Part shown: positions 1-64,000 of the stretch, piece after piece
Position numbering within the stretch: the stretch's first letter is position 1
How the letters are laid out: each line of letters starts with the position of its first letter
Assembly (NCBI GenBank): GCA_965216675.1
Contig: CBDCGK010000004.1
Coordinates: forward strand, 1,061,516 to 1,125,515
Origin: Acidimicrobiales bacterium
GTDB lineage: Bacteria; Actinomycetota; Acidimicrobiia; Acidimicrobiales; SZUA-35
DNA: 64,000 bases
Direction: 5' to 3'
Notes under the pieces: generated by a model
Seen by the model: the letters and a program-made list of their open reading frames with translations, nothing else
The model's database searches: none
Told to the model about the DNA's origin: nothing
Translations under genes and position numbers: made by a program

Positions 1-16
1 AGTGGAGCGGTCAGCG

Positions 17-685
17 TCAGCCCGACAACCGTTGAGCCAGATAGCTGTCGACGCGGCGGAACGACAGTATCCGACCGGCGGCGACCGCCAAACCCTCCCG
101 CACGATTCGACCGACGGCCGGAGACTGCTCGGTCGGATACACCGTCGCCTCCAGACCGACCTCTTCGGCCACCAGCTGCGATCGCCGGGCATGATAGGGA
201 TCGGTGACGAGAATGACCTCGTCGATACCGTCACGGAGCAGGAAGCGGGACGCGGCGGCCAGCGACTCGTAGGTCGACGAGCCCTGGACTTCGAGCCGTA
301 GCTCCTCGTCGGGCATGCCGTGCACCTCGCGGAGGTAGTCGTAGCCCGACTTGGCCTCGGTGGTCACGTCGGCCTCCTGTCCCCCACCGGTCACCACCAC
401 CAGGTCGACCCGGTCATCGGCCCACAGCTCGTACGCGGTGTCGAGGCGGGCGGCCAGCACGGCCGAGGGTTCCCCGTTGTATTGCGCGGCACCGAGCACG
501 ATGGCGGCGGGAGCCGACCTGTCGGTTTGGCGGGTGGACGCCCAGGCGACGTCCGCAACGCTGAAGATCAGGTACGCAAGGCTGAGGCCGATGGCGAGTC
601 GGACCAGCCGGCGAGCGGACGGCCCGCGACGTGGTCGTCCGGCGGTTGTGCGGCCTCCGGCCCCGACGTCAGTCGAGTCGGCCAC
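17..685 (-). CDS. YdcF/DUF218 (ElyC/SanA-like) family protein
   Basis: N-terminal TM helix; motifs IVLGAA, VVTGG, E..STYE, LVTDPYHARR. GTG start at 685 chosen because it overlaps the gltX stop. Confidence 0.85.
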   Translation of the reverse strand: MADSTDVGAGGRTTAGRPRRGPSARRLVRLAIGLSLAYLIFSVADVAWASTRQTDRSAPAAIVLGAAQYNGEPSAVLAARLDTAYELWADDRVDLVVVTGGGQEADVTTEAKSGYDYLREVHGMPDEELRLEVQGSSTYESLAAASRFLLRDGIDEVILVTDPYHARRSQLVAEEVGLEATVYPTEQSPAVGRIVREGLAVAAGRILSFRRVDSYLAQRLSG

Positions 686-2033
686 GAGCCTTCCGTATCC
701 GTTCCAGGACGACACTCCGATCGAGTTCCGCCATGGGTTCGAACAAGGGCAGGCCGGATCGACGACCGGTGACGGCCATGCGCACGGGTAGCTGCGACTT
801 GGTGCCGAGCACCTCACCCGCCCCGAGCACGGCATCGGTCAAGGCCTCGGGCTCCCATTCCGCATCCTCGAGGCGCTCCAACACGAGGTCGAGCACTTTC
901 GGAACGTCATCGCGCCCCATCACCTTCCGCCAGTCCTTGTCCTCCGGCTCGGGCGGTTCACCGATCACCCAATCGATGAGCGCCGGTATCTCGTCGTATC
1001 GGCGGATGCGCTCCTGGACCAACGGGGCGAGGCGGCGGTAGAGCTCATCGTCGACCGCACCGGCGAACGGCCGCGACCCTTCGATGAAGCTGTCGAGATC
1101 GAGCATGCGGATGTACTCGCCGTTGAAGTGATCGAGTTTCTTGACGTCGAAGAACGCTGGCGCCTTGTTGATGTCGGCGAGATCGAACCGCTCGATGATC
1201 TCCGAAATCGGCCGGATCTCGATGTCGTCCTTCGCCCCCCAACCAAGGGTGACCAGGTAGTTGCGCATGGCTTCGGCGAGGTAGCCCCGGTCGGTGTAGT
1301 CGCCGACCGACACGTCGTCGCGGCGTTTGGACAGCTTCTTGCGCTGCTCGTTGACGATCAGCGGCAGGTGGGCGTAGCGCGGCGGCTCGGGCGCCCCCAG
1401 TGCCTCCAGCAACAACAGCACCCGGGGCACGGTGTTGACCAGATCCTCGCCCCGGACGACGTGGGTGATACCCATGTCCAAGTCGTCGTAGGCGTTGGCC
1501 ACGTGGAACATCGGCACGCCGCTCGACCGCACGATCACGAAGTCCTCCAGCGTCGAGTTCTCGAACTCGACGCGCCCCCGGATCAGGTCGTCCCAGCCGG
1601 TGGTCCCTTCGTCGGGGGTCCGGAATCGCACCACCACGCTTCCCGAGCCGTCGGTCGGCTTGGACACGTTGCGGTCGCGGCAGTGACCGTCGTAGCCGGC
1701 GTTCTCACCGACCCGGGCCCGCACCTCCTCCTGACTGCAGTCGCAGTAGTAGGCCTGGCCTCGCTCCAGTAACCCGTCGATGGCCTCCAGATACCGGTCG
1801 AAACGGTCCGATTGCCGGTACTCCTCGTCCCAGTCCAGCCCGAGCCAGCGGAGGCTGTCGCGAATGGCCTCGATCATCTCGGGGCGCGACCGATCGTCGT
1901 CGGTGTCCTCGATCCGAAGGATGAAGGTGCCGCCGGTCCGTCGGGCATACAGCCAGTTGAACAGCGCCGACCGGGCGCTACCGACGTGGAGAAAGCCCGT
2001 CGGGGCCGGGGAGAACCGGACGCGGACCGTCAC
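669..2033 (-). CDS. gltX: glutamate--tRNA ligase
   Basis: VRVRFSPAPTGFLHVG (HIGH-like), LRIEDTD, ITHVVRGEDL, KKLSKR (KMSKS-like). GTG start overlaps upstream stop (GTGA). Confidence 0.96.
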   Translation of the reverse strand: MTVRVRFSPAPTGFLHVGSARSALFNWLYARRTGGTFILRIEDTDDDRSRPEMIEAIRDSLRWLGLDWDEEYRQSDRFDRYLEAIDGLLERGQAYYCDCSQEEVRARVGENAGYDGHCRDRNVSKPTDGSGSVVVRFRTPDEGTTGWDDLIRGRVEFENSTLEDFVIVRSSGVPMFHVANAYDDLDMGITHVVRGEDLVNTVPRVLLLLEALGAPEPPRYAHLPLIVNEQRKKLSKRRDDVSVGDYTDRGYLAEAMRNYLVTLGWGAKDDIEIRPISEIIERFDLADINKAPAFFDVKKLDHFNGEYIRMLDLDSFIEGSRPFAGAVDDELYRRLAPLVQERIRRYDEIPALIDWVIGEPPEPEDKDWRKVMGRDDVPKVLDLVLERLEDAEWEPEALTDAVLGAGEVLGTKSQLPVRMAVTGRRSGLPLFEPMAELDRSVVLERIRKARGRLD

Positions 2034-2563
2034 GACGCTTTGCCGGCGGGTTCGAGGAACTGGCGCCAGTCCGAGCGGTAGAGGCGCTCGATCTCGCCGT
2101 GGGGCTTTCGCAGGAGGTCGTCGGGGACGAGATCGACGAGCTCCCGTCGCTCCAGATAGTGATGGTGGCTGGCGATCTCGGCGAAGGCGCCCTGACGCCA
2201 AGTCGCCAGCTCGGACGGCGGATCGGCGTCGAGAAATCCGAAGATGGTGAAGGCGGCGGTGAGATCGTGTACGACGGGGGCCCGGCCGAGGAGGCCGGCC
2301 CGCTTCATGGCGAGGGCGACCGAACCGGCGACGGCGTCGTCCTTCTTGACCGAGCCCAGATGCATCCGGTCCTCCAGATGCCGCACCAGCTTGTAGGCGT
2401 AGCCCTGATCGGGGCCGGTGGTGCCGAGCGCTGCGCCCGTCGGCTGAGCGCCGCTGATCTCTCCCGGGCGATCCGCCTTCCAGCCACCGGGACGGAGCGG
2501 AGGCGACGAGTAGACCCGTGTGCGTCGGGTCGGATCGGTCGGTACAAAGTCAGGTGCAGCCAC
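2030..2563 (-). CDS. hypothetical protein translationally coupled to gltX
   Basis: GC-biased ORF; TAACCT -10 box 7 nt before GTG; stop overlaps gltX start. Confidence 0.75.
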   Translation of the reverse strand: MAAPDFVPTDPTRRTRVYSSPPLRPGGWKADRPGEISGAQPTGAALGTTGPDQGYAYKLVRHLEDRMHLGSVKKDDAVAGSVALAMKRAGLLGRAPVVHDLTAAFTIFGFLDADPPSELATWRQGAFAEIASHHHYLERRELVDLVPDDLLRKPHGEIERLYRSDWRQFLEPAGKAS

Positions 2564-2633
2564 GCTCAACAGGTTACTGTGCACTCCAGGTCGCGGGCAC
2601 TCACCGTTGACCGTTTCACAGGAGTTGCGCCCA

Positions 2634-3140
2634 ATGGAAACCACCGCCGTCATCTACCGCATCATGCTTCTCGGCCACATCGGCGCCGCCATCGTCGCGT
2701 TCGGCACCCTGATCGCCCACGGCACTTTTCACGCTGTTGCGGTACGTTCGCCGGCCGACGGTGCGGCTCCGGTTCTCCGGGCTGCCGACCGTGGGGCGCG
2801 GGCCGCCGACTACGGGCTGTACGCGGTCGTCGCCTTCGGCATCGTGCTCATCGCGCTGAGCGACGACGTCTACCGCTACAGCGAGCCGTGGATCTCCGGC
2901 TCGTTCGTGGTCTGGTTCGGTATCGTCGGGCTGGTCCACGGGCTCATCCGACCCGCCCGATCCCAGCTGTTGACGATGGCGACGACCACCGATTCGGGGT
3001 CGACACCACCCGACGGTGGCGATCTCGCCGACCGGGAAGGGGCACAACCGGTGCTGGCCCGCCTGGCTGCCGGCGAAGCCGCAACACAGCTCCTCCTCGC
3101 CGTTGCCCTGGTGCTCATGATCTGGAAGCCCGGCCACTGA
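2634..3140 (+). CDS. DUF2269-like integral membrane protein
   Basis: Four hydrophobic segments, LLGHIGAAIVAFG, C-terminal LMIWKPG; GGAG RBS. Confidence 0.75.
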   Translation: METTAVIYRIMLLGHIGAAIVAFGTLIAHGTFHAVAVRSPADGAAPVLRAADRGARAADYGLYAVVAFGIVLIALSDDVYRYSEPWISGSFVVWFGIVGLVHGLIRPARSQLLTMATTTDSGSTPPDGGDLADREGAQPVLARLAAGEAATQLLLAVALVLMIWKPGH

Positions 3141-3223
3141 GTAGAAGAACCGCGACCGCCGGACGGACCTCCGATACCGCCGGGACTTGACCGGGTTCGA
3201 CGGCGAACGCTTCACTGTCGGAC

Positions 3224-4702
3224 ATGTCTGACCCGTCGTTCGCCGAACGCATCCGTCTCCTGGCCGCCGACCGGCCGGACTCTCCCGCCATCACGATCGG
3301 CACCGAAACGACGACGTTCGCCGAGCTGGACCGCTGGACCAACCGTTTCGCCCGGCGACTCCGCGATGTCGGCGTCGGCGTCGGTGACTTCGTGACCGTG
3401 GCCGAACCGAACTCGGCGGAATTCCTCGTGTCGACGGTCGCCTGTTGGAAGATCGGTGCGGTACCGCAACCGGTATCGGCCCGGCTACCGGGGCTCGAAC
3501 TCGACCAGATCGTCGAGCTGGCCGATTCGACGGTCGTGGTCGGGGCGGCGGTCGACGGTCGATCGTGTCTCCCATCCCGCGCCGCCGCCGACGAGGTCAC
3601 CGCGGCGTTCGACGACGCCGAACTGCCCGATGCCGTCTCACCGGCATGGAAGGCGCCGACCTCGGGAGGATCGACGGGACGCCCCAAGCTGATCGTCTCG
3701 GGTGACCCGTCGATCTACACCGCCACGTTGGCCGGGCTCGGGACCACCGTGGGCGCCGCCGAAGGCGAGACCATGGTCATGCCCGGCCCGCTCTATCACA
3801 ACGGCCCGTTCATCTGGAGTTGTCTCACCATCCTCGCCGGCGGCCACGTTGCCCTCCTCCCCCGCTTCGATGCGGAGGAGACGCTGCGCCACGTCGAGGC
3901 CCATCAGGCCTCGGCCGTCTACCTCGTCCCCACGATGATGCAGCGAATCTGGAAACTCGATGACGAGACCAAGTTCGCCTACGACCTGACCTCGCTGCGC
4001 GTCGCCTTCCACCTGGCCGAACCGTGCCCGCCCTGGCTCAAGGAGAAGTGGATCGAGTGGATCGGTCCCGATGTGCTGTTCGAACTCTACGGGGGCACCG
4101 AGGGCCAGATGTTCACCGTCATCGACGGGCACGAGTGGCTGGCCCACCATGGTTCGGTCGGCCGACCGCTGACCGGCGAGATCAAGATCTGTGACGACGA
4201 GGGCAACGAGGTCGAAGCCGGCGTCGAGGGTGAGGTGTGGATGCGAAACCCCGTCCGGGACACCCCGACCTACCGCTACATCGGCGACGTGTCCAAACCC
4301 CGCGACGGCTGGGAGACCCTGGGAGACATGGGATGGGTGGACGCGGACGGCTACCTCTACCTCGGTGACCGCCGGTCCGACATGATCCTCGTCGGCGGTG
4401 CCAACGTGTATCCGGCGGAGGTGGAGGCGGCCATCGGCGCCCACCCGGAGGTGCTGTCGTCGGCCGTCATCGGCCTACCCGATGACGACAAGGGCAACCT
4501 CGTCCACGCCATCGTGCAGCGGGTGCCGGGCAGCGACCTGCAGGTCGACGAGCTGCAGCGGTTCCTGGCCGAGCGGCTCGTGACCTACAAGCTGCCCCGC
4601 TCGGTCGAGTGGGTGACCGAGTCGCTACGCGACGACGCCGGGAAGGTCCGACGCTCGGCGCTTCAAACCGAGCGTCTTTCCTTCCCGACGGCCGGCGGAT
4701 GA
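3224..4702 (+). CDS. acyl-CoA synthetase (AMP-binding; bile acid-CoA ligase-like)
   Basis: TSGGSTGRPK P-loop, YGGTEG, TLGDMG, NVYPAEVE, GKV lysine. Confidence 0.92.
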   Translation: MSDPSFAERIRLLAADRPDSPAITIGTETTTFAELDRWTNRFARRLRDVGVGVGDFVTVAEPNSAEFLVSTVACWKIGAVPQPVSARLPGLELDQIVELADSTVVVGAAVDGRSCLPSRAAADEVTAAFDDAELPDAVSPAWKAPTSGGSTGRPKLIVSGDPSIYTATLAGLGTTVGAAEGETMVMPGPLYHNGPFIWSCLTILAGGHVALLPRFDAEETLRHVEAHQASAVYLVPTMMQRIWKLDDETKFAYDLTSLRVAFHLAEPCPPWLKEKWIEWIGPDVLFELYGGTEGQMFTVIDGHEWLAHHGSVGRPLTGEIKICDDEGNEVEAGVEGEVWMRNPVRDTPTYRYIGDVSKPRDGWETLGDMGWVDADGYLYLGDRRSDMILVGGANVYPAEVEAAIGAHPEVLSSAVIGLPDDDKGNLVHAIVQRVPGSDLQVDELQRFLAERLVTYKLPRSVEWVTESLRDDAGKVRRSALQTERLSFPTAGG

Positions 4703-4725
4703 CGCCGACCTCCGACGAAGTGGGT

Positions 4726-5352
4726 TCACTCGGCGGTCGGTGACCAATCGAGCGATCGGCCGACCCAGGTCACGATCCGCTCCAGATTGGACGCTCCGGC
4801 CGGTGCCTCCACCACCGGGCCGAACGGTACGGCGGGGTCCTCGCGCCCGTCGGACGGAATGAACCGGACGGCCTCGGCGGCCACGGCCAAATCGGCATCG
4901 TCGATCTCGACCTCGGTGCCGATGGCTCGGGCCAGGTCCCAGCTGTGGGTGGCGAACTCGGCCGTGTAGGCCGCCATGAGCGCAGCTCCCGGCACCTGTC
5001 CCCACGGAACCTCGTAGTTGTCGTCGAGCTTGGCCGCATCCGACCAGGCGGCGTGGATCGCCTCCGCTTCTGCCGCAAGGGCCTCAGACCACCTGGAACC
5101 GGTCCGATGGTCCGGAGCCTCGGTGAAATGGCCCCCGTTTCCGATGATCGTCACCCGGCGGGCGATGAAGATCATGTGCTCGATGAGGTCCTCGACGGTG
5201 AAGTCGGGACACGGCGTCGGCCGCTCGAGCTGATCGGCCGAGGCGGTCGCATCGTCGACGAGACGGCGGGCGGCTGACAGGGCCGCAGCCAGACCACGGC
5301 GGGGGTCCGTCGGGCCGAGCGTTTCTGAAGTTTGTCCTGAGGTAACTGTCAT
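4726..5352 (-). CDS. TIGR03086 family metal-binding protein (MDMPI/DinB superfamily)
   Basis: PTPCPDFTVEDLIEH, EFATHSWDLARA, FGPVV...GR motifs. Confidence 0.85.
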   Translation of the reverse strand: MTVTSGQTSETLGPTDPRRGLAAALSAARRLVDDATASADQLERPTPCPDFTVEDLIEHMIFIARRVTIIGNGGHFTEAPDHRTGSRWSEALAAEAEAIHAAWSDAAKLDDNYEVPWGQVPGAALMAAYTAEFATHSWDLARAIGTEVEIDDADLAVAAEAVRFIPSDGREDPAVPFGPVVEAPAGASNLERIVTWVGRSLDWSPTAE

Positions 5353-5372
5353 GTCGCCATCGTGACGACCAT

Positions 5373-5395
5373 AAGTGGCCACCTATTGGCCACTT
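5373..5395. promoter_or_regulatory. perfect inverted repeat AAGTGGCCA-N5-TGGCCACTT, probable operator of the WYL regulator
   Basis: 9-bp arms in the 70-bp gap between divergent genes. Confidence 0.7.
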
Positions 5396-5422
5396 TGAAA
5401 AGTTTCCCCTAGGGTTGTCGGC

Positions 5423-6376
5423 ATGCGGGCCGATCGCCTGGTCGCACTCCTGCTGCTCCTGCAGCGAAAAGGCACGGTCACGGCTCGAGACGCGGCCGAC
5501 GAACTGGAGATCTCGGTTCGCACCGCCCGCCGAGACTTCGAGGCGCTGGCCGCCAGCGGTGTGCCCGTCTACTCCCAGCCCGGTCGAGGTGGCGGCTGGC
5601 GGCTCCTGGGCGGCGGCTCGACCGATCTCTCCGGCCTCACGTCGAATGAGGCCAGGGCACTGTTCGTCGCTGCGGGGCGTTCGCTCGACGCCCACCCTCA
5701 CCTTCGAGCTGCCCTGCGAAAGCTGGCTGCGGCGCTGCCCGAACCGTTCCAGGACGACGCCGAGTCGGCGACCGCATCGATCCGGTTCGACGATGCCAGC
5801 TGGAGCGATCCCCAGGGGCCCGAGGCTCCGCCCCTGCTGGAGGTCGTAACCGATGCCGTCATCGAGGGCCGGCGCCTCGATCTCGACTACCGATCACCTC
5901 GCACCGGCTCCTCGTCACGCCAGGTGAGCCCGCTCGGCCTGGTCAGCAAACGCGGGGTCTGGTACCTGTTGGCGCTGACCGACGAAGGGAAACGTACGTT
6001 TCGTGTCGACCGCGTCCTGGACGCCCGGACGATCGACGGTCCGATCGAGCGACCTGACTCGTTCGAGCTCGACCTGGCCTGGGACGAGGTGGTGGCCGAC
6101 GTTCAGGCCCTGCGCTTGAAGACCGTGGCCACGGCACTGATCGAGCCGGAGGTGGTTCGTCCGTTGCAGTGGTACTTCGGCACCGGCATGGAGATCCTCG
6201 ACCGCAGCGACGACGGCCGGCTGAACATTCGTCTCGCCGCCCATGGCGACCTGGTCATGGCGGCCCAGCTCGCCGGCTTCGGTGGGCAGGTGACGCTGCT
6301 GGATTGCCCCGCCGGCGTACTCGACCATCTTCGCCGGATCGGCAGCGAGCTGTCGGCTCGATACCCGGGTGACTGA
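5423..6376 (+). CDS. YafY-family HTH-WYL transcriptional regulator
   Basis: MRADRLVALLLLLQ..ELEISVRTARRD HTH; PLGLV..GVWYL, RTFRVDRV WYL domain. Confidence 0.93.
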   Translation: MRADRLVALLLLLQRKGTVTARDAADELEISVRTARRDFEALAASGVPVYSQPGRGGGWRLLGGGSTDLSGLTSNEARALFVAAGRSLDAHPHLRAALRKLAAALPEPFQDDAESATASIRFDDASWSDPQGPEAPPLLEVVTDAVIEGRRLDLDYRSPRTGSSSRQVSPLGLVSKRGVWYLLALTDEGKRTFRVDRVLDARTIDGPIERPDSFELDLAWDEVVADVQALRLKTVATALIEPEVVRPLQWYFGTGMEILDRSDDGRLNIRLAAHGDLVMAAQLAGFGGQVTLLDCPAGVLDHLRRIGSELSARYPGD

Positions 6377-6402
6377 TGTGCCCACTGTCACGGACTACAA
6401 CG

Positions 6403-6430
6403 TTGACATTTCGCCTTTGCGCACTATACT
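6403..6430 (+). promoter_or_regulatory. near-consensus housekeeping sigma promoter TTGACA-N16-TATACT
   Basis: Direct match in AT-rich intergenic DNA upstream of the 95-aa gene; TTGC-N6-GCAA inverted repeat at 6431-6444. Confidence 0.75.
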
Positions 6431-6531
6431 TTGCATACAAGCAAGAAAACTTTGGGAGCACCGGAACGGCGCCTCCCCACCCCTCAAGCAAGCCCCCTGC
6501 ATTCAGCAGTATCAAACACAGGAGAACCGAA

Positions 6532-6819
6532 ATGATCGGATCCACCCTCATCGACGCCCAGCGCCAGAGCCTCGAAATGGTCACCGAAATCCAGGACCGT
6601 GTGGTCAAGGCCAACAAGGAATTCGCCCAGTCCGTGAACGGCATGGTCGACACCCTTCCCCTCCCCGAACTCAAGGTTCCGGCCGTGGCCGACACCGACT
6701 TCGTGGGCCAGGCCTTCGACATGACCGCCGAGTGGCTCGAGAACACCCGCAAGTTCACCGAGGAGATGGTGGCTGCCTGGATGCCGGAGGCCCCCAAGGC
6801 CAAGGCGTCGAAGAAGTAG
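6532..6819 (+). CDS. small helical protein, putative phasin/lipid-inclusion protein
   Basis: GGAGAA RBS, strong codon bias, amphipathic-helix pattern, basic tail PKAKASKK; near phaC. Product is inferred. Confidence 0.65.
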   Translation: MIGSTLIDAQRQSLEMVTEIQDRVVKANKEFAQSVNGMVDTLPLPELKVPAVADTDFVGQAFDMTAEWLENTRKFTEEMVAAWMPEAPKAKASKK

Positions 6820-6840
6820 GACTCCTTACGGAGCAACCAA

Positions 6841-6879
6841 ACGACGATCGCCGTCGACCCCCCTTCCGACGGCGTCGTT
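6841..6879 (+). terminator. GC-rich hairpin after the phasin-like gene
   Basis: CGCCGTCG(6849-56)/CGACGGCG(6867-74) stem; no clear U-tract. Confidence 0.45.
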
Positions 6880-6946
6880 CCCCGATGCGGTGGCGAGGCC
6901 AAAGCCCGCCACCGCATCGGCTGTTTTCCGCCACTACGATCGAATC

Positions 6947-7315
6947 ATGAGCTCGGACGACGACCTCTGGCAGGCCAACCTCAAACAACTCGGCACCTAC
7001 ATCCGCTCGCAGCGGAAACTGGCCGAGATGTCGCAGCGCGAGTTGGCAGCACTCGTCAACCTGTCCGACACCTACATGAGCCAACTCGAACGCGGGCTCC
7101 ACGAGCCCTCGATCCGGGTACTGCGATCGATCGCCGGCGGCCTCAACATCGGGGTCGACAACCTCCTGCGTTTCATGGGGGCCGACGACGACGAGGCCGA
7201 TTCCGGCGACGAGGGCCAGTCCCTCACCGCGGAAGCGGGGATCCTGGCCGACCCGAACCTCACCGAAACCCAGAAGCGGGCCCTGCTCGAGGTACTGCGA
7301 AACTTCCGCGAGTAG
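6947..7315 (+). CDS. XRE-family HTH regulator, Rv0474/MLDSR-like
   Basis: LGTYIRSQRKLAEMSQRELA..YMSQLERGLHEPS and C-terminal ILADPNLTETQKRALL; leaderless (TACGAT-N6-ATG). Confidence 0.85.
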   Translation: MSSDDDLWQANLKQLGTYIRSQRKLAEMSQRELAALVNLSDTYMSQLERGLHEPSIRVLRSIAGGLNIGVDNLLRFMGADDDEADSGDEGQSLTAEAGILADPNLTETQKRALLEVLRNFRE

Positions 7316-7332
7316 CCTAGCGATCGCCGCCG

Positions 7333-7746
7333 CTAGGGAGCGGGGTCCTCCGGGCCATCGGCGGCCTGGGTGTCGGCGGCCTGGGTGTCGGCTGATGCAG
7401 GAGGCTCGGACGACTCGCCCGACTCGGCCGCCATCTCACCCTTGGTCTTCTTCAGGATGCCACCGACCTCGGCGCCGACGGTGCTGAACGTCTCGTTCAT
7501 GGCGTCGCGAAGCAGTTCGCCGAGATCCTTGAGATCGGAACGAATCGCCGGGTCCTTCGCCGCGTTGCCGAGGCTGTTGACGGCGTCCTGCAACTTCGCC
7601 CCCATCTCCTCGATGGCGGCCTGCGCCTGCCCGGTCGCCTCACCATCGGGGCCGTGCTCGTCGGCCTCCTGCTCGAGGTGGAGCTTCAACTTGAGCCCGA
7701 GACCCTCGACCTTCGTCTTCACCTCTTGCCAACGATCCTGTGACAT
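7333..7746 (-). CDS. hypothetical helical protein
   Basis: GAGGAGAA RBS; amphipathic helices and acidic tail with ADTQA repeat. Confidence 0.7.
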   Translation of the reverse strand: MSQDRWQEVKTKVEGLGLKLKLHLEQEADEHGPDGEATGQAQAAIEEMGAKLQDAVNSLGNAAKDPAIRSDLKDLGELLRDAMNETFSTVGAEVGGILKKTKGEMAAESGESSEPPASADTQAADTQAADGPEDPAP

Positions 7747-7775
7747 GTTCGGTTCTCCTCGTGTTGGGATTGGTT

Positions 7776-8465
7776 TCAAAAGCGATTGCCTGGTCCGGCC
7801 TGGTCACCGCCCGGTACCGCATCAATCATCGCACAAGCCTCCTTGGCCGCCTGCTCGGCCGGGCGGCGAGACACACCCAGGACCGCCAGCATCAACTCGG
7901 CGACCGCCTGACGGGCATCGAGGTTGAGTTCACCGCCGGCGATACGAAGCGCGGCGCCAGAAGCGACGGCCAGGATGGCGTCGACGGCCAGGGCGTCGAC
8001 ACCGACCGGAACCGCGAATCGGCCGGTCTCGATGCCGGCGGCCACGACATCGGCCACTTGAACGTGGAGCAGCTGACGCAACCCCGAGTCGGGCTCGAGG
8101 AGCCGGGCGAAGGCCCGGGCGAAATTCCGGTCCGCCATCGCCCGGTCGAACAGGCCGACACCGGCCAGGGCGATGCGAACGGCCGGGTCGTCGACGGCCT
8201 GCCGGGCTCGACGCATGCCGTCTCCAACCGCCTCGACCATCTCGGCGACCACATCGGCGATGAGCTCGTCCCGGCCGCCGAAGTGATGGTAGATCGTGCC
8301 CGGCACCATGCCGGCTTCAGCGGCAACGGCGCCGATCGTGGCCCCATCGAGACCGCTGGCGGCAACGACGGCGGTGGCCGCGTCGAGTAGGCGCCGCCGT
8401 GTCCGCTGCCGCTTTCCGGGGTACTTCCTGGTGGCGTACCGGGACGCCTCGATCGAGCCGGGCAT
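7776..8465 (-). CDS. TetR/AcrR-family regulator divergent from phaC
   Basis: RTRRRLLDAA..GLDGATIGAVAAEAGMVPGTIYHHFGGRDEL. Confidence 0.9.
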   Translation of the reverse strand: MPGSIEASRYATRKYPGKRQRTRRRLLDAATAVVAASGLDGATIGAVAAEAGMVPGTIYHHFGGRDELIADVVAEMVEAVGDGMRRARQAVDDPAVRIALAGVGLFDRAMADRNFARAFARLLEPDSGLRQLLHVQVADVVAAGIETGRFAVPVGVDALAVDAILAVASGAALRIAGGELNLDARQAVAELMLAVLGVSRRPAEQAAKEACAMIDAVPGGDQAGPGNRF

Positions 8466-8526
8466 GACAGGTTCACCGTAGCGTCAAATCAATCTGTTCT
8501 CAAGATGTAGTTTCATCGTCGGATCG

Positions 8527-8549
8527 AATTTGACAATCAATGTCAAATT
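8527..8549. promoter_or_regulatory. perfect inverted repeat AATTTGACA-N5-TGTCAAATT, probable TetR operator containing a TTGACA box
   Basis: Directly visible in AT-rich tetR/phaC intergenic DNA. Confidence 0.75.
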
Positions 8550-8647
8550 TACTTTAGTGATTCAGCAAGGGGTACGACCCTTCGCCAGGCGCCCGTGATG
8601 GGGCCGCGCACAACTGCGTCATCCAGGCCAAGACGGAGACATCAAGA

Positions 8648-10432
8648 ATGAGCAGCAAGCCTTCCGACACCCGGCCCACCGAGGCCGATGAGCCGGTCCA
8701 GTCCGACGAGGAGATCTTCGACGCCGCGTTCGAAGCGATCAGAACCTTCAACCCGTTCTTCGGGCCCGCCCCCCTCGCCGACGTCGAGGCCGAACCGAGT
8801 GCCTTTCAACAGATCGGCGTCGCCATGGTCACCAAGCCCGCCGTCGCGCTGCGCCGAATGGCCGGGCTGGCCACCGAGTCGGCCAAGATCGCGCTCGGCG
8901 TGAGCGACATCGAACCCACCGACGACCGGCGTTTCAGCCACGACCACTACGAGTCGAACCCGATCCTGCGACGGCTGGGCCAGCAGTATCTGGCGTGGCG
9001 GGAGACGGTACACGGCTACATCGACGATCTGGATCTTGGCGACGGCACCACCAGCCAGGGCCACTTCATGGCCGACCTCGTCACCGAGGCCGTCGCCCCG
9101 ACCAACACCCTCGCCGGCAATCCCAAAGCCATGGAGGAGGCCATCGCCACACGGGGTCGGAGCCTGCAGCAGGGCTTCCGCAACTGGTTGAACGATCAGG
9201 CCAACAACGGCGGCATGCCGGCCATGGTCGACACCGATCCGTTCGTGATCGGCGAGACCATCGCCGTGACGCCCGGCGAAGTGGTGTTCCGCAACGAGGT
9301 GCTCGAGCTCCTGCGATACACCCCGACCACGACCAAGGTTCGCAAACGACCGCTGATGGTCGTGCCACCCCAGATCAACAAGTACTACGTGCTCGACCTG
9401 GCATCGGGTCGCAGCCTGGTCGAGGCCGCCGTCGCCGAGGGCCAGCAGGTCTTCATGGTCTCGTGGCGCAACGTCACGCCCGAGCAACGGCATTGGGACA
9501 TGGATTTCTACGTCGTGTCGCTCATCGAGGCCATGGACGCCGTGTTGTCGCTGACCAAACAGGACGACCTCAACATGTTGGGCGTGTGCGCCGGTGGCAT
9601 CACCACGGCCGTGCTCAACGGCTACCTCCAGGCGATCGGCGATGAGCGCGTCAACTCCACCAGCTATCTCGTAACCGGGTTGGACTGGGGTGAGCCCACC
9701 CTCCTGGCATCGATGATCTCGGGGGCCAACACCGGCGCCGTCGTCCAGCGGTCCCAAGCCGCCGGCATTCTGTCCGGGCGGGATCTCGGCCAGATGTTCG
9801 CCTTCCTGCGGCCCAACGACCTCGTCTGGAACTACTGGGTCAACAACTACCTGATGGGCAAGAAGCCGCCGGCGTTCGACGTGCTGGCGTGGAACGTCGA
9901 CTCGGCCAACATGCCGGCCGGACTCCACGCCGACTTCATGACCATCTCCTCCCAGAACACCCTGACCATTCCCGGGGCCACCGAGGTCCTGGGCGAGAAG
10001 ATCGATCTCCGTCAGGTCAAGACCGACACCTACGTGGTCGGCGGCAAGACCGACCACATCACGCCGTGGGAGGGTTGTCTCAACACGATCAACATGGTGG
10101 GCGGCGACGCCGAGTTCGTGTTGTGCACCTCCGGACACGTGCAGACCCTCGTCTGCCCCACCGACAACCCGAAGGCCAAGTACCTGGCCATCGACAAGCC
10201 CGGCGGCACGAAGGGCGCCAAGTCGAAGGGGTCCAAGTCCAAGCGAACATCGTTCACCCCTGATTCGTGGCTCGAGGAAGCCACCGAACATACTGGATCG
10301 TGGTGGACACACTGGTTCGAATGGCTCGAGAAGCGCTCTGATGGTCTCGTCAACGCGCCGAAGCAGCTCGACAGCGCCGACTATCCGAGCCTCGGACCGG
10401 CGCCCGGCACCTACGTCCACGAGAAGGCCTGA
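8648..10432 (+). CDS. phaC: polyhydroxyalkanoate synthase (single-subunit, class II-like)
   Basis: DRRF, PTNTLAGNP, TPGEVVFRNEVLELLRY, VPPQINKYYVLDL, SWRN, lipase box GVCAGG, LRPNDLVWNYWVNNYLMG, DHITPW, SGH, GSWW, APGTYV. Confidence 0.95.
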   Translation: MSSKPSDTRPTEADEPVQSDEEIFDAAFEAIRTFNPFFGPAPLADVEAEPSAFQQIGVAMVTKPAVALRRMAGLATESAKIALGVSDIEPTDDRRFSHDHYESNPILRRLGQQYLAWRETVHGYIDDLDLGDGTTSQGHFMADLVTEAVAPTNTLAGNPKAMEEAIATRGRSLQQGFRNWLNDQANNGGMPAMVDTDPFVIGETIAVTPGEVVFRNEVLELLRYTPTTTKVRKRPLMVVPPQINKYYVLDLASGRSLVEAAVAEGQQVFMVSWRNVTPEQRHWDMDFYVVSLIEAMDAVLSLTKQDDLNMLGVCAGGITTAVLNGYLQAIGDERVNSTSYLVTGLDWGEPTLLASMISGANTGAVVQRSQAAGILSGRDLGQMFAFLRPNDLVWNYWVNNYLMGKKPPAFDVLAWNVDSANMPAGLHADFMTISSQNTLTIPGATEVLGEKIDLRQVKTDTYVVGGKTDHITPWEGCLNTINMVGGDAEFVLCTSGHVQTLVCPTDNPKAKYLAIDKPGGTKGAKSKGSKSKRTSFTPDSWLEEATEHTGSWWTHWFEWLEKRSDGLVNAPKQLDSADYPSLGPAPGTYVHEKA

Positions 10433-11369
10433 TCCCGTCGCCGGGGCCGACGGCTCGGGGGTCGTATCGGACCCGGGCGACCAGCTCGGTCGGCGCCTCC
10501 TCGACATATCCGGTCTCCGAATCGCCGTCAAACAACGCGGCTTCTCCACTCCGGATGGCCCCCGGCCACTGCTCCTGATCAACGGAATCGGTGCCACGGG
10601 CGAACTCTTCGAACCCTTCGTCGACGCAATGGAGATCCTGAGCAGCCGGGAGATCATCACCTTCGACGCCCCCGGTGTCGGCTTCTCATCCACCCCGCTC
10701 TACCCGCCGACGATCCGACAGCTGGCCCGCCTGGTGGCCGACATGATCGACACCATCGGACATCGCGAGGTCGACGTCCTGGGCCTGTCATGGGGCGGTG
10801 CGCTGGCCCAGGAGCTGGCCTACCGCCATCCCGACAAGGTCGGGCGGCTGGTTTTGACCGCGACCATGCACGGCTGGACGTCCACCCCCGGACGGCCCGC
10901 CGCCATGTCGATCCTGTTGTCACCCACCCGCTACTACTCACCCCAGTACCTCTACCAGGTGGCGCCGACGCTCTACGGCGGGGCCATCCGCGACAACCGG
11001 GAACTGATCCGCGAACACGCTCAGGTCCGGGCGAGCCGTCCGCCGTCGACGCTCGGGTACACCTGGCAGTTGATGGCGCTACGGCGATGGACCAGCTGGC
11101 CCTGGCTGCGGGACCTCACCCAGCCGACGTTGATCATGGCCGGCGACGACGATCCGATCATCCCGGCCTCGAATGCCGAGGCCATGGCCCGGGAAATCCC
11201 GCACTCCGAGCTGGAGATCGTCGACGGCGGCCATCTCTTCCTCTACACCCGTCCGACCGAGACGGCCCAGCGGATCCACCGGTTCCTGGCCGATGCTGAC
11301 GGCGACCGCAACGACGGACCGACGCCGTCACGTCGTCGCCGCATTCGGGGTCAGTTCATCACCGACTGA
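10341..11369 (+). CDS. phaZ: intracellular PHA depolymerase (PhaZ-like alpha/beta hydrolase); start uncertain
   Basis: PLLLINGIGA, FDAPGVGFS, GLSWGGALAQ, GDDDPII, GHLF; directly after phaC as in Pseudomonas phaC1-phaZ. Confidence 0.85.
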   Translation: MVSSTRRSSSTAPTIRASDRRPAPTSTRRPDPVAGADGSGVVSDPGDQLGRRLLDISGLRIAVKQRGFSTPDGPRPLLLINGIGATGELFEPFVDAMEILSSREIITFDAPGVGFSSTPLYPPTIRQLARLVADMIDTIGHREVDVLGLSWGGALAQELAYRHPDKVGRLVLTATMHGWTSTPGRPAAMSILLSPTRYYSPQYLYQVAPTLYGGAIRDNRELIREHAQVRASRPPSTLGYTWQLMALRRWTSWPWLRDLTQPTLIMAGDDDPIIPASNAEAMAREIPHSELEIVDGGHLFLYTRPTETAQRIHRFLADADGDRNDGPTPSRRRRIRGQFITD

Positions 11370-11378
11370 GCACTGCTG

Positions 11379-13778
11379 TCAGGGGGCGATTCGGTCGGCC
11401 TCGTCGAGGGACCGCCTGATGTCGACATCGGCCTTCGGAACCACGTCGGGGTGGAATCGTCGAGCCGCGGCCTCCAGCGCCTCCTTGACCTCGACCACCA
11501 CGGCCTCGGCGTCACCACGGCGGCACTCGACCGTGATCGAGTCGTGGACCGTCTGCACCGGTAGGGCACCGTCGTAGCGGCTCAGGCGATCGTGCAGGTC
11601 GGCGTAGGCCACCAACATGATGTCGGCCACGCCACCCTGGATCGGTGCGTTGCGCCAGGCGTTGACCATGGCCGAGACCCGCTCCTTGGCCGCCCGGTCC
11701 AGCAACTCGTGGGCCACCCGCTCCCCCATCTCGGCCTCGACCGTCTCGATGAAACGGCGGCGCAGCGAGCGGTCGTCGAACTGGCGGGCCAGCCGTGAGT
11801 CCGAATCCACCTGATCGGTCTCGTCCGGTTCGAGGCGCAGCCCGTGCTCCGCCTCGAAAGCCCGCCGCACGGCGACGAGTCGGGGTGACGGCGACCGGAG
11901 CGCGTCGAGTACCGCCACCAGGAACAGACGATCGAGATGGAGGTTGAACTGCTGGCGCCGGCCCGACAGCGTCCGACTGGCGAACACGAACGGCTCCCCG
12001 TCCGCGGTCAGGGCCACCGGCGCCGAGTACCCCAGCAGCCACTCGGTCTCGGAGAGAAGGGCGGAACGGGCCACGTCCATACGGTCGGGATGGCCGTCGA
12101 CCAGCTCATCGGCGGTCGGCCAGCGATCGTTCGCGGCCCGAAACGCCCGGCGGCGATCGGCATGGCCACGGTACGCGCGGGCCAACCGCATCGTGAGCCG
12201 CCAGTCGATTCTGTCGGTTGTGGTCCGCAGCCGGTCGATCTCGGCGATTCGCTCCCGGGCCCAGGCCGCAACCCCGGGATAGGTCCTGCGGTACTGTTCG
12301 AGCAGGACTTCGGCCTCCTCGCGGCTGGTGGCTACGCCCTCCGCGCTCAGTGATCGGGCCAGGGCCGCCGCCCCCGAACCGTAGGCGATCCCGAAGTTGA
12401 GCGCCTTGGCGATCTGGCGCAGGTGTTTGAACCGTTCGGGATCCCGGGCCTGGAGATCGTCGGGCTCGAAACCGAACATCGTGGCCGCCGTCGAGACGTG
12501 CACGTCGTCACCTCGGGCGAACGCGGCCCGCAACGCGACGTCGTCGGCCACCTGGGCCAGATACCGCAGCTCGGCCTGACTCAGATCGGCATAGACGAAG
12601 ACCCGGTCGGGATCGTGGGGACGCACGAACGGTTTCATCTTCGGCGTCAGGTTCTGGGCATTGGGATTCCGGCTGGCCAGTCGGCCGGTGTTGGTGCCCA
12701 CGACCTGCAGGTACTGGGGTCGGAGCCGACCGTCGTCGTGCAGGTGTTCGTGGATCGACTCACCGTAGGTGCTGAGCGTCTTCGACAGATTTCGGAACTC
12801 GAGGAGGGTGGTGCACACCTCTCCGCCGATCTCGCGCAGAACCGACGCGGTCACCGAATCGAACCGGGTCAAGGTCCGTGACCGACCGAAACGCAGCTTC
12901 GTCCACGCTTGGACCTCGTCGGGCGCCCAACGGTTCAGCGCCTCCCGCACCTGAGGATCGGATGCAGGATTCCAACTCGGTTCGACCGTCGGTTCGAACA
13001 GTGAGGCCTGGCCGCCGCCGGTCAACATGGCCAGCCGGGTCAGCACCTCCCCCTTCTTCACTTCCAGCTGATCCAGCTCGGCCCGCCATCCGGGCCAGTC
13101 GAACGGCAGGCCGCTGCGCTGCATCCGGTCGAGGAACGGCCGGGCCGCCTGCTCGATCTCACAGACGGCGTCGAGACCGGCCGCCGCCACCTCGGCGCGA
13201 ATGCGATCGCCGACCCACAACGTGTAGACGGCATCGGCCGCAGCGTAGGCCACCTGCTCCGGCGTCAGGTCGCTCGACGCGTCGTAGGACAGCTGGGTGG
13301 TGCCCTTGCCGTCGATCTCGGAATCGAGGTAGTGCCGTGTCGCCCACGCCAGCCCGTGGTACCAGGTGAACCCGCTCCGACCCTGGTGAAGCAGGGCGTC
13401 GGCCAGCTGGGCGTCCCACCACGTCAGGCCATCGGTCGTGTCGTCCTGTCGCCACACGGCGGCGTCGAGGACCCGGGCGTCGAAATCGGCGTTCCAGGCA
13501 TCGGCGACGACGCCGTCGAGTATCGGTGCCAGAAGCGACGGGTCGAGATCGCGGACGTCGACCACGAACGCCGACTCGGTGCCGTCGTCGGCCCGGACGG
13601 CCACCGACATGACCCGGAGTTCACCGGCACCGGGGCCGCCGATGGGGACCTCCGTGTCGATCGCCACCCGCTCGGCCACCGACAGTGCCTTGTCGAGTTC
13701 GGCCAAATCGGTCGCGTCGCCGATGAAACGACACGGCACCTCGCTGGCATCACGACTCACCGAATCGAGCCTAGCCAC
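11379..13778 (-). CDS. family A DNA polymerase with 3'-5' exonuclease and no 5' nuclease
   Basis: Exo I AIDTE, Exo II NADFD, Exo III YAAAD; TGRLASRNPNAQN, motif A DLSQAELR, motif B RQIAKALNFGIAYG, NAPIQG, motif C VHDS. Confidence 0.92.
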   Translation of the reverse strand: MARLDSVSRDASEVPCRFIGDATDLAELDKALSVAERVAIDTEVPIGGPGAGELRVMSVAVRADDGTESAFVVDVRDLDPSLLAPILDGVVADAWNADFDARVLDAAVWRQDDTTDGLTWWDAQLADALLHQGRSGFTWYHGLAWATRHYLDSEIDGKGTTQLSYDASSDLTPEQVAYAAADAVYTLWVGDRIRAEVAAAGLDAVCEIEQAARPFLDRMQRSGLPFDWPGWRAELDQLEVKKGEVLTRLAMLTGGGQASLFEPTVEPSWNPASDPQVREALNRWAPDEVQAWTKLRFGRSRTLTRFDSVTASVLREIGGEVCTTLLEFRNLSKTLSTYGESIHEHLHDDGRLRPQYLQVVGTNTGRLASRNPNAQNLTPKMKPFVRPHDPDRVFVYADLSQAELRYLAQVADDVALRAAFARGDDVHVSTAATMFGFEPDDLQARDPERFKHLRQIAKALNFGIAYGSGAAALARSLSAEGVATSREEAEVLLEQYRRTYPGVAAWARERIAEIDRLRTTTDRIDWRLTMRLARAYRGHADRRRAFRAANDRWPTADELVDGHPDRMDVARSALLSETEWLLGYSAPVALTADGEPFVFASRTLSGRRQQFNLHLDRLFLVAVLDALRSPSPRLVAVRRAFEAEHGLRLEPDETDQVDSDSRLARQFDDRSLRRRFIETVEAEMGERVAHELLDRAAKERVSAMVNAWRNAPIQGGVADIMLVAYADLHDRLSRYDGALPVQTVHDSITVECRRGDAEAVVVEVKEALEAAARRFHPDVVPKADVDIRRSLDEADRIAP

Positions 13779-13804
13779 CCGCCGGTTCTAACGCCCGACC
13801 ACCC

Positions 13805-15493
13805 TCATCCCATCAGGGCGTAGATCATCGAGTCGGCCAGCGCCTGCCACGATGCCTCGATGATGTTCTCGCTCACACCGAGGGTGCTCCAGCGACGCTC
13901 ACCGTCGGTGGCGTCGATCAGGACCCGGGTGATCGCCCCCGTGCCCTCGGCGGAGTCGATGATCCGGACCTTGTAGTCGGTCAGACGAACCCGGTCGAGC
14001 ACCTCGAACTCGGGTGCGTCGACGCGGGCCACGGCCAACCGGAAGGCGGCATCGAGCGCGTTGACGGGACCGTTCCCTTCGCCGGTGGCGACCACCCGCT
14101 CATCACCGATGCGGATCTTGATCGTGGCTTCGGTCTCGACGCCGTCGTAGTGGCCGAGGGGATTCTGTTCGGCGGCCATGGGAAGACCCGGTCGGTGTTC
14201 GACCATGACCCGGAACGATTCGAGTTCGAAGAACCGGTTGCTCCACCCGGTGGCCCGGCGCATCAGCAGCTCGAGCGACGCGTCGGCGGCTTCGAAGTGG
14301 TAGCCGGCGTGCTCCAGCTTCTTGAGTTCGTCGAGGATGACGCCGAGCTGGCCGCCGTCGACGTCGAGGCCCATGTCCTGGGCCTTCAGCTCGAGCGTCG
14401 ACCGGCCGGAGAGATCCGAGACCAGGAATCGGGTGCCGTTGCCGACGTCGGCCGGATCGACGTGTTCGTAGGCGTCGGGGCGTCGGGCGATGGCGGAGGT
14501 GTGCAGCCCGGCTTTGTGGGCGAACGCCGATTGGCCGACGTAGGGCTGCTGGGGCATCGGCGGCAGGTTCACCAACTCGGCCACGTGATGGCTGATCGAG
14601 CTCAGCCGGGCCATGCGCTCCTCGGGAACAGTGGCGATGCCCATCTTCAGGGTCATGTTCGGAATGAAGGTGGTGAGGTCACAGTTCCCGGTGCGTTCGC
14701 CGTAGCCGTTGATCGTGCCCTGTACGTGGGTCGCGCCGGCTCTGACGCCGGCAACCGCGTTGGCCACTGCACAGCCGGTGTCGTTCTGGGTGTGCATGCC
14801 GACGGTCAGGTCGCCGAAGGCCGACACGACCGTCGCCGTGGCCGACTCGACCTCGTGCGGGAGTGAGCCGCCGTTGGTGTCACACAGCACCAGCGCCTCG
14901 GCGCCGGCCACCGCCGCCGCCTCGACCGCCCGGAGCGTGAACTCGGGATTTCGCTTGTAGCCGTCGAAGAAGTGCTCGAAGTCGACGAAGACCCGTTTGC
15001 CCTGATCGATCAGGTAGCGGACCGAGTCGCCGATCATGGCCACGCCCTCGTCGAGGGTGGTTCGCAACGCCTGGGTCACGTGGTAGTCCCACGACTTGGC
15101 CACGATGCACACCACGTCGGTGCGGGCGGCCAGCAGGTTGGCGAGCGTCGGGTCGGCGTCGACCTTGCCCTTCGGCCGGCGGGTCGAGCCGAAGGCGACC
15201 AGCGTCGACGTGTCGAGCGGGAGCTCGCCGTCTGCGGCCCGGCGGAAGAACTCGTCGTCTCGGGGATTGGCGCCGGGCCAGCCCCCCTCGATGTAGTGCA
15301 CACCCAGGCCGTCGAGCAATCGGGCGATCTTCAGCTTGTCCTCGGCGGTCAGGGCGATGCCCTCGAACTGGGAGCCGTCACGCAACGTGGTGTCGAAGAT
15401 GTCGACCGCTGACGGCCACCGCGGATCGCGCACGCCGCGCCGGCTGATCTCGGTCGCGCCGACGGTGGGATCGACGGGGCTCGGTTCGCTCAT
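13805..15493 (-). CDS. cimA: citramalate synthase
   Basis: DTTLRDGSQFEG, IEGGWPGANP, EHFFDGYK, CDTNGG, GYGERTGN, AFAHKAGLH, GYHFEAADAS. Confidence 0.93.
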   Translation of the reverse strand: MSEPSPVDPTVGATEISRRGVRDPRWPSAVDIFDTTLRDGSQFEGIALTAEDKLKIARLLDGLGVHYIEGGWPGANPRDDEFFRRAADGELPLDTSTLVAFGSTRRPKGKVDADPTLANLLAARTDVVCIVAKSWDYHVTQALRTTLDEGVAMIGDSVRYLIDQGKRVFVDFEHFFDGYKRNPEFTLRAVEAAAVAGAEALVLCDTNGGSLPHEVESATATVVSAFGDLTVGMHTQNDTGCAVANAVAGVRAGATHVQGTINGYGERTGNCDLTTFIPNMTLKMGIATVPEERMARLSSISHHVAELVNLPPMPQQPYVGQSAFAHKAGLHTSAIARRPDAYEHVDPADVGNGTRFLVSDLSGRSTLELKAQDMGLDVDGGQLGVILDELKKLEHAGYHFEAADASLELLMRRATGWSNRFFELESFRVMVEHRPGLPMAAEQNPLGHYDGVETEATIKIRIGDERVVATGEGNGPVNALDAAFRLAVARVDAPEFEVLDRVRLTDYKVRIIDSAEGTGAITRVLIDATDGERRWSTLGVSENIIEASWQALADSMIYALMG

Positions 15494-15504
15494 CGCCACT
15501 CCCT

Positions 15505-16485
15505 CTACAGCTTGGACAGCACGGCGTCGGCGATCTCGACGGTGGAACCGTCGAGGTGGCGGCACGCCTCGCAGGCCCGGCTGATCCGATCGGCGGCGTC
15601 GGTTTCGCCGAAGAAGCGGAGCATCATCGCTCCTGACGCGATGGCGGCGATTGGATTGGCCTTGTTCCAACCGGCGATGTCGGGGGCCGATCCGTGAACC
15701 GGTTCGAACATGGACGGACCGGTGCGGGCCGGGTTCAGGTTGGCCGACGCGGCCAGGCCGATTCCACCCGACACGGCACCACCCAGGTCGGTGAGGATGT
15801 CGCCGAACAGATTGTCGGTGACGATCACGTCGTAGCGCTGGGGATCCTGAACGAAGTAGATGCAAGCCGCGTCGACGTGGTTGTAGGCCGTCTCGACCTC
15901 CGGGTACTGGGCGGCGACGTCGTCGAAGGCCCGCTGCCACAGGTCACCGGAGAAGGTCAACACGTTGGTCTTGTGAACGAGCGTGAGATGTTTGTTGCGG
16001 CTCATGGCCAGGTCGAAGCCGTAGCGGATGGCCCGCTCGGCTCCCATTCGGGTGTTGACCGAGCCTTGGGTGGCGATCTCGTGCGGTGTGCCCTTGCGCA
16101 GCAGACCACCCTCACCGGCGTAGGAGCCCTCGGTGTTCTCCCGGATCACCACGAAATCGTGCGAGTCCGTCTGGAATGGCCGCTGGTTGACATAGAGGTC
16201 GAGATCGAACCGCATCTTCAGCAGCAGGCCTCGTTCGATCACTCCCGGCGGAACCTCCGGTGTGCCGACGGCTCCGAGGTAGATGCCGTCGAGCAGACGC
16301 CACTCGTCGAGCACCGAGTCGGGCAGAATCGTGCCGTCGCGGAGGTAGCGGGCACCGCCGAGGTCGTAGTCGATCGTCTCCAACCGCACCCCGGTTGCTT
16401 CGATGACCCTCAGGCCCTGGGTGATCACCTCGGGCCCGATTCCGTCACCACCGACAACGGCTACACGATACGTCGCTTCAGACAT
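15505..16485 (-). CDS. leuB: 3-isopropylmalate dehydrogenase (short actinobacterial type)
   Basis: GDGIGPEV, RENTEG, LVHKTNVL, NLFGDILTDL, FEPVHGSAPDIAG. Confidence 0.95.
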   Translation of the reverse strand: MSEATYRVAVVGGDGIGPEVITQGLRVIEATGVRLETIDYDLGGARYLRDGTILPDSVLDEWRLLDGIYLGAVGTPEVPPGVIERGLLLKMRFDLDLYVNQRPFQTDSHDFVVIRENTEGSYAGEGGLLRKGTPHEIATQGSVNTRMGAERAIRYGFDLAMSRNKHLTLVHKTNVLTFSGDLWQRAFDDVAAQYPEVETAYNHVDAACIYFVQDPQRYDVIVTDNLFGDILTDLGGAVSGGIGLAASANLNPARTGPSMFEPVHGSAPDIAGWNKANPIAAIASGAMMLRFFGETDAADRISRACEACRHLDGSTVEIADAVLSKL

Positions 16486-16563
16486 GGGCCCCAGGGTATC
16501 CATCACCACTGCTCAAGATGGTTGAAAGTCGACCGATGTGATGGAGAAGCCAAGGATCGCCTC

Positions 16564-17160
16564 GTGACCGACCGTTCTACCGTTCAAAGCCAAGACCCGG
16601 AGCATCACGCTCCCGAATCGGAGACCGCCGAGACCGACGAGCGCGACCTGTCGATGAGCCGGACCCCTCGCTCGTGGTTCGAAGCCGAGCAGCAGTCGCC
16701 ACAGGATTCACACTGGTCGAACCGCCGGGTCAAGCCGAAGAACCCGGTCACCGTTCTCCCCCGCAAGGTCAACACGGCGTCGCTGTTCCTGGCCGGGCTG
16801 GTCGCGGTCCTCGTCACCGGTGCGGCCTGGGCGACGACCGAGATGCTCGGCCTGTTCGGCAGTCCCTGGTTGACCATTCCGGCCGGCATGCTGATCGCGC
16901 TGATCATCCGTGCCGGCTGTGGGCGCGACGACGCCGAGGGCCGGGCGACCGTGGCCGCCATCGCCTACCTCATCACCCTCCTGATCGTGCTCGGCCTGTT
17001 GACCCGCCGGGAGATCCATGAGATCTACGGCAACACCACCGACGTGCTCATCATCGAGGAGAACCTGTTCCGGCGACGATTCAGCCGGCTCGACCAGCTG
17101 GCCGCCTACGCCATCGGCTGGGCGATGACCTGGTACGCCAGCATCTGGTTGAGCAACTAG
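16564..17160 (+). CDS. hypothetical membrane protein
   Basis: Three or four hydrophobic segments after a polar N-terminus; start uncertain. Confidence 0.65.
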   Translation: MTDRSTVQSQDPEHHAPESETAETDERDLSMSRTPRSWFEAEQQSPQDSHWSNRRVKPKNPVTVLPRKVNTASLFLAGLVAVLVTGAAWATTEMLGLFGSPWLTIPAGMLIALIIRAGCGRDDAEGRATVAAIAYLITLLIVLGLLTRREIHEIYGNTTDVLIIEENLFRRRFSRLDQLAAYAIGWAMTWYASIWLSN

Positions 17161-17325
17161 TGCCGTGTCCACTAACGTTCGCACGGGTTTGGGCGAGCGA
17201 TTGGCGTTTTCGACAAGGACGCAGGAGCCCCGCTCACTTGTGAGCGTGAGAGGGGCGACGAGGACGAAGCTCGAAGGCGTCAAGAGCCGGCCAAACACCG
17301 CAAACGTTGGTGATCACGGCACAAG
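17157..17325. repeat. ~170-bp imperfect palindromic intergenic element (MITE/RIME-like)
   Basis: Ends CTAGTGCCGTG...CACGGCACAAG; inner arms CACTAACGTT/AACGTTGGTG and GTTTGG/CCAAAC. Confidence 0.7.
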
Positions 17326-17380
17326 GCGGGCAGCGGCGGCGAGGCTGTTTGACCGGCTCCGCTCGTGGTACGTACCAACC

Positions 17381-17872
17381 ATGACCAGTGCCGACGCAAC
17401 CATCAAACTCCGAGAGCTCATCGGCGACCAGCGGGTCGTGATGCTGAGCTCGATCGCCCCCAGCGGCGAGATCCACTCCCGTCCGATCACACTCTGTGAA
17501 GTGGCCGACGACGGTCGGCTGTGGTTTTTCGTATCCGACAACGCCGACTGGGTGCTCGGTTTGACGTCGGAAGGTCCCGTCAACGTCGCCGTGGCCAACG
17601 ACGACGATCAGAGCTGGGTCTCCGTCGCCGGACGGGCCTCGGTCCACCACGACAAAGCCACGATCGATCGGCTGTGGTCACCGGCGGCGTCGGTCTTCTT
17701 CCCCGGCGGCAAGGACGATCCCAATCTCCGGCTGCTGGCGGTCGATCCTCAGACCGCCGACTACTGGGACGCCCCGTCCGGTCGCCTCCAGCAGCTCGCC
17801 ATCATGGCGATGGGCAAGGTCAGCTCGGAACGCCCCGACCTGGGCGAGTCCGGAACCATCGACATGGGCTGA
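17381..17872 (+). CDS. pyridoxamine 5'-phosphate oxidase-like general stress protein
   Basis: HSRP, LWFF, VSVAG, IDRLWSP..FPGGKDDPNLRLL..ADYWD. Confidence 0.88.
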   Translation: MTSADATIKLRELIGDQRVVMLSSIAPSGEIHSRPITLCEVADDGRLWFFVSDNADWVLGLTSEGPVNVAVANDDDQSWVSVAGRASVHHDKATIDRLWSPAASVFFPGGKDDPNLRLLAVDPQTADYWDAPSGRLQQLAIMAMGKVSSERPDLGESGTIDMG

Positions 17873-17887
17873 ACCGGTTGAGGGCGG

Positions 17888-18181
17888 TCAGGACGATTCG
17901 TCACCGCCGGAGAACCGACGGTAGAGCCAGGCCCCGACCAGGGCCACAACGAGCACCGCCACAAGGGTCTGGGGGCGTTTGAGCCGCCGGGCGATACCGC
18001 CGGCCGCCATCGCCGCGATGGCCTCACCACCGTCGGCGATGATGTCGGCGGCGACGTCCGCCGCCAGGTCGACGGCGTTGTGGGCGGCGTCGGTCAGCAC
18101 GTCGGCAACGAGATCGGCGGTGTCCGCAGCGCCTCCTGCGAGTTGATCGGTGGCGCGGTCGAGGGGCGAGGTGGTTCTCAT
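17888..18181 (-). CDS. small hypothetical protein with C-terminal TM anchor
   Basis: Ala/Asp-rich helix plus TM segment; TAGTAT-N6-ATG leaderless signature. Confidence 0.65.
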   Translation of the reverse strand: MRTTSPLDRATDQLAGGAADTADLVADVLTDAAHNAVDLAADVAADIIADGGEAIAAMAAGGIARRLKRPQTLVAVLVVALVGAWLYRRFSGGDESS

Positions 18182-18265
18182 GTCGGAATACTACCCGTCG
18201 TCGATCCGGGCAAACACGCCCCGATTCGCCCCGGATTCCGGCCATCGGTTGGCTACGATGCGAGG

Positions 18266-18742
18266 GTGGCTGACACGCACAAACTCTCACGCGAAGCCTT
18301 CGACCGGCTGAAGAACGAGCACGACGACCTCACCACCCGTGGCCGCATCGAGATCGCCAAGAAGATCGAGGCGGCCCGGGAACTGGGCGACCTCTCCGAG
18401 AACGGCGATTACCACGCCGCCAAGGAGGAACAGGGCAAGATGGAGGGTCGGATCATGCATCTGGCCAACCTCATCGAGAACGCCGAGATCGTGGAGATCG
18501 TGGGCGACGGCGACGATCTGACCGTTCAGGCCGGCTGTGTCGTGTCCATCCGATACGAGGGTGACGACGACGTCGAGAAGTACTTGATCGGTTCCATCGA
18601 GGAGCGGCGGGAGGGCTTGACGGTGATGTCGCCCGGGTCCCCGCTCGGGCAGGCGCTGGTCGGGGCCGGCAAAGGCGACACCGTCACCTTCGAAGCCCCC
18701 AACGGCGACATGAACGTGACCGTCGTCGACATCGAGATCTAG
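18266..18742 (+). CDS. greA: transcription elongation factor GreA
   Basis: ARELGDLSENGDYHAAKEEQ, SPGSPLGQALVG; TACGAT-N6-GTG. Confidence 0.96.
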   Translation: MADTHKLSREAFDRLKNEHDDLTTRGRIEIAKKIEAARELGDLSENGDYHAAKEEQGKMEGRIMHLANLIENAEIVEIVGDGDDLTVQAGCVVSIRYEGDDDVEKYLIGSIEERREGLTVMSPGSPLGQALVGAGKGDTVTFEAPNGDMNVTVVDIEI

Positions 18743-18757
18743 AACCGAGGAGAGATC

Positions 18758-20170
18758 GTGGCCGAACCGAAGACGCTGATCGAGAAGGTCTGGGACAACC
18801 ACGTGGTCCGCGCCGGTGCGGCCGGCGAGCCCGATCTCCTCTACATCGACCTGCACCTCGTGCACGAGGTGACCTCACCCCAGGCCTTCGACGGTCTCCG
18901 CATCGCCGGACGCCGGGTCCGCCGCCCCGATCTGACCGTGGCGACCGAAGACCACAACGTCCCGACCGAGAACACCGACCGCCCGATCGAGGACCCGGTC
19001 AGCCGCAAGCAGGTCGAGACGCTGCGGGCGAACGCCGCCGAGTTCGGGATCACCAACCACGAGATGGGATCGCCCGGTCAGGGCATCGTGCACGTCATCG
19101 GCCCGGAACAGGGTCTCACCCAACCGGGTATGACGGTGGTGTGCGGCGATTCCCACACCGCCACCCACGGAGCGTTCGGCGCAATCGCCTTCGGCATCGG
19201 CACCAGCGAAGTCGAGCACGTCCTCGCCACCCAGACGCTGCCTCAGATGCGACCCAAGACCATGGCGATCACCGTCGACGGTGAACTCCCGCCGGGCACC
19301 ACCCCCAAGGACGTGATCCTGGCCATCATCGGCCGGATCGGCACCGGCGGGGGCATCGGCCACATCATCGAATACCGGGGCGAGGTGTTCCGGGCCATGT
19401 CGATGGAGGGCCGGATGACCGTGTGCAACATGTCGATCGAAGCGGGGGCCAAGGCCGGGCTCGTCGCCCCCGACGACACCACGTTCGCCTACCTGGAGGG
19501 TCGTGACCACGCCCCGGCGGGCAAGGCGTGGGACCAGGCGCTCGAGGCCTGGCGGCGACTGCCGAGCGATGAGGGGGCGACGTTCGACGCCGAAGTCGTG
19601 ATCGACGGCTCGGCGATCGGCCCGCAGATCTCGTGGGGCACGAACCCCGGTCAGGTCATGGCGCTCGACGCCACGATTCCGGACCCGGCCTCGTTCGCCG
19701 CCGAGGGCGATCGACAGGCCGCCGAACGGGCGCTGGAATACATGGGTTTGGCGGCCGGATCCTCGATGCGCGACGTGGCGGTCGACACCGTGTTCATCGG
19801 TTCGTGCACCAACAGCCGAATCGAGGATCTCCGGGCGGCGGCCGAGGTGGCCAAGGGCCGCCGGGTCGCCGACGGTGTACGCACCCTCGTCGTGCCCGGT
19901 TCGTTCCGGGTCAAAGCGCAGGCCGAGGCCGAGGGGCTCGACACGATCTTCACCAACGCCGGTTTCGACTGGCGGGAGCCCGGCTGCTCGATGTGTCTCG
20001 CCATGAACCCCGACAAGTTGACCGTCGGCGAACGGTCGGCTTCAACCAGCAATCGCAACTTCGAGGGCCGTCAGGGCCGGGGTGGTCGAACCCATCTGGT
20101 ATCGCCCGGTGTTGCTGCGGCCAGCGCCATCCTGGGTCACTTCGCCAGCCCCGCCGATCTGGATGCGTGA
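18758..20170 (+). CDS. leuC: 3-isopropylmalate dehydratase large subunit
   Basis: [41 protein letters not shown]. Confidence 0.97.
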
Positions 20171-20231
20171 TCGGCTCCGCCGCTCACCTCGAGTTTCGCC
20201 GTCGGCGAAACATCGCCGAAGGAGAACATGA

Positions 20232-20825
20232 ATGAAGGCAGTACAAGTGGTGAGCGGACGAGCAGTACCGCTGGACCGGTCCGACGTCGACACCGACCAG
20301 ATCATCCCGTCCGATTGGCTCAAGCAGGTGGAACGCACCGGCTTCGAGAAGGGCCTGTTCTCCGAATGGCGCGACGACCCCGACTTCGTGATGAACGACG
20401 AGCGCTTCGCCGGAGCAAACATCTTGATCGGCGGCCCGAACTTCGGTGTGGGATCGTCACGCGAACACGCCGTGTGGGCGATCCAGCAGGGCGGCTTCGA
20501 TGCGGTCATCTCCCCTCGTTTCGGTGACATCTTCCGCAACAACTCGACGAAGAACGGCCTCGTGCCGGTTGTGGTCTCGAACGAACTCGGGCAGCGGCTG
20601 CTGGCCGAGGTGGAGGCCAACCCGGACCTCGAGATCACCGTCGACGTCGAGCGGCGTCTGGTCGAGGTGCCGGAGCTGGGGATCGCCGAGCCCTTCCCGC
20701 TCGACGACGCCACCCAGGAGCGGTTCCTGCAGGGCCTCGACGACATCGGCCTGAGCCTGCGTCACGTCGACGACATCGATGCCTACGAGTCGTCCCGCCC
20801 GTCCTGGATGCCGACGTCGGCGTAG
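20232..20825 (+). CDS. leuD: 3-isopropylmalate dehydratase small subunit
   Basis: DVDTDQIIP, NFGVGSSREHAVWA, FGDIFRNN. Confidence 0.97.
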   Translation: MKAVQVVSGRAVPLDRSDVDTDQIIPSDWLKQVERTGFEKGLFSEWRDDPDFVMNDERFAGANILIGGPNFGVGSSREHAVWAIQQGGFDAVISPRFGDIFRNNSTKNGLVPVVVSNELGQRLLAEVEANPDLEITVDVERRLVEVPELGIAEPFPLDDATQERFLQGLDDIGLSLRHVDDIDAYESSRPSWMPTSA

Positions 20826-20903
20826 ACCCCGGTCGCCGCCGCAGCCGAGCCGACGGCGGATATTACGAGCGCATGACGATAACTCTTGTCGCGCCGGGAG
20901 TCG

Positions 20904-20931
20904 GGAACCAGGGGCCGACTGGAGATCGTCA
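20904..20931 (+). promoter_or_regulatory. putative ECF sigma promoter GGAAC-N18-CGTCA
   Basis: ECF-type -35/-10 pattern upstream of a secreted lipoprotein. Confidence 0.45.
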
Positions 20932-20976
20932 GAGGGATTGCAAGCAACGATCGCCCCCTCACGAAAGCAACCTCCG

Positions 20977-23337
20977 ATGCCTGCTCATCGATTCACCTCC
21001 GTTCTCACCCGATCCGCCGCCGTGGCCCTGGCCGCGGCACTCGCCGCGTCCGCCTGCAGCCCCGGCTCAACCGACGACGACGGCGAGACCCTGCCGACCC
21101 TCGACATCGACTCGTCCGAGATCGTGCTCACGTCGGCGTTGGAAACCGTGGACAGCTGCGACGACCTGCTGTCGCGCCTACGGGCCGAGGCCTCGGACCG
21201 GGTCGGCCCCTACGGTTTCGGCGACGGCGGTCCGGTCGTCATGTTCGAAGAGGACATGGCGATGGCGGACGACGACGCAACGGACGTGGCCGAGTCCGCA
21301 CCGTCGGGTGAGTCGGCCTCGTTCGACTCGGCCCAGGGGGCCGACTCGGCGGCCCGCAGCAACGCCGACGAAGGCGGTGACTTCTCCGGCACCAACAACC
21401 AGGAGTCCTCGGTCGACGAGGCCGATCTGGTCAAGACCGACGGCCGTCGCCTGGTGACGGTGTCGGGCAACCAGGTCAACGTGCTGGATGTGACCGATGA
21501 CGACGATCCCCGTCTGGTCACCACCATCAAGTTGCCCGAGGAGTTCTGGGGCGGCGAACTGTTCCTCAACGGTGACTCGGCGCTGCTCATGACCAGCGGC
21601 TGGACCGACACACCGTTCATGCCCGTCGACAGCGGCCGTGCCACCGATCTGGCCTGGTATCCCGGAATGCCGACGGGTCGGCTGATGGAGTTGGACCTCG
21701 ACGACGGCGAGATCGTCCGTACCTTCGAGTTCGAGGGCTCCTACCTCTCCGCCCGTGAGGTCGAGGGGACGATCCGCATCGCCCTCCAGGCATCGGCCAA
21801 CCGCTTCGCCTTCGTCTTCCCGTCGAACCCGGGGGCCGAGGACTCGGCCGAGGAGTTCAACCGGAAGCTGGTGGAGGACTCGACCATCGAGCAGTGGATT
21901 CCCACCTACCGGATCGTCGACGGCGTCGACGGTGACGTGGTGGAGCAGGGCCCCATCGTCGACTGCGATCGGGTGTACCTGCCCGGCGAGTTCGCCGGTT
22001 TCGGCTCGCTGGTGATCCTGACCACCGATCTCGACGATGGTTTCGAGCTGACCGACTCGGTGTCGGTCTTCACCGACGGTCAGACCGTGTACTCCTCCAC
22101 CGACCGGATGGTCGTGGCCACGCCCCGCTGGCCCGAGTTCAACCCCCGAACCGGTGAACCGGAGTCCGACTCCGACTACCGCACCGCCCTCCACACCTTC
22201 GACATCACCGACCTGGACCGCACCGACTACGTCGCCTCCGGCTCGGTCGAGGGCACCCTGCTCAGCCGCTATTCGCTGTCGGAATACGACGGTTATCTGC
22301 GGGTGGCCACCACCGACGGGACGCCGTGGAACTCCGCCGGTTCCGAGAGCTTCGTAACCGTGCTCGACGAGCGGGACCGGGAGCTGGTACCGATCGGTCA
22401 GGTCGGCGGCCTCGGGAAGGGTGAACGGATCTTTGCCGTCCGTTTCCTCGGTGATCTGGCCTACGTGGTCACCTTCGAGCAGATCGATCCCCTGTACGTG
22501 GTCGACCTGTCCGACCCCACGAATCCGACGGTCGAGGGTGAGCTGAAGATCCCCGGCTTCTCGACCTACCTGCATCCGCTGGGCAACGGACTGCTGCTGG
22601 CGGTCGGCGTCGACGGTGACGAGAACGGGGTGACCGGCGGTTCGGTGGCGTCGCTGTTCGACGTGTCCGACGTCAACGATCCCCGCCTCCTCGACAAGCT
22701 CCCCCTCTCGACCATCACGAACGGGGAGACCGAGGACTCCTTCGGCAACACCTACAGCCCGGTCGACGCCGACCCTCGGGCCTTCACCTACTGGGATGAC
22801 ACGGCCATCATTCCGGTCAGCTGGTGGCTGTCGCGGGAGACCGACGGGCAGTGGCTCGAGGTAAACGGCACCGAAGCCGTGCTGGTCACCGTCGACGGCG
22901 ACCGCCTCGTCGAGGTCGACCGGGTGTCGCATCCGATGCGACGAGAGTGTGAAGGCAACAGCCGGAACGTGACCTATGTCGAACCCGACGACCTCGACGC
23001 CCTCCTGGCCGGCGAGCCCGTCGAGGAATCGGTCAGCGGTGGGCTCGATCCCGACCTCGACCCCGACGAAGCCGACACCCAGGATGACGGCGGCGACGCA
23101 TCCGGCACCGGCGACGCCGAAGCGTCCTTCGTCGACGACCCCGAAGAGGAGCCTGCCGTCGACGAGCCGACCTCGATCCTTCCCGGACCGGAGCAGTACT
23201 GCTGGACGTACTCGCCGGAGATCGTCCGCACCGTCGTCATCGGCGACACCCTCTACACGGTGGCTCACAACGGCGTCGGCGTTCACGACTTCGACAGCAG
23301 TTCCCGTCTCGACTGGATACCGTTTGAAGGACTGTGA
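20977..23337 (+). CDS. secreted beta-propeller domain lipoprotein (Beta_propel family)
   Basis: Lipobox LAASAC; FSGTNNQESSVDEADLVKTDG, LRVATT, GERIFAVRF, DPLYVVDLSDP, GELKIPGFSTYLHP. Confidence 0.88.
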   Translation: MPAHRFTSVLTRSAAVALAAALAASACSPGSTDDDGETLPTLDIDSSEIVLTSALETVDSCDDLLSRLRAEASDRVGPYGFGDGGPVVMFEEDMAMADDDATDVAESAPSGESASFDSAQGADSAARSNADEGGDFSGTNNQESSVDEADLVKTDGRRLVTVSGNQVNVLDVTDDDDPRLVTTIKLPEEFWGGELFLNGDSALLMTSGWTDTPFMPVDSGRATDLAWYPGMPTGRLMELDLDDGEIVRTFEFEGSYLSAREVEGTIRIALQASANRFAFVFPSNPGAEDSAEEFNRKLVEDSTIEQWIPTYRIVDGVDGDVVEQGPIVDCDRVYLPGEFAGFGSLVILTTDLDDGFELTDSVSVFTDGQTVYSSTDRMVVATPRWPEFNPRTGEPESDSDYRTALHTFDITDLDRTDYVASGSVEGTLLSRYSLSEYDGYLRVATTDGTPWNSAGSESFVTVLDERDRELVPIGQVGGLGKGERIFAVRFLGDLAYVVTFEQIDPLYVVDLSDPTNPTVEGELKIPGFSTYLHPLGNGLLLAVGVDGDENGVTGGSVASLFDVSDVNDPRLLDKLPLSTITNGETEDSFGNTYSPVDADPRAFTYWDDTAIIPVSWWLSRETDGQWLEVNGTEAVLVTVDGDRLVEVDRVSHPMRRECEGNSRNVTYVEPDDLDALLAGEPVEESVSGGLDPDLDPDEADTQDDGGDASGTGDAEASFVDDPEEEPAVDEPTSILPGPEQYCWTYSPEIVRTVVIGDTLYTVAHNGVGVHDFDSSSRLDWIPFEGL

Positions 23338-24371
23338 GCGGCGGACCGGCGACATCATCCCCACAATCTGAACCCACGAACACCGATTGTCTGATTGTCG
23401 GCGCCGGGCTGGCGGGTCTCACCGCCGCCCGGCGTCTGGCGTCAACCGGGGCACGAGTCGTCGTCGTCGACAAGGGCAAGTCGCCGGGGGGACGCCTCGC
23501 CACCCGCCGCATGGGCGACGCCCGCCTCGATCACGGCGCCCAGTTCTTCACCGTCCGCAGCGCCGCGTTCGCGGCCGAGGTGGAAACCTGGATGGAGGAC
23601 GGCGTCGTCGACGTCTGGACCCGGGGATTCTCGACCGCCGACGGCTACCCCCGCTACCGGGCGGTCGAAGGGATGTCGTCGATTGCCCGGTACCTTGCCG
23701 ACCGACTCCAGTCCGACCTCCTCCGGCCGCCGACAACGGTTCAACGGGTCGAGGCCAACGCCGTGCTGGCGGGCGACAACACCTGGTCGGTCACCTACGG
23801 CGCCGGGACCCGGGAACCGGACGACGCGGCGGCGGTGATCCTCACTCCACCTGTCCCCCAGAGCGTGGACCTTCTACGATCCGGCGCGGTGCTCGGGAGC
23901 CCTGTCGACGACCTCGCAGGCGTCGACTACAACAAGGTCCTGGCGGTGCTGGTCACCCTTGACCGCCCGCCCGCTCTTCCCGAACCAGGCGCCGTCCAAC
24001 AACCCGACGATCCGACCTTCACCTTCGTGGCCGACAATCAGGCCAAAGGCGTCAGTGGCGCCCCGGCCGTCACCTTCCACTGCGCTCCCGATCTGTCGTC
24101 GCGCCTCTGGAATCTCGACGATGGCAATGTGGCGGCCCACGTACACGCCGAGATACGACGCCATCTCGGCAGTGCTGCCGTCACCGACGTCCAGATCAAG
24201 CGGTGGCGCTACGCCGGGCCGGTCGAGCCGTTGTCGGAGGCCTGCATCGTGGTTGCGGAATCACCGGGCCCGCTCGTGGTGGCGGGCGACGGCTTCGCCG
24301 GCGCGAAGGTCGAGGGTGCATTCCTCTCGGGAGCCGCCGCGGCCGAGGCGGTCCTGAACCCCGGGTCCTGA
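23334..24371 (+). CDS. renalase-like FAD/NAD(P)-dependent oxidoreductase
   Basis: IVGAGLAG, DKGKSPGGRLATRR, DHGAQFFT, RWRYA, VEGAFLSG. Confidence 0.9.
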   Translation: MSGGPATSSPQSEPTNTDCLIVGAGLAGLTAARRLASTGARVVVVDKGKSPGGRLATRRMGDARLDHGAQFFTVRSAAFAAEVETWMEDGVVDVWTRGFSTADGYPRYRAVEGMSSIARYLADRLQSDLLRPPTTVQRVEANAVLAGDNTWSVTYGAGTREPDDAAAVILTPPVPQSVDLLRSGAVLGSPVDDLAGVDYNKVLAVLVTLDRPPALPEPGAVQQPDDPTFTFVADNQAKGVSGAPAVTFHCAPDLSSRLWNLDDGNVAAHVHAEIRRHLGSAAVTDVQIKRWRYAGPVEPLSEACIVVAESPGPLVVAGDGFAGAKVEGAFLSGAAAAEAVLNPGS

Positions 24372-24537
24372 CCGGTCTGGCTCGACCAACCAGTAGGCCT
24401 TCGGTCGAACTGGTGAAATCCACCTCTTTACGTGGCCGCTTTCATCGAATATCTTCGGCTAATGCCGTTCTCCGGCACACGTCAAAGGGGCTGGGCGCGG
24501 TCCTCCGACGCGGTATGACCACCAACTGAAAAGCTGA

Positions 24538-26307
24538 ATGACTACAACTGAACAGACCTCACGGCTCCTCCGTTTTCGGAGGCCCCGTGACCGCCGCACC
24601 TGTTCGCTTGAGGTTCAAGACATCACCGTCACCACCGACGACAACACGGTTGTGCTCGATGGCTTGTCGCTCGAACTGGAACCGGGCACCAAGACCTGCA
24701 TTGTCGGAACTGACGAGTCGGCCAAGGCCGCGCTCCTGTCATGTCTGACCGGTGACACGAAAGTCGCTTCGGGTGCGATTCTTATCAACGGGACAGACCT
24801 CTCGGTCCTGTCCTCCGCCGACATCGACGACAACCTCGTTCTGATACCACGGGAACCCGCGATCAGACACGGGTCGATCCGCGACAACATCACGCTCGGG
24901 CTGGAGGGGGTTTCCCGCTATCGACTCGAGTGGGCGGTCGACCAGACCGGCATCGAGAGCTTCACCCGGTTTCTCCCACGAGGAATCGACACCGTCATCA
25001 GTGACGGAACCGGCGAGGCCGACGGCCCGGCGACGATCGTCCTGTCGGCCGCACAGCGGCGACGGGTGGCACTGGCCCGGGCGCTGTTGAGAAACCCGTC
25101 GATTCTCATCCTCGAAGAACCGACCACCGACCTCGGAGCCCGGGAGGAGCAGCGGTTCGTCCGATCGCTGGAACGCCTCATCGCCGGACGTACGCTCATC
25201 ACGTTCTCCCGCCGGCTCGTGCTCGCCCGCAAAGCGGACCGGGTTCTGGTGCTGGACAAAGGACGGCTCGTCGGCTACGACGAGGCCTCCACCAAGGGAT
25301 CGGTCTGCGACCACTCCCGTCTGTGGGACAACCGGGCTCCCGCCGGCGACGAGCCGGGTCACCCGACGGCACCGAAGATTCGCCCGACGGTGCGCCTGGT
25401 GCGACCGCAACCCAATCCCTCATCAACACCATGGGGTATCACGGTCGGAGGCGAGATCGCACCGGGCTACGTGGCCTCGGGCTTGATCGAACGGACCGAA
25501 CACGCCGACGTCTGGGCGGCCTGGAGTGCGACGAAGGAGGGTCCGGTCCGGATCAAGATCCCAGCCACCGCCCCGGTCACTTACCATGCCTTCGAGCAGC
25601 TTCAGCGGGAGTTCCAGATCGTCAGAGGTCTCCGTCATCCCGGACTGTCGAGGGCCCACGAGGTCGATCTCGACGCCGAGATGCCCTATGCCGTGTTCGA
25701 GTACATCGACAGCCCCTCACTCCGTTCGCTGATCTCCCGACTGGGAACCGGACTCGATCCGCTCGATGTTCTCTACATCGGGTTCGAACTGGCCGGCGCG
25801 CTCAACTACCTTCATCAGCGCGGTCGCGTCCACCTCGACCTCCGCATCCGTCATGTGAGGACCCGAGCCGACACCATCGTGATCTCGGACTTCACCCACA
25901 GCCGGGCGATCGGATCGACGCTCCCGTCATCTCTCGGCACCGGCAACGGGCGACGAGGTGAGCATCGGGCGACGGCGCCCGAGCAGCGGGCAGGGGCGGT
26001 CGCCCACCCGAAGATGGACATCTACTCGCTCGGGGCGCTCATGCACGGCGCAGCAGCAGGGGCCGTGCGAACCGAGGCGACGCCGGCCGGGAACCGGTTG
26101 ATCCCGTTCTCGTCGTTGATGGAGTCGGCTCCGATCTCACTGACGGAGATCGTCGATCGCATGCTGTCCGACGATCCGGCCGATCGTCCCGACGCGGAGG
26201 AGGTCCTGACCCGGTTCCGCCGGGTTCTTCCTCAATCGCTCTATCGCCCTCGGATCATCGACCTGGAACAGCAGCCCCATCTCCAACTGGTTGTATCCAA
26301 CAACTGA
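24538..26307 (+). CDS. fusion of a degenerate ABC ATPase domain and a degenerate Ser/Thr kinase domain
   Basis: ABC scaffold (GSIRDNI, LPRGIDT, RVALARALLRNPSILIL, ADRVLVLDKGR) then kinase scaffold (LRHP, YLHQRGRVHLD, APEQ, DIYSLG, DPADRP). Confidence 0.85.
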   Translation: MTTTEQTSRLLRFRRPRDRRTCSLEVQDITVTTDDNTVVLDGLSLELEPGTKTCIVGTDESAKAALLSCLTGDTKVASGAILINGTDLSVLSSADIDDNLVLIPREPAIRHGSIRDNITLGLEGVSRYRLEWAVDQTGIESFTRFLPRGIDTVISDGTGEADGPATIVLSAAQRRRVALARALLRNPSILILEEPTTDLGAREEQRFVRSLERLIAGRTLITFSRRLVLARKADRVLVLDKGRLVGYDEASTKGSVCDHSRLWDNRAPAGDEPGHPTAPKIRPTVRLVRPQPNPSSTPWGITVGGEIAPGYVASGLIERTEHADVWAAWSATKEGPVRIKIPATAPVTYHAFEQLQREFQIVRGLRHPGLSRAHEVDLDAEMPYAVFEYIDSPSLRSLISRLGTGLDPLDVLYIGFELAGALNYLHQRGRVHLDLRIRHVRTRADTIVISDFTHSRAIGSTLPSSLGTGNGRRGEHRATAPEQRAGAVAHPKMDIYSLGALMHGAAAGAVRTEATPAGNRLIPFSSLMESAPISLTEIVDRMLSDDPADRPDAEEVLTRFRRVLPQSLYRPRIIDLEQQPHLQLVVSNN

Positions 26308-26339
26308 ACCCGCAACCTGAACCCGCCCGTCGGTGAGAG

Positions 26340-27197
26340 TCAGTCCAAGCCGAACCACCGGCCGATGTCGGTGGCGATCGGCTCGGGGGCCTCCAGCGGT
26401 CCGAAGTGGGTCAAGTCGGGGTAGCGACGCAGCCGCAGGTGTGGATTTCGGCTCGCAACCTCGACCACGGCCTCGACCGGGATTGTCACCTCACCTCCGA
26501 CGGCGAGCACCATCGGCACCTCCATCCCGGCCGCCGCCACGTCGGCTCCGGTTCGGTGTTGTTCGAAGGTGCGGGCCTCGTACTCGGGCGAGCAGGCTAG
26601 TTCCACCGTGCCGTCCGGGAGCTCACGGAACCCGTGCTCGACATAGGCCCGAAGACACCGCTCATCGAGGCCATCGAGTGGGGGCCGCGAACTGTAGCGC
26701 TCGTACACCTCGGCGCGGTCAGCGAAGTTGGGGCGACGCCGCCGGGCCGCCTGCGACATGACCGAGTCGTGGGGCGCATCGACCGGCTCGTCGGGAGGCG
26801 GCAGATCGAACAGGATCGGCTCGAACATCCAGGCCCGCCGAATCGTGCCGGGCACCCTCGCCTCGGCCAGGACGATGACGCCGCCTCCCAGCGAATGGCC
26901 GACCGCCCGGATCGGTTCCGACGGCGACACCACAGCGGCCACGGCCAGGAAATCGTCGACCATCCCCGACCAACGCATATGCCCGTCGTGAGGCGGGTTG
27001 CTGGCGCCGTGAGCCCGGAAGTCGAGAGCGAAGCAGTGAAAGGAGTCGAGCAGGGACGCCGCGATGGGCTCCCAGACCGCGCCGCAGAAACCTGTGGCGT
27101 GGCAGAAGAGCAATGGCGGGCCGTGACCTCCGAAATCGTGAACGGCGACCGAGACACCGTCGGTCGAGGACACTCGTTCGATGATGCGTTCGCTCAC
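26340..27197 (-). CDS. alpha/beta hydrolase
   Basis: HATGF, DFRAHG, GHSLGG, HFGPLE; GTG overlaps upstream stop. Confidence 0.88.
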   Translation of the reverse strand: MSERIIERVSSTDGVSVAVHDFGGHGPPLLFCHATGFCGAVWEPIAASLLDSFHCFALDFRAHGASNPPHDGHMRWSGMVDDFLAVAAVVSPSEPIRAVGHSLGGGVIVLAEARVPGTIRRAWMFEPILFDLPPPDEPVDAPHDSVMSQAARRRRPNFADRAEVYERYSSRPPLDGLDERCLRAYVEHGFRELPDGTVELACSPEYEARTFEQHRTGADVAAAGMEVPMVLAVGGEVTIPVEAVVEVASRNPHLRLRRYPDLTHFGPLEAPEPIATDIGRWFGLD

Positions 27198-29239
27198 GAG
27201 GTTGAAGGCTGATCGAGTCCAAAACCTCGGGATGCGGCCACAACCGGTGCCGAGATGGCGTCGGTCGGCTCGAAACCGAAGATCCGCCCGTAGAACCACA
27301 GCTCGATTTCGAGCGAGCTGACGATGCTGTCCGCCCGTCGGAGCCCGTGGGCCTCACCGTCGAACGTGACGTAGACGTGGTCGATTCCGTTGGTCTCCAG
27401 GGCGGCCACGACAGCCTCGGACTGGCTGGGTGGAACCACCCGGTCGTCGGTGCCCTGCATGAGCAGCATCGGCGTGGCGATGGCCTCGGCCTTGTTGACC
27501 GGGGACCTCGACTCGTAGCGGTCGAGATCGTCGGGATAGGGTCCGACCAGCCAGTCGAGATAGCGGCTCTCGAACTTGTGGGTGTCGGACGCCAGCGAGG
27601 TCAGGTCGGCCACCCCGTAGAGGCTCACACCGGCCGCGAACCGGTCCGAACGGATCAGCGCCGCCATCACCGTAAGACCTCCCGACGAGCTGCCCCGAAT
27701 GGCCAACCGCTCGCCGTCGACCAGCCCCTCTTCCGCGAGGTGGGCGGCCGCGTTGATGCAATCGTCGACGTCGACCTCACCCCAGAGTCCGTGGAGGCGG
27801 TCGCGATACTGTCGGCCGAAGCCGGTCGACCCTCCGTAATTGACGTCGGCGACGGCGAAGCCCCGGCTTGTCCAGTACTGGATCTTGAGGCTCAGCTCCG
27901 GACTGTTGTGGGCTGTCGGCCCACCGTGACCGATCACGATTAGGGGCGGCTTCTCGGTCGAACCGCCGACGGTGGTGGCCTCGACCGCGGCGGCCGGAGG
28001 GTAGAAGAACATCTGGGTCGACCGGCCGTTTGACTCGAACCAGATCGGCTCGGCTACCGAGAGCCAGGCCGGATCGGCACCAACCGCCGCGGCAGGGCGA
28101 ATCGACTCGACGGAGCCCGAATCGACGTCGACACTGGTGATCTCCGGAAGCCCCGTCGGGGTTGCGGCGATCACGCTCACACCCGTCGAGCCGGTGGCGG
28201 CCATGGAGCCGATGGCGACCGGAGTGTCGGCATCGAACCCGTCACCGGATCCGAAGCCGGGTACGGGGCGGAGCGTGCCGTCGGGTTGGACGATGCCAAG
28301 CAGGTCGACCGCGTCACGGGTGATCGCGGCGACCAGCCGGCCGTCGCCCAACTCGACCCAACGGCGGGTTCCGAAAACCCAGGCCGGACCACCGATTTCG
28401 GCATCGACCAGCGTGGTGATCTCCTGCCCGGTTCCGTCCGGCCACCACCCGTGGAGGTTCCAGTGGCCGTTCTCATCGCTCGAATAGACAAGCCGACCAT
28501 CGGCGGTCCAGTCGGCCCCGTTGATCGACACCCCCGACGCAACAGTCGTCGCCGGGCCGAGAGAGACCGAGCCGCCCTCGATCGTCAGGGGGGCCACCAT
28601 CAGCGCCGTCTCGTTCCACGGCATGTTCGGGTGATCCCACTGGATCCAGCTGAGACTGCTCCCGTCGGGTGAGATTCGGGGGTCCGACACGAAATCGGGT
28701 CCGGTGACCAGCGCTTGTGGAGTCGCGTCGGGGCCGGCGGTGATCGCCACCACCTCGTTCGTCGGTTCCCCGCCCGTCGGCCCATGCGTCTCCCGAACGC
28801 ACACCACAACCGATCCGTTCGGGTGCTCGCGTCCGTCGGCGAACCGCCACTCGACCCCATCCGGAGCGGGGGCCGAGATCCGCTCGGGTTCCGACCGACC
28901 GTCGGCCGCTTCTTCGACGGGTATGCGATACAGAGCCTGATCCGAGGCCTCCACGAAGTAGGCGTGGTCACGGCCGAACCACCACGAACCGCCGCCGTAC
29001 TCGTGCACCCTCGACCGGGCCGACCACGGCGCCGGCAAACGATCACCACCGGCATCCGATACGAGCACGCATCGACCCTGTTCCAGGGGTCGGGTCTCCT
29101 GCCACCAGACATCGTCCCCGTTGACGGCCACCGACTCGACCCGGACACCGCCGGCGGCCACCAGTTCGGCGGAGATCGGCGACGGCCAGGACCCACATCG
29201 ACTCGTCGATTGCTCGGTTCCCACGACGGATTCGGCCAT
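27194..29239 (-). CDS. S9 family peptidase (prolyl oligopeptidase/acylaminoacyl peptidase-like)
   Basis: GSWPSPI, SRVHEYGGG, HGGPT, GSSSGG, QGTDDRVVPP, EAHG. Confidence 0.93.
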   Translation of the reverse strand: MAESVVGTEQSTSRCGSWPSPISAELVAAGGVRVESVAVNGDDVWWQETRPLEQGRCVLVSDAGGDRLPAPWSARSRVHEYGGGSWWFGRDHAYFVEASDQALYRIPVEEAADGRSEPERISAPAPDGVEWRFADGREHPNGSVVVCVRETHGPTGGEPTNEVVAITAGPDATPQALVTGPDFVSDPRISPDGSSLSWIQWDHPNMPWNETALMVAPLTIEGGSVSLGPATTVASGVSINGADWTADGRLVYSSDENGHWNLHGWWPDGTGQEITTLVDAEIGGPAWVFGTRRWVELGDGRLVAAITRDAVDLLGIVQPDGTLRPVPGFGSGDGFDADTPVAIGSMAATGSTGVSVIAATPTGLPEITSVDVDSGSVESIRPAAAVGADPAWLSVAEPIWFESNGRSTQMFFYPPAAAVEATTVGGSTEKPPLIVIGHGGPTAHNSPELSLKIQYWTSRGFAVADVNYGGSTGFGRQYRDRLHGLWGEVDVDDCINAAAHLAEEGLVDGERLAIRGSSSGGLTVMAALIRSDRFAAGVSLYGVADLTSLASDTHKFESRYLDWLVGPYPDDLDRYESRSPVNKAEAIATPMLLMQGTDDRVVPPSQSEAVVAALETNGIDHVYVTFDGEAHGLRRADSIVSSLEIELWFYGRIFGFEPTDAISAPVVAASRGFGLDQPSTS

Positions 29240-29257
29240 GCGGTTTCCTTTCGGCGC

Positions 29258-30460
29258 TCAGGCCGTGGCCAGGTAGTCGCCCAGCCGCTGCAGGCCCGCG
29301 CCCAGATCGTCGTCACCGAGAGCGAACGAGAATCGAACGTAGCCGGGACTGCCGAACGCCTCACCGGGCACGAACGCCACCTTGGCGTTCTCGAGCGCCA
29401 GGTCGGCCAGCTGGAGCGTCGATTCGATCGTGGTCCCCTGGACGGACTGCCCGATGAGACCCTCGAACGACGGAAAGGCGTAGAACGCACCTTCGGGGGC
29501 CAGGCACTCGACGCCGCGCATGTCCGAGAGCATCGTGTGCATCGTCTTGCGACGACGGTCGAAGGCCTCACGCATGGCGTGGACGGCGGTGAGGTCGCCG
29601 GACACCGCGGCCAGCGCGGCCTGTTGCGACACGTTGGCCACATTGGAGGTCTGGTGTGACTGCAGGCTGGTCAACGCCTTCGCCATGTCTCCGGGAGCGA
29701 TGATCCAGCCGACCCGCCACCCGGTCATGGCATAGGTCTTGGCCACGCCGTTCAACACAATGCAGCGATCAGCGAGTTCGGGGACGACGGTGACGATCGA
29801 GTGGAATTCGTTGTCGTCGTAGACGAGGTGCTCGTAGATCTCGTCGGTGAGAACCCAGATGTCGTGCTCGGCCGCCCACCGTCCGATGGCCTCGATCTGC
29901 TCCCGGCTGTAGACGGCGCCCGACGGGTTCGAGGGGCTGACGAAGATCAGCGCCTTGGTTCGATCGGTGCGAGCGGCCTCCAGGTCGTCGACCGACGCCT
30001 TGAAGCCGGTCTCGATGCTGGTCTGAACCGGAACGGCCACCCCGCCGGCCAGCGCAACGGGCTCGGGATAGGTCGTCCAGTACGGCGTGGGGATGAGCAC
30101 CTCGTCACCGTCGTCGACGACACCGGCGATGGCGTTGTACACCGCATGTTTGCCGCCGTTGGTGACCACGACCTGAGCCGGCTCGACCTCATAGCCGGAG
30201 TCCCGCAGCGTCTTGGCGGCGATGGCCTCCTTCAGCTCCGGAAGGCCACCGGCGGCGGTGTAGCGGTGGTTCTTCGGGTCGCGGCAGGCGGCAACCGCCG
30301 CCTCGACGACGTAGTCGGGAGTCGGGAAGTCGGGCTCGCCGGCCCCGAAGCCGACAACCGGCTCGCCGGCCGCCTTGAGCGCCTTGGCCTTGTTGGTGAC
30401 GGCCAGGGTTGCCGACGGGGCGATGGCAGCGACTCGGGACGATATGCGACCAGCGGTCAT
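29258..30460 (-). CDS. class I PLP-dependent (aspartate-type) aminotransferase
   Basis: [32 protein letters not shown]. Confidence 0.94.
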
Positions 30461-30584
30461 GGGATCGAGCTCCAGGTGGGTGAGGGGTTGGAATCACCCA
30501 ACAGGGTATTGGTCCCGGCCGCCAACCGCGGCGAGATTCGGCCGTCGGCTATCGCCACGCCGGGCTCGCCGCTGCCTGCCGGCT

Positions 30585-30995
30585 TCAGCCGTCAGACGGC
30601 TGGGATGCGGCCTCGAGACTGAGAGCAGCCGAGTTCATGCAGAACCGGTCGCCCGTCGGCTGCGGGCCGTCGGGGAACACGTGACCGAGATGAGCGCCGC
30701 ATGTCGCGCACTTCACCTCGGTGCGCACCATCCCATACGAACGATCTTCCTCGGTCGTCACGGCGTCGGGGCTGACCGGTTGGTAGAAGCTCGGCCAACC
30801 CGAACCCGACTCGTACTTCGTCTCGCTCGAGAACAGCGGCTCGTTGCAAACCACACAGTTGTAGACCCCGGGGGTCTTCGTGTCGGCGTAGATACCGGTG
30901 AAGGCCCGTTCGGTGCCGGCGTTCTGGGTGACCTCGTACTGCTCGGGGGTCAGGCGCTCGCGGAGTTCGTCTTCGGTAAAGGTCTTCTTGGCCAT
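30585..30995 (-). CDS. msrB: peptide-methionine (R)-S-oxide reductase
   Basis: [32 protein letters not shown]. Confidence 0.97.
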
Positions 30996-31075
30996 AACTG
31001 CCTTTCAGGCTAACGATGATGGGGACTCGACCGGGTTGCGGTCGACGCGTACGGCGGTCCCTCGACGCAGAGTGA

Positions 31076-31101
31076 AACACCGTGCTGGTGGCTCCGATTC
31101 C
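31076..31101 (-). promoter_or_regulatory. SigR/SigH-type promoter GGAAT-N18-GTT upstream of msrB
   Basis: Exact consensus and spacing on the minus strand; msrB is a typical target. Confidence 0.7.
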
Positions 31102-31134
31102 CGTGTTTCGCCGGTGTTTAGGATGACGGTCGGA

Positions 31135-32103
31135 TCAGGAGACCCGACGGGCGTCCTCGACCAGATTGATGTCGTACAGAACCTGATCCAACAGGTTGCC
31201 GGCTTCGATCGGGGCGAATCGTTGCGGGTTGTCCGGGTTGATGCACGAGGGCACCGGCGCCAGGATCGTCCACGGCGTCGGGTGGCAGAACTGCACCACC
31301 GAGTATCGATCGCCGGGCTGATCGGGATCGGCCACCACGCGATGGATTCCCTGGGGAATGGCGCCGTTGGTGATGTGCTCCAACATGATGCCGGTGTTGA
31401 TGATCACCCCGTCATCGGGAGGAATGGCGTCGACCCAACCGTCGTCGGTCTTGACCTGCAGACCTCGACTGGTGGCTCGCGGCAAGGCCGTTATCAGGTT
31501 GATGTCACCGTGTTCGGCGGCCCACACGTGATCGTCGCCCGGGGCCAGATCCATGGCCGGGTAGTGGATGGCCCGGGTCAGTGTGGTGCCGTTGGTGATC
31601 ATCTGGTCGAAGAACGACTCGTGGCAACCTATTCCGACTGCGATCACCCGCAGGAATCGACGCTGGAGGTCGAGCACCCGGTCGTAGAAGTGGGTCAGGA
31701 CCTTCGTGATGCCGGCGACCTGGTCCTCGGGTAGGTGCGGGCCGAGATAGCGGTGGGGGTACATCTTCTGGAGTGGATGACCGGCGGGGATGTCGACGCC
31801 CCAGTTGAGCATCTCCTTCCAGTCCGGTGTATCGCTGATCGCCGCCGTCTCGACGAGTAGTCCCGTGTAGCCCGCCTGACCGTGGGAACCGGGAACGACG
31901 GCTGCGGCCTTCTCCTCGGCCGGCAGGCTGAAGAACTGCTGCAGCATGCCGTAGGCCTCGTCGAGCATGGTGGCGCTCAGATCGTGACTGGTGTAGACGA
32001 AGCCGGTCGTCAGGCTGGATCGGACCGCGTCGACCACGGCCGCCCGCTGGGACTCCGTGCCGTTCTCGAAGGCCAACAGGTCGACGTCGAGGATGCCGCT
32101 CAT
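31135..32103 (-). CDS. isopenicillin N synthase-family 2OG-Fe(II) oxygenase
   Basis: HGD..H iron triad (EHGDINLIT...IHRV) and RYS motif. Confidence 0.9.
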   Translation of the reverse strand: MSGILDVDLLAFENGTESQRAAVVDAVRSSLTTGFVYTSHDLSATMLDEAYGMLQQFFSLPAEEKAAAVVPGSHGQAGYTGLLVETAAISDTPDWKEMLNWGVDIPAGHPLQKMYPHRYLGPHLPEDQVAGITKVLTHFYDRVLDLQRRFLRVIAVGIGCHESFFDQMITNGTTLTRAIHYPAMDLAPGDDHVWAAEHGDINLITALPRATSRGLQVKTDDGWVDAIPPDDGVIINTGIMLEHITNGAIPQGIHRVVADPDQPGDRYSVVQFCHPTPWTILAPVPSCINPDNPQRFAPIEAGNLLDQVLYDINLVEDARRVS

Positions 32104-32132
32104 GGTGTCCAAGCGTACCTTCGGCTCGGCTG

Positions 32133-32498
32133 TCAGCCCATTCGACCGCTGATCACGGGAATGACGACGATGACCAGCGCGGCCACCGACACCGCGGCCA
32201 CGGCAACCGCCATGGCCGCCCGTTCCCGGCCGAGACCGGCGCGGAACAACAGGAGCCACTCACCAGTGGCCGAACGGGGCTGGGCAACCGGTTCGCAATC
32301 GGTCGGCGGTTCGAGTTCGAGCACCCGCCGCCGCGCCGTCTGCTGCGCGCCTCCGCTACGGGTCGACGTCCGCAACCGGGACGACCGGTACGAGGCTCCG
32401 GGCACCGACGGCCGTGGCCGCAACGGTGGTGCCGGCCGCCGGCTTCGATGAGTTGGTGGAGGATATGACATGACGAGATCCATGGTGGGATCCGCCAC
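32133..32498 (-). CDS. hypothetical protein with C-terminal TM helix
   Basis: Arg/Pro-rich N-terminus and hydrophobic C-terminus; start uncertain. Confidence 0.5.
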   Translation of the reverse strand: MADPTMDLVMSYPPPTHRSRRPAPPLRPRPSVPGASYRSSRLRTSTRSGGAQQTARRRVLELEPPTDCEPVAQPRSATGEWLLLFRAGLGRERAAMAVAVAAVSVAALVIVVIPVISGRMG

Positions 32499-32567
32499 GG
32501 GATCGGACCATGGGTCATGTCTCGGCCCCTACCGGGCCGAACGGCTCACGCCGCGTCGATACCGGAT

Positions 32568-33119
32568 CTAGGACTCGGTGATCGTCACCGACTCGATGAC
32601 GACATCGGTCTTCGGGCGATCGCCGGGGCCGGTCGGCACCTTCTCCATGGCATCGACCACGTCGAGACCGTTGACGACCTTGCCGAACAGCGAGTACTGG
32701 GGCGGAAGGCCCATGCCGCTCGGGCCGCTGATGATGAAGAACTGGCTGCCGTTGGTGTTGGGGCCGGCGTTGGCCATGGCCAGCGAACCGAGTTCGTAGC
32801 GGCCGGGTTTCGGCAGCTCATCGGCAAATCGGTAGCCGGGACCGCCGCGGCCGGAGCCCTCGGGGCAGCCGCCTTGACACACGAATCCCTGGATGATGCG
32901 GTGGAAGATCAACCCGTCGTAGTAGTGGTAGCGGGCGAGGCTGACGAAGTTGTTGACCGTCTTGGGGGCGGCCACCGGGTCGAGGGCGATGGTCAGGGTT
33001 CCCATGCTCGTCACCATCTCGGCGGTGTAGGTCTTCGACGGGTCGATACACATGTCGAACTCGCCGTCGAAGCTGGTCTGGCGAGGGCTTGATCCGTCGG
33101 GTGCGGGGCACTCGGGCAC
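32568..33119 (-). CDS. cyclophilin-type peptidyl-prolyl isomerase
   Basis: APKTVNNF, FHRII, LAMANAGPNTNGSQFFI; AAGGAG RBS. Confidence 0.95.
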   Translation of the reverse strand: MPECPAPDGSSPRQTSFDGEFDMCIDPSKTYTAEMVTSMGTLTIALDPVAAPKTVNNFVSLARYHYYDGLIFHRIIQGFVCQGGCPEGSGRGGPGYRFADELPKPGRYELGSLAMANAGPNTNGSQFFIISGPSGMGLPPQYSLFGKVVNGLDVVDAMEKVPTGPGDRPKTDVVIESVTITES

Positions 33120-33191
33120 GGGGTTCTCCTTGGGTAGCGTCGGAGCGATCACCCTAACGGCTCCCCCGCCGATCCCCGCTCCCGGGGGCGC

Positions 33192-33782
33192 TCAGCTACC
33201 GGTGTAGGTGGCGATATAGGGGAGGTTCCGGTACTTCTGACGGGCGTCGAGCCCGTAGCCGACGACAAAGGCCGGAGGGAGGCTGAAGCCGACGTAGTCG
33301 ATGTCGAGATCGTCGTTGTGGTTGCCCTGGCGGAGCAGCAAGGCGCAGGTGCGCACGCTCGCCGGCTGCTTCGCCTCGAGGTAGCCCATCAGGTAGCGCA
33401 ACGTCAGTCCGGAGTCGACGATGTCCTCCACCAGCACCACGTGCCTGCCGGCGATCTCGTTGTCGAGGTCCTTGAGGATCTTGACCACGCCGGTGCTCGT
33501 CGTCTCCTTGCCGTAGGACGAAACCGCCAGGAAGTCGATCTCCACCGGCCCCCCGATGGCACGCATCAGATCGGCGATGAAGATCACGCTGCCTTTCAGG
33601 ACACCGACCAGCAGGGGCACCTCACCGGCCAGGTCGGCTGTGATCTGGGAGCCGATCTCGTGTGTGCGCTGCACGATCTCGGCTTCGGTGACCAGCACTT
33701 CGCCCACCTCGTCGGCCGGCGGATACGACGCCGGACCCGACGGGGCCTCGGCTGCCGGCGGCGGTTCTCGATCGGAGGCCAC
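33192..33782 (-). CDS. hpt: hypoxanthine phosphoribosyltransferase
   Basis: VLKGS, VEDIVDSGLTL, FVVGYGLD..YRNLPYI. Confidence 0.96.
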   Translation of the reverse strand: MASDREPPPAAEAPSGPASYPPADEVGEVLVTEAEIVQRTHEIGSQITADLAGEVPLLVGVLKGSVIFIADLMRAIGGPVEIDFLAVSSYGKETTSTGVVKILKDLDNEIAGRHVVLVEDIVDSGLTLRYLMGYLEAKQPASVRTCALLLRQGNHNDDLDIDYVGFSLPPAFVVGYGLDARQKYRNLPYIATYTGS

Positions 33783-33786
33783 TGCG

Positions 33787-34572
33787 TCAGCGTCCGGTGA
33801 ACTCGGCGTTGCCGGCGCCGGACTCGAGGAAGCTGGTGATACCGATGACAGCGTCGTCGGTCTGGAAGCAGTTGACGAACTCGTTCTGCTCCACGTCGAG
33901 CGCGGCCTGGATGGTCAGGTCGGCACCGTTCTGGATGGCCCGCTTCATGTTGGCCAGCGAGGCCGGGCCGGGGGCGTACTGCGCCGCCATCTCGAGCGCA
34001 CGGTCGAACACCTCCTCGTCGGGATGCACGGCCGATACGAGTCCGATCTCGAGGGCCTCGGAGGCCGGCACCATGCGGCCGCTGTAGTTGAGCTCCTTCG
34101 ACTTGGTGACGCCGACCAGGCGGGTGAGGCGCTGGGTTCCGCCGGCGCCGGGGATGAGGCCGAGGAGGACCTCCGGCTGCCCGAACTGGGCCGATTCGCC
34201 GCAAACCCGGAAGTCGGTCGTCATCGCCAGCTCACAGCCCCCACCGAGGGCGAACCCGTTGACGGCGGCGACCGTTATCTGCGGGAGCCGCTCGAGCGCG
34301 TTGTAGGCGTCGTTCATGACCTTGACCAGCGGTGACGGGTCGCGGTGGCCGTCGTTGGTCGGGAATTCGGAGATGTCGGCCCCGGCCGCGAAGAAACGGG
34401 GTCCGCCCCACAGCACGGCGGCCCGCACGTCGGAACGTTCGCCCAGCTCGGCCACCACCTCACCGAGTTCGGAGCAAAGCTGCCGGTTGAGGGCGTTGAC
34501 CTTCGGCCTGTCCAGGCGGATCACGGCCACGCCGTCGACCGACGATTCCTCCAGGCGAACATATTCTCCCAT
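33787..34572 (-). CDS. enoyl-CoA hydratase/isomerase
   Basis: [33 protein letters not shown]. Confidence 0.94.
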
Positions 34573-34687
34573 GGGGCCTCCCGTTCGGGTGATGAACTCC
34601 GTCGAGACTACCCGCTCGGTCGACCATGGTCGAGCCGTCTGTCACCACCCTGAGGAGCCCCAGCCGGCTGCTCACTACGATGGAGCC

Positions 34688-36268
34688 GTGGTCCAGCAAC
34701 AGAGAGAACGCCAGATCAATCACCTCGATGGAGGCGACTTCGACGCCTTCGTCATCGGGGGCGGCATCAACGGGGCGGTCAGCGCGGCGGCGTTGGCCGG
34801 CCGCGGCCTGTCGGTCGGCCTGGCCGAACAGGGGGACTTCGGCGGCTTCACCAGTCAGGAGTCGTCGAATCTCGTCTGGGGCGGCTTCACCTACCTGAAG
34901 AACTACGAGATTCCCCTCGTCTACAAGCTCAGCAGATCACGAAACAAGCTGATGGACGCCTACCCGACAGTCGTCAGCGAGCTGCCCTTCTTCGCCACGC
35001 TCGACGACTCGTCACCGTTCCCGTCGTGGCTGGCCGGAGCCGGCAGTCTCGCCTACTGGGGTCTGGGAATGGCACAGACCCGACCCCCTCGTTACCACCG
35101 GGCGTCGACGATCAACGAGATCGAGCCGATCGTCAACACCGTCAGTGCCGACGCCGCGATCGAGTACGCGGACGGGTACCTGAAGGACAACGACGCCCGG
35201 TTCGTGTGGCTGTTCATCCGTTCCGCGCTCGACCTCGGGGCGACGGTGGCCAACTACGTCACCGTCACCGGAGCCCGGCAGGAACCGGGAGGCGGCTGGC
35301 GGATCGACCTGAGGGAGAACGCCACCGGCCGCAACCTCCAGGTGTCGACGAAGGTACTGGTCAACGCGGCCGGGCCGCTGAGCAACAAACTCAACCGCGA
35401 CCTCGGCATCACCACCAAACACAAGGTCGTGTTCTCCAAGGGCATTCACCTGGTCGTCCCCCAGCTGACGGCCAGTGAGCGGGTTCTGGCCTTCTTCGAC
35501 GACACCCAGCGGCTCTTCTATGTCATTCCGATGGCCCATCGATCCGTGATCGGAACCACCGACACCAGGACCGACAATCCTCGCGAGCCGATCACCGACG
35601 ACGACCGGCACTTCCTGCTGGAGCAGATCAACGCCCGCCTCAATCTGGCCCGACCGTTGACGACCGACGACATCATCGCCGAACGCAACGGTGTCCGCCC
35701 CCTGGTCGTCGAGCAGAGCAACGACGATCACGCCGAGACCGATTGGACGGCGTTGAGTCGTAAACACGAGGTCGAATTCGACCGCAGCCGCCAGGTGGTG
35801 ACGATCTTCGGTGGCAAGCTGACCGACTGCCTCAATGTGGGCGACGAGGTGGTCGATGCGGCGCGGAAACTGGGCCTGGAACCCGGGCCGGAGCGACGCT
35901 GGTACGGCGAGCCGTCGGACGCCGAACGGGTCGCGTTCTTCCAGGAGGCGGCCTCGGTCGGCCTCGATCGTCAACCGGAGGTGGAACGAGCCCGGTCGAT
36001 GGCCGAGGTCCTGTGGCGACGTCACGGCCATGCCGCCCACGACGTCGTCGAAGCGATCCGCTCCGACCGTGACCTGGCCGACCCCATCATGGCCGAATCC
36101 GACGTGCTGGCGGCCGAGGTGCCGCTCCACCTGGAACGGGAGATGGTCGTCGAACTCGACGACCTGTTACGCCGGCGGACCAAACTCGCCTTGATCCACC
36201 CGGCCGACAAACTGGCCACCGAGCCCGGCATCAGCGACATCGGCCGCACCCTGCTGGGGCTGAGCTGA
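34688..36268 (+). CDS. glpD: FAD-dependent glycerol-3-phosphate dehydrogenase/oxidase family
   Basis: IGGGING, TSQESSNLVWGG, DARF, NAAGP, KGIHLV, GVRPL, GGKLT; TACGAT-N6-GTG. Confidence 0.85.
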   Translation: MVQQQRERQINHLDGGDFDAFVIGGGINGAVSAAALAGRGLSVGLAEQGDFGGFTSQESSNLVWGGFTYLKNYEIPLVYKLSRSRNKLMDAYPTVVSELPFFATLDDSSPFPSWLAGAGSLAYWGLGMAQTRPPRYHRASTINEIEPIVNTVSADAAIEYADGYLKDNDARFVWLFIRSALDLGATVANYVTVTGARQEPGGGWRIDLRENATGRNLQVSTKVLVNAAGPLSNKLNRDLGITTKHKVVFSKGIHLVVPQLTASERVLAFFDDTQRLFYVIPMAHRSVIGTTDTRTDNPREPITDDDRHFLLEQINARLNLARPLTTDDIIAERNGVRPLVVEQSNDDHAETDWTALSRKHEVEFDRSRQVVTIFGGKLTDCLNVGDEVVDAARKLGLEPGPERRWYGEPSDAERVAFFQEAASVGLDRQPEVERARSMAEVLWRRHGHAAHDVVEAIRSDRDLADPIMAESDVLAAEVPLHLEREMVVELDDLLRRRTKLALIHPADKLATEPGISDIGRTLLGLS

Positions 36269-36290
36269 CGGTCGGTCCGGTCGGGAACCG

Positions 36291-37073
36291 CTAGGTGCGA
36301 TCGCCGGGCAGGTGACCCCGGCGATGGCCACCCTGCCAGTCCTCCTGTTGCGGGGCATCGCTGACACCACCGAGGATCGTCAGCTGCGGCACTTCACGCA
36401 TGCTGCGCTTCAACTCGGCGAAACCGGGGAACGTGGCCAGGGTGGTCACGGCGTCCCACAGGCGCACGGCATCGGCGTCGGACGGAACCCGTGAGATGAC
36501 CGGACCGAAGAAGGACATGGCTTCGGCGGTGTCAGGCCGGAACGTGATGATCGGGGTTCCCACGTCACGGCCGGTCCGGGTGAGGGCCAGCTCACCCTCG
36601 GCATCGAGCTGGTCGTCCCACGACGCGTCGTCCAGCGCCGACACGTAATCGGTCGAGATTCCCGCCGCGGTCAGAACCTCCGCCACGTGCTCGGGGGTGC
36701 TGAGGCGGGCGCGCATCCCCGAACCCTGCGGCTTGTCCCAGAAACTCCGTCCGTAGGCGGCGACGACCGGGCCCAGTGCGTCACGACCCTCCTGCTCTCG
36801 GATTGCCGCGGCCACGCGCAACATGCGCAGACCGGCTGTGTGGCCCTCCTCGTACTCGGGTGGGAACTCCGTGGCGTAGTCCTTGTCCTTGTTGATCAGG
36901 CGCAGCGAGATGAAGCGCCAGTCGACGGAGAAGCTCCGCTGGGCGGCCACCTTCTCGATCCAGCGGGAGGTGATCCAGGAGAACGGGCAGACGGGATCCC
37001 AGAAGAACTCGATGTCGTAGCCGGCTTCGGGGGAGGCGGCGGTCTGCGATGCTTCGGTCGTTGTATCGGTCAC
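36291..37073 (-). CDS. DsbA-like mycoredoxin / mycothiol-dependent nitroreductase (Rv2466c family)
   Basis: FFWDPVCPFSWITSRW, DVGTP, FFGPVISRVP, FAELKR. Confidence 0.88.
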   Translation of the reverse strand: MTDTTTEASQTAASPEAGYDIEFFWDPVCPFSWITSRWIEKVAAQRSFSVDWRFISLRLINKDKDYATEFPPEYEEGHTAGLRMLRVAAAIREQEGRDALGPVVAAYGRSFWDKPQGSGMRARLSTPEHVAEVLTAAGISTDYVSALDDASWDDQLDAEGELALTRTGRDVGTPIITFRPDTAEAMSFFGPVISRVPSDADAVRLWDAVTTLATFPGFAELKRSMREVPQLTILGGVSDAPQQEDWQGGHRRGHLPGDRT

Positions 37074-37082
37074 CTGTGAAGT

Positions 37083-37108
37083 ATCCCACGTGGGAGCCCG
37101 ATTATTCC
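37083..37108 (-). promoter_or_regulatory. SigR/SigH-like promoter GGAAT-N18-GAT with internal palindrome TCCCACGTGGGA
   Basis: One mismatch to consensus; Rv2466c is SigH-controlled in mycobacteria. Confidence 0.5.
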
Positions 37109-37166
37109 GGCCGATGGGCAGGCGCCGAACTTCCCGCTCGACGCTTTCAGGCTGTTTACTGGTCGG

Positions 37167-37892
37167 ATGGGACCACCGGCCGTATCCGTCGTCGACTTCC
37201 ACTTCGACATCATGTGCCCCTACGCGTACCAGACGTCGCGGTGGATCCGCCGTGTTCGCGACCGCAATGGCCTGACGATCAACTGGCGGTTTTTCAGCCT
37301 CGAGGAGATCAATCGGCGCGACGGCAAGAAACACCCGTGGGAACGGGAGTGGAGCTACGGCTGGTCGCTGCTGCGGATCGCCGCCCACCTCGGGCGGACC
37401 GAACCCGAGCTGGTCGACCGTTGGTACGACGCCGCCGGGCGGGCGCTCCACGAGGAAGGGCGTAAGGCCCACGACCGGGAGACCGCAACGGCCCTGGCCA
37501 TCGAGATCGGCCTGGACGGCGATGTGGTGGCCGAAGCGATCGCCGATCCGTCGACCAACGACATCGTGCTGTCGGATCACCAACGGGTCGTGGACGCCGG
37601 AGGATACGGGGTGCCGACGCTGTTCTTCCCCGAGTTCGACGACCACTGCCTGTTCGGCCCGGTGCTCATCAACCCACCCGACGGTGCGGCGGCGATACGG
37701 CTCTGGGATGCCGTCACCGCGTGGCTCGAGTTCCCCGACCTGTACGAACTCCAGCAACCCAAGACCAAGTACCACGAACAGCGGATCACCGCCTCGTTCG
37801 AAACCTACCTCAACGCCCGCGATTGGGTCAGCATCAACCGGGGCAAGGTCGTCGAGTTCACCGACGACGGCTTCCAGGCCACCGAGTTCTGA
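37167..37892 (+). CDS. DsbA-family protein, second Rv2466c-like paralog
   Basis: FHFDIMCPYAYQTSRW, WRFFSL, YGVPT, LFGPV, LWD. Confidence 0.85.
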   Translation: MGPPAVSVVDFHFDIMCPYAYQTSRWIRRVRDRNGLTINWRFFSLEEINRRDGKKHPWEREWSYGWSLLRIAAHLGRTEPELVDRWYDAAGRALHEEGRKAHDRETATALAIEIGLDGDVVAEAIADPSTNDIVLSDHQRVVDAGGYGVPTLFFPEFDDHCLFGPVLINPPDGAAAIRLWDAVTAWLEFPDLYELQQPKTKYHEQRITASFETYLNARDWVSINRGKVVEFTDDGFQATEF

Positions 37893-37922
37893 CCACTGGA
37901 ACCGACGAAGGAGCACCCACCA

Positions 37923-39035
37923 ATGATCGAGACCCGCGGCGCCGTTATCCGCACCTCACCGGGCGAATGGGAGGTTGTCGACATCGAGTTCGACGAACCC
38001 CGACAGGACGAACTGGCGGTCAAGATGGTGGCATCGGGCCTGTGCCACTCCGATGACCACATCGCCACCGGCGACATGCCTTCGGGCATCTACCCGCTCA
38101 TCGGCGGTCACGAGGGTTCGGGAGTGGTCGAGGCGGTGGGACCCAACACTGTGGGCTGGGAGGTCGGCGATCACCTGGTGATGTCGTTCCTACCCGGATG
38201 CGGCAAGTGCCGCTGGTGTGCCTCCGGGCAACAGAACCTGTGTGACCTGGGGGCCAACCTGCTCACCGGCTGCCGGGAGGACGGGTCGTTGCGGGCCCGG
38301 GTCGACGGAGCCGACGCCGGGCAGATGTGCGGCATCTCCACCTTCGCCGAACGAACCGTCATCAGCACCGCCTCGGCGGTGAAGGTCGACGTCGACATCC
38401 CGCTCGACAAGGCCTGCCTGGTCGGCTGCGGCGTCGGCACCGGGTGGGGGTCGGCGGTCAACTCGGCCCAGGTCAAACCCGGCCAGACGGTGATCATCAT
38501 GGGTTGCGGCGGCATCGGCATGAACGCCGTCCAGGGGGCCGCCCACGCCGGCGCGTCCCACGTGATCGCCGTCGATCCGCTGCCGTTCAAGACCGAGGTG
38601 GCCCAACAGGTCGGCGCCACCCACACCTTCGACAACATCGCCGACGCAACGGCCTTCGCCCAATCGGTGACCAACGGCCAGGGAGCCGACTCGGTGATCG
38701 TCACCATTGGCGTCGTCGAGACCGAACATGTCACCCAGGCGTTCTCCGCGGTTCGAAAGGCCGGCACGGTGGTCGTCACCGGCCTCGGCAACCTGGAATC
38801 GGCCAACATCAACGTGCCGGCGTTCGAGCTCACGCTGATGCAGAAGCGCATTCAGGGTTCGCTCTACGGCGAACTCTCCCCCAGCCGCGACATCCCGTGG
38901 CTGCTGGCCATGTACCAGAACGGTCAGCTTCGACTCGACGAACTGGTGACCAACACCTACTCCCTCGACGACATCAACCAGGGCTACGCCGACATGCGCG
39001 ACGGCAAGAACGTGCGCGGCGTGATCGTCTACTGA
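37923..39035 (+). CDS. Zn-dependent alcohol dehydrogenase (NDMA-dependent / Rxyl_3153-like)
   Basis: GLCHSDDH, GHEG, CGKCRWC..NLC, GCGVGTGWGSAV, GCGGIG. Confidence 0.9.
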   Translation: MIETRGAVIRTSPGEWEVVDIEFDEPRQDELAVKMVASGLCHSDDHIATGDMPSGIYPLIGGHEGSGVVEAVGPNTVGWEVGDHLVMSFLPGCGKCRWCASGQQNLCDLGANLLTGCREDGSLRARVDGADAGQMCGISTFAERTVISTASAVKVDVDIPLDKACLVGCGVGTGWGSAVNSAQVKPGQTVIIMGCGGIGMNAVQGAAHAGASHVIAVDPLPFKTEVAQQVGATHTFDNIADATAFAQSVTNGQGADSVIVTIGVVETEHVTQAFSAVRKAGTVVVTGLGNLESANINVPAFELTLMQKRIQGSLYGELSPSRDIPWLLAMYQNGQLRLDELVTNTYSLDDINQGYADMRDGKNVRGVIVY

Positions 39036-39232
39036 GGCGGCGCGGCCGGATCGCCCGACGAGGGCGACCTCGAGATTCCTGGAACCGGACTCCGGGTTGA
39101 GGTGTCTCTAAACCACGCAAGTAGGACAACCGAGCCAACAGCGGCCGAACTCTCGATCCCCGTCGAGATCCTGTTCGACCACTGAGGGCTTCGTGAGGCG
39201 GGGATCGAGCAGTACTGTGGACGACGAGAGCC

Positions 39233-40279
39233 ATGGACGTCGTCTACTCCCCCGCCCAGACCCTGCATCATGCCCTCGAACTCGACGGCGGGCAGCTCGT
39301 CCTGTCTTGGGAGAGCCCCATCAGAGCGGTTCGTGTGGCTGAACGGCTGGCCGGATCGCACCGGGTCCTCGAACCCGACCCCTTCGACCGGGACCTCGCC
39401 GAACAGGTTCACGATTCCGACTACATCGAGTTCCTGTCCGGGTGCTGGGATCGGTGGGTGGCGGAGGGTCGAGGCGCAACCCAGGCCATGGGTTTCACCT
39501 GGCCGGCCGCCGGGCTCCGCGACGCCCGCCCCTCCGACCTCGATGGACAGCTCGGCTACTACTCGTTCAGCGCCGACTGCTCCATCGGCCCCGACACGTG
39601 GACCTCCGCCGCGGTGAGCGCGGCAGCCGCCCACACCGCAGCCCGGCTGGTAGCCGAACGCCTCGGTGATGAAGCCGAGCACACGCCGGTCGCGTTCGCG
39701 CTGTGTCGCCCCCCGGGACACCACGCCGGCGCCAGACAGTTCGGTGGCTACTGCTATCTCAACAACGCGGCCATCGCCGCCCAGGCCTTACGAAACACCG
39801 GAGTGGACCGGGTGGCGATCCTCGACATCGACTACCACCACGGCAACGGCACCCAGTCGATCTTCTACACGCGATCCGACGTGGTCTTCTGCTCGATCCA
39901 TGCCGATCCGGCACAGGAATTCCCCTACTTCAGCGGCTTCGCCGACGAGACCGGCGAGGGCGACGGAGAGGGCCACAATCTCAACCTGCCCCTACCGCAG
40001 GGCACCGGCCCCAGCGAGTGGATGGCCACACTCGACCAGGCCCTCGACTGGTTGCGGGATCATGAGCCGCAAGCCATCGTCGTCTCCGCCGGGGTCGACA
40101 CCTACGAGGACGACCCGATCAGCGCGTTCAAGCTGCCGACGGCGGTGTATCCGACGATCGGTCATCGCCTGGCGGCGGTCGGCCTGCCGACGGTGCTCGT
40201 GTTCGAGGGCGGCTATGCCACCGAACCACTGGCCGACAACGTCGCGGGACTGCTCCACGGCTACGAGTCGGCCGGCTGA
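39233..40279 (+). CDS. histone deacetylase-family acetylpolyamine amidohydrolase
   Basis: RPPGHHA, GGYCYLNNAAIA, DIDYHHGNGTQ, DPIS, EGGY. Confidence 0.92.
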   Translation: MDVVYSPAQTLHHALELDGGQLVLSWESPIRAVRVAERLAGSHRVLEPDPFDRDLAEQVHDSDYIEFLSGCWDRWVAEGRGATQAMGFTWPAAGLRDARPSDLDGQLGYYSFSADCSIGPDTWTSAAVSAAAAHTAARLVAERLGDEAEHTPVAFALCRPPGHHAGARQFGGYCYLNNAAIAAQALRNTGVDRVAILDIDYHHGNGTQSIFYTRSDVVFCSIHADPAQEFPYFSGFADETGEGDGEGHNLNLPLPQGTGPSEWMATLDQALDWLRDHEPQAIVVSAGVDTYEDDPISAFKLPTAVYPTIGHRLAAVGLPTVLVFEGGYATEPLADNVAGLLHGYESAG

Positions 40280-40303
40280 ACCTCGTTCGGGCGCGGGAAA
40301 AAC

Positions 40304-40339
40304 GAAGCAGATCCGGACAGTATCGTCCGATACTGCTTC
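40304..40339. terminator. hairpin between convergent genes
   Basis: GAAGCAG/CTGCTTC and CGGAC/GTCCG stems. Confidence 0.45.
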
Positions 40340-40373
40340 ACGTTGGTTCGGGCGTCGGGGATGACGGCGACGG

Positions 40374-42027
<1,654 letters not shown>

Positions 42028-42031
<4 letters not shown>

Positions 42032-43839
42032 GCTTCTCCCTGTTCTTCTGCGCGCTGAGACGGGTCGGTGGTGCCCTCTGGGCCGCCCCGCTGAGACGGG
42101 TCGACCAATATGTCGTCGTTGGAACCGCCCGCCGGGACCATCGGGTACACCTTCTCTTCGCTGAGGCACCGGAATTCGATCAGGACCGGTCGGTCGTTGA
42201 TCTCGTTGGCCTTGGCGATGGCCACATCGATCTCGGTCGGCTCCTCGACCCGGAGGGCCACACAGCCCATCGACTCCGCCCACTTCACGTAGTCGGGCAT
42301 GTCGTGGCTCAGGTACACCTCGGAGTAGCGCTCCTCGTAGAACAACTCCTGCCACTGGCGGACCATGCCGAGATAGGCGTTGTTGAGCAGCGCAACCTTG
42401 ATCGGGATGCGTTCAACCGAGGCGGTGATCAGCTCCTGACCGGTCATCTGGAAGCAGCCGTCGCCGTCGACCGCCCAGACCATACGGTCCGGGTAGGCGG
42501 CCTTGGCGCCGATGGCGGCAGGAATGGAGAAGCCCATGGTGCCGAGACCGCCCGAGTTGATCCAGGTGTAGGGATGCTCGAAGCGCCAGTACTGACTGGC
42601 CCACATCTGATGCTGACCGACACCGGATGCGACGATCGTGTTGGTGGGGCAGGCGTCCCGCAGGGACTCCAGCACTTGCTGCGGTTTGACGTACTCGCCG
42701 GGGGCCGACGGCTCGTAGGTGAGCGGGTAGCGCTCCTGCCAGCCGGAAACCTGCTGACGCCAGGCGGTGTGATCGGCGAACGCGTCGGACCCGCCCTCGG
42801 CGGTCAGCTCACGCAACATCGCCTCCATCGCCAGACGGCAGTCGCCGACCACCGACACCTCCGGCATACGAACCTTGCCGTGCTCGGCCGGGTCGATGTC
42901 GACGTGGATGACCTTGGCGTCGGGGGCGAACGCCGCCACCTTGCCGGTGACCCGGTCGTCGAACCGGGCCCCCATGGCGATCAGGAGATCGGAGCGCTGA
43001 ATGGCTGTGACCGCCGTGTAGTTGCCGTGCATGCCCGGCATGCCGAGGTTGAGCTCGTGGCTGTCGGGGAAGGCGCCCCGGGCCATCAAGGTGGTGACCA
43101 CCGGAATGTCGCCCATCTCGGCCAGCCGCCGCAGTGCCTCGGCGCCCCGTGACTTGAGCACCCCGCCACCGACGTAGAGCACCGGCCGCTCAGCCACCTT
43201 CATCAGCTCGAGCGCCGCCGCTATCTCCGCCTCGGCCGGTTCGGGCTGGGGGGCGTAGCCCGGCAGGTCCACCTCTGGCGGGTAGACGAAGTCGAAGTAG
43301 GCGTTCGGGTTGTTGGCGTCGACGATGTCCTTCGGGATGTCGATGAGCACCGGGCCGGGGCGGCCGGTGGTGGCGATGTGGAACGCTTCGCGAACCGCCC
43401 GGGGAATGTCGGAGGCCCTGGTGACCAGCATGTTGTGCTTGGTGATCGACCGGGTGATGCCGGTCGTGTCGCACTCCTGGAAAGCGTCGGTGCCGATCGA
43501 GCCGAGCGCCACCTGACCGGTGATGCAGACCATCGGAACCGAGTCGAGGTAGGCGTCGGCCAGCGGGGTCACGACGTTGGTGGCCGCCGGGCCGCTGGTC
43601 ACCATGCACACGCCCGGGCGGCCGGTGGCGTGAGCGTATCCCTCAGCCGCGTGGCCGGCGCCCTGCTCGTGACGGACCAGCACGTGGCGGATCTTCGAGT
43701 CGATGATCGGGTCGTAGACCGGGAGGATGGCGCCACCGGGGTAGCCGAACACGACCTCCACTCCCTCCATCTCCAGGCTCTTGATGAGGGCTTGACCGCC
43801 GTTCAGGCGTATCGGTTCGCTGGTCGATTGGACACTCAT
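42028..43839 (-). CDS. ilvB: acetolactate synthase large subunit
   Basis: [51 protein letters not shown]. Confidence 0.97.
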
Positions 43840-43882
43840 TGTTTTCTCTTCTGTCGGAGGTCGGGCTCGGAGTCTTCGGGCG

Positions 43883-43916
43883 AAAAACGGAAAAGCCCCC
43901 CGGGTTTGGGAGGCTT
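43883..43916 (-). terminator. intrinsic terminator of the ilvB attenuator
   Basis: Minus strand AAGCCTCCC-AAACCC-GGGGGGCTT followed by TTCCGTTTTT. Confidence 0.85.
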
Positions 43917-43949
43917 GGCGCACGCAGCTTGAACTCGCAGCGGCGTGCG

Positions 43950-44024
43950 CTACATAAGTACTACGTCGATGGCGATGTTCTTCGGTGCCGGGCCGGCACG
44001 ATGGCTGAAGGTCATCGCCACCAT
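43950..44024 (-). CDS. ilvB leader peptide [24 protein letters not shown]
   Basis: Ile/Val/Leu codons clustered before the stop, followed by a GCGCACGC/GCGTGCGC hairpin and terminator; alternative start at 44015. Confidence 0.82.
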
Positions 44025-44058
44025 TCAATCACCACGTGACGAAGACCACAACGAGATT

Positions 44059-45294
44059 TCAGAAGAAGGTGCCGCAGAACGGGAGCGGCTTGACGGTGAA
44101 GAGTCGATCGGCGTCGGTCAGCGCGGCGTGAAACGCCTCGTCGCCACCCGACGCGTTTCCAGGACGAACCCGACCGACCGCGGCATCGGCGAGCCATGAC
44201 ATGCCGCCGAGATACTGGGCGGAGATGGCGTCGATGTCGGCGACGAGGTCGGCCGGTTCGTCGGTGCGGTGGGCACCGTCGCCCGATATCCGCCATCGCC
44301 CGTTGTTTCCGTCGATCAGGGGATCGGAGACGGCGACGACGATTCCGTCACCGGTCGACGGCCCGTAGCTCCTCGCGCTCAGCGCGGCGTCGACGTCGAC
44401 GAGGCGGAGCCACTGCTCGTCGATGACGGTGGTGATGCGGTAGGCCCGCCGATCCGCGATGGCATCCCGGACGAGGTCGTCGAGCGGTCTCTCCAATGAC
44501 GTCCAGGTCTCCACCAGGTCGATCGACAGCAGGTGGCGCCACAGTGCCAACTCGACGTCGTCCGACACGGCGACGACGTCGTGGATCTTGCCTCGACCGC
44601 CCTGCTCGAGTGTGTCGGCCCAACTCGTTGTGTAGTACACGTAGCCGTCAGGTTCGCCCCCGTCGTCGAGATGGACCGCGACCAGGGCGTTCTCCTTCGA
44701 CTCCCCGACCGCCCGGAAATGCCGCTCGGCCCAGGGTTCGGGACGGGTGATCAGTCCAGGCCGGCGACCGAGGCAGCGGCGGTAGATCTTGTCCACCACT
44801 CCGGGGACCTCATCGGTTTCGAGCAACCTGACGGCCCCACCCGCTGCGCCCCGGACGGGACGGGCACGACGGGCGGTGATCTCCACCCTGGCGAAATCAC
44901 CGGCAACCCCGAACCCGTACCGCCGGTAGATCGTCGCCTCGCTGGCCCGGAGGGACATCAGCGGCCAGTTGCGCTCGGCGGCGTCGAAGATCAAGGCGTG
45001 CATCAGACCGGTTCCGGCTCCCCGCCGGGCGTGCGTGGACAGCACTCCGACCCATGTGACCGCCGCCGTGGCCAGCGCCGCTCCACCGGGAACCGTTGTC
45101 TCGACGGCAAGATTGGCGGCATGGCCGACGCAGTCGTCGCCGTCCCAGGCCGAGAACGAGATCGACTGCTGCCAGGCCGGCAGGGACTTGGCCCAGCGCT
45201 CGTCGTCCGGTGGCGGGGTGAGTAGGGCCCGGCACGTGGTGTCGGCGGCGGTGCGGTACTCGTCGGGCCGGGTAGGCCGGATCTCGATCTCCAT
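44059..45294 (-). CDS. Eis-like GNAT acetyltransferase with SCP2-like C-terminus
   Basis: VGVLSTHARRG, ASEATIYRRYGFG, WLRLVDVDAALSARSY, FCGTFF; TACGGT-N6-ATG. Confidence 0.9.
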   Translation of the reverse strand: MEIEIRPTRPDEYRTAADTTCRALLTPPPDDERWAKSLPAWQQSISFSAWDGDDCVGHAANLAVETTVPGGAALATAAVTWVGVLSTHARRGAGTGLMHALIFDAAERNWPLMSLRASEATIYRRYGFGVAGDFARVEITARRARPVRGAAGGAVRLLETDEVPGVVDKIYRRCLGRRPGLITRPEPWAERHFRAVGESKENALVAVHLDDGGEPDGYVYYTTSWADTLEQGGRGKIHDVVAVSDDVELALWRHLLSIDLVETWTSLERPLDDLVRDAIADRRAYRITTVIDEQWLRLVDVDAALSARSYGPSTGDGIVVAVSDPLIDGNNGRWRISGDGAHRTDEPADLVADIDAISAQYLGGMSWLADAAVGRVRPGNASGGDEAFHAALTDADRLFTVKPLPFCGTFF

Positions 45295-45373
45295 GGTGAA
45301 ACCGTAGTCAGTGGACGGTTCGACCGCTGCCGATATTGGCGCCGGGTGCCGCCTCGAGATCTACCATGCGGAG

Positions 45374-46720
45374 GTGAACAACAAGAGCCACATCATGGGC
45401 CGACGAGGCCACGAAGACGCCCCGTACGCTGCCACCGGCGACGGTTGTTTCATCGTCGACACCCGCGGTCGTCGCTACCTGGACGCCTCCGGGGGGCCGG
45501 CCGTGTCGTGTCTCGGGCACTCCAACCGCGCCGTGGCCGCTGCCGTGGCCGCCCAACTGGAAGCGATCGCCTTCCCCTACTCGGGCTTCTTCACCACCGA
45601 GGCCGCCGAGGAGCTGGCCCGCCGGTTGGCCGAGGCGGCGCCCGGCGAACTGGACCGGGTCTACTTCGTGTCCGGTGGGTCAGAGGCCGTCGAGTCGGCG
45701 ATCAAGGCGGCCCGCCAGTACTTCGTGGAGCGGGGTGAACCACAACGCCGCCACCTGATCGCCCGCCGCCAGAGCTATCACGGCAACACCCTCGGCGCGC
45801 TGGCCGCCGGCGGCAACGTCGCCCGGCGGGCTCCCTACCACCCGCTCCTGGTCGAGACCTCGCATATCGCACCGTGTTACGAGTACCGGCACCGGGGTGA
45901 GAGCGAGTCGGCCATCGACTACGGACGGCGGGTGGCCGACGAGCTCGAGACCGAGATCGAGCGGCTCGGAGCCGGGAACGTCATGGCCTTCCTGGCTGAA
46001 CCGGTGGTGGGAGCCACGCTCGGCGCCGTGCCGGCCGTCGACGGCTACTTCCGTCGGATCCGGGAGATCTGCGACCGCAACGGCATCCTGTTGATCCTCG
46101 ACGAGGTGATGTGCGGCATGGGTCGGACCGGCACCCTGTTCGCGTGTGAGCACGATGACATCGCCCCGGACATCACCTGTCTGGCCAAGGGCCTGGGAGC
46201 GGGCTACCAACCGCTCGGAGCCATGTTGTGCACCGGCGAGATCCACGACACGATCGTCGACGGCTCGGGGTTCTTCCAACACGGGCACACCTACCAGGGC
46301 CACCCGATGGCCGCGGCCGCCGGCCTGGCGGTGCTCGACGAGCTGGAGGCCCACAACCTGGTCGACCGGGCTGCGAGCCTGGGCCGGGTGCTGGAGCAGC
46401 GATTGCGAGAGCAATTCGGCGATCACCCACATGTCGGCGACGTTCGGGGACGGGGCATGTTCTGGGGCCTCGAGTTCGTGGCCGACCGCGACACCAAGGA
46501 CCCGTTCGATCCGGCGGCTCAGGTGGCGGTGCGCCTCAAGGAGGTCGCCCAGTCCAACGGCCTGCTGTGCTACCCGACCGGCGGGACCGCCGATGGGACC
46601 CGTGGTGATCACGTCATCATCGCACCGCCCTACATCGTCACCGAGGCCGAGATCGACCAGATCGTCGAGCTGTTGGCCCGGTCGATCGACGAAACGGTGG
46701 TTTCCAGCGCATCGAGGTGA
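45374..46720 (+). CDS. class III PLP-dependent aminotransferase
   Basis: YLDASGG, SGGSEAVE, SYHGNT, DEVMCGMGRTG, AKGLG, HGHTY; TACCAT-N6-GTG. Confidence 0.93.
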   Translation: MNNKSHIMGRRGHEDAPYAATGDGCFIVDTRGRRYLDASGGPAVSCLGHSNRAVAAAVAAQLEAIAFPYSGFFTTEAAEELARRLAEAAPGELDRVYFVSGGSEAVESAIKAARQYFVERGEPQRRHLIARRQSYHGNTLGALAAGGNVARRAPYHPLLVETSHIAPCYEYRHRGESESAIDYGRRVADELETEIERLGAGNVMAFLAEPVVGATLGAVPAVDGYFRRIREICDRNGILLILDEVMCGMGRTGTLFACEHDDIAPDITCLAKGLGAGYQPLGAMLCTGEIHDTIVDGSGFFQHGHTYQGHPMAAAAGLAVLDELEAHNLVDRAASLGRVLEQRLREQFGDHPHVGDVRGRGMFWGLEFVADRDTKDPFDPAAQVAVRLKEVAQSNGLLCYPTGGTADGTRGDHVIIAPPYIVTEAEIDQIVELLARSIDETVVSSASR

Positions 46721-46749
46721 CCGCCTGCGGGTGATGCGACGGCGACCCA

Positions 46750-46783
46750 GAATATTCACATGAATGTATTCTTGCTCTATACT
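46750..46783 (+). promoter_or_regulatory. AT-rich imperfect palindrome (core ATTCA-CA-TGAAT) plus TATACT -10 box; probable MarR operator/promoter
   Basis: Directly upstream of the marR-like gene. Confidence 0.6.
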
Positions 46784-46791
46784 GGAACGCC

Positions 46792-47286
46792 ATGGCCACG
46801 CACGACGGCAGCTTCCTGGGTGAGTACCTGCCGTACCTGCTGCGCCGCGCCGATCAATCGCTGTCGGCATCGTTCTACGCCGTGCTGAACGACTACGGCG
46901 TCGCCCGCTCGGAGTGGCGGCTTCTGGCCGTACTCGAGAGCCTCGGGGAACTGACCGTCCTCGATCTGGCGGCGGCGTCATTGTCCCCCCAGCCGACGAT
47001 CACCCATGCCCTGCGTCGCCTCGAGGATCGCGGTCTTGTCAGCCGAATCGCCGGCACAGACGACCGACGGCAACGCTTCGTTTCCATCACCGCCCAGGGC
47101 AGCACCTTGGCGCGGGCGCTGATGACCGAAGCCCGATCCCTCCAGGCGGACGCCCTGGGCCAGGCCGGCGACCTCGGCCCACTGGTCGACCAACTCAAGA
47201 CGCTGACGGCCATGGTCGAAGAGCGGGCCAACCCGGACGGACGACCAAACCAAATCGAACAGACCGATATGAGCAGACCGAAATGA
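46792..47286 (+). CDS. MarR-family regulator
   Basis: YLPYLL, EWRLLAVL, QPTITHALRRLEDRGLV, DRR..ITAQG. Confidence 0.9.
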   Translation: MATHDGSFLGEYLPYLLRRADQSLSASFYAVLNDYGVARSEWRLLAVLESLGELTVLDLAAASLSPQPTITHALRRLEDRGLVSRIAGTDDRRQRFVSITAQGSTLARALMTEARSLQADALGQAGDLGPLVDQLKTLTAMVEERANPDGRPNQIEQTDMSRPK

Positions 47287-47310
47287 CCAGACGACAGTGA
47301 GCAGACGAAC

Positions 47311-48147
47311 ATGAGCACAGACACCAGAACCCCCACCGAACTCGCCGCATCGTTCGACGACGACTTCACCTACGGCAGCTACCTCAAGATCCCGGAGCTG
47401 CTGTCATTGCAGCACTGCGTTTCGGTCGATCCGGACACCGGCAGACCGGAACACGACGAGACGCTGTTCATCATCATCCACCAGGTTTATGAGCTGTGGT
47501 TCAAACAGCTGCTCCACGAGCTGGACCACATCGTCACCTTGATCGACGCCCATCAGATCGGAGGTGCCCGCCACCACCTCAAACGGGTGCTCAAGATCCT
47601 GAAGACCCTCGTCGGGCAGATCGACGTGCTCGAAACGATGACACCGGCGGAGTTCGCGAGCTTCCGTTCGTTCCTCAACGCCGCCAGCGGCTTCCAGTCG
47701 GTGCAGTTCCGCGAGCTCGAATTCCTGCTCGGGGTCAAGGACCGCGTTCAGCTCGACTGGTTCGACGGTGCCGAGGCCGCCCGACTGACCGCCCGCTACA
47801 AGGCCCGTACGGTCTGGGACTCATTCGTCGCCATGATCGACCGGGATGGCTTCGATGTTCCCGTCGAGGTCCTGGAGCGGGATGTCACCGAACGCATCGT
47901 CCCCAATACCGAGCTGCAGGCAATCATCGTGAAACGCTACGACGATGAGACGTTCGCCGGGCTCTGCGAGACCCTCACCGATCTCGACGAAGGCCTGCAG
48001 GAGTGGCGATACCGCCATGTGATGATGGTCCGCCGCACGATCGGTACCAAGAAGGGCACGGGCGGCTCCGACGGCGCCTCATATCTTGCCACCACGCTGT
48101 TCCAGCCGGCGTTCCCCGACCTGTGGGCCATCCGCACGGCATTCTAG
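47311..48147 (+). CDS. kynA: tryptophan 2,3-dioxygenase
   Basis: YGSYL, HDETLFIIIHQVYELWFK, ASGFQSVQFRELEF, WRYRH, GTGGSDG..YL, FPDLW. Confidence 0.94.
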   Translation: MSTDTRTPTELAASFDDDFTYGSYLKIPELLSLQHCVSVDPDTGRPEHDETLFIIIHQVYELWFKQLLHELDHIVTLIDAHQIGGARHHLKRVLKILKTLVGQIDVLETMTPAEFASFRSFLNAASGFQSVQFRELEFLLGVKDRVQLDWFDGAEAARLTARYKARTVWDSFVAMIDRDGFDVPVEVLERDVTERIVPNTELQAIIVKRYDDETFAGLCETLTDLDEGLQEWRYRHVMMVRRTIGTKKGTGGSDGASYLATTLFQPAFPDLWAIRTAF

Positions 48148-48166
48148 ATCTGTGAAGGAGACACCC

Positions 48167-49603
48167 TTGTACCGCTACCCCGACTTGCAGCTCTACATCA
48201 ACGGCACGTGGCGTTCGACCGACGAGACGATGCCGGTGATCAACCCGTCGACCGAGGAGGTCATCGGCCAGGTCCCGGTCGCCACGACGTCCGATCTCGA
48301 CGACGCGCTCGCAGCAGCGACCGCCGGGTTCGAGATCTGGAGCCAGACGCCGCCCAAAGCGCGGGCCGATCTCATCCGCGATGCGGTCGCCCTGATGTAC
48401 GAGCGGCAGGACGAGATCGCCCACGCCATCACCGCCGAACACGGCAAACCGTTCCGCCAGGCCCAGCTCGAGGTGATTCGAGGGTGTGAGTTCTTCGAGT
48501 GGGACGCGGGCGAAGCGGTCCGCACCTACGGTCGGGTCATCCCCAGCGCCCCGGGCATCAAGTACATCGTGCATCATCAGCCGATCGGGCCGGTGGCCGC
48601 CTTCTCGCCCTGGAACTTCCCCATGAGCCAGCCGGCCCGCAAGGTGGCGGGAGCGATCGCGTCGGGGTGCTCGATCATCCTCAAACCGGCCGAGGAGACA
48701 CCGGCCGGGGCGCTGCACATCGCCCAGGCGTTCCACGACGCCGGCCTCCCGCCGGGGGTGATGAACCTGGTCACCGGCGTTCCCGCCGACATCTCGTCGC
48801 ACCTCATCCCGAGTCCGGCGACCAAGCTGGTCGCCTTCACCGGTTCCACCGCCGTGGGCCGGCATCTCACCGGTATCGCGTCGAGCCACATGACCCCGGT
48901 TCTGATGGAGCTCGGTGGCCACGCCCCGGTGATCGTGTGTGAGGACACCGACGTCGAGGCGGCCGCCGTCAGCTCCGCCATCCGCAAGATGCGCAACGCC
49001 GGCCAGGTGTGCACCTCCCCCACCCGGTTCTTCGTGCACGACCGGATCTACGACCACTTTCTCGACGTCTTCACCGAACGATGCGCCGCCACCACCGTCG
49101 GCGACGGCATGACCGACGGCGTCGAGATGGGGCCGCTGGCCAACGAGCGCCGGATCGCCGCCATGACCGACCTGGTCGGCGACGCCGTCGAGGCCGGGGC
49201 CAAGCTCATGACCGGCGGCAAGCGGATCGGCACCACCGGCTACTTCTTCGAGCCGACCGTGCTGGCCGACGTTCCCGACAACGCCAAGGTGATGCAGGTC
49301 GAGCCGTTCGGGCCGCTGGCCATCGTCAACCCGGTCGATTCGCTCGACACCGCCATCGAGCAGGCCAACAGCGTGCCCTACGGGCTGGCCGCCTATGGTT
49401 TCACCAACCGGGCCGACTACGCCGACCGCATGGTCGAAAAGGTGGAAGCCGGCAACCTGTCGATCAACACGCTCGAAGCCTCGCTACCCGAGACGCCGTT
49501 CGGCGGCGTGAAGTCGAGCGGGTACGGCCGTGAGGGCGGGGCCGAAGGACTCCACCACTACACGGTCGTCAAGAACGTGTCGCACAGCATCGAAATAGTC
49601 TGA
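48167..49603 (+). CDS. NAD(P)-dependent aldehyde dehydrogenase (SSADH/KGSADH-like)
   Basis: PWNFP, KPAEETP, FTGST, MELGGHAP, NAGQVC, EPFGP; AAGGAG RBS before TTG. Confidence 0.92.
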   Translation: MYRYPDLQLYINGTWRSTDETMPVINPSTEEVIGQVPVATTSDLDDALAAATAGFEIWSQTPPKARADLIRDAVALMYERQDEIAHAITAEHGKPFRQAQLEVIRGCEFFEWDAGEAVRTYGRVIPSAPGIKYIVHHQPIGPVAAFSPWNFPMSQPARKVAGAIASGCSIILKPAEETPAGALHIAQAFHDAGLPPGVMNLVTGVPADISSHLIPSPATKLVAFTGSTAVGRHLTGIASSHMTPVLMELGGHAPVIVCEDTDVEAAAVSSAIRKMRNAGQVCTSPTRFFVHDRIYDHFLDVFTERCAATTVGDGMTDGVEMGPLANERRIAAMTDLVGDAVEAGAKLMTGGKRIGTTGYFFEPTVLADVPDNAKVMQVEPFGPLAIVNPVDSLDTAIEQANSVPYGLAAYGFTNRADYADRMVEKVEAGNLSINTLEASLPETPFGGVKSSGYGREGGAEGLHHYTVVKNVSHSIEIV

Positions 49604-49617
49604 GAGAGAACCACACC

Positions 49618-50571
49618 ATGAACTACACCCGCAGCGATGCCAAGGCCCACGCCAAGGCCACCATGCGAGGAATCTGGGCGGCCGCCCTGATGCCGTTCAC
49701 CGAAGACCACCGCATCGACGAGGACGGGTTCCGGGAGAACGTGCGCCACTGGACCCAGGACCTGGGCATTTCCGGCCTGTTCATCTCGGGCAAGCAGGGC
49801 GAGTACTTCTCGATGAGCGTCGAGGAACGCAAACGGACCTTCGAGCTGGCGGTCGAGGCCACCGGCGACCACGGTCAGACGATCATGTCGTGCTCGGACC
49901 AGAACTTCGATGTGGTGATCGACCTGGCCCGGCACGCCGAAACGGTGGGCGCCGACTACATCGTCGTCCACGCCCCGGCGCTCCACTTCTTCACCGCCTA
50001 TGACGAGACCCTGGTGCGGTACTACACGAAGATCTCCGAAAGCGTCGACATCGGGATCGCCCTGTGGAGCCACCCGTCGAGCGGCTATCTGATGTCGCCC
50101 GAGCTGTGCAACCGCTTGGCCGACCTCGACAACGTGGTGGCGATCAAGTACTCCGTCGACCGCCCGATGTATGCCGAGTTGACGCGGCTGGCCTCGGACC
50201 GGATCCAGGTCAGCACGGCATCGGAGCCCGAGTGGCTCGACAACATCCTCGACCTCGGCTGGAACCTGTACCTGTGCTCGTCACCGCCGTTCCTGCTGCA
50301 GAGCGCCAAGGACCGACGCATGCTCGACTACACCGAGGCGGCGTTGGCCGGTGACGCCGAGCGGGCCAAGGCGATCAGCGCCAGCCTCGATCCGGTCCGG
50401 GAGGCGCTGTGGGGCACCCGTCCGGCCGAGAAGCCGCATTCGCATCAGAAGTACTGGCAGGAGTTGTTGGGCCAGGTCGGCGGTCACGTCCGGTTCCCGC
50501 TGCTGGAGTTGACCGACGAGGAGAAGGCGGTCACCCGGGACGCCTTCGAGCAGTGCGGGCTCAGTCTCTGA
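49618..50571 (+). CDS. DapA/NAL-superfamily aldolase or dehydratase with non-canonical active site
   Basis: MPF..ID, GKQGE, SMSVEERK, Schiff-base lysine in VVAIKYS. Confidence 0.85.
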   Translation: MNYTRSDAKAHAKATMRGIWAAALMPFTEDHRIDEDGFRENVRHWTQDLGISGLFISGKQGEYFSMSVEERKRTFELAVEATGDHGQTIMSCSDQNFDVVIDLARHAETVGADYIVVHAPALHFFTAYDETLVRYYTKISESVDIGIALWSHPSSGYLMSPELCNRLADLDNVVAIKYSVDRPMYAELTRLASDRIQVSTASEPEWLDNILDLGWNLYLCSSPPFLLQSAKDRRMLDYTEAALAGDAERAKAISASLDPVREALWGTRPAEKPHSHQKYWQELLGQVGGHVRFPLLELTDEEKAVTRDAFEQCGLSL

Positions 50572-50573
50572 CT

Positions 50574-51404
50574 GTGGAGTCTGATCCGACGATGGGTTCG
50601 GAGTCATCCGCTGTATCTCGGGTGGTGCTGATCGGCTGGGGGGCCATCGGACGCACGGTGGGTCGGCTGCTGGCCGATTCACCGGTCCGGATCGCGGCCG
50701 TCGCCGTGCGTGACCGGACGGTGGAACGACTCGACCTCCCCCCTGGCGTGGAGGTGATCGGCGACCCGTCCGAGCTCGGCGCGCTCGCCCCCGACGTGGT
50801 GGCAGAGGCTGCAGGGCGTGACACGGTCGTTCCGTGGGGCGACGCCGCGCTGCGGGCCGGGGCCGACGTCGTGGTGTCGTCGGTGTCGGCCTTCGCCGAC
50901 GCCTCGGTGCTCGATGCGCTGCGCAAGACTGCGGCCACCACCGGGAGGCGGATCGAGATACAACCCGGCGCGGTCGCCGGTATCGAAGCGTTGGCCGCGG
51001 CCCGTGAGCTCGGTATCGACGACGTGGAACACCGCATGGTCAAGCCGCCTCGGGCCTGGCTGGGCACCCCGGCCGAGACCCTGTGCGATCTCCACGCCCT
51101 CAGCGAACCGGAGGCGTTCCACCGGGCGAGCGCAGCCGACACGGCGGCCGCGTTCCCGAAGAACGCCAACGTGGCGATGACCACCGCGCTGGCCGGGATC
51201 GGGCCCGACCGCACCCGCATCACACTGGTGGCCGACCCCCACTCCACCCGCAACCGCCACGAGATTCAGGCTCACGGCGCCTTCGGTGAACTCACCGTGA
51301 CCATCGCCAACGCACCACTGCCGGACAACCCGAAAACCTCGGCACTGGCTGCGCTGAGCCTGGTCCGCTGCCTGAAGAACCGCTCGGCCACCCTCGTCAT
51401 CTGA
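50574..51404 (+). CDS. nadX: L-aspartate dehydrogenase family protein
   Basis: IGWGAIG, EAAG, GAVAGIEAL, KPP, FPKNANVA, NRHEI, NPKTSALAALS; start may be 50592. Confidence 0.88.
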   Translation: MESDPTMGSESSAVSRVVLIGWGAIGRTVGRLLADSPVRIAAVAVRDRTVERLDLPPGVEVIGDPSELGALAPDVVAEAAGRDTVVPWGDAALRAGADVVVSSVSAFADASVLDALRKTAATTGRRIEIQPGAVAGIEALAAARELGIDDVEHRMVKPPRAWLGTPAETLCDLHALSEPEAFHRASAADTAAAFPKNANVAMTTALAGIGPDRTRITLVADPHSTRNRHEIQAHGAFGELTVTIANAPLPDNPKTSALAALSLVRCLKNRSATLVI

Positions 51405-51435
51405 CGGCGCCCACGGCTCGAAGCTCGCTGGGCCG

Positions 51436-51942
51436 TCAGAACGGCAGGCAGGTCACCAGGTCGGCGTCGAACGGATCGGCAACCACGACGGCGTGTCCCG
51501 CTTTGTCGTCGATCGACACGGTGATCCGGTCGTCGTCGAGGTCGTCGGTGCGTGGTCGGACCGCCACGACGCCGGTCACTCCTACCAGGTCCTCGAAACC
51601 GAGCGGGTCCAGGGCGTCGACGTAGTCTGCGACGACCTCGCTCAGGTTCTCGCCGCCAACGGGAACCAGGAGACGGACCGACGCCGGGCCGACACCGTTC
51701 CAGCACCGCTCGATCCGAACATCCTCCGTGACCGCCGAGGCGATCTCGACCGGCGCCAGCTCATCATGCAGGGCGTGCGTTGCCGATCGGTATCGCAGCG
51801 ACGCCCACAACGGGAGCCCGATGACAGCCAGGAGCACGAGAACCCCGAACCCGCCGAGGATTCTCACCAGCAGCCGGGTCACGCCGGGCTGTTCGACGGT
51901 CGCCGCTCCGTCGGCTTCGCTCTCCATCCCTCTCGTGCTCAT
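51436..51942 (-). CDS. hypothetical membrane-anchored protein
   Basis: Single TM segment then small domain with two Cys. Confidence 0.6.
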   Translation of the reverse strand: MSTRGMESEADGAATVEQPGVTRLLVRILGGFGVLVLLAVIGLPLWASLRYRSATHALHDELAPVEIASAVTEDVRIERCWNGVGPASVRLLVPVGGENLSEVVADYVDALDPLGFEDLVGVTGVVAVRPRTDDLDDDRITVSIDDKAGHAVVVADPFDADLVTCLPF

Positions 51943-52227
51943 GAGGACATGGTAGAGGCTGCGGCGGCGCAGCACCGGCCGGCTCCACCCGTCGAACCCT
52001 CTCCTCGAACTTTTGGCGGCTAACGTACCGGCAAGCCCGAACTTTGGTGGGTTCAGACCCCCTTTGGGGGGCGCGGAGCGCAAAAAGTTCGATGGTGGAA
52101 AGGGCGGGAGCCAACCAACAACATTCGGTCGTACCCGAAATCGGGGCTAGTCTCGTTGACGCACAAGCCGTCGAGCGGTGAGGACCGGTACCACGCCGGC
52201 CGCTCGAGCACAGACCGAGGAGCAACC

Positions 52228-53313
52228 ATGCCACAGGAAGTACGCGGGGTCATCGCCAAGGCCAAGGGGGAACCGGTCTCGGTCGAGACGATCGTGATCC
52301 CCGACCCCGGGCCCGGTGAGGCCGTCGTCGAGATCAAGGCCTGCGGTGTCTGCCACACCGATCTCCACTACCGCGAGGGCGGCATCAACGACGAGTTTCC
52401 CTTCTTGCTCGGTCACGAAGCGGCCGGCGTCGTCGAATCGGTTGGACCCGACGTGACCGACGTGGCCCCCGGCGACTACGTGATCCTCAACTGGCGGGCC
52501 GTGTGCGGACAGTGCCGCTCCTGCCTCAAGGGCAAACCCCAGATCTGTTTCAACACACACAACGCCACCCAGAAGATGACGCTGGCCGACGGGACCGAGC
52601 TGTCACCGGCCCTCGGTATCGGGGCGTTCTGTGACAAGACCCTCGTGGCCGCAGGCCAGTGCACCAAGGTCAACCCCGACGCCAGCCCGGAGGCCGCCGG
52701 TCTCCTCGGTTGCGGTGTCATGGCCGGCATTGGTGCTGCCATCAACACCGGCGGTGTCGGGCGGGGTGACTCCGTGGCGGTGTTCGGTTGTGGCGGTGTC
52801 GGCGATGCCGCCATCGAAGGGTCCCGCATCGCCGGGGCGTCCACGATCATCGCCGTCGACATCGACGACGCCAAACTGGAGCTGGCCAAGCAGTTCGGGG
52901 CCACCCACACCATCAACTCATCGAACGAGGACCCCGTCGAGAAGATCCGGGAGCTGACCGACGGCAACGGTGTGGACGTGGCCATCGAGGCCATCGGCCT
53001 CCCCCAGACCTACGAGCAGGCGTTCTACGCCCGTGACCTGGCCGGCACGGTCGTGCTGGTCGGTGTCCCCAATCCGGAGATGAAGGTCGAGCTGCCGTTC
53101 ATCGAGATCTTCGGCCGAGGGGGCGCCCTCAAGTCGAGCTGGTACGGCGACTGCCTCCCCAGCCGCGACTTCCCGATGCTGATCGATCTCTACCTCCAGG
53201 GCCGGCTCAACCTCGACGGGTTCGTCTCCGAGACCATCGGCATCGACGACGTCGAGGAGGCCTTCCACAAGATGGAACGCGGCGAGGTGCTGCGTTCCGT
53301 CGTGGTGATGTAG
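52228..53313 (+). CDS. mscR: S-(hydroxymethyl)mycothiol dehydrogenase / S-nitrosomycothiol reductase
   Basis: [51 protein letters not shown]. Confidence 0.93.
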
Positions 53314-53325
53314 GCGGTCCTGACC

Positions 53326-53952
53326 ATGCGACTAGACCGAGTGATCACATCCGGCGTGTTCAGCCTCGACGGGCAGGACTTCGACGTCGACAACAACGTG
53401 TGGATGGTGGGCGACGACCACGAGGTGATCGTCATCGATGCCGCCCACAACGCCGAGCAGATCCTGGCCGGGGTTGGTGATCGGACGTTGAAGGCCATCG
53501 TCTCGACCCACGGCCACAACGACCACATCAACGCGGCGGTCGAGGTGGCGACCGCGGCCGGCTGCCCGATCTACCTCCACCCCGACGACGCCATGTTGTG
53601 GGACGTCGTCTACCCCGAGCACCGGTTTGACACCGAGCTGGCCGACGGCAACGTGCTCACCGTCGGCAACACCGACCTGCGGATCATCCACACCCCGGGC
53701 CACTCCCCCGGCGGCTGTTGCCTGTATGTGCCGGCCGAGGGCGTGCTGTTCAGCGGGGACACGCTGTTCAACGGTGGCCCCGGCGCAACCGGGCGGTCGT
53801 TCTCCAGCTACGACGTCATCCTCGACTCGATCGAGCACCGGCTCTTCGGCCTCCCGCTGGAGACGGTGGTCCACACCGGCCACGGCGACTCGACCTCGAT
53901 CGGGGCCGAGGCACCGAGCCTGGGAGCCTGGCGGGCCGCGCAGCAGGGTTGA
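53326..53952 (+). CDS. MBL-fold hydrolase (Rv2260-like partner of mscR)
   Basis: TSGVFSLDG..VDNNVW, THGHNDH, TPGHSPG, GHG. Confidence 0.92.
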   Translation: MRLDRVITSGVFSLDGQDFDVDNNVWMVGDDHEVIVIDAAHNAEQILAGVGDRTLKAIVSTHGHNDHINAAVEVATAAGCPIYLHPDDAMLWDVVYPEHRFDTELADGNVLTVGNTDLRIIHTPGHSPGGCCLYVPAEGVLFSGDTLFNGGPGATGRSFSSYDVILDSIEHRLFGLPLETVVHTGHGDSTSIGAEAPSLGAWRAAQQG

Positions 53953-53959
53953 TCCGGCG

Positions 53960-54754
53960 TCAGCCCAGCAGATCCGGATAGCGGCCGAGCACCATGTCCC
54001 GCCGCCGGTTGAGCGGCCGGCCCAGGATGCCGAAGCGGGCCGGTTCGATCTCGGGCTGGAAGGTGCCGAACATCTTGTCCCAGACGCAGAGCACGGCCCC
54101 GAAGTTCTTGTCGAGGTAGGTCTGGTTGGTGCCGTGATGCACCCGATGATGGCTCGGCACGATGAACACCCGCTGCAGCCAGCCGTTTGGCTTCGCGGGG
54201 AACCGGTCGGTGTGCTGCACGATCGAGATCAGCGCGGCGAGCGTGTCGATGCCGACGACCAACCGGAAGTCGAATCCGACGAGCGGCATCCACAGACCGA
54301 ACGGGATCTTGTAGAGGTTCTCCATCCAGGGGATGCGGGTGGCGCAGCTCGGTGACATCGTCTCGAACGAATGATGGATCGAGTGCGACGCCCACAGCCA
54401 CCTGTTGGTGTGCTCCAGGCGATGGGCCCAGTACGAGACGAAATCCCGCATCAAGAAGATGCCGAGCCATGTGAACGGGTTCCACAGGTCCAGGTCGAAC
54501 AACCGAAACCGGTACAGGAAGACATGGATCGGCAGCATCAGCCCGTAGCCGGCCACCACCTTCACCGCCATGAACGAGAACCCGGCGACGGCCGACAGCT
54601 TCATCTCACCGACCGGTACGGCTCGGCCCGACAACAATCGAGAGATGACCTCTGCACCAACCGTGAGGGCCAGCCCGACAGCCATGACCAGCGGCGCCCG
54701 GTCGGTGAAGGCGAACCAGAGGTTCATGAGCTGGTGAACGGAGATCGAATCCAT
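53960..54754 (-). CDS. sterol desaturase / fatty acid hydroxylase family protein
   Basis: His boxes HRLEH, HSIHHS, QH, HHRVHH; DKNFG..WDKMFGTF. Confidence 0.9.
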   Translation of the reverse strand: MDSISVHQLMNLWFAFTDRAPLVMAVGLALTVGAEVISRLLSGRAVPVGEMKLSAVAGFSFMAVKVVAGYGLMLPIHVFLYRFRLFDLDLWNPFTWLGIFLMRDFVSYWAHRLEHTNRWLWASHSIHHSFETMSPSCATRIPWMENLYKIPFGLWMPLVGFDFRLVVGIDTLAALISIVQHTDRFPAKPNGWLQRVFIVPSHHRVHHGTNQTYLDKNFGAVLCVWDKMFGTFQPEIEPARFGILGRPLNRRRDMVLGRYPDLLG

Positions 54755-54788
54755 ACCTCTGGTTTACGACGGCTCACCCGTCGGCCAT

Positions 54789-54821
54789 ATCCGGGCAATC
54801 CCCCAACCTGGGTTGGGGATG
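54789..54821 (-). promoter_or_regulatory. shared regulatory motif, copy 1
   Basis: 27/33 identical to 62851-62883; 35 nt upstream of the start codon. Confidence 0.7.
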
Positions 54822-54864
54822 CCTCTGGGGATCCCCGTCGGGGCACCACCAGTACACTCCCGGG

Positions 54865-55551
54865 ATGGGGAATCCGTACTTCACCGCCAGGACGTTTCGC
54901 TTCCTGAAGGACCTGGGCGAGAACAACTCCCGCGAATGGTTCAAGGCCAACCAGGACCGCTACGAGGCCGACGTCCGGGAGCCGGCACTCGACTTCATTG
55001 CCGCCTTCGCCGAACCACTGGCCGGGATCTCACCCCATTTCGTGGCCGACACCCGCAAGGTCGGCGGGTCGCTGTTCCGCATCCAGCGCGACACCCGCTT
55101 CGCCGCCGACAAGACGCCCTACAAGACCAACACCGGTATGCAGTTCCGCCACGAGCAGGCGAAAGACGTGCACGCTCCCGGCTTCTATCTTCACATCGAA
55201 CCCGGCAACTGCTTCATGGGTGTCGGTCTCTGGCGACCCGAGACCGCTGCGGCCTACGCCATCCGAGACCGAATCGACGCCGAACCCAAGCAGTGGCAAT
55301 CAGCCACGACCGGCAAACGGTTCACCGAGCTGTTCGGCCTCGAGGGCGAGTCGCTCGTCCGCCCCCCAAAGGGGTTCGCCGCCGACCACCCGCTGATCGA
55401 CGATCTGAAGCGCAAGGACTTCATCGCCACCACCCGCCTGACCCAGCGGGCCGTCACCAGCGGCGACTTCCCGGCCGACTTCACCGACAGCTGCAAGCGG
55501 GCCGCTCCCTTCATGCGGTTCCTGTGCCAGGCGCTCGACGTCCCGTTCTGA
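54865..55551 (+). CDS. DUF2461 (TIGR02453) family protein
   Basis: NNSREWF, FRIQRDTRF..DKTPYK, PGFYLH, LVRPPKGF; TACACT-N6-ATG. Confidence 0.92.
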   Translation: MGNPYFTARTFRFLKDLGENNSREWFKANQDRYEADVREPALDFIAAFAEPLAGISPHFVADTRKVGGSLFRIQRDTRFAADKTPYKTNTGMQFRHEQAKDVHAPGFYLHIEPGNCFMGVGLWRPETAAAYAIRDRIDAEPKQWQSATTGKRFTELFGLEGESLVRPPKGFAADHPLIDDLKRKDFIATTRLTQRAVTSGDFPADFTDSCKRAAPFMRFLCQALDVPF

Positions 55552-55605
55552 CGTATCACCCGAAATACCCGGAACGTAGCGGTCGGGCGCTGTCATAGTG
55601 GACCC

Positions 55606-56598
55606 ATGGACCGAAGGAAGGATCCGAGGGCGATCGAGGTCGAGGAGCTGACACGTTCCTTCACCGTCGGCCGCCGGGCCAAGCGGCGAACCATCCGGGC
55701 CGTCGACGGAATCTCATTCGCCGTCGAGCCCGGCGAGCGCCTGGCCTTCATCGGGCCGAACGGGGCCGGGAAGTCGACGTCGATCAAGATGCTCACCGGC
55801 ATCCTCTACCCCACCTCCGGCCGGGCCACGGTGCTCGGCCTCACCCCCTGGGACGAGCGGCGGGCCCTGGCCCATCGGATCGGCACCGTCTTCGGGCAAC
55901 GGTCCCAACTCTGGCACGAGCTGCCGGCCCGCGCCTCGTTCACGATGCTGGCCGCCGTCTACGGCCTCGACCGCCCGGCAATGGATCGCCGGGTCGCCGA
56001 GCTGGGCGAACGGCTCGGCGCCACCGATCTGTTCGACCAGCCCAGCCGAACGCTGTCACTCGGCCAGCGGATGCGGTGCGAGTTGGCTGCCTGCCTGCTC
56101 CATTCGCCCGACCTGCTGTTCCTCGACGAGCCGTCGATCGGGCTCGACCTCGTGGCCAAACAGCAGTTCCGTCAGCTGCTGGTCGAGCTCAACGAGGAAC
56201 TCGGCTGCACCATCTTCCTGACCAGTCACGACGTGGCCGACATCGAGCATGTCGCCGACCGGGCCATCATCGTCAACCACGGGGTCGTGATCTACGACGA
56301 CACCGTTCGGGCAATGCGGGGAACGCTGCTGCGGACGAAGCGAATCGAGGTCAGCTTCGTCCGGCCGGTCGAACACGACGAGCTTGCCGCGCTGCTGCCG
56401 GAAGGGAGAGCGGTCACGGTGACGGAACATTCGGCGGCCAAGACGAGGCTCGAAGTCGACACCAATGTGGTAGCTGTTGGCGACGTGCTGAACCGGCTGC
56501 TGGCCGCCGGGTCCGTGATCGACCTCACCGTCGTCGACCCGCCCCTCGACCAGGTCATCAGCGAAATCTATCAGAGGCCCCTCCATGTCGATGGTTGA
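55606..56598 (+). CDS. ABC transporter ATP-binding protein
   Basis: GPNGAGKST, LSLGQRMRCE, LFLDEP, TSHD. Confidence 0.94.
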   Translation: MDRRKDPRAIEVEELTRSFTVGRRAKRRTIRAVDGISFAVEPGERLAFIGPNGAGKSTSIKMLTGILYPTSGRATVLGLTPWDERRALAHRIGTVFGQRSQLWHELPARASFTMLAAVYGLDRPAMDRRVAELGERLGATDLFDQPSRTLSLGQRMRCELAACLLHSPDLLFLDEPSIGLDLVAKQQFRQLLVELNEELGCTIFLTSHDVADIEHVADRAIIVNHGVVIYDDTVRAMRGTLLRTKRIEVSFVRPVEHDELAALLPEGRAVTVTEHSAAKTRLEVDTNVVAVGDVLNRLLAAGSVIDLTVVDPPLDQVISEIYQRPLHVDG

Positions 56599-57406
56599 GC
56601 CGCAAACGCATCGCCGTGGCCCGAGCCGCGCCACCACCGTCCTCGCCAACGCGTTCACGAGCCGAACCCGGGCCTATCTGGCCAACCCGGCGGAGCTCGT
56701 GTTGAACACGGCGATATACCTGCTGGTCACGCTGGCCCTGACCGGACTGTGGCGGGTGGCGGTCGAGTCGGCCGGCGGTGAGATGGTCGGGTACGGCTCG
56801 GTGGCCATCGTCTGGTACATCGCCACGACCGAGGTCTCGATCATGTCGTTGCCCGCTCGGGTCATCGAGTACGAGAGCGACATCATCGTGAGCGGCGACA
56901 TCGAGGTCGAGCTGTTGCGTCCCATCGACCTGTTCTCATTCCGCGTGGCCAGTTGGTTGGGACACGCCGCCCCCAAGGTGCTGTGTTGCGTGGCCGTCGG
57001 GTTCATCTGGGCATCGTGGTTCGGCGGGGCACCGGCAAGCGCCACGGCGCTGCTCATGGCCGCCCCGGCGATCGCGCTGGCCATCCTCAACAACATCGTC
57101 GGCCAGATCGGCGTCGGTGCCTGCTCGTTCTGGATCCGCGACATCCGAGGCCTGTGGTTCATCTACCAGAAGCTCGTCTTCCTCCTGGGCGGCATGTTGC
57201 TGCCGCTGGAGGTGTTGCCGTCGAGCGTCGAGACGGTGGCCAAGGCCTTGCCGTTCATGACGATGGCCTACGTTCCCGGTCGGCTGGCCTCCGGTCACGC
57301 CGAGCCGATGCTGCTGGTGATCCAGGTGGCATGGTCGGTGGTACTGGTCGCCGGGTCGACCTGGCTGTTCGCCCGCGGTGTCGAGCGGATGAGGAGACAG
57401 CCGTGA
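56585..57406 (+). CDS. ABC-2 family (DUF990-type) permease
   Basis: Multiple TM segments, GDIEVELLRP, LGGMLLPL. Confidence 0.88.
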   Translation: MSMVEPQTHRRGPSRATTVLANAFTSRTRAYLANPAELVLNTAIYLLVTLALTGLWRVAVESAGGEMVGYGSVAIVWYIATTEVSIMSLPARVIEYESDIIVSGDIEVELLRPIDLFSFRVASWLGHAAPKVLCCVAVGFIWASWFGGAPASATALLMAAPAIALAILNNIVGQIGVGACSFWIRDIRGLWFIYQKLVFLLGGMLLPLEVLPSSVETVAKALPFMTMAYVPGRLASGHAEPMLLVIQVAWSVVLVAGSTWLFARGVERMRRQP

Positions 57407-58230
57407 CCGCGACGACCAGATCGGTGACCGACCGGCCGAATCCCACGGGGTTGCGGTGGATCACGACCGCCGTGCTGCAGACCTGGGCCGGATCGATCGC
57501 CGAAGGATGGAGCAACCGCCGAGGTTTCTGGGTCCAGGTCGGGGCCATGATCGCCAACGACATCGTCTGGGTGCTGTTCTGGATGTTCTTCTTCCGCCGC
57601 TTCGTGTCCATCCGAGGCTGGGAGTTCGCCGACCTCATCGTCCTGCAGGCGGTCCTGACCACGTCCGCGGGCTTCGTGCTCGGTCTGCTGGCCAACAGCC
57701 GCCTCATCGGGCATGCCATCGCCGAGGGTGAACTCGACGCCGCGCTCGGACTGCCGATTCCGACCCTCCCCTACCTGCTGGTGCGACGAATCGACGTGAC
57801 CTTCGTGGGCGACATCTTCTTCGGGATCGGCCTGTTCTTCATCATGGCCGATCCGACCCCCATCCGGCTGGCGATCTTCGTCGCCGCGGCTGTGGCGTCG
57901 GCGGCGGTGATCGCCGGATTCCTGGTCCTGGTCGGTTCCACCGCCTTCTACCTCGGCCGCTCGGAACTCGGGGATCTCGGTTTCCACGCGCTGTTGCTGT
58001 TCGCGTCGTACCCGATCGATCTCTTCGGTGGTCGGGCCCGGCTGCTTCTGTATGCCGTGATTCCCGCCGGGTTCGTCTCCGGGGTTCCGGTTCGCCTGCT
58101 CAGCGACTTCGACTGGCGGTGGGCCTTGGCGTTGATGGCCGTTGCGGTCGGATTCGTGACGGCGGCCGTCGTCGTGTTCAACCACGGCCTGCGCCGCTAT
58201 ACCAGCGGTTCGGTGTGGACCGGGGCGTGA
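57403..58230 (+). CDS. ABC-2 family (DUF990-type) permease
   Basis: IRGWEF, GELD..L..P, YPIDLF, GLRRYTS; GTGA overlap. Confidence 0.88.
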   Translation: MTATTRSVTDRPNPTGLRWITTAVLQTWAGSIAEGWSNRRGFWVQVGAMIANDIVWVLFWMFFFRRFVSIRGWEFADLIVLQAVLTTSAGFVLGLLANSRLIGHAIAEGELDAALGLPIPTLPYLLVRRIDVTFVGDIFFGIGLFFIMADPTPIRLAIFVAAAVASAAVIAGFLVLVGSTAFYLGRSELGDLGFHALLLFASYPIDLFGGRARLLLYAVIPAGFVSGVPVRLLSDFDWRWALALMAVAVGFVTAAVVVFNHGLRRYTSGSVWTGA

Positions 58231-58278
58231 CACAGGGGTCTCCGACCCGAGTCGGTTGGCGGATAGGATCGAACGCTC

Positions 58279-58842
58279 ATGACCGACAGCAACCGCTACA
58301 TCGCACTGCTCCGGGGGATCAATGTGGGCGGCCACAACAAGATTCCGATGGCGGAACTGCGGGCCGCCCTGACCGAGCACGGCTTCGCCGGCGTCAGCAC
58401 CTACATCGCCTCCGGCAACGTGCTGCTCGACGCCGGCGATCGGACCGAAGCCGACGTCGTCGCCGAGGTGACAGATGTTGTGGCCGACCGGTTCGACCTC
58501 TCGATTCCCATCGTCGCCCGGTCCGTCGCCGATTGGCCGCCGATACTCGCCGCCAACCCTTTCCCCGACGCCGAGTGCGAGCCCAAGTTCCTCCACGTCT
58601 CGCTCTGTGACCGCGTTCCCGCTCCTGAGGCCGTCGCCGACTTCGACGTCGACGCCTACCTTCCCGACCGCCTGGCGATCGTGGGACGGGAACTGTACCT
58701 GTGGTACCCGAACGGCTCGGCCCGATCGAAGCTCACCGGAGCGGTGCTGGAGCGACGGTTGGGCGTGACGACGACCGCCCGCAACTGGTCGACCATGGTC
58801 AAGTTGGCCGAACTGGCGTCATCGATGACGGGCCGGAGCTGA
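58279..58842 (+). CDS. DUF1697 family protein
   Basis: YIALLRGINVGG, TYIASGNV, TARNWST. Confidence 0.92.
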   Translation: MTDSNRYIALLRGINVGGHNKIPMAELRAALTEHGFAGVSTYIASGNVLLDAGDRTEADVVAEVTDVVADRFDLSIPIVARSVADWPPILAANPFPDAECEPKFLHVSLCDRVPAPEAVADFDVDAYLPDRLAIVGRELYLWYPNGSARSKLTGAVLERRLGVTTTARNWSTMVKLAELASSMTGRS

Positions 58843-58853
58843 GGACGGTCGCC

Positions 58854-59378
58854 GTGGAACCCTTCCCTACCGCCGGCGGTGACGACGCAGCGACGCTGTG
58901 GACGATCGTGGTCGCGGTCGTCATGGTGCTCGGCTTGATGGGTGTCGTTCTGCCGGTACTGCCGGGCCTGCTCCTGATCTGGGCGGCGGCCCTGTTCTAC
59001 GGCTTCATGGTCGGATTCGGAACCATCGGTTGGACCGTGGTCGCCATCCTCACCGTGTTGGCCGGGGCCGGCGCGATCAAGAGCGTGGTGATACCCCGCC
59101 GGGCTGCGGTCAAGTCCGGAGCCTCGGGCTGGGCGCAGTTCGGAGCGGTCGTCGGCGGCGTCGTCGGGTTCTTCGTCATCCCGGTGTTCGGGCTGATCCT
59201 CGGCGCGCTGGCCGGACTGCTTTTCGTCGAGTACGCCCTGAAAGGCGACTGGAACGAGGCGATGGTCGCGGTGCGGGGAACGGCGAAGGGGTTCGGGGTC
59301 AGCGTGATCATCGATCTGATGCTGGGCTTCGTCATGATCGTCGCCTGGTCGGTGTGGGCGGCCTCGGTGCTTTTCTGA
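58854..59378 (+). CDS. DUF456 family membrane protein
   Basis: GVVLPVLPG, GAS, FVIPVFGLILG. Confidence 0.85.
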   Translation: MEPFPTAGGDDAATLWTIVVAVVMVLGLMGVVLPVLPGLLLIWAAALFYGFMVGFGTIGWTVVAILTVLAGAGAIKSVVIPRRAAVKSGASGWAQFGAVVGGVVGFFVIPVFGLILGALAGLLFVEYALKGDWNEAMVAVRGTAKGFGVSVIIDLMLGFVMIVAWSVWAASVLF

Positions 59379-59448
59379 CGACAGGGCGCGCGCCGGCGGC
59401 GTCGTCTGTCGAACAGCAGGGTCGAGCCGATCAGCCGGATCGGGCCGA

Positions 59449-59943
59449 TCAGCCGTCTCCGGCGGAGCCCGGTGGTCCGAACCGCTGCCGAAAGCTGAAC
59501 GCTTCGGCCGTCGGACCGTGTTCGGCCAGACGGTGGAGCCGCTCGATCGCCTCGGCAACCGTGGGCACGGTCCCCGCCGGGATCCACCACATCACCGTGA
59601 CCGGGAGTCCTTCCACCGGCTCGAACCATTCGGCGCGACGGCGAACGAATCCGACATGATCGGTCTTGTAGACGTAGGAATGGAACGACTCGAAGTCGGT
59701 CCACACCGACATGTTCAACAGCATGTCCGGGTCGTCGAAGGCCTGAATGGAGGTGGCGTTGCCGTCGTCGGTCTGGAGACGCCAGACGAACCCGGGTGAC
59801 GCATCGGCGAGCGCATTGATCCGATCGAGGTTCGCCATGAACTCTGCCATGACAGGGCCGTCGGTCGGTCCCTTCGCCCTGGCGACGTTGAGCTGGGCGA
59901 GGTGATGACTGTCGGCGGTCGCCGTGGAACCGGAATCGGTCAC
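59449..59943 (-). CDS. DUF3291 family protein
   Basis: HLAQLNVA, INALADASPGFVWRL, NMSVW, VMWW, GPTAEAFSF. Confidence 0.92.
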   Translation of the reverse strand: MTDSGSTATADSHHLAQLNVARAKGPTDGPVMAEFMANLDRINALADASPGFVWRLQTDDGNATSIQAFDDPDMLLNMSVWTDFESFHSYVYKTDHVGFVRRRAEWFEPVEGLPVTVMWWIPAGTVPTVAEAIERLHRLAEHGPTAEAFSFRQRFGPPGSAGDG

Positions 59944-60857
59944 GCCTTCAGTATGCCCGGGCGTTCACCGACCACGGCCTCGGCCCGTCGAGCAGCCGCA
60001 TTCACCAGCAGGTAGACGCCGGCCACGACCAAGACACCGCCGATCAGCTCGACGATGCCCAGCCGCTCCGAGCGGATCAGCCAGCCGAAGAGTACGCCGA
60101 ACACCGGAATCAGATAGGCCGATGCTGCGGCCTGGGTCGGCGTGGCCCGTCGAACAACGGTGGCCAGAAGCGAGAAGCTGACGGCGTTGGCCGGGATGGC
60201 CGAATACAGGAGCGGGACGAGCAAGCCGATCGACCAGTCGGTGTCGGCCGTGCCCTCGACCGTCAGCGCGAACGGGATCAACACGACGGCCGACATGATC
60301 AACTGCACACCGACCAGCATGATCGGGCTGACCCGACTGAAATCCTTCCACTTCATGAACACGGTGCCGAACGCCCAGGCGATGGCGGAGAGCACCAGTG
60401 AGCCGATGCCGATGGCGGCCGCCTCGCCTTCGAGCGACGGCAGGGCCAGCACCACCGTCCCGGCGAAGCCGACCAGCAAGCCGACTCGCCCCATCGCCGA
60501 GACGGCGGTTCCCAGCAGAAGCAACGACAGCACGGCGGTGAACAACGGCATCGTGCTCGACACCAGCGAGGCCACGCCGGCCGGCACCCGGTTGACCCCG
60601 TACACGAGCAGCCCACTCGACAGCGTCGTGATGCTGAACGACACCACGAAGATCCGACCCAGGTCGTCGAGCCTCCTTGGTAGTCGTTCGCCCCGATATC
60701 TCGCGAAGGCCAGCAGCGCCGAGCCGCCGATCACCGTGCGCATCCCGGCCAGCAGGAACGGTGTCGTGTGGTCGAGTGCGAACTTGAGCGACGTGAAGTT
60801 GCCGCCGATCAGCATCGCCACCAACACGATGGTGGCCAGCACGACACGAGAACTCAT
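59940..60857 (-). CDS. DMT/EamA family transporter
   Basis: About ten TM segments in two EamA-like repeats. Confidence 0.88.
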   Translation of the reverse strand: MSSRVVLATIVLVAMLIGGNFTSLKFALDHTTPFLLAGMRTVIGGSALLAFARYRGERLPRRLDDLGRIFVVSFSITTLSSGLLVYGVNRVPAGVASLVSSTMPLFTAVLSLLLLGTAVSAMGRVGLLVGFAGTVVLALPSLEGEAAAIGIGSLVLSAIAWAFGTVFMKWKDFSRVSPIMLVGVQLIMSAVVLIPFALTVEGTADTDWSIGLLVPLLYSAIPANAVSFSLLATVVRRATPTQAAASAYLIPVFGVLFGWLIRSERLGIVELIGGVLVVAGVYLLVNAAARRAEAVVGERPGILKA

Positions 60858-60927
60858 CCGACGGCAGTGTTCTTCCGGGTATCGGGATGGGGCACAGCTC
60901 CAGGTTTCACGCTCGGAACGACCGACG

Positions 60928-62817
60928 TCAAAGCGGGCGCCGATCTTCGTCAACCGTGCCGTCTGCGAGGTCGTCAGCCTCACCCGATCGGTCGAGAAGC
61001 CCGATTCGATAACCGAGACGCAACAACCCGACGCCGACGACGGCGAAGAGCAACGCCCGCCAGATCGTGTCGACCTCGGCCAGATCGACGGTGATCAGCT
61101 TGACCACAGTGGCCGCCAGGGTGGCCAGGCCAACGGCTTTCACTTGATTCAGGCCGGGATCCCGACGCGACGGCCACCACCGACGATCGAATCGGACGAG
61201 GCCGAGACCCACCACGACCAGCGCGACCCCGAGTGCCGTCCAGGTGATCGAGACCAGCATCTGTCCCTGAGGAATCGGACGCAGGACCGCCATCACCCAG
61301 GCCAGGAGCCCGACCCAGGCGGCCACGGCCATCAGCCCGGCCAGACCGACAGCACGTTTCCGCAGCAACCACGCTGCGACCCAGGCCGCCAGCAGTACGC
61401 CAAGGTGGACGACGCCGTCGGCCGGCTCCAGGCCGTCTTCGATCCCCTCGACCAACGCAGTGGCCGTCCACAGTGCGACGGTTGCTCCCAGTAGAGCGGC
61501 GTTGATGTCGAGCAGCAGGTCCTCGGTGCGGCTGATCAACGCCGTGGTACCGAGAGCCTGCACAGCGAGCACGGCCAACAGCGCCGGCCCGTCGAACCAC
61601 AAGGCGAGGGCGATCGTGACCAACGAGCTGACGCCGACGAGGTGCCCGAGCAGCAACTGCCGGGCCAGAGGGCCGGGTGGCCGGGCGGCGACACCGGAAC
61701 CACCAACGTGGATCGAGGCGGTCACGGCCCCGAATCCGGCGGCCACGATGATCGCCATCAGCGCCCGTCCGTCGTCGGTGGTCGTCCACAGCCCGGACGA
61801 CGACAGCCAGACGAGAGCCGGGACGACGAACACCAGGCGATGGTCGAGTGCTCGCAACGACTCGACGGCGGGCCGTATCCACGGTGCCAGCCACCACGCC
61901 AGGCCGGCGATCACGATCATCGCCTGTATGGCCAGCGCAACCCCGCCGGTCACGTCGACGAACTCCTGGGTGAGCACCACCATGAACGGGCCGATGGAAA
62001 CCAGCCCGAGGAGCCGCGGGATCACCCAGTCGTACCGGATCGCCAGAGCCATGGTGACGGCAACCAGAAACAGCAGCCACCCACCCGTGGCCAGGTCACC
62101 GAACTCCTCGTAGGCGCCGATCACGCCCGGAGCCACCAGGGCCACGGCCAGGCCGCTGATGGCGAGGCTGTCGTGCCGGTACCGGTCGGCCAGCGCCAAG
62201 GCCAGACTCAGAACCACCACGATCAGGGCCGACGCCACGCCGACCGGCACCAGGTCGAGCCAGGCGTGAGCGGCACCCGCACACACCCCGAGAACGACAA
62301 GCCCGACGTTCATCAAGGCCAACGACCACGGGCGCCGATCGCCGCCCCAGCGTCGATCGAGGTGGATGCCGGTACCGATCAGCGCCGCACCGCCCAGGGT
62401 GGCCAGACCGAGTTGGACCTCCGGTCCGACCCAGCCGCGGCTGACGGCAGTGCTGACGAGAAAGACGGCGGCGAAAAAGACCAGGACGACGCCCGCCCAT
62501 CGCAACGCCATCTCCGCGGTGATGAGTGGGGTCGGCGGACGGGCGGTCGCCGTCCGCCTATTGTCGGAGGCGAACGTCGGCGGTGGTGGCGGCTGATGCT
62601 CGAAAAGGTCCTCGGGCGGTGCGGGCATGGTGATCGGGACCGCGTCAGGTGCCGGCGGCGGCAATACGATCCTTGGAGCCGACGGCGCAGGCGGCGCAGG
62701 CGGCGCCGACAGTGCGGAGATGGCCTGCTCCATGGCGTCCAGGCGTTCCTCGATTCTCGTCACCCGATCGGACAGGTCGGAATCGCCCTCACCGGGCCGG
62801 TTGGTGTCAGAGGCCAT
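60928..62817 (-). CDS. DUF2339 family multi-pass membrane protein
   Basis: Coiled-coil and Pro-rich N-terminus, E..LRWAG, GWVGPE, KLITVDL..IWRALLF. Confidence 0.85.
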   Translation of the reverse strand: MASDTNRPGEGDSDLSDRVTRIEERLDAMEQAISALSAPPAPPAPSAPRIVLPPPAPDAVPITMPAPPEDLFEHQPPPPPTFASDNRRTATARPPTPLITAEMALRWAGVVLVFFAAVFLVSTAVSRGWVGPEVQLGLATLGGAALIGTGIHLDRRWGGDRRPWSLALMNVGLVVLGVCAGAAHAWLDLVPVGVASALIVVVLSLALALADRYRHDSLAISGLAVALVAPGVIGAYEEFGDLATGGWLLFLVAVTMALAIRYDWVIPRLLGLVSIGPFMVVLTQEFVDVTGGVALAIQAMIVIAGLAWWLAPWIRPAVESLRALDHRLVFVVPALVWLSSSGLWTTTDDGRALMAIIVAAGFGAVTASIHVGGSGVAARPPGPLARQLLLGHLVGVSSLVTIALALWFDGPALLAVLAVQALGTTALISRTEDLLLDINAALLGATVALWTATALVEGIEDGLEPADGVVHLGVLLAAWVAAWLLRKRAVGLAGLMAVAAWVGLLAWVMAVLRPIPQGQMLVSITWTALGVALVVVGLGLVRFDRRWWPSRRDPGLNQVKAVGLATLAATVVKLITVDLAEVDTIWRALLFAVVGVGLLRLGYRIGLLDRSGEADDLADGTVDEDRRPL

Positions 62818-62850
62818 GGTTCACCATGTCCCATCTGCGCCGCGGCTCCC

Positions 62851-62883
62851 ATCCGGACAATCCCCCATTGTCGGCTGGGGATG
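62851..62883 (-). promoter_or_regulatory. shared regulatory motif, copy 2
   Basis: 27/33 identical to 54789-54821; 34 nt upstream of the start codon. Confidence 0.7.
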
Positions 62884-62904
62884 TCCGAAGCCGTTTCATA
62901 TCGT

Positions 62905-63735
62905 CTAGGACCGATATCCCCGACGGGCGTCGAGCGGATGAGGCAGCGGTCCCCGACCCACGCCGCCGGTGTTGTCCCATTGCAGCGGATCGTCGGACCG
63001 GTTGATCCGGCGGCTCCCATAATCGGTGGTGCGGACGACGAGGCCGATGAAGGCACCGAACACGAACCCTCCCACGTGAGCCACCCAGGCCACACCACTG
63101 TCGCTGCCGGTGAAGAACTGGGTCACGAACCAGATGCCGAGGAACCACTTGGCACTGATGTCACGCAGAAAGAAGAACACGATGGTACGGATCGGGGCGT
63201 TGGGGAACCAGACCAGGTAGGCGCCCATGATCGCGGCGATGGCCCCGGATGCCCCGACGACCGGCACGGTGCTCGCCGGCTGGGCGAAGAAGTGGGCGGC
63301 GGTGGCGACGAACCCGCCTACCAGGTAGAACAGCAGGTACCGGACATGCCCCAGCCGATCCTCGATGTTGTTGCCGAAGATCCACAGCGACCACATGTTG
63401 CCGAGAAGGTGCAGGATGCTGCCGTGGAGGAACATCGACGTCAGCCCTCCGAGGTACACGTTCTTGTCCGGGTACAGCGGGCCGGTGGCGTCGTTCTCGA
63501 CACACGCGTTGAAGTCGCCGCCCTCGAAGGTGGCCCCGATCTCCTCGGTGCTCAACGGATCACCGGTGCGGATCTCACACGGTATGGCGGCGTATTCGAG
63601 GTTGAATTCGAGCGCCTGCTGCTCGTCGGCAACGCCCTCCTGGGGCCCGAAGTAGATCAGGGTGCAGGCGGCGATGATGAGAAACGTGATGAACGGCGTG
63701 ATGCTGATCGGGTTCTCATCTTTGAGTGGTAACAC
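62905..63735 (-). CDS. rhomboid intramembrane serine protease
   Basis: SMFLHG..HLLGNM, GNNIED, GASGAI, AHVGGF. Confidence 0.94.
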   Translation of the reverse strand: MLPLKDENPISITPFITFLIIAACTLIYFGPQEGVADEQQALEFNLEYAAIPCEIRTGDPLSTEEIGATFEGGDFNACVENDATGPLYPDKNVYLGGLTSMFLHGSILHLLGNMWSLWIFGNNIEDRLGHVRYLLFYLVGGFVATAAHFFAQPASTVPVVGASGAIAAIMGAYLVWFPNAPIRTIVFFFLRDISAKWFLGIWFVTQFFTGSDSGVAWVAHVGGFVFGAFIGLVVRTTDYGSRRINRSDDPLQWDNTGGVGRGPLPHPLDARRGYRS

Positions 63736-63756
63736 TGCGTGGCTCCCGCCAACCGG

Positions 63757-64000
63757 TCAGGAGTCGGTGACGCAGCCGTGGCTGGCGTCTTCCACGTTCT
63801 TGATGTACTTCCAGAGGGTGCCGCTGGTGGCCTTGAACGGTGGTGCCGTCCAGGCCTCGGCCCGGGCCGCCAACTCGGCGGGGTCGACATCGACGTCGAT
63901 CGTGTGACCCTCGTCGTCGATGGTTATCGTGTCGCCGTCGGTGACGAGGGCGATCGGACCGCCCTCCTGGGCTTCGGGCACGACGTGGCCGATGATGAAC
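63757..64000 (-). CDS. ilvD: dihydroxy-acid dehydratase, C-terminal part (truncated by window)
   Basis: [21 protein letters not shown]...[14 protein letters not shown]. Confidence 0.93.

Follow-up and report, generated by a model that had tools for sequence, protein, structure and literature searches.

A conserved actinobacterial gene pair beside PHA or neutral-lipid storage genes combines a candidate inclusion coat protein with an XRE-family regulator

Which protein coats the storage granules of an actinobacterium that carries a PHA synthase but no recognisable phasin? The question is raised by a PHA locus of an Acidimicrobiales bacterium, contained in a stretch of 64,000 nucleotides that was analysed as a whole (hereafter, the window). 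A first-pass annotation had listed a phaC-phaZ pair, a divergent TetR gene, an XRE regulator and two small proteins of 95 and 137 aa (here A and B), all of which were recovered at the positions collected in Table 1. The class II model TIGR01839 was the best of three NCBIfam class models for PhaC (557.8 bits), which agrees with the earlier label ‘class II-like’, but the score stays below the class II cut-off of 855.4, and that of the class I model (446.7) is likewise below its cut-off of 622.65. The PhaC translation carries the lipase (Cys) box GVCAGG. The PhaZ-like protein is a near miss to TIGR02240, the model for intracellular mcl-PHA depolymerases (cut-off 250.6 bits), and, when the first ATG is used, its gene overlaps phaC by 92 nt, an overlap also found in locus L029. 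The acyl-CoA ligase gene is an ancestral neighbour of the A gene; its homologues directly adjoin A in loci L030, L037, L039 and L040, and adjoin the A-XRE pair in loci L019-L027.

Table 1. Genes and sequence elements of the locus, in window coordinates
Feature	Positions	Strand	Remarks
Acyl-CoA ligase (AMP-binding) gene	3224..4702	+	PF00501, 200 bits
Sigma-70-like promoter of A gene	6403..6430	+	TTGACA-16 nt-TATACT, 11/12 consensus matches
Operator-like element TGCGCACTATACTTTGCA, overlapping the -10 hexamer	6418..6435	+	Predicted XRE binding site
95-aa protein A	6532..6819	+	GGAG 8 nt 5′ of ATG
14-bp perfect GC-rich hairpin, then CTGTTTTCC	6882..6920	+	Between A and XRE genes
XRE-family regulator, XRE1 clade	6947..7315	+	HTH_3 (PF01381), 41.8 bits, residues 19-71
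137-aa protein B	7333..7746	-	Three predicted helices and acidic tail
TetR-family regulator, divergent from phaC	7776..8465	-	TetR_N, 47.1 bits
Palindrome AATTTGACAATCAATGTCAAATT, 23 nt	8527..8549	.	Predicted TetR operator; left arm is the -35-like TTGACA upstream of phaC
PHA synthase PhaC, class I/II-like, single subunit	8648..10432	+	PhaC_N, 181 bits
PhaZ-like intracellular PHA depolymerase	10341..11369	+	TIGR02240, 231.5 bits, under cut-off; GLSWGG serine box

Known phasins and PhaR were searched for in the whole genome (5.65 Mb, 95% complete). PF09361 (Phasin_2), PF07879 and PF09650 gave no match at E≤1 anywhere in it, and the best hit of PF05597 (PhaF/PhaI), at 13.5 bits, lies outside the window and under the 28.8 cut-off. 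The earlier statement that no proteobacterial phasin or PhaR is recognisable in the window thus holds genome-wide, with no Pfam match over cut-off. Actinomycetota produce both PHA and neutral lipids, yet across 251 sampled genomes of the phylum PhaC_N was found in 32 and Phasin_2 exceeded its cut-off in only one, so that few of their granule coat proteins are known outside Rhodococcus and Mycobacterium. GA14 of Rhodococcus ruber is an actinobacterial granule protein of ~14 kDa encoded beside phaC (PMC5658603). GA14 is reported to bind by way of C-terminal hydrophobic patches; neither A, with a basic tail, nor B, with an acidic one, shows such patches.

A and the XRE regulator form a conserved actinobacterial gene pair, found beside PHA or neutral-lipid storage genes. 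An A-family ORF stands directly upstream of the XRE gene in all 18 family loci that were read and directly downstream of it in each of 14 additional loci drawn from five other families. Of 80 XRE loci that span many lineages of Actinomycetota, 69 contain A (five of the 11 loci without it have <150 nt upstream). The synteny survey bore out a linkage to storage genes, with PhaC ≤5 kb from the pair in 24/80 loci, in at least four different arrangements and with two PhaC types (52-90% and 34-39% identity), and WS/DGAT or patatin equally close in 13/80; PhaC and the lipid kind were found together in 0/80, and 33/80 loci have none of the searched storage genes within 5 kb. Locus L016 has the order patatin, WS/DGAT, patatin, XRE, A, HAD-acyltransferase, WS/DGAT, and phaC is absent in 3/3 genomes of its genus. 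Since the pair sits in WS/DGAT-patatin-acyl-CoA-ligase clusters of relatives and in PHA loci here, reuse of a lipid-droplet-type module, as the first-pass annotation had supposed, fits the synteny. In the phylum sample of 251 genomes, 12 hold both PhaC_N and A, 11 of them with the two ≤2.1 kb apart; PhaC_N occurs without A in 20 and A without PhaC_N in 25. Within family f1, phaC occurs without A in 10 genomes and A without phaC in 13, and among the 88 family genomes WS/DGAT was found in 80 and A in 48. Odds ratios overstate the association of A with storage genes, because related genomes are not independent.

The A family is large (1,088 cluster representatives at E≤1e-3), and our literature searches found no paper describing it. 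A itself had no match in Pfam or NCBIfam, even at E≤10. Its AlphaFold model (pLDDT 76.6) predicts helices at residues 2-39 and 55-83 and a disordered tail, and the family as a whole is read as a hairpin of two helices whose tails vary between Lys/Ala-rich and SAP types. The tail of the window protein is ~10 residues long with four lysines and ends in the PKAKASKK noted earlier; those of relatives range from 0 to ~70 residues and are K/A/T-rich. The term ‘amphipathic’ applies only moderately, as the best 18-residue hydrophobic moment (0.53) is not above that of shuffled controls (95th percentile 0.57). In structure comparisons aimed at solved phasin folds such as those of PhaP, Foldseek returned 0 hits for the A structure, VIA-align only generic coiled coils (Z 4.8-5.2) and nothing specific, and a PDB profile search designed helical bundles only. 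No match of A itself to Phasin_2 (PF09361) exceeded the gathering score, 5/150 family members match it weakly (best E 4.9e-4), and the three named Atlas clusters nearest to A are all PHA families (0.84, a score that serves as a lead only); together these matches give a weak tie between the A family and phasins.

These tails could also belong to a nucleoid-associated or stationary-phase stress protein, found in the vicinity of storage genes through shared starvation regulation. Besides the basic K/A-rich tails themselves, the histone-H1-like HC2 family is matched by 8/150 A family members, two A paralogues in locus L080 have SAP domains over cut-off (28.9 and 27.5 versus 23.9 bits), and both the 33 loci lacking nearby storage genes and the 25 of 37 A-positive phylum-sample genomes without PhaC_N agree with such a role. 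We nevertheless regard it as improbable: the existence of members without any basic tail (such as L013, L014, L026 and L031) implies that DNA binding is not the conserved core of A, the adjacency of A and PhaC in 11 of the 12 genomes holding both speaks for a closer tie, and the repeated embedding of A between synthase and lipase/depolymerase genes exceeds what co-regulation would give.

Proximity to the synthase might instead mean that A is an accessory subunit of the enzyme, analogous to PhaE or the PhaR of Bacillus. Thirteen loci have a PhaC of 34-39% identity ≤5 kb from the pair, in most cases immediately 5′ of A and in the same orientation, and PHA_synth_III_E is among the nearest Atlas clusters just mentioned, again as a lead only. 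Genomes that lack PhaC altogether nevertheless carry A within WS/DGAT clusters, and the synthase here has a full PhaC_N domain, as in single-subunit classes; a subunit role is highly improbable. Judged from its sequence and gene neighbourhood, A probably represents a novel type of storage-granule coat.

Regulatory sequences around A suggest strong expression and a regulator of its own. The promoter of A, near-consensus as had been claimed, is the sole promoter-like site in 6200-8800 (shuffle mean 0.3). The operator-like element across its -10 hexamer has the consensus TGCGtACTATa.t..GcA, which 19/19 upstream regions aligned across several genera retain; the window contains the 18-nt pattern a single time, and the whole genome its TGCGNACTATA likewise. 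We infer that XRE binds this element. Downstream of A, RNA 6820-6946 folds at -61.3 kcal/mol (z -7.06), with 0/200 shuffles folding as well, and the hairpin within it looks terminator- or attenuator-like; strong hairpins occupy the same position in loci L013, L019, L020, L027, L028, L029 and L030. With a near-consensus promoter in front of A and a hairpin before the XRE gene, A is expected to be far more abundant than XRE.

This expected excess bears on the possibility that A is not structural but a small partner of XRE, acting as co-repressor or anti-repressor, and that the two form a two-component switch acting on storage-lipid or PHA genes. Nearly every locus has A and XRE in tight adjacency, in both XRE paralogue clades, and a partner protein could be contacted by the amphipathic helix ADPxLTExQKxALLxV, conserved at the XRE C-terminus after the HTH (21 columns are invariant in a 19-row XRE alignment). 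Because the conserved promoter element occurs once in the genome, such a switch would be local. However, A would far exceed XRE in amount, its long histone-like or SAP tails would be difficult to account for in a simple co-factor, and in genome G011 A and XRE are split, with A adjoining patatin and WS/DGAT without XRE. We consider the switch unlikely, and retain A as the candidate coat.

The first-pass annotation had likened XRE to Rv0474/MLDSR. In Rhodococcus jostii RHA1 (PMC5504291), the XRE regulator MLDSR shares an operon with MLDS, an abundant droplet (inclusion) protein with a DNA-binding tail, acts at the promoter of that operon and is sequestered by droplets. As in that operon, an XRE-HTH gene in the window adjoins a gene for a helical protein with a Lys-rich tail, and the regulator has the same architecture; such a C-terminal tail is shared by A with droplet proteins of the MLDS/TadA/HbhA type. 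Unlike mldsr-mlds, the order here is candidate coat (A) and then regulator, A is ~95 aa long, and the neighbours are PHA genes. In a comparison sample of 29 loci, one of them from the unpublished genome G097, the window XRE shares 38-44% identity with the clade of XRE genes located upstream of HbhA-like genes (sampled in a Mycobacteriales-type order), whereas a second XRE of this genome (C4:3628263) reaches 51-60%. A FastTree phylogeny of 81 rows splits A-linked from HbhA-linked XRE clades by a branch of 99% support, the latter holding the order sample together with this second XRE. The tree places the window XRE in a sister clade, as a paralogue and not an orthologue of the HbhA-linked regulators, the orthologue being the closer copy elsewhere in the genome; the HbhA-linked clade presumably includes Rv0474/MLDSR itself. 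The published MLDSR box, GNT(T/A)GCTNNTGCTANC, had no match with ≤2 mismatches in 6300-7000, including the A promoter, and its four matches elsewhere in the window are at chance level (13/100 shuffles reach four). An N-terminal XRE helix-turn-helix is shared with regulators of the MLDSR/Rv0474 type.

We also compared A with HbhA-like proteins, chosen by position and tail and not by name (one row comes from G097). Against nine of them, hhalign aligned only 11 tail columns of the A alignment, at a probability of 33%, and the A profile reached a best E of 0.019 among HbhA-like ORFs; no core homology between A and these proteins was detected.

A second regulatory layer is suggested upstream of phaC. 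The palindrome described earlier as a ‘perfect operator’ is present but only near-perfect, with 9-nt perfect arms and 10/11 pairs over the full 23 nt. It is intact in loci L037 and L033, and L040 differs by a single mismatch. In L029/L034 and L036, which lack TetR, the right arm is degenerate. TetR is also divergent from phaC in L013, L014, L028, L030, L031 and L037-L040, and this arrangement, together with a palindrome over the -35-like hexamer, suggests a repressor. The B gene is likely co-transcribed with the TetR gene, and B had been proposed as a second phasin. Both in the window and in 7/8 closest loci it is flanked by XRE and TetR. It is present in 51 of the 88 family genomes (38 with both B and phaC, 13 with B only, 7 with phaC only, 30 with neither), adjoins WS/DGAT in genome G007, and has a best helix whose hydrophobic moment (0.62) exceeds the 95th percentile of shuffles (0.53); motifs EGLGLKLKLHLEQE and AAKDPAVRADLKDLG are conserved. 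Its structure model is of low confidence (pLDDT 55), it had no family match in Pfam or NCBIfam searches, and the tail is acidic. In 5/6 unlinked loci it has no conserved neighbour, standing near AmtB, P-type ATPase, CNNM, MFS and GGDEF-EAL genes. B co-occurs with phaC across the family but is phaC-linked only in the closest relatives, which, with the 13 genomes that carry it without phaC, leaves a second granule protein from the TetR operon a doubtful possibility.

For the regulation of A we adopt the functional model of PhaR-PhaP of Cupriavidus/Ralstonia eutropha, in which a dedicated DNA-binding regulator occupies the promoter of a small, abundant protein that coats the granule. The sequences are unrelated, since PF07879 and PF09361 are unmatched in the genome, and the regulator here is XRE-type. 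The Pseudomonas class II cluster, ordered phaC1-phaZ-phaC2-phaD-phaF-phaI, is similar in having phaC followed by phaZ and a TetR-family regulator in the locus. Here, unlike there, phaC is single, TIGR01839 and TIGR02240 score under cut-off, PF05597 is unmatched, and TetR is transcribed away from phaC, with the palindrome covering the -35-like hexamer. The PhaF phasin is described as binding DNA through a histone-like AAKP tail (PMC5658603), and an XRE protein is reported to bind the phaP1 promoter in R. eutropha (PMC11332829).

The promoter, the hairpin, the helical model and the K/A/T or SAP tails of A are compatible with a surface protein that is abundant and contacts DNA. In the mechanism we propose, the near-consensus promoter would drive abundant synthesis of A, most transcripts would end at the hairpin after A, and few would read through into the XRE gene. 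The helical hairpin of A would cover PHA granules here and triacylglycerol/wax-ester droplets in relatives, with its Lys/Ala tail contacting DNA in the manner of PhaF, PhaM and MLDS. An XRE dimer, bound at the 18-nt element across the -10 hexamer, would determine the level of A, and inclusions may in turn titrate it, as they do PhaR and MLDSR. TetR would act independently on phaC-phaZ, repressing them from the palindrome at the -35-like hexamer. That A is a storage-inclusion coat whose synthesis XRE controls is, for a pair conserved beside PHA or neutral-lipid genes, the reading we give somewhat better than an even chance. The hybrid granule system first envisaged stands as far as the A-XRE pair is tied to storage loci; it does not extend to HbhA-linked XRE orthology or HbhA core homology, and B as its second phasin is weak.

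A wider reading, offered tentatively and with less confidence, is that the A family is an ancestral, phylum-wide inclusion coat for both PHA granules and lipid droplets, tied to the nucleoid via interchangeable tails, with two ancient XRE paralogues each sensing A, and that HbhA/MLDS would be a later Mycobacteriales replacement in the same slot. The A family, unannotated in its more than 1,000 clusters, provides a concrete coat candidate, and the A-XRE pair a testable regulatory model. The presence of A in both PHA and TAG/wax-ester loci suggests a shared surface biology of the two kinds of inclusion. If the proposed role is true, the A-XRE pair would set the MLDSR-MLDS system in an evolutionary frame, and A could serve actinobacterial bioplastic and oil production as a tool, for example for tagging or for control of size.

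The genome (5.65 Mb, 67% G+C) is that of an uncultured member of the Acidimicrobiia, and all the elements listed in the first-pass annotation were found in the window (table below), bordered on the outer flanks of the locus by the housekeeping genes gltX, a leuA-like gene, leuB, greA and an aconitase-family gene. The top model for PhaC is a class II synthase and that for PhaZ is a Pseudomonas-type depolymerase, both scoring below the curated cut-off. Assuming that the first phaZ ATG is the start, the phaC and phaZ-like reading frames overlap by 92 nt (10341-10432), as they also do in the related locus L029. The gene directly after phaZ, on the opposite strand, encodes a 799-aa family-A polymerase with a 3′-5′ exonuclease domain (PRK14975-like at 257 bits, below the cut-off of 640), and its position is kept in the related loci L034, L036, L037 and L040. 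The WYL gene is also present in three of the eight closest loci (L033, L034 and L036); it was not found in L037, L039 and L040, where the gap between the end of the ligase and the ORF of protein A is at most about 200 nt. No phaR, phaP, phaF or phaI had been recognised in the window, and this can be extended to the whole genome, which yielded neither a Pfam phasin family nor a PhaR domain.

Features of the storage locus in the window
Feature	Position	Strand	Remark
Acyl-CoA ligase	3224-4702	+	
MDMPI-like gene	4726-5382	-	between acyl-CoA ligase and gene A
WYL/HTH regulator	5423-6376	+	between acyl-CoA ligase and gene A
Gene A	6532-6819	+	95 aa
XRE regulator	6947-7315	+	
Gene B	7333-7746	-	137 aa
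TetR regulator	7776-8465	-	
phaC	8648-10432	+	
phaZ-like hydrolase	10341-11369	+	
Family-A DNA polymerase-like gene	11379-13778	-	

The genes for A and the XRE regulator form one module. Among the 88 genomes of the window's taxonomic family we read 18 loci with an XRE homologue, and in all 18 the XRE gene is immediately preceded, on the same strand, by a small ORF of the A family; outside the closest relatives these small proteins share only 22-40% identity, yet the placement of the gene is constant. A scan with the XRE alignment as query, taking one genome per species, returned 80 loci, several of them from the same genomes as the 18 family loci, in Acidimicrobiales, Ilumatobacteraceae, Iamiaceae, Gaiellales, Thermoleophilia, Streptosporangiaceae, Propionibacteriaceae, Nocardioidaceae, Jiangellaceae, Egibacteraceae and one Pseudonocardiales MAG. 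A cultured strain, Ilumatobacter nonamiensis YM16-303, is among the carriers of the pair (locus L075). The A-family profile matches an ORF in 69 of these 80 loci, and five of the 11 loci with no match have less than 150 nt of sequence upstream. Gene A is usually 5′ of the XRE gene (3′ in six loci, divergent in two). Five other families of the phylum supplied another 14 loci, and in every one of these an A-family gene lies directly downstream of an XRE gene. A toxin-antitoxin reading of the pair was dropped because the pair is single-copy, vertically kept across the phylum and located in metabolic loci.

Some loci stand apart. In one genome (loci L024 and L112) the pair is split: A sits beside patatin and WS/DGAT genes with no XRE gene, and no A gene lies within 5 kb of the XRE gene (C1:1218489). 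Seven records labelled Bifidobacteriaceae, Gammaproteobacteria, Azotimanducaceae or Chthoniobacterales (L050, L054, L056, L059, L062, L072 and L096) fall inside Acidimicrobiia, Ilumatobacter or Gaiellales-like clades of the XRE tree, and are probably mis-binned or mislabelled contigs.

The linkage of A to storage genes, for which the first-pass annotation had proposed a synteny survey with phaC, was borne out. Using tblastn within 5 kb of the XRE gene, with lipid clusters confirmed by Pfam, we found PhaC in 24 of the 80 loci and WS/DGAT or a patatin-like lipase in 13, with no locus carrying both; an acyl-CoA ligase alone is present in nine and PhaZ alone in one, and in 33 none of the searched storage genes was detected. 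The 24 PhaC loci, from which a further match at 23% identity was left out as doubtful, comprise seven close relatives, three with 52-54% identity and other gene arrangements, and 14 with 34-39% identity, in which PhaC is of another type and in most cases immediately precedes A. As examples of the lipid-type loci, L016 reads patatin, WS/DGAT, patatin, XRE, A, followed by a divergent HAD-acyltransferase and a second WS/DGAT, in a genus where none of three genomes has phaC, and L019 reads ligase, ligase, A, XRE, patatin, WS/DGAT.

In an evenly drawn sample of 251 Actinomycetota genomes, PhaC_N was found in 32 and the A family in 37 (including one unpublished genome, G258, that was only counted), with 12 genomes having both, 20 having PhaC without A and 25 having A without PhaC. 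In 11 of the 12 genomes with both, the A gene is on the same contig as PhaC_N and at most 2.1 kb from it; in the twelfth the two are on short separate contigs. Phasin_2 scored over its cut-off in a single genome of the 251. Within the window's family, 35 genomes have A and phaC, 13 only A, 10 only phaC and 30 neither, although these co-occurrence tables overstate the association because related genomes are not independent. In all, the link of the pair to storage genes is strong and is not obligatory. One family of the phylum sample (f21) has PhaC_N with neither an A-family gene nor Phasin_2 over cut-off in 14 of its 18 genomes.

Protein A has no match in Pfam or NCBIfam. A profile search of 1.84 billion cluster representatives returned 1,088 relatives at E<=1e-3, 249 of them also at E<=1e-10 and most with 90-170 residues. 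The family has conserved core motifs Q..L......Q..VV and FDF....L...R.FA and a variable tail that is missing in some members and consists of 10-70 Lys/Ala/Thr-rich residues in others. Among 150 family representatives, eight match histone-H1-like HC2, five weakly match Phasin_2 and three match Apolipoprotein. In a Nocardioidaceae MAG (L080, 2815-9089) three paralogues lie within 7 kb, and two of them have, in place of the Lys/Ala-rich tail, a terminal SAP DNA-binding domain that scores above the Pfam cut-off. The AlphaFold model of A, built on a 25-row alignment (mean pLDDT 76.6), has helices at 2-39 and 55-83, a proline-rich loop between them and a disordered tail; the protein had been described as amphipathic, which it is to a moderate degree and no further. 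A profile search of the PDB gave only designed helical bundles, Foldseek against the PDB gave no hits, and the wide VIA-align search gave generic coiled coils with Z of about 5; in the ESM Atlas, A and B are each nearest to unnamed Actinomycetota clusters. A is a new family and qualifies by none of the sequence tests for known phasins and HbhA-like proteins.

The XRE regulator had been compared with Rv0474/MLDSR and A with the HbhA-like proteins. Background for this comparison is the mldsr-mlds arrangement, for which PMC5504291 describes a slight overlap between an XRE gene and a gene whose product binds DNA via PAKKA motifs. We sampled 81 genomes of the order that holds the Pseudonocardiales MAG, one locus being named Cryptosporangium arvum, and found an XRE of the family in 77. 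In the loci read in this sample, the gene after the XRE gene encodes a longer helical protein whose tail is rich in Lys, Ala and Thr, in agreement with the layout in PMC5504291; these HbhA-like proteins include one weak PF05597 match and one weak Apolipoprotein match. We infer that this XRE clade includes Rv0474/MLDSR, but no row bears the name: none of 7,979 matches to the Cryptosporangium XRE is named Rv0474 or MLDSR, and a search with one HbhA-like protein gave three matches, all unnamed.

The window's genome contains a second XRE of the same architecture (C4:3628263; L143:4132-4617) in a region of contig 4 at 3627459-3629905 (L143:3459-5905), where it follows an RsiG-like gene (PF22802, 77.9 bits) and runs into the beginning of a 439-aa glycosyltransferase-like ORF. 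In a tree of 81 XRE rows, a split with 99% support separates an A-linked clade, which contains the window XRE, from a clade made up of the order sample together with the second XRE found in 11 genomes of the family; one sample row and one of nine HbhA-like proteins come from an unpublished genome (G097). The XREs of the order sample share 38-44% identity with the window XRE and 51-60% with the second XRE. The proposed resemblance to MLDSR holds at the level of a wider MLDSR-like family, in which the window XRE is a paralogue. In the 14 loci from five other families it is the second type of XRE that stands beside an A-family gene, which indicates that the A family has both XRE paralogues as partners; an HbhA-like partner characterises the sampled order. 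Profile-profile comparison of A with the HbhA-like proteins found no similarity in the core. The published MLDSR box is absent at the A promoter.

Gene A has a GGAG ribosome site and a sigma-70-like promoter with 11 of 12 matches, the sole such site in 2.6 kb. An 18-nt element, TGCGtACTATa.t..GcA, lies over the -10 hexamer and is kept in all 19 aligned upstream regions; in a genome-wide regulon search with its core, TGCGNACTATA, the A promoter was the only occurrence. This element is the predicted site to which the XRE regulator would bind. In L019, L020, L027, L016 and L017 another, similar 18-mer (TGCG...CGCA) is present 5′ of the -35, so that some promoters may carry two regulator sites, and the window has in its place an inverted repeat, TGTCA-N13-TGACA, over the -35 (6389-6411). 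Between A and the XRE gene is a perfect 14-bp hairpin (intergenic RNA fold -61.3 kcal/mol, z -7.06), and the hairpins of relatives at this gap differ in sequence and are equally strong. From these signals, A would be expressed at a high level and mostly as a monocistronic message, with little read-through into the XRE gene.

TetR genes divergent from phaC are also present in the distant relatives L013, L014 and L031. The palindrome described as a perfect TetR operator is present and has 10 of 11 pairs. Its left arm is the hexamer TTGACA, which relatives with no TetR gene also retain upstream of phaC. In three close relatives (L029/L034, L036 and L033; B-phaC region) the gene is missing: two have a decayed right arm, and the third retains no more than a remnant of TetR together with an intact palindrome, suggesting that TetR was lost recently. 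TetR is likely a repressor acting over the -35-like hexamer upstream of phaC. Gene B starts 30 nt past the TetR stop and is probably co-transcribed with it. Overall B and phaC co-occur in the family (38 genomes with both, 13 with B only, 7 with phaC only, 30 with neither); within the locus, B is found only in the window and seven of the eight closest loci. Six unlinked B loci have no conserved neighbour in five cases and WS/DGAT in the sixth. B matches no Pfam or NCBIfam family (Apolipoprotein only at E 0.055), and its model (pLDDT 55) is too poor for structure search.

In Acidimicrobiia, a cluster of WS/DGAT, HAD-acyltransferase and acyl-CoA synthetase is described in the main text of PMC10351704, where the terms ‘regulator’, ‘HTH’ and ‘helix-turn-helix’ are absent; its supplementary tables may list the HTH gene. 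Those tables aside, our literature search found no paper that treats the A family or the pairing of an XRE gene with a small-protein gene at PHA or WS/DGAT loci of actinobacteria. With its helical part and variable tail, A can be likened to PhaF and MLDS, for which PMC5658603 and PMC5504291 describe an inclusion-binding helical part and a non-specific DNA-binding tail. Synteny, architecture and signals together point to A as a putative coat protein of storage inclusions, and the locus would work like a phasin-plus-regulator or an MLDS-plus-MLDSR system.

Follow-up and report, generated by a model that had tools for sequence, protein, structure and literature searches.

The window, a stretch of 64,000 nucleotides from an Acidimicrobiales genome (contig CBDCGK010000004.1), carries an open reading frame (P0001) at 24538..26307 on the forward strand. 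It encodes a protein of 589 amino acids in which a degenerate ABC nucleotide-binding domain (NBD) is fused to a kinase-fold domain. The ATG is invariant in 21 aligned upstream regions; a stop codon lies directly 5' of it, and an upstream membrane domain is absent. The stretch 24538-26307 showed zero mismatches or indels against contigs from two public runs, both from one study and possibly from the source sample.

Pfam placed ABC_tran at residues 40-197 (E 3e-16, above the cut-off) and Pkinase at residues 325-558 (E 6e-15), and found no ABC_membrane domain in P0001. The maximum 19-residue hydropathy was 1.32. The best NCBIfam matches were type IV exporters, all far under the cut-off and limited to the NBD portion, and the ESM Atlas returned generic Ser/Thr kinase clusters only. 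The flanking genes encode an FAD oxidoreductase, an alpha/beta hydrolase, an S9 peptidase and a beta-propeller protein. A prediction made earlier from the sequence of this DNA (the original prediction) had described an intact 589-codon frame with neither a transmembrane domain nor a neighbouring permease. This description holds, and all the motifs that it quoted are present exactly as written. The weaker GC bias that it noted is real and mild: GC3 is 0.77 in P0001 versus 0.80-0.87 in six neighbours, and spans 0.70-0.93 among the fusion orthologs.

The structural model, built with a 44-row alignment (pLDDT 80.6, pTM 0.49), has two folded domains joined by a disordered linker at residues 268-292; a single-sequence model of the kinase half only reached a pLDDT of 36.5. 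The NBD (residues 22-266; 24601..25335, forward strand) matched the type IV exporters IrtA (Z 27.2, rmsd 2.2 over 234 residues) and Atm1 (Z 26.9, rmsd 2.8 over 243 residues). The kinase-fold domain (residues 297-565; 25426..26232, forward strand) matched PknB 1mru (Z 25.9, rmsd 3.0 over 247 residues). Side-chain positions were inferred from the alignment, and a complex prediction for the NBD (20-266) with the kinase domain (294-575) scored 0.00, which is uninformative either way.

Conserved locus and upstream elements

The gene order around the fusion is conserved in 24 loci, within contig reach: the beta-propeller and FAD oxidoreductase genes, then the fusion, then a convergent hydrolase, the S9 peptidase and an aminotransferase. 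A divergent gene for a NamZ muramidase lipoprotein adjoins the fusion in 14 of the 24. We rejected NamZ as an obligate partner, as it is absent from the window's genome and retained where the fusion was lost.

A promoter-like element, TTTACG-N17-TATCTT (24427..24455, forward strand), aligned 5' of most of 21 orthologs. The pattern TTTAC[CG]-N17-TA[GT]NTT occurred in 34 of 262 examined loci, 33 of these being fusion loci (some counted twice), and this site is its single match in the whole 5.6 Mb genome. Such conservation, nearly exclusive to fusion loci, points to a gene with its own promoter, and 24427..24455 is likely that promoter, presumably of the housekeeping-sigma type. A second conserved non-coding element, GGC..GGCGC-N10-CGCGGTA (24489..24515, forward strand), ends 23 nt 5' of the ATG, has a single genome match as well and is a candidate second promoter or operator. 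With one genomic match each, the elements do not mark a regulon. We found no consensus RNA structure for the upstream element, a generic promoter and terminator scan made no call, Rfam gave one chance-level match over 24200-26600, and the run search listed no RNA runs carrying the stretch.

Synonymous divergence is low in the last 36 codons (26197..26307, forward strand), at 0.12 versus 0.43 in the gene body and 0.21-0.50 in 12 neighbouring genes. A hairpin at about 26197-26233, inside these codons, occurs in the 7 closest sequences and is missing from 4 more distant ones. No conserved overlapping ORF was evident there by eye.

Distribution and selection

A word-based search, in which 7,992 candidates were scored, ranked 47 homologs of the same architecture ahead of plain exporters, and a full profile search added more distant fusions. 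Together with sequences from the loci, this gave a set of 70 fusions, which are mutually related and not independent samples. The titled fusion loci all belong to Acidimicrobiales, Acidimicrobiia or Actinomycetota metagenome-assembled genomes. In the 88 family genomes searched, matches to the kinase half cover 24 of the 25 genomes of the same genus; in the remaining one the adjacent peptidase is missing too, a sign that the locus was probably left unassembled. The full fusion is present in 8 of 13 sister-genus genomes. Another (G407) has the kinase half alone at the usual fusion locus, three (G408, G409 and G410) have no fusion between NamZ and the hydrolase, and in G404 the contig ends there. 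A third genus has the fusion in one of four genomes, and the remaining 11 genera of the family gave no match. A search of 400 further genomes of the class, with three candidates per genome scored and G275 included in the tally, did not find the fusion. Of five matches among 401 genomes of the order, two fell in parent-type kinases and one in an ordinary kinase, with the window's genome and a single congener supplying the rest. The fusion family is narrow, found in a single family of uncultured Acidimicrobiales. No version with a membrane domain was found: all 62 two-domain proteins are at most 642 amino acids long, and the conserved neighbours include no permease.

We calculated pairwise dN/dS (NG86) between P0001 and five close orthologs. 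Whole-gene values were 0.15-0.18, with 0.09-0.14 for the kinase half and 0.17-0.28 for the NBD, while the neighbouring FAD oxidoreductase, hydrolase and peptidase gave 0.17-0.28 and the aminotransferase 0.05-0.07. In all 23 fusion pairs above 72% identity, dN/dS was 0.07-0.23, and none of 34 matches contained an internal stop. The fusion gene is therefore maintained by purifying selection. The original prediction had named canonical motifs in close homologs together with neutral evolution as evidence against itself; we found orthologs that are likewise degenerate and syntenic, and evolution that is not neutral.

These values bear directly on the reading of the gene as a decaying relic. Losses in three sister-genus genomes, the kinase-only form, long stem branches in the trees described below (0.87 for the kinase, 0.41 for the NBD) and NBD dN/dS of 0.36-0.67 in three distant pairs, where synonymous sites are near saturation, would all suit decay. 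The stop-free matches and the low dN/dS of the closer pairs largely refute it, the conserved promoter-like element also speaks against it, and we regard it as the least credible of the explanations considered.

Origin from an exporter-kinase gene pair

In a sister-genus genome without the fusion (G410), a separate gene for a canonical kinase (L109) lies at another locus, directly after a canonical NBD that is truncated where the contig begins. A search with L109 gave seven matches in 401 genomes of the phylum. Directly upstream of six lies an exporter, two of them being frameshifted; at the seventh the contig runs out. In metagenomes, an exporter NBD is directly upstream in 14 of the 15 best-scoring loci, the fifteenth having too little DNA; over all 80 metagenome loci the upstream exporter was seen in 25, the others being weaker matches or short. 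As read from the sequence, several of these parent modules begin with a small protein that has a signal peptide and an anchor at its C-terminus, and two-component genes come after several.

Both halves of the fusion resemble these modules more than they resemble other proteins. The fusion NBD profile scored parent exporters at 238-259 bits versus at most 217 for generic exporters, and the fusion kinase profile scored eight parent-type kinases from the loci at 182-206 bits versus at most 120 for the host's other kinases. In the kinase tree, which includes search-derived rows taken in without gene context, 26 fusions formed one clade (100/100), and this clade grouped with the eight parent-type kinases, L109 among them (100/100). 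The NBD tree placed 24 fusions in one clade (100/99), nested in a group (99/98) with the parent exporters and with a single exporter of the host that is encoded in a glycosyltransferase operon; a larger, quick NBD tree left the fusions, the parent exporters and the host exporter group unresolved (SH 92). Trees, profile scores and module order together trace both halves to neighbouring genes that already stood in this order. On the simplest account, the protein likely arose by fusion once the membrane domain had been lost. We found no intact three-domain intermediate among the best 120 word-search and best 150 profile-search matches. Strong membrane-domain matches in G404, G408, G409, G410, G444 and G476 were considered as an intact parent replacing the fusion and rejected, since their loci are different ones and the stretch examined around them contains no kinase.

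The parent-kinase profile detected an intact parent in only one of the 88 family genomes (G410, 476 bits), the next matches being fusions. The intact exporter-kinase paralog that the original prediction proposed to look for was not found: no searched fusion-bearing genome has an intact parent kinase.

The ABC half has lost key ATP-site residues

At every NBD place compared, the parent-type exporters are canonical (5 of 5). The fusions are not. The Walker A remnant GTDESAKA (residues 57-64; 24706..24729, forward strand) stands in place of GxxGxGKS in the parent exporters, and among 65 fusions the Walker A Lys is kept in 2 (Gln in 48) and Gly6 in 3. The first Gly of LSGGQ, replaced in the remnant LSAAQ (169-173; 25042..25056, forward strand), was found in 0 of 68. 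In the Walker B and D-loop segment ILILEEPTTDLG (189-200; 25102..25137, forward strand), compared over 69 fusions, the Walker B Asp remains in 4 (Glu in 58), the catalytic Glu in 55 and the D-loop Asp in 15. The A-loop Tyr is present in 0 of 47 fusions and the H-loop His in 35 of 70. The altered ABC motifs of the original prediction stand with one correction: P0001 itself has Lys63 at the Walker A Lys place, where most fusions carry Gln.

The degenerate sites of real exporters still bind ATP and depend on the A-loop Tyr (PMC7756269). The fusion NBD, with no Tyr there, is further gone, and the loss of both the A-loop and Walker A argues against ATP binding by this domain. P0001 has the NBD fold of a type IV exporter and lacks the transmembrane domain and the canonical ATP-site motifs. 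We found no partner exporter co-distributed with the fusion that would supply a canonical site.

Also lost from the fusion NBD are the residues of the X-loop, together with the RFY motif that follows the Walker A helix. The X-loop and the RFY motif couple an NBD to its membrane domain. This loss bears on another role offered by the original prediction, that of a dominant-negative regulator of an intact exporter/kinase pair. The fusion likely derives from such a pair, and the host's glycosyltransferase operon (G000:C4:2769414-2771183) encodes an exporter that belongs to this broad family. However, close orthologs of that exporter were seen in 4 of 32 fusion-bearing genomes (two genera), and the only family genome with an intact parent kinase carries no fusion. 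Such a regulator would lack a target, and we consider the role highly improbable.

The kinase half keeps its core while several active-site residues drift or are lost

The kinase half has the canonical two-lobed Hanks fold, and the APE-Glu (E482), alphaF-Asp (D494) and alphaH-I Arg (R550) are present in 70 of 70 fusions. P0001 also has Lys72, Glu91, Asp166 and Asp184 (K340, E358, D434 and D451). A canonical Gly-rich loop, Ala70, Asn171 and the P+1 Gly-Thr/Ser are missing: P0001 has E318 and T320 in the Gly-rich loop, and its other substitutions are R319, R338 at the Ala70 place, R436 at Lys168, H439 at Asn171 and E475 at Thr201.

Across the family, retention is high for Lys72 (61 of 70), Glu91 (70) and Asp184 (67), and the hinge E121 is also kept. 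The losses comprise Gly52, Arg54, Ala70, Lys168, Asn171 and Gly200-Thr201. Gly52 falls from 47 of 49 parent-type kinases to 3 of 70 fusions, with Gly50 and Gly52 mostly replaced by residues with side chains; Lys168 falls from 48/49 to 0/70 (Arg in 61) and Asn171 from 48/49 to 11/70, giving way to His, Ser, Ile or Val (His in 32 of 50 main-clade members). Asp166, present in 49 of 49 parent-type kinases, remains in 31 of 70 fusions (Asn in 27, Gly in 6). In the main clade, Ala70 became Arg in 49 of 50 members and Thr201 became Glu in 44 of 50; the sister clade has polar residues at the Ala70 place and lacks Arg338. New constraints appear at G315, R319, P346, E417, R436, G486 and R561.

This comparison changes the weight of several motifs in the original prediction. 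HLD and DFT are both present. However, HLD is inherited, Leu being found in 46 of 49 intact parent-type kinases, and DFT is weak evidence of degeneracy, as the parent-type kinases mostly have Asp rather than Gly at its last place (38 of 49). The catalytic Asp is kept in P0001 as claimed (D434) but varies across the family.

The triad rule (PMC12599244) counts as a pseudokinase any sequence that lacks the VAIK Lys, the HRD Asp or the DFG Asp, and 43 of the 70 members do; the full triad occurs in 27 members including P0001, and the triad with Asn171 in just 2. As P0001 itself keeps the triad, it is no pseudokinase under this rule, and the label 'pseudokinase' rests on the family pattern. An atlas defines seven bacterial pseudokinase families by loss of the VAIK Lys (ActPs1-3, GLW, DLHK, CP1 and DYD), the residue being substituted in all ActPs1-3, DLHK and GLW sequences and in part of CP1 and DYD (10.1101/2025.01.12.632604). 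The fusion does not share this trait, as the Lys is present in P0001 and the 61 members counted above.

An intact triad in P0001 could mean residual or altered enzyme activity, either a slow kinase or another nucleotide transfer of the SelO/SidJ kind. Atypical catalysis is known among bacterial pseudokinases (PMC12599244), and the kinase is the most constrained half of the protein. We nevertheless judge this reading unlikely. Orthologs at one locus carry Asn or Gly in place of the catalytic Asp, which makes it improbable that selection preserves phosphotransfer, and the replacements at Asn171 and of Thr201 by Glu point the same way.

The nucleotide sensor of the original prediction is unlikely for the NBD and survives as a possible, less favored reading of the kinase half. 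This half may bind ATP or ADP without metal, as STRAD-alpha does, with His439 and the gained arginines replacing Mg and the resulting shape change controlling a partner. The retained K72, E91, hinge E121 and D184 fit this reading, as do the Arg gained at 319 and 436 and the His at the Asn171 place, where STRAD-alpha has His together with a cation-replacing Arg (PMC4718504). Against it, the Gly50/Gly52 places mostly carry side chains, as in the non-binding VRK3 (PMC4718504), and the NBD has given up its A-loop Tyr and, in all but 2 of 65 fusions, the Walker A Lys. The Ala70 place weighs further on the same side. Ala70 caps the adenine, and Phe at that place blocks ATP binding (PMC12721161); at C-spine places the block was demonstrated for Phe alone (PMC12721161). 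Arg here, and polar residues in the sister clade, would tip the reading toward a blocked pocket.

Linker and tail motifs

The disordered linker (268-292; 25339..25413, forward strand; pLDDT below 50) contains a VRLV/LRLV motif, and its Arg286 is invariant in the 44-row alignment. The strict linker motif occurs in 27 of 51 main-clade and unplaced members and in 0 of 14 sister-clade members. The C-terminal tail (26233..26307, forward strand) ends in LQLVVSNN, and the pattern [LI][RQKEH][LV][VAI] within the last 14 residues was found in 49 of 56 main-clade and unplaced members, again in 0 of 14 sister-clade fusions. We take the tail motif of P0001 to resemble the LRVV motif with which SspB binds ClpX.

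Another candidate role is that of a protease adaptor, or a protease-controlled regulator, with both LxLV motifs serving to dock it on ClpX or on a different Clp unfoldase. A ClpX-like gene encoding a CSFCGK zinc domain is present in the genome. The sister-clade fusions all lack the motif, however, and the broad motif is not enriched at C-termini in a crude proteome (13 tail matches, ratio 1.04). Related exporters end in similar words, so the motif may be inherited. We find such a role very unlikely. With neither Arg338 nor the LxLV motifs in the sister clade, function may differ between the clades.

A probable soluble scaffold built around the kinase fold

Residues needed for function are gone from each half, which makes a non-catalytic binding scaffold likely. 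We favor the reading of the fusion as a soluble non-catalytic scaffold centred on its kinase fold, with a probability of roughly 0.55. This part of the original prediction is supported: the doubly degenerate fusion is conserved under purifying selection and best read as non-catalytic. The kinase fold would be the working core; it is the more constrained half and survives alone in the kinase-only sister-genus genome. The Lys340-Glu358 pair would hold an active-like shape, the gained arginines at 319, 338 and 436 would fill or rewire the ATP cleft, and with Glu475 in the P+1 Thr position phosphotransfer would be abolished. Accessory binding surfaces may be provided by the LxLV motifs and by the NBD, which would hold no ATP. 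The fusion would bind and then hold or tune a partner, most likely another cellular Ser/Thr kinase or a kinase substrate. The window's genome has 15 other kinase-domain matches. No partner gene travels with the fusion among the conserved neighbours; NamZ is frequent there and absent from this genome.

Some retained residues weigh against the scaffold. P0001 and 26 others keep the whole triad, and the retention of Lys72, Glu91 and Asp184 (61, 70 and 67 of 70) also fits nucleotide binding. A more elaborate scheme, which we think improbable, would have a STRAD-like pseudokinase read ATP/ADP while the LxLV motifs and the empty ABC domain hand a partner from cell-wall recycling or kinase signalling to a Clp protease. 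If true, this would be a new class of bacterial signalling hub, in which the two dead enzymes of one operon are kept as a single protein.

Comparison with known systems

We found no published description of an ABC NBD-kinase fusion and no literature joining Acidimicrobiales with a pseudokinase; most subscription papers lay outside the search. The term ABC is absent from the main texts of PMC12599244 and 10.1101/2025.01.12.632604, which describe no ABC-fused pseudokinase family, though the supplements of the latter could place members among unclassified sequences. In the portion consulted, an earlier overview of kinase architectures gives only the M. tuberculosis kinase-MalT fusion (PMC1262709). 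That protein and the CP1 pseudokinases with a COG3899 ATPase (PMC12599244) are soluble kinase-ATPase fusions too. They differ from ours in having the kinase N-terminal and an ATPase other than an exporter NBD, and CP1 comes from other phyla. The ATPases in these two fusions are STAND-type.

The parent module recalls PknF-Rv1747 of M. tuberculosis, a Ser/Thr kinase and an ABC transporter in one operon (PMC3138270, PMC3908365). PknF is active and Rv1747 has FHA domains (PMC3138270, PMC3908365); no FHA domain was reported in the one parent exporter scanned. Like the degenerate site of heterodimeric ABC exporters such as TM287/288, TAP and CFTR, the ABC half combines the NBD fold of a type IV exporter with changes in the signature, Walker B, D-loop and H-loop (PMC7756269). 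Those sites belong to whole transporters and still bind ATP tightly (PMC7756269), whereas the fusion has no membrane domain, has lost the A-loop and Walker A, and mostly keeps the catalytic Glu.

On the kinase side, VRK3 likewise has an intact Lys72-Glu91 pair, replaced Gly50/Gly52 and a filled pocket, and its inverted constraint pattern matches the loss and gain of constraints in the fusion (PMC4718504). STRAD-alpha has His at the Asn171 place, as in P0001 (PMC4718504). Both are eukaryotic and of unrelated origin, offering an analogy of mechanism only, and the predicted filler in the fusion is Arg rather than a hydrophobic residue. Also similar is the pseudokinase domain of mycobacterial MviN (MurJ), from the ActPs3 family, in which an actinobacterial kinase fold is joined to a transporter-derived part as a non-catalytic scaffold (PMC12599244). 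In MviN the membrane domain still works, while the activation loop and every residue of the triad have disappeared (PMC12599244). The fusion, by contrast, retains Lys72 and Asp184, has an ABC NBD beside its kinase fold and contains no membrane domain.

We interpret the fusion as a probable pseudokinase scaffold of the known bacterial kind, whose architecture is undescribed and whose origin can be traced. Few bacterial pseudokinases are on record, most of them untested, and an ABC domain that is membrane-free, dead at its ATP site and still under selection is unusual. Intact parent-type pairs, a two-clade fusion, a kinase-only form and outright losses are all available, making this a clean case for the birth of a pseudoenzyme, in which the residues lost and gained can be listed against a living parent operon.

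Parent module and related exporters

The parent exporter-kinase module, exemplified by L109:1-2062, L121:7188-10808, L181:3403-9245 and L184:4193-11935, contains a small signal-peptide protein with a C-terminal anchor, a type IV ABC exporter and an HLD-type Ser/Thr kinase whose tail carries a WPxW motif. Two-component genes often follow the module, and at L184 the kinase is flanked by two exporters. We came across no published description of it in literature searches that centered on the fusion.

An intact exporter in genome G094 (L110:8875-10875) groups with the kinase-linked exporters, and no kinase was found in the 19 kb examined there. The window's own genome encodes an exporter of the same broad family as the NBD of the fusion, located in a glycosyltransferase-exporter operon (L125:8466-14796, corresponding to about 2768465-2774795 on C4 of G000). 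This operon comprises three glycosyltransferase-like genes, the ABC exporter gene and a phosphotransferase-like gene, as named from reading the sequence only.

Kinase-only derivative and conserved neighbors

At the syntenic locus of the sister-genus genome G407, a kinase-only derivative of the fusion (L165:7499-8722) had no NBD match, and the motif at the DFG position is altered further. In 14 of 24 loci the fusion has a divergently oriented neighbor that encodes NamZ, an exo-beta-N-acetylmuramidase with a lipoprotein-like N-terminus (L010:5511-7004 and orthologs); the window's genome lacks NamZ. Two genes upstream of the fusion, in a conserved position, lies the gene for an 852-aa beta-propeller protein (PF09826; window 20779-23337). 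This protein carries an acidic insert, and its N-terminus is lipoprotein-like.

Elements at the ends of the fusion gene

Synonymous divergence is low in the final 36 codons of the fusion (window 26197-26307; 0.12 versus 0.43 in the gene body); the corresponding values for 12 neighbors were 0.21-0.50. A hairpin of ~15 pairs is predicted within this region and is present in the seven closest sequences. The region may terminate transcription of the convergent hydrolase operon or represent some other overlapping element.

The second conserved upstream element (window 24489-24515) ends in CG[CG][CG]GTA and is unique within the genome. We take it to resemble a SigB/SigF-type promoter, with one mismatch.
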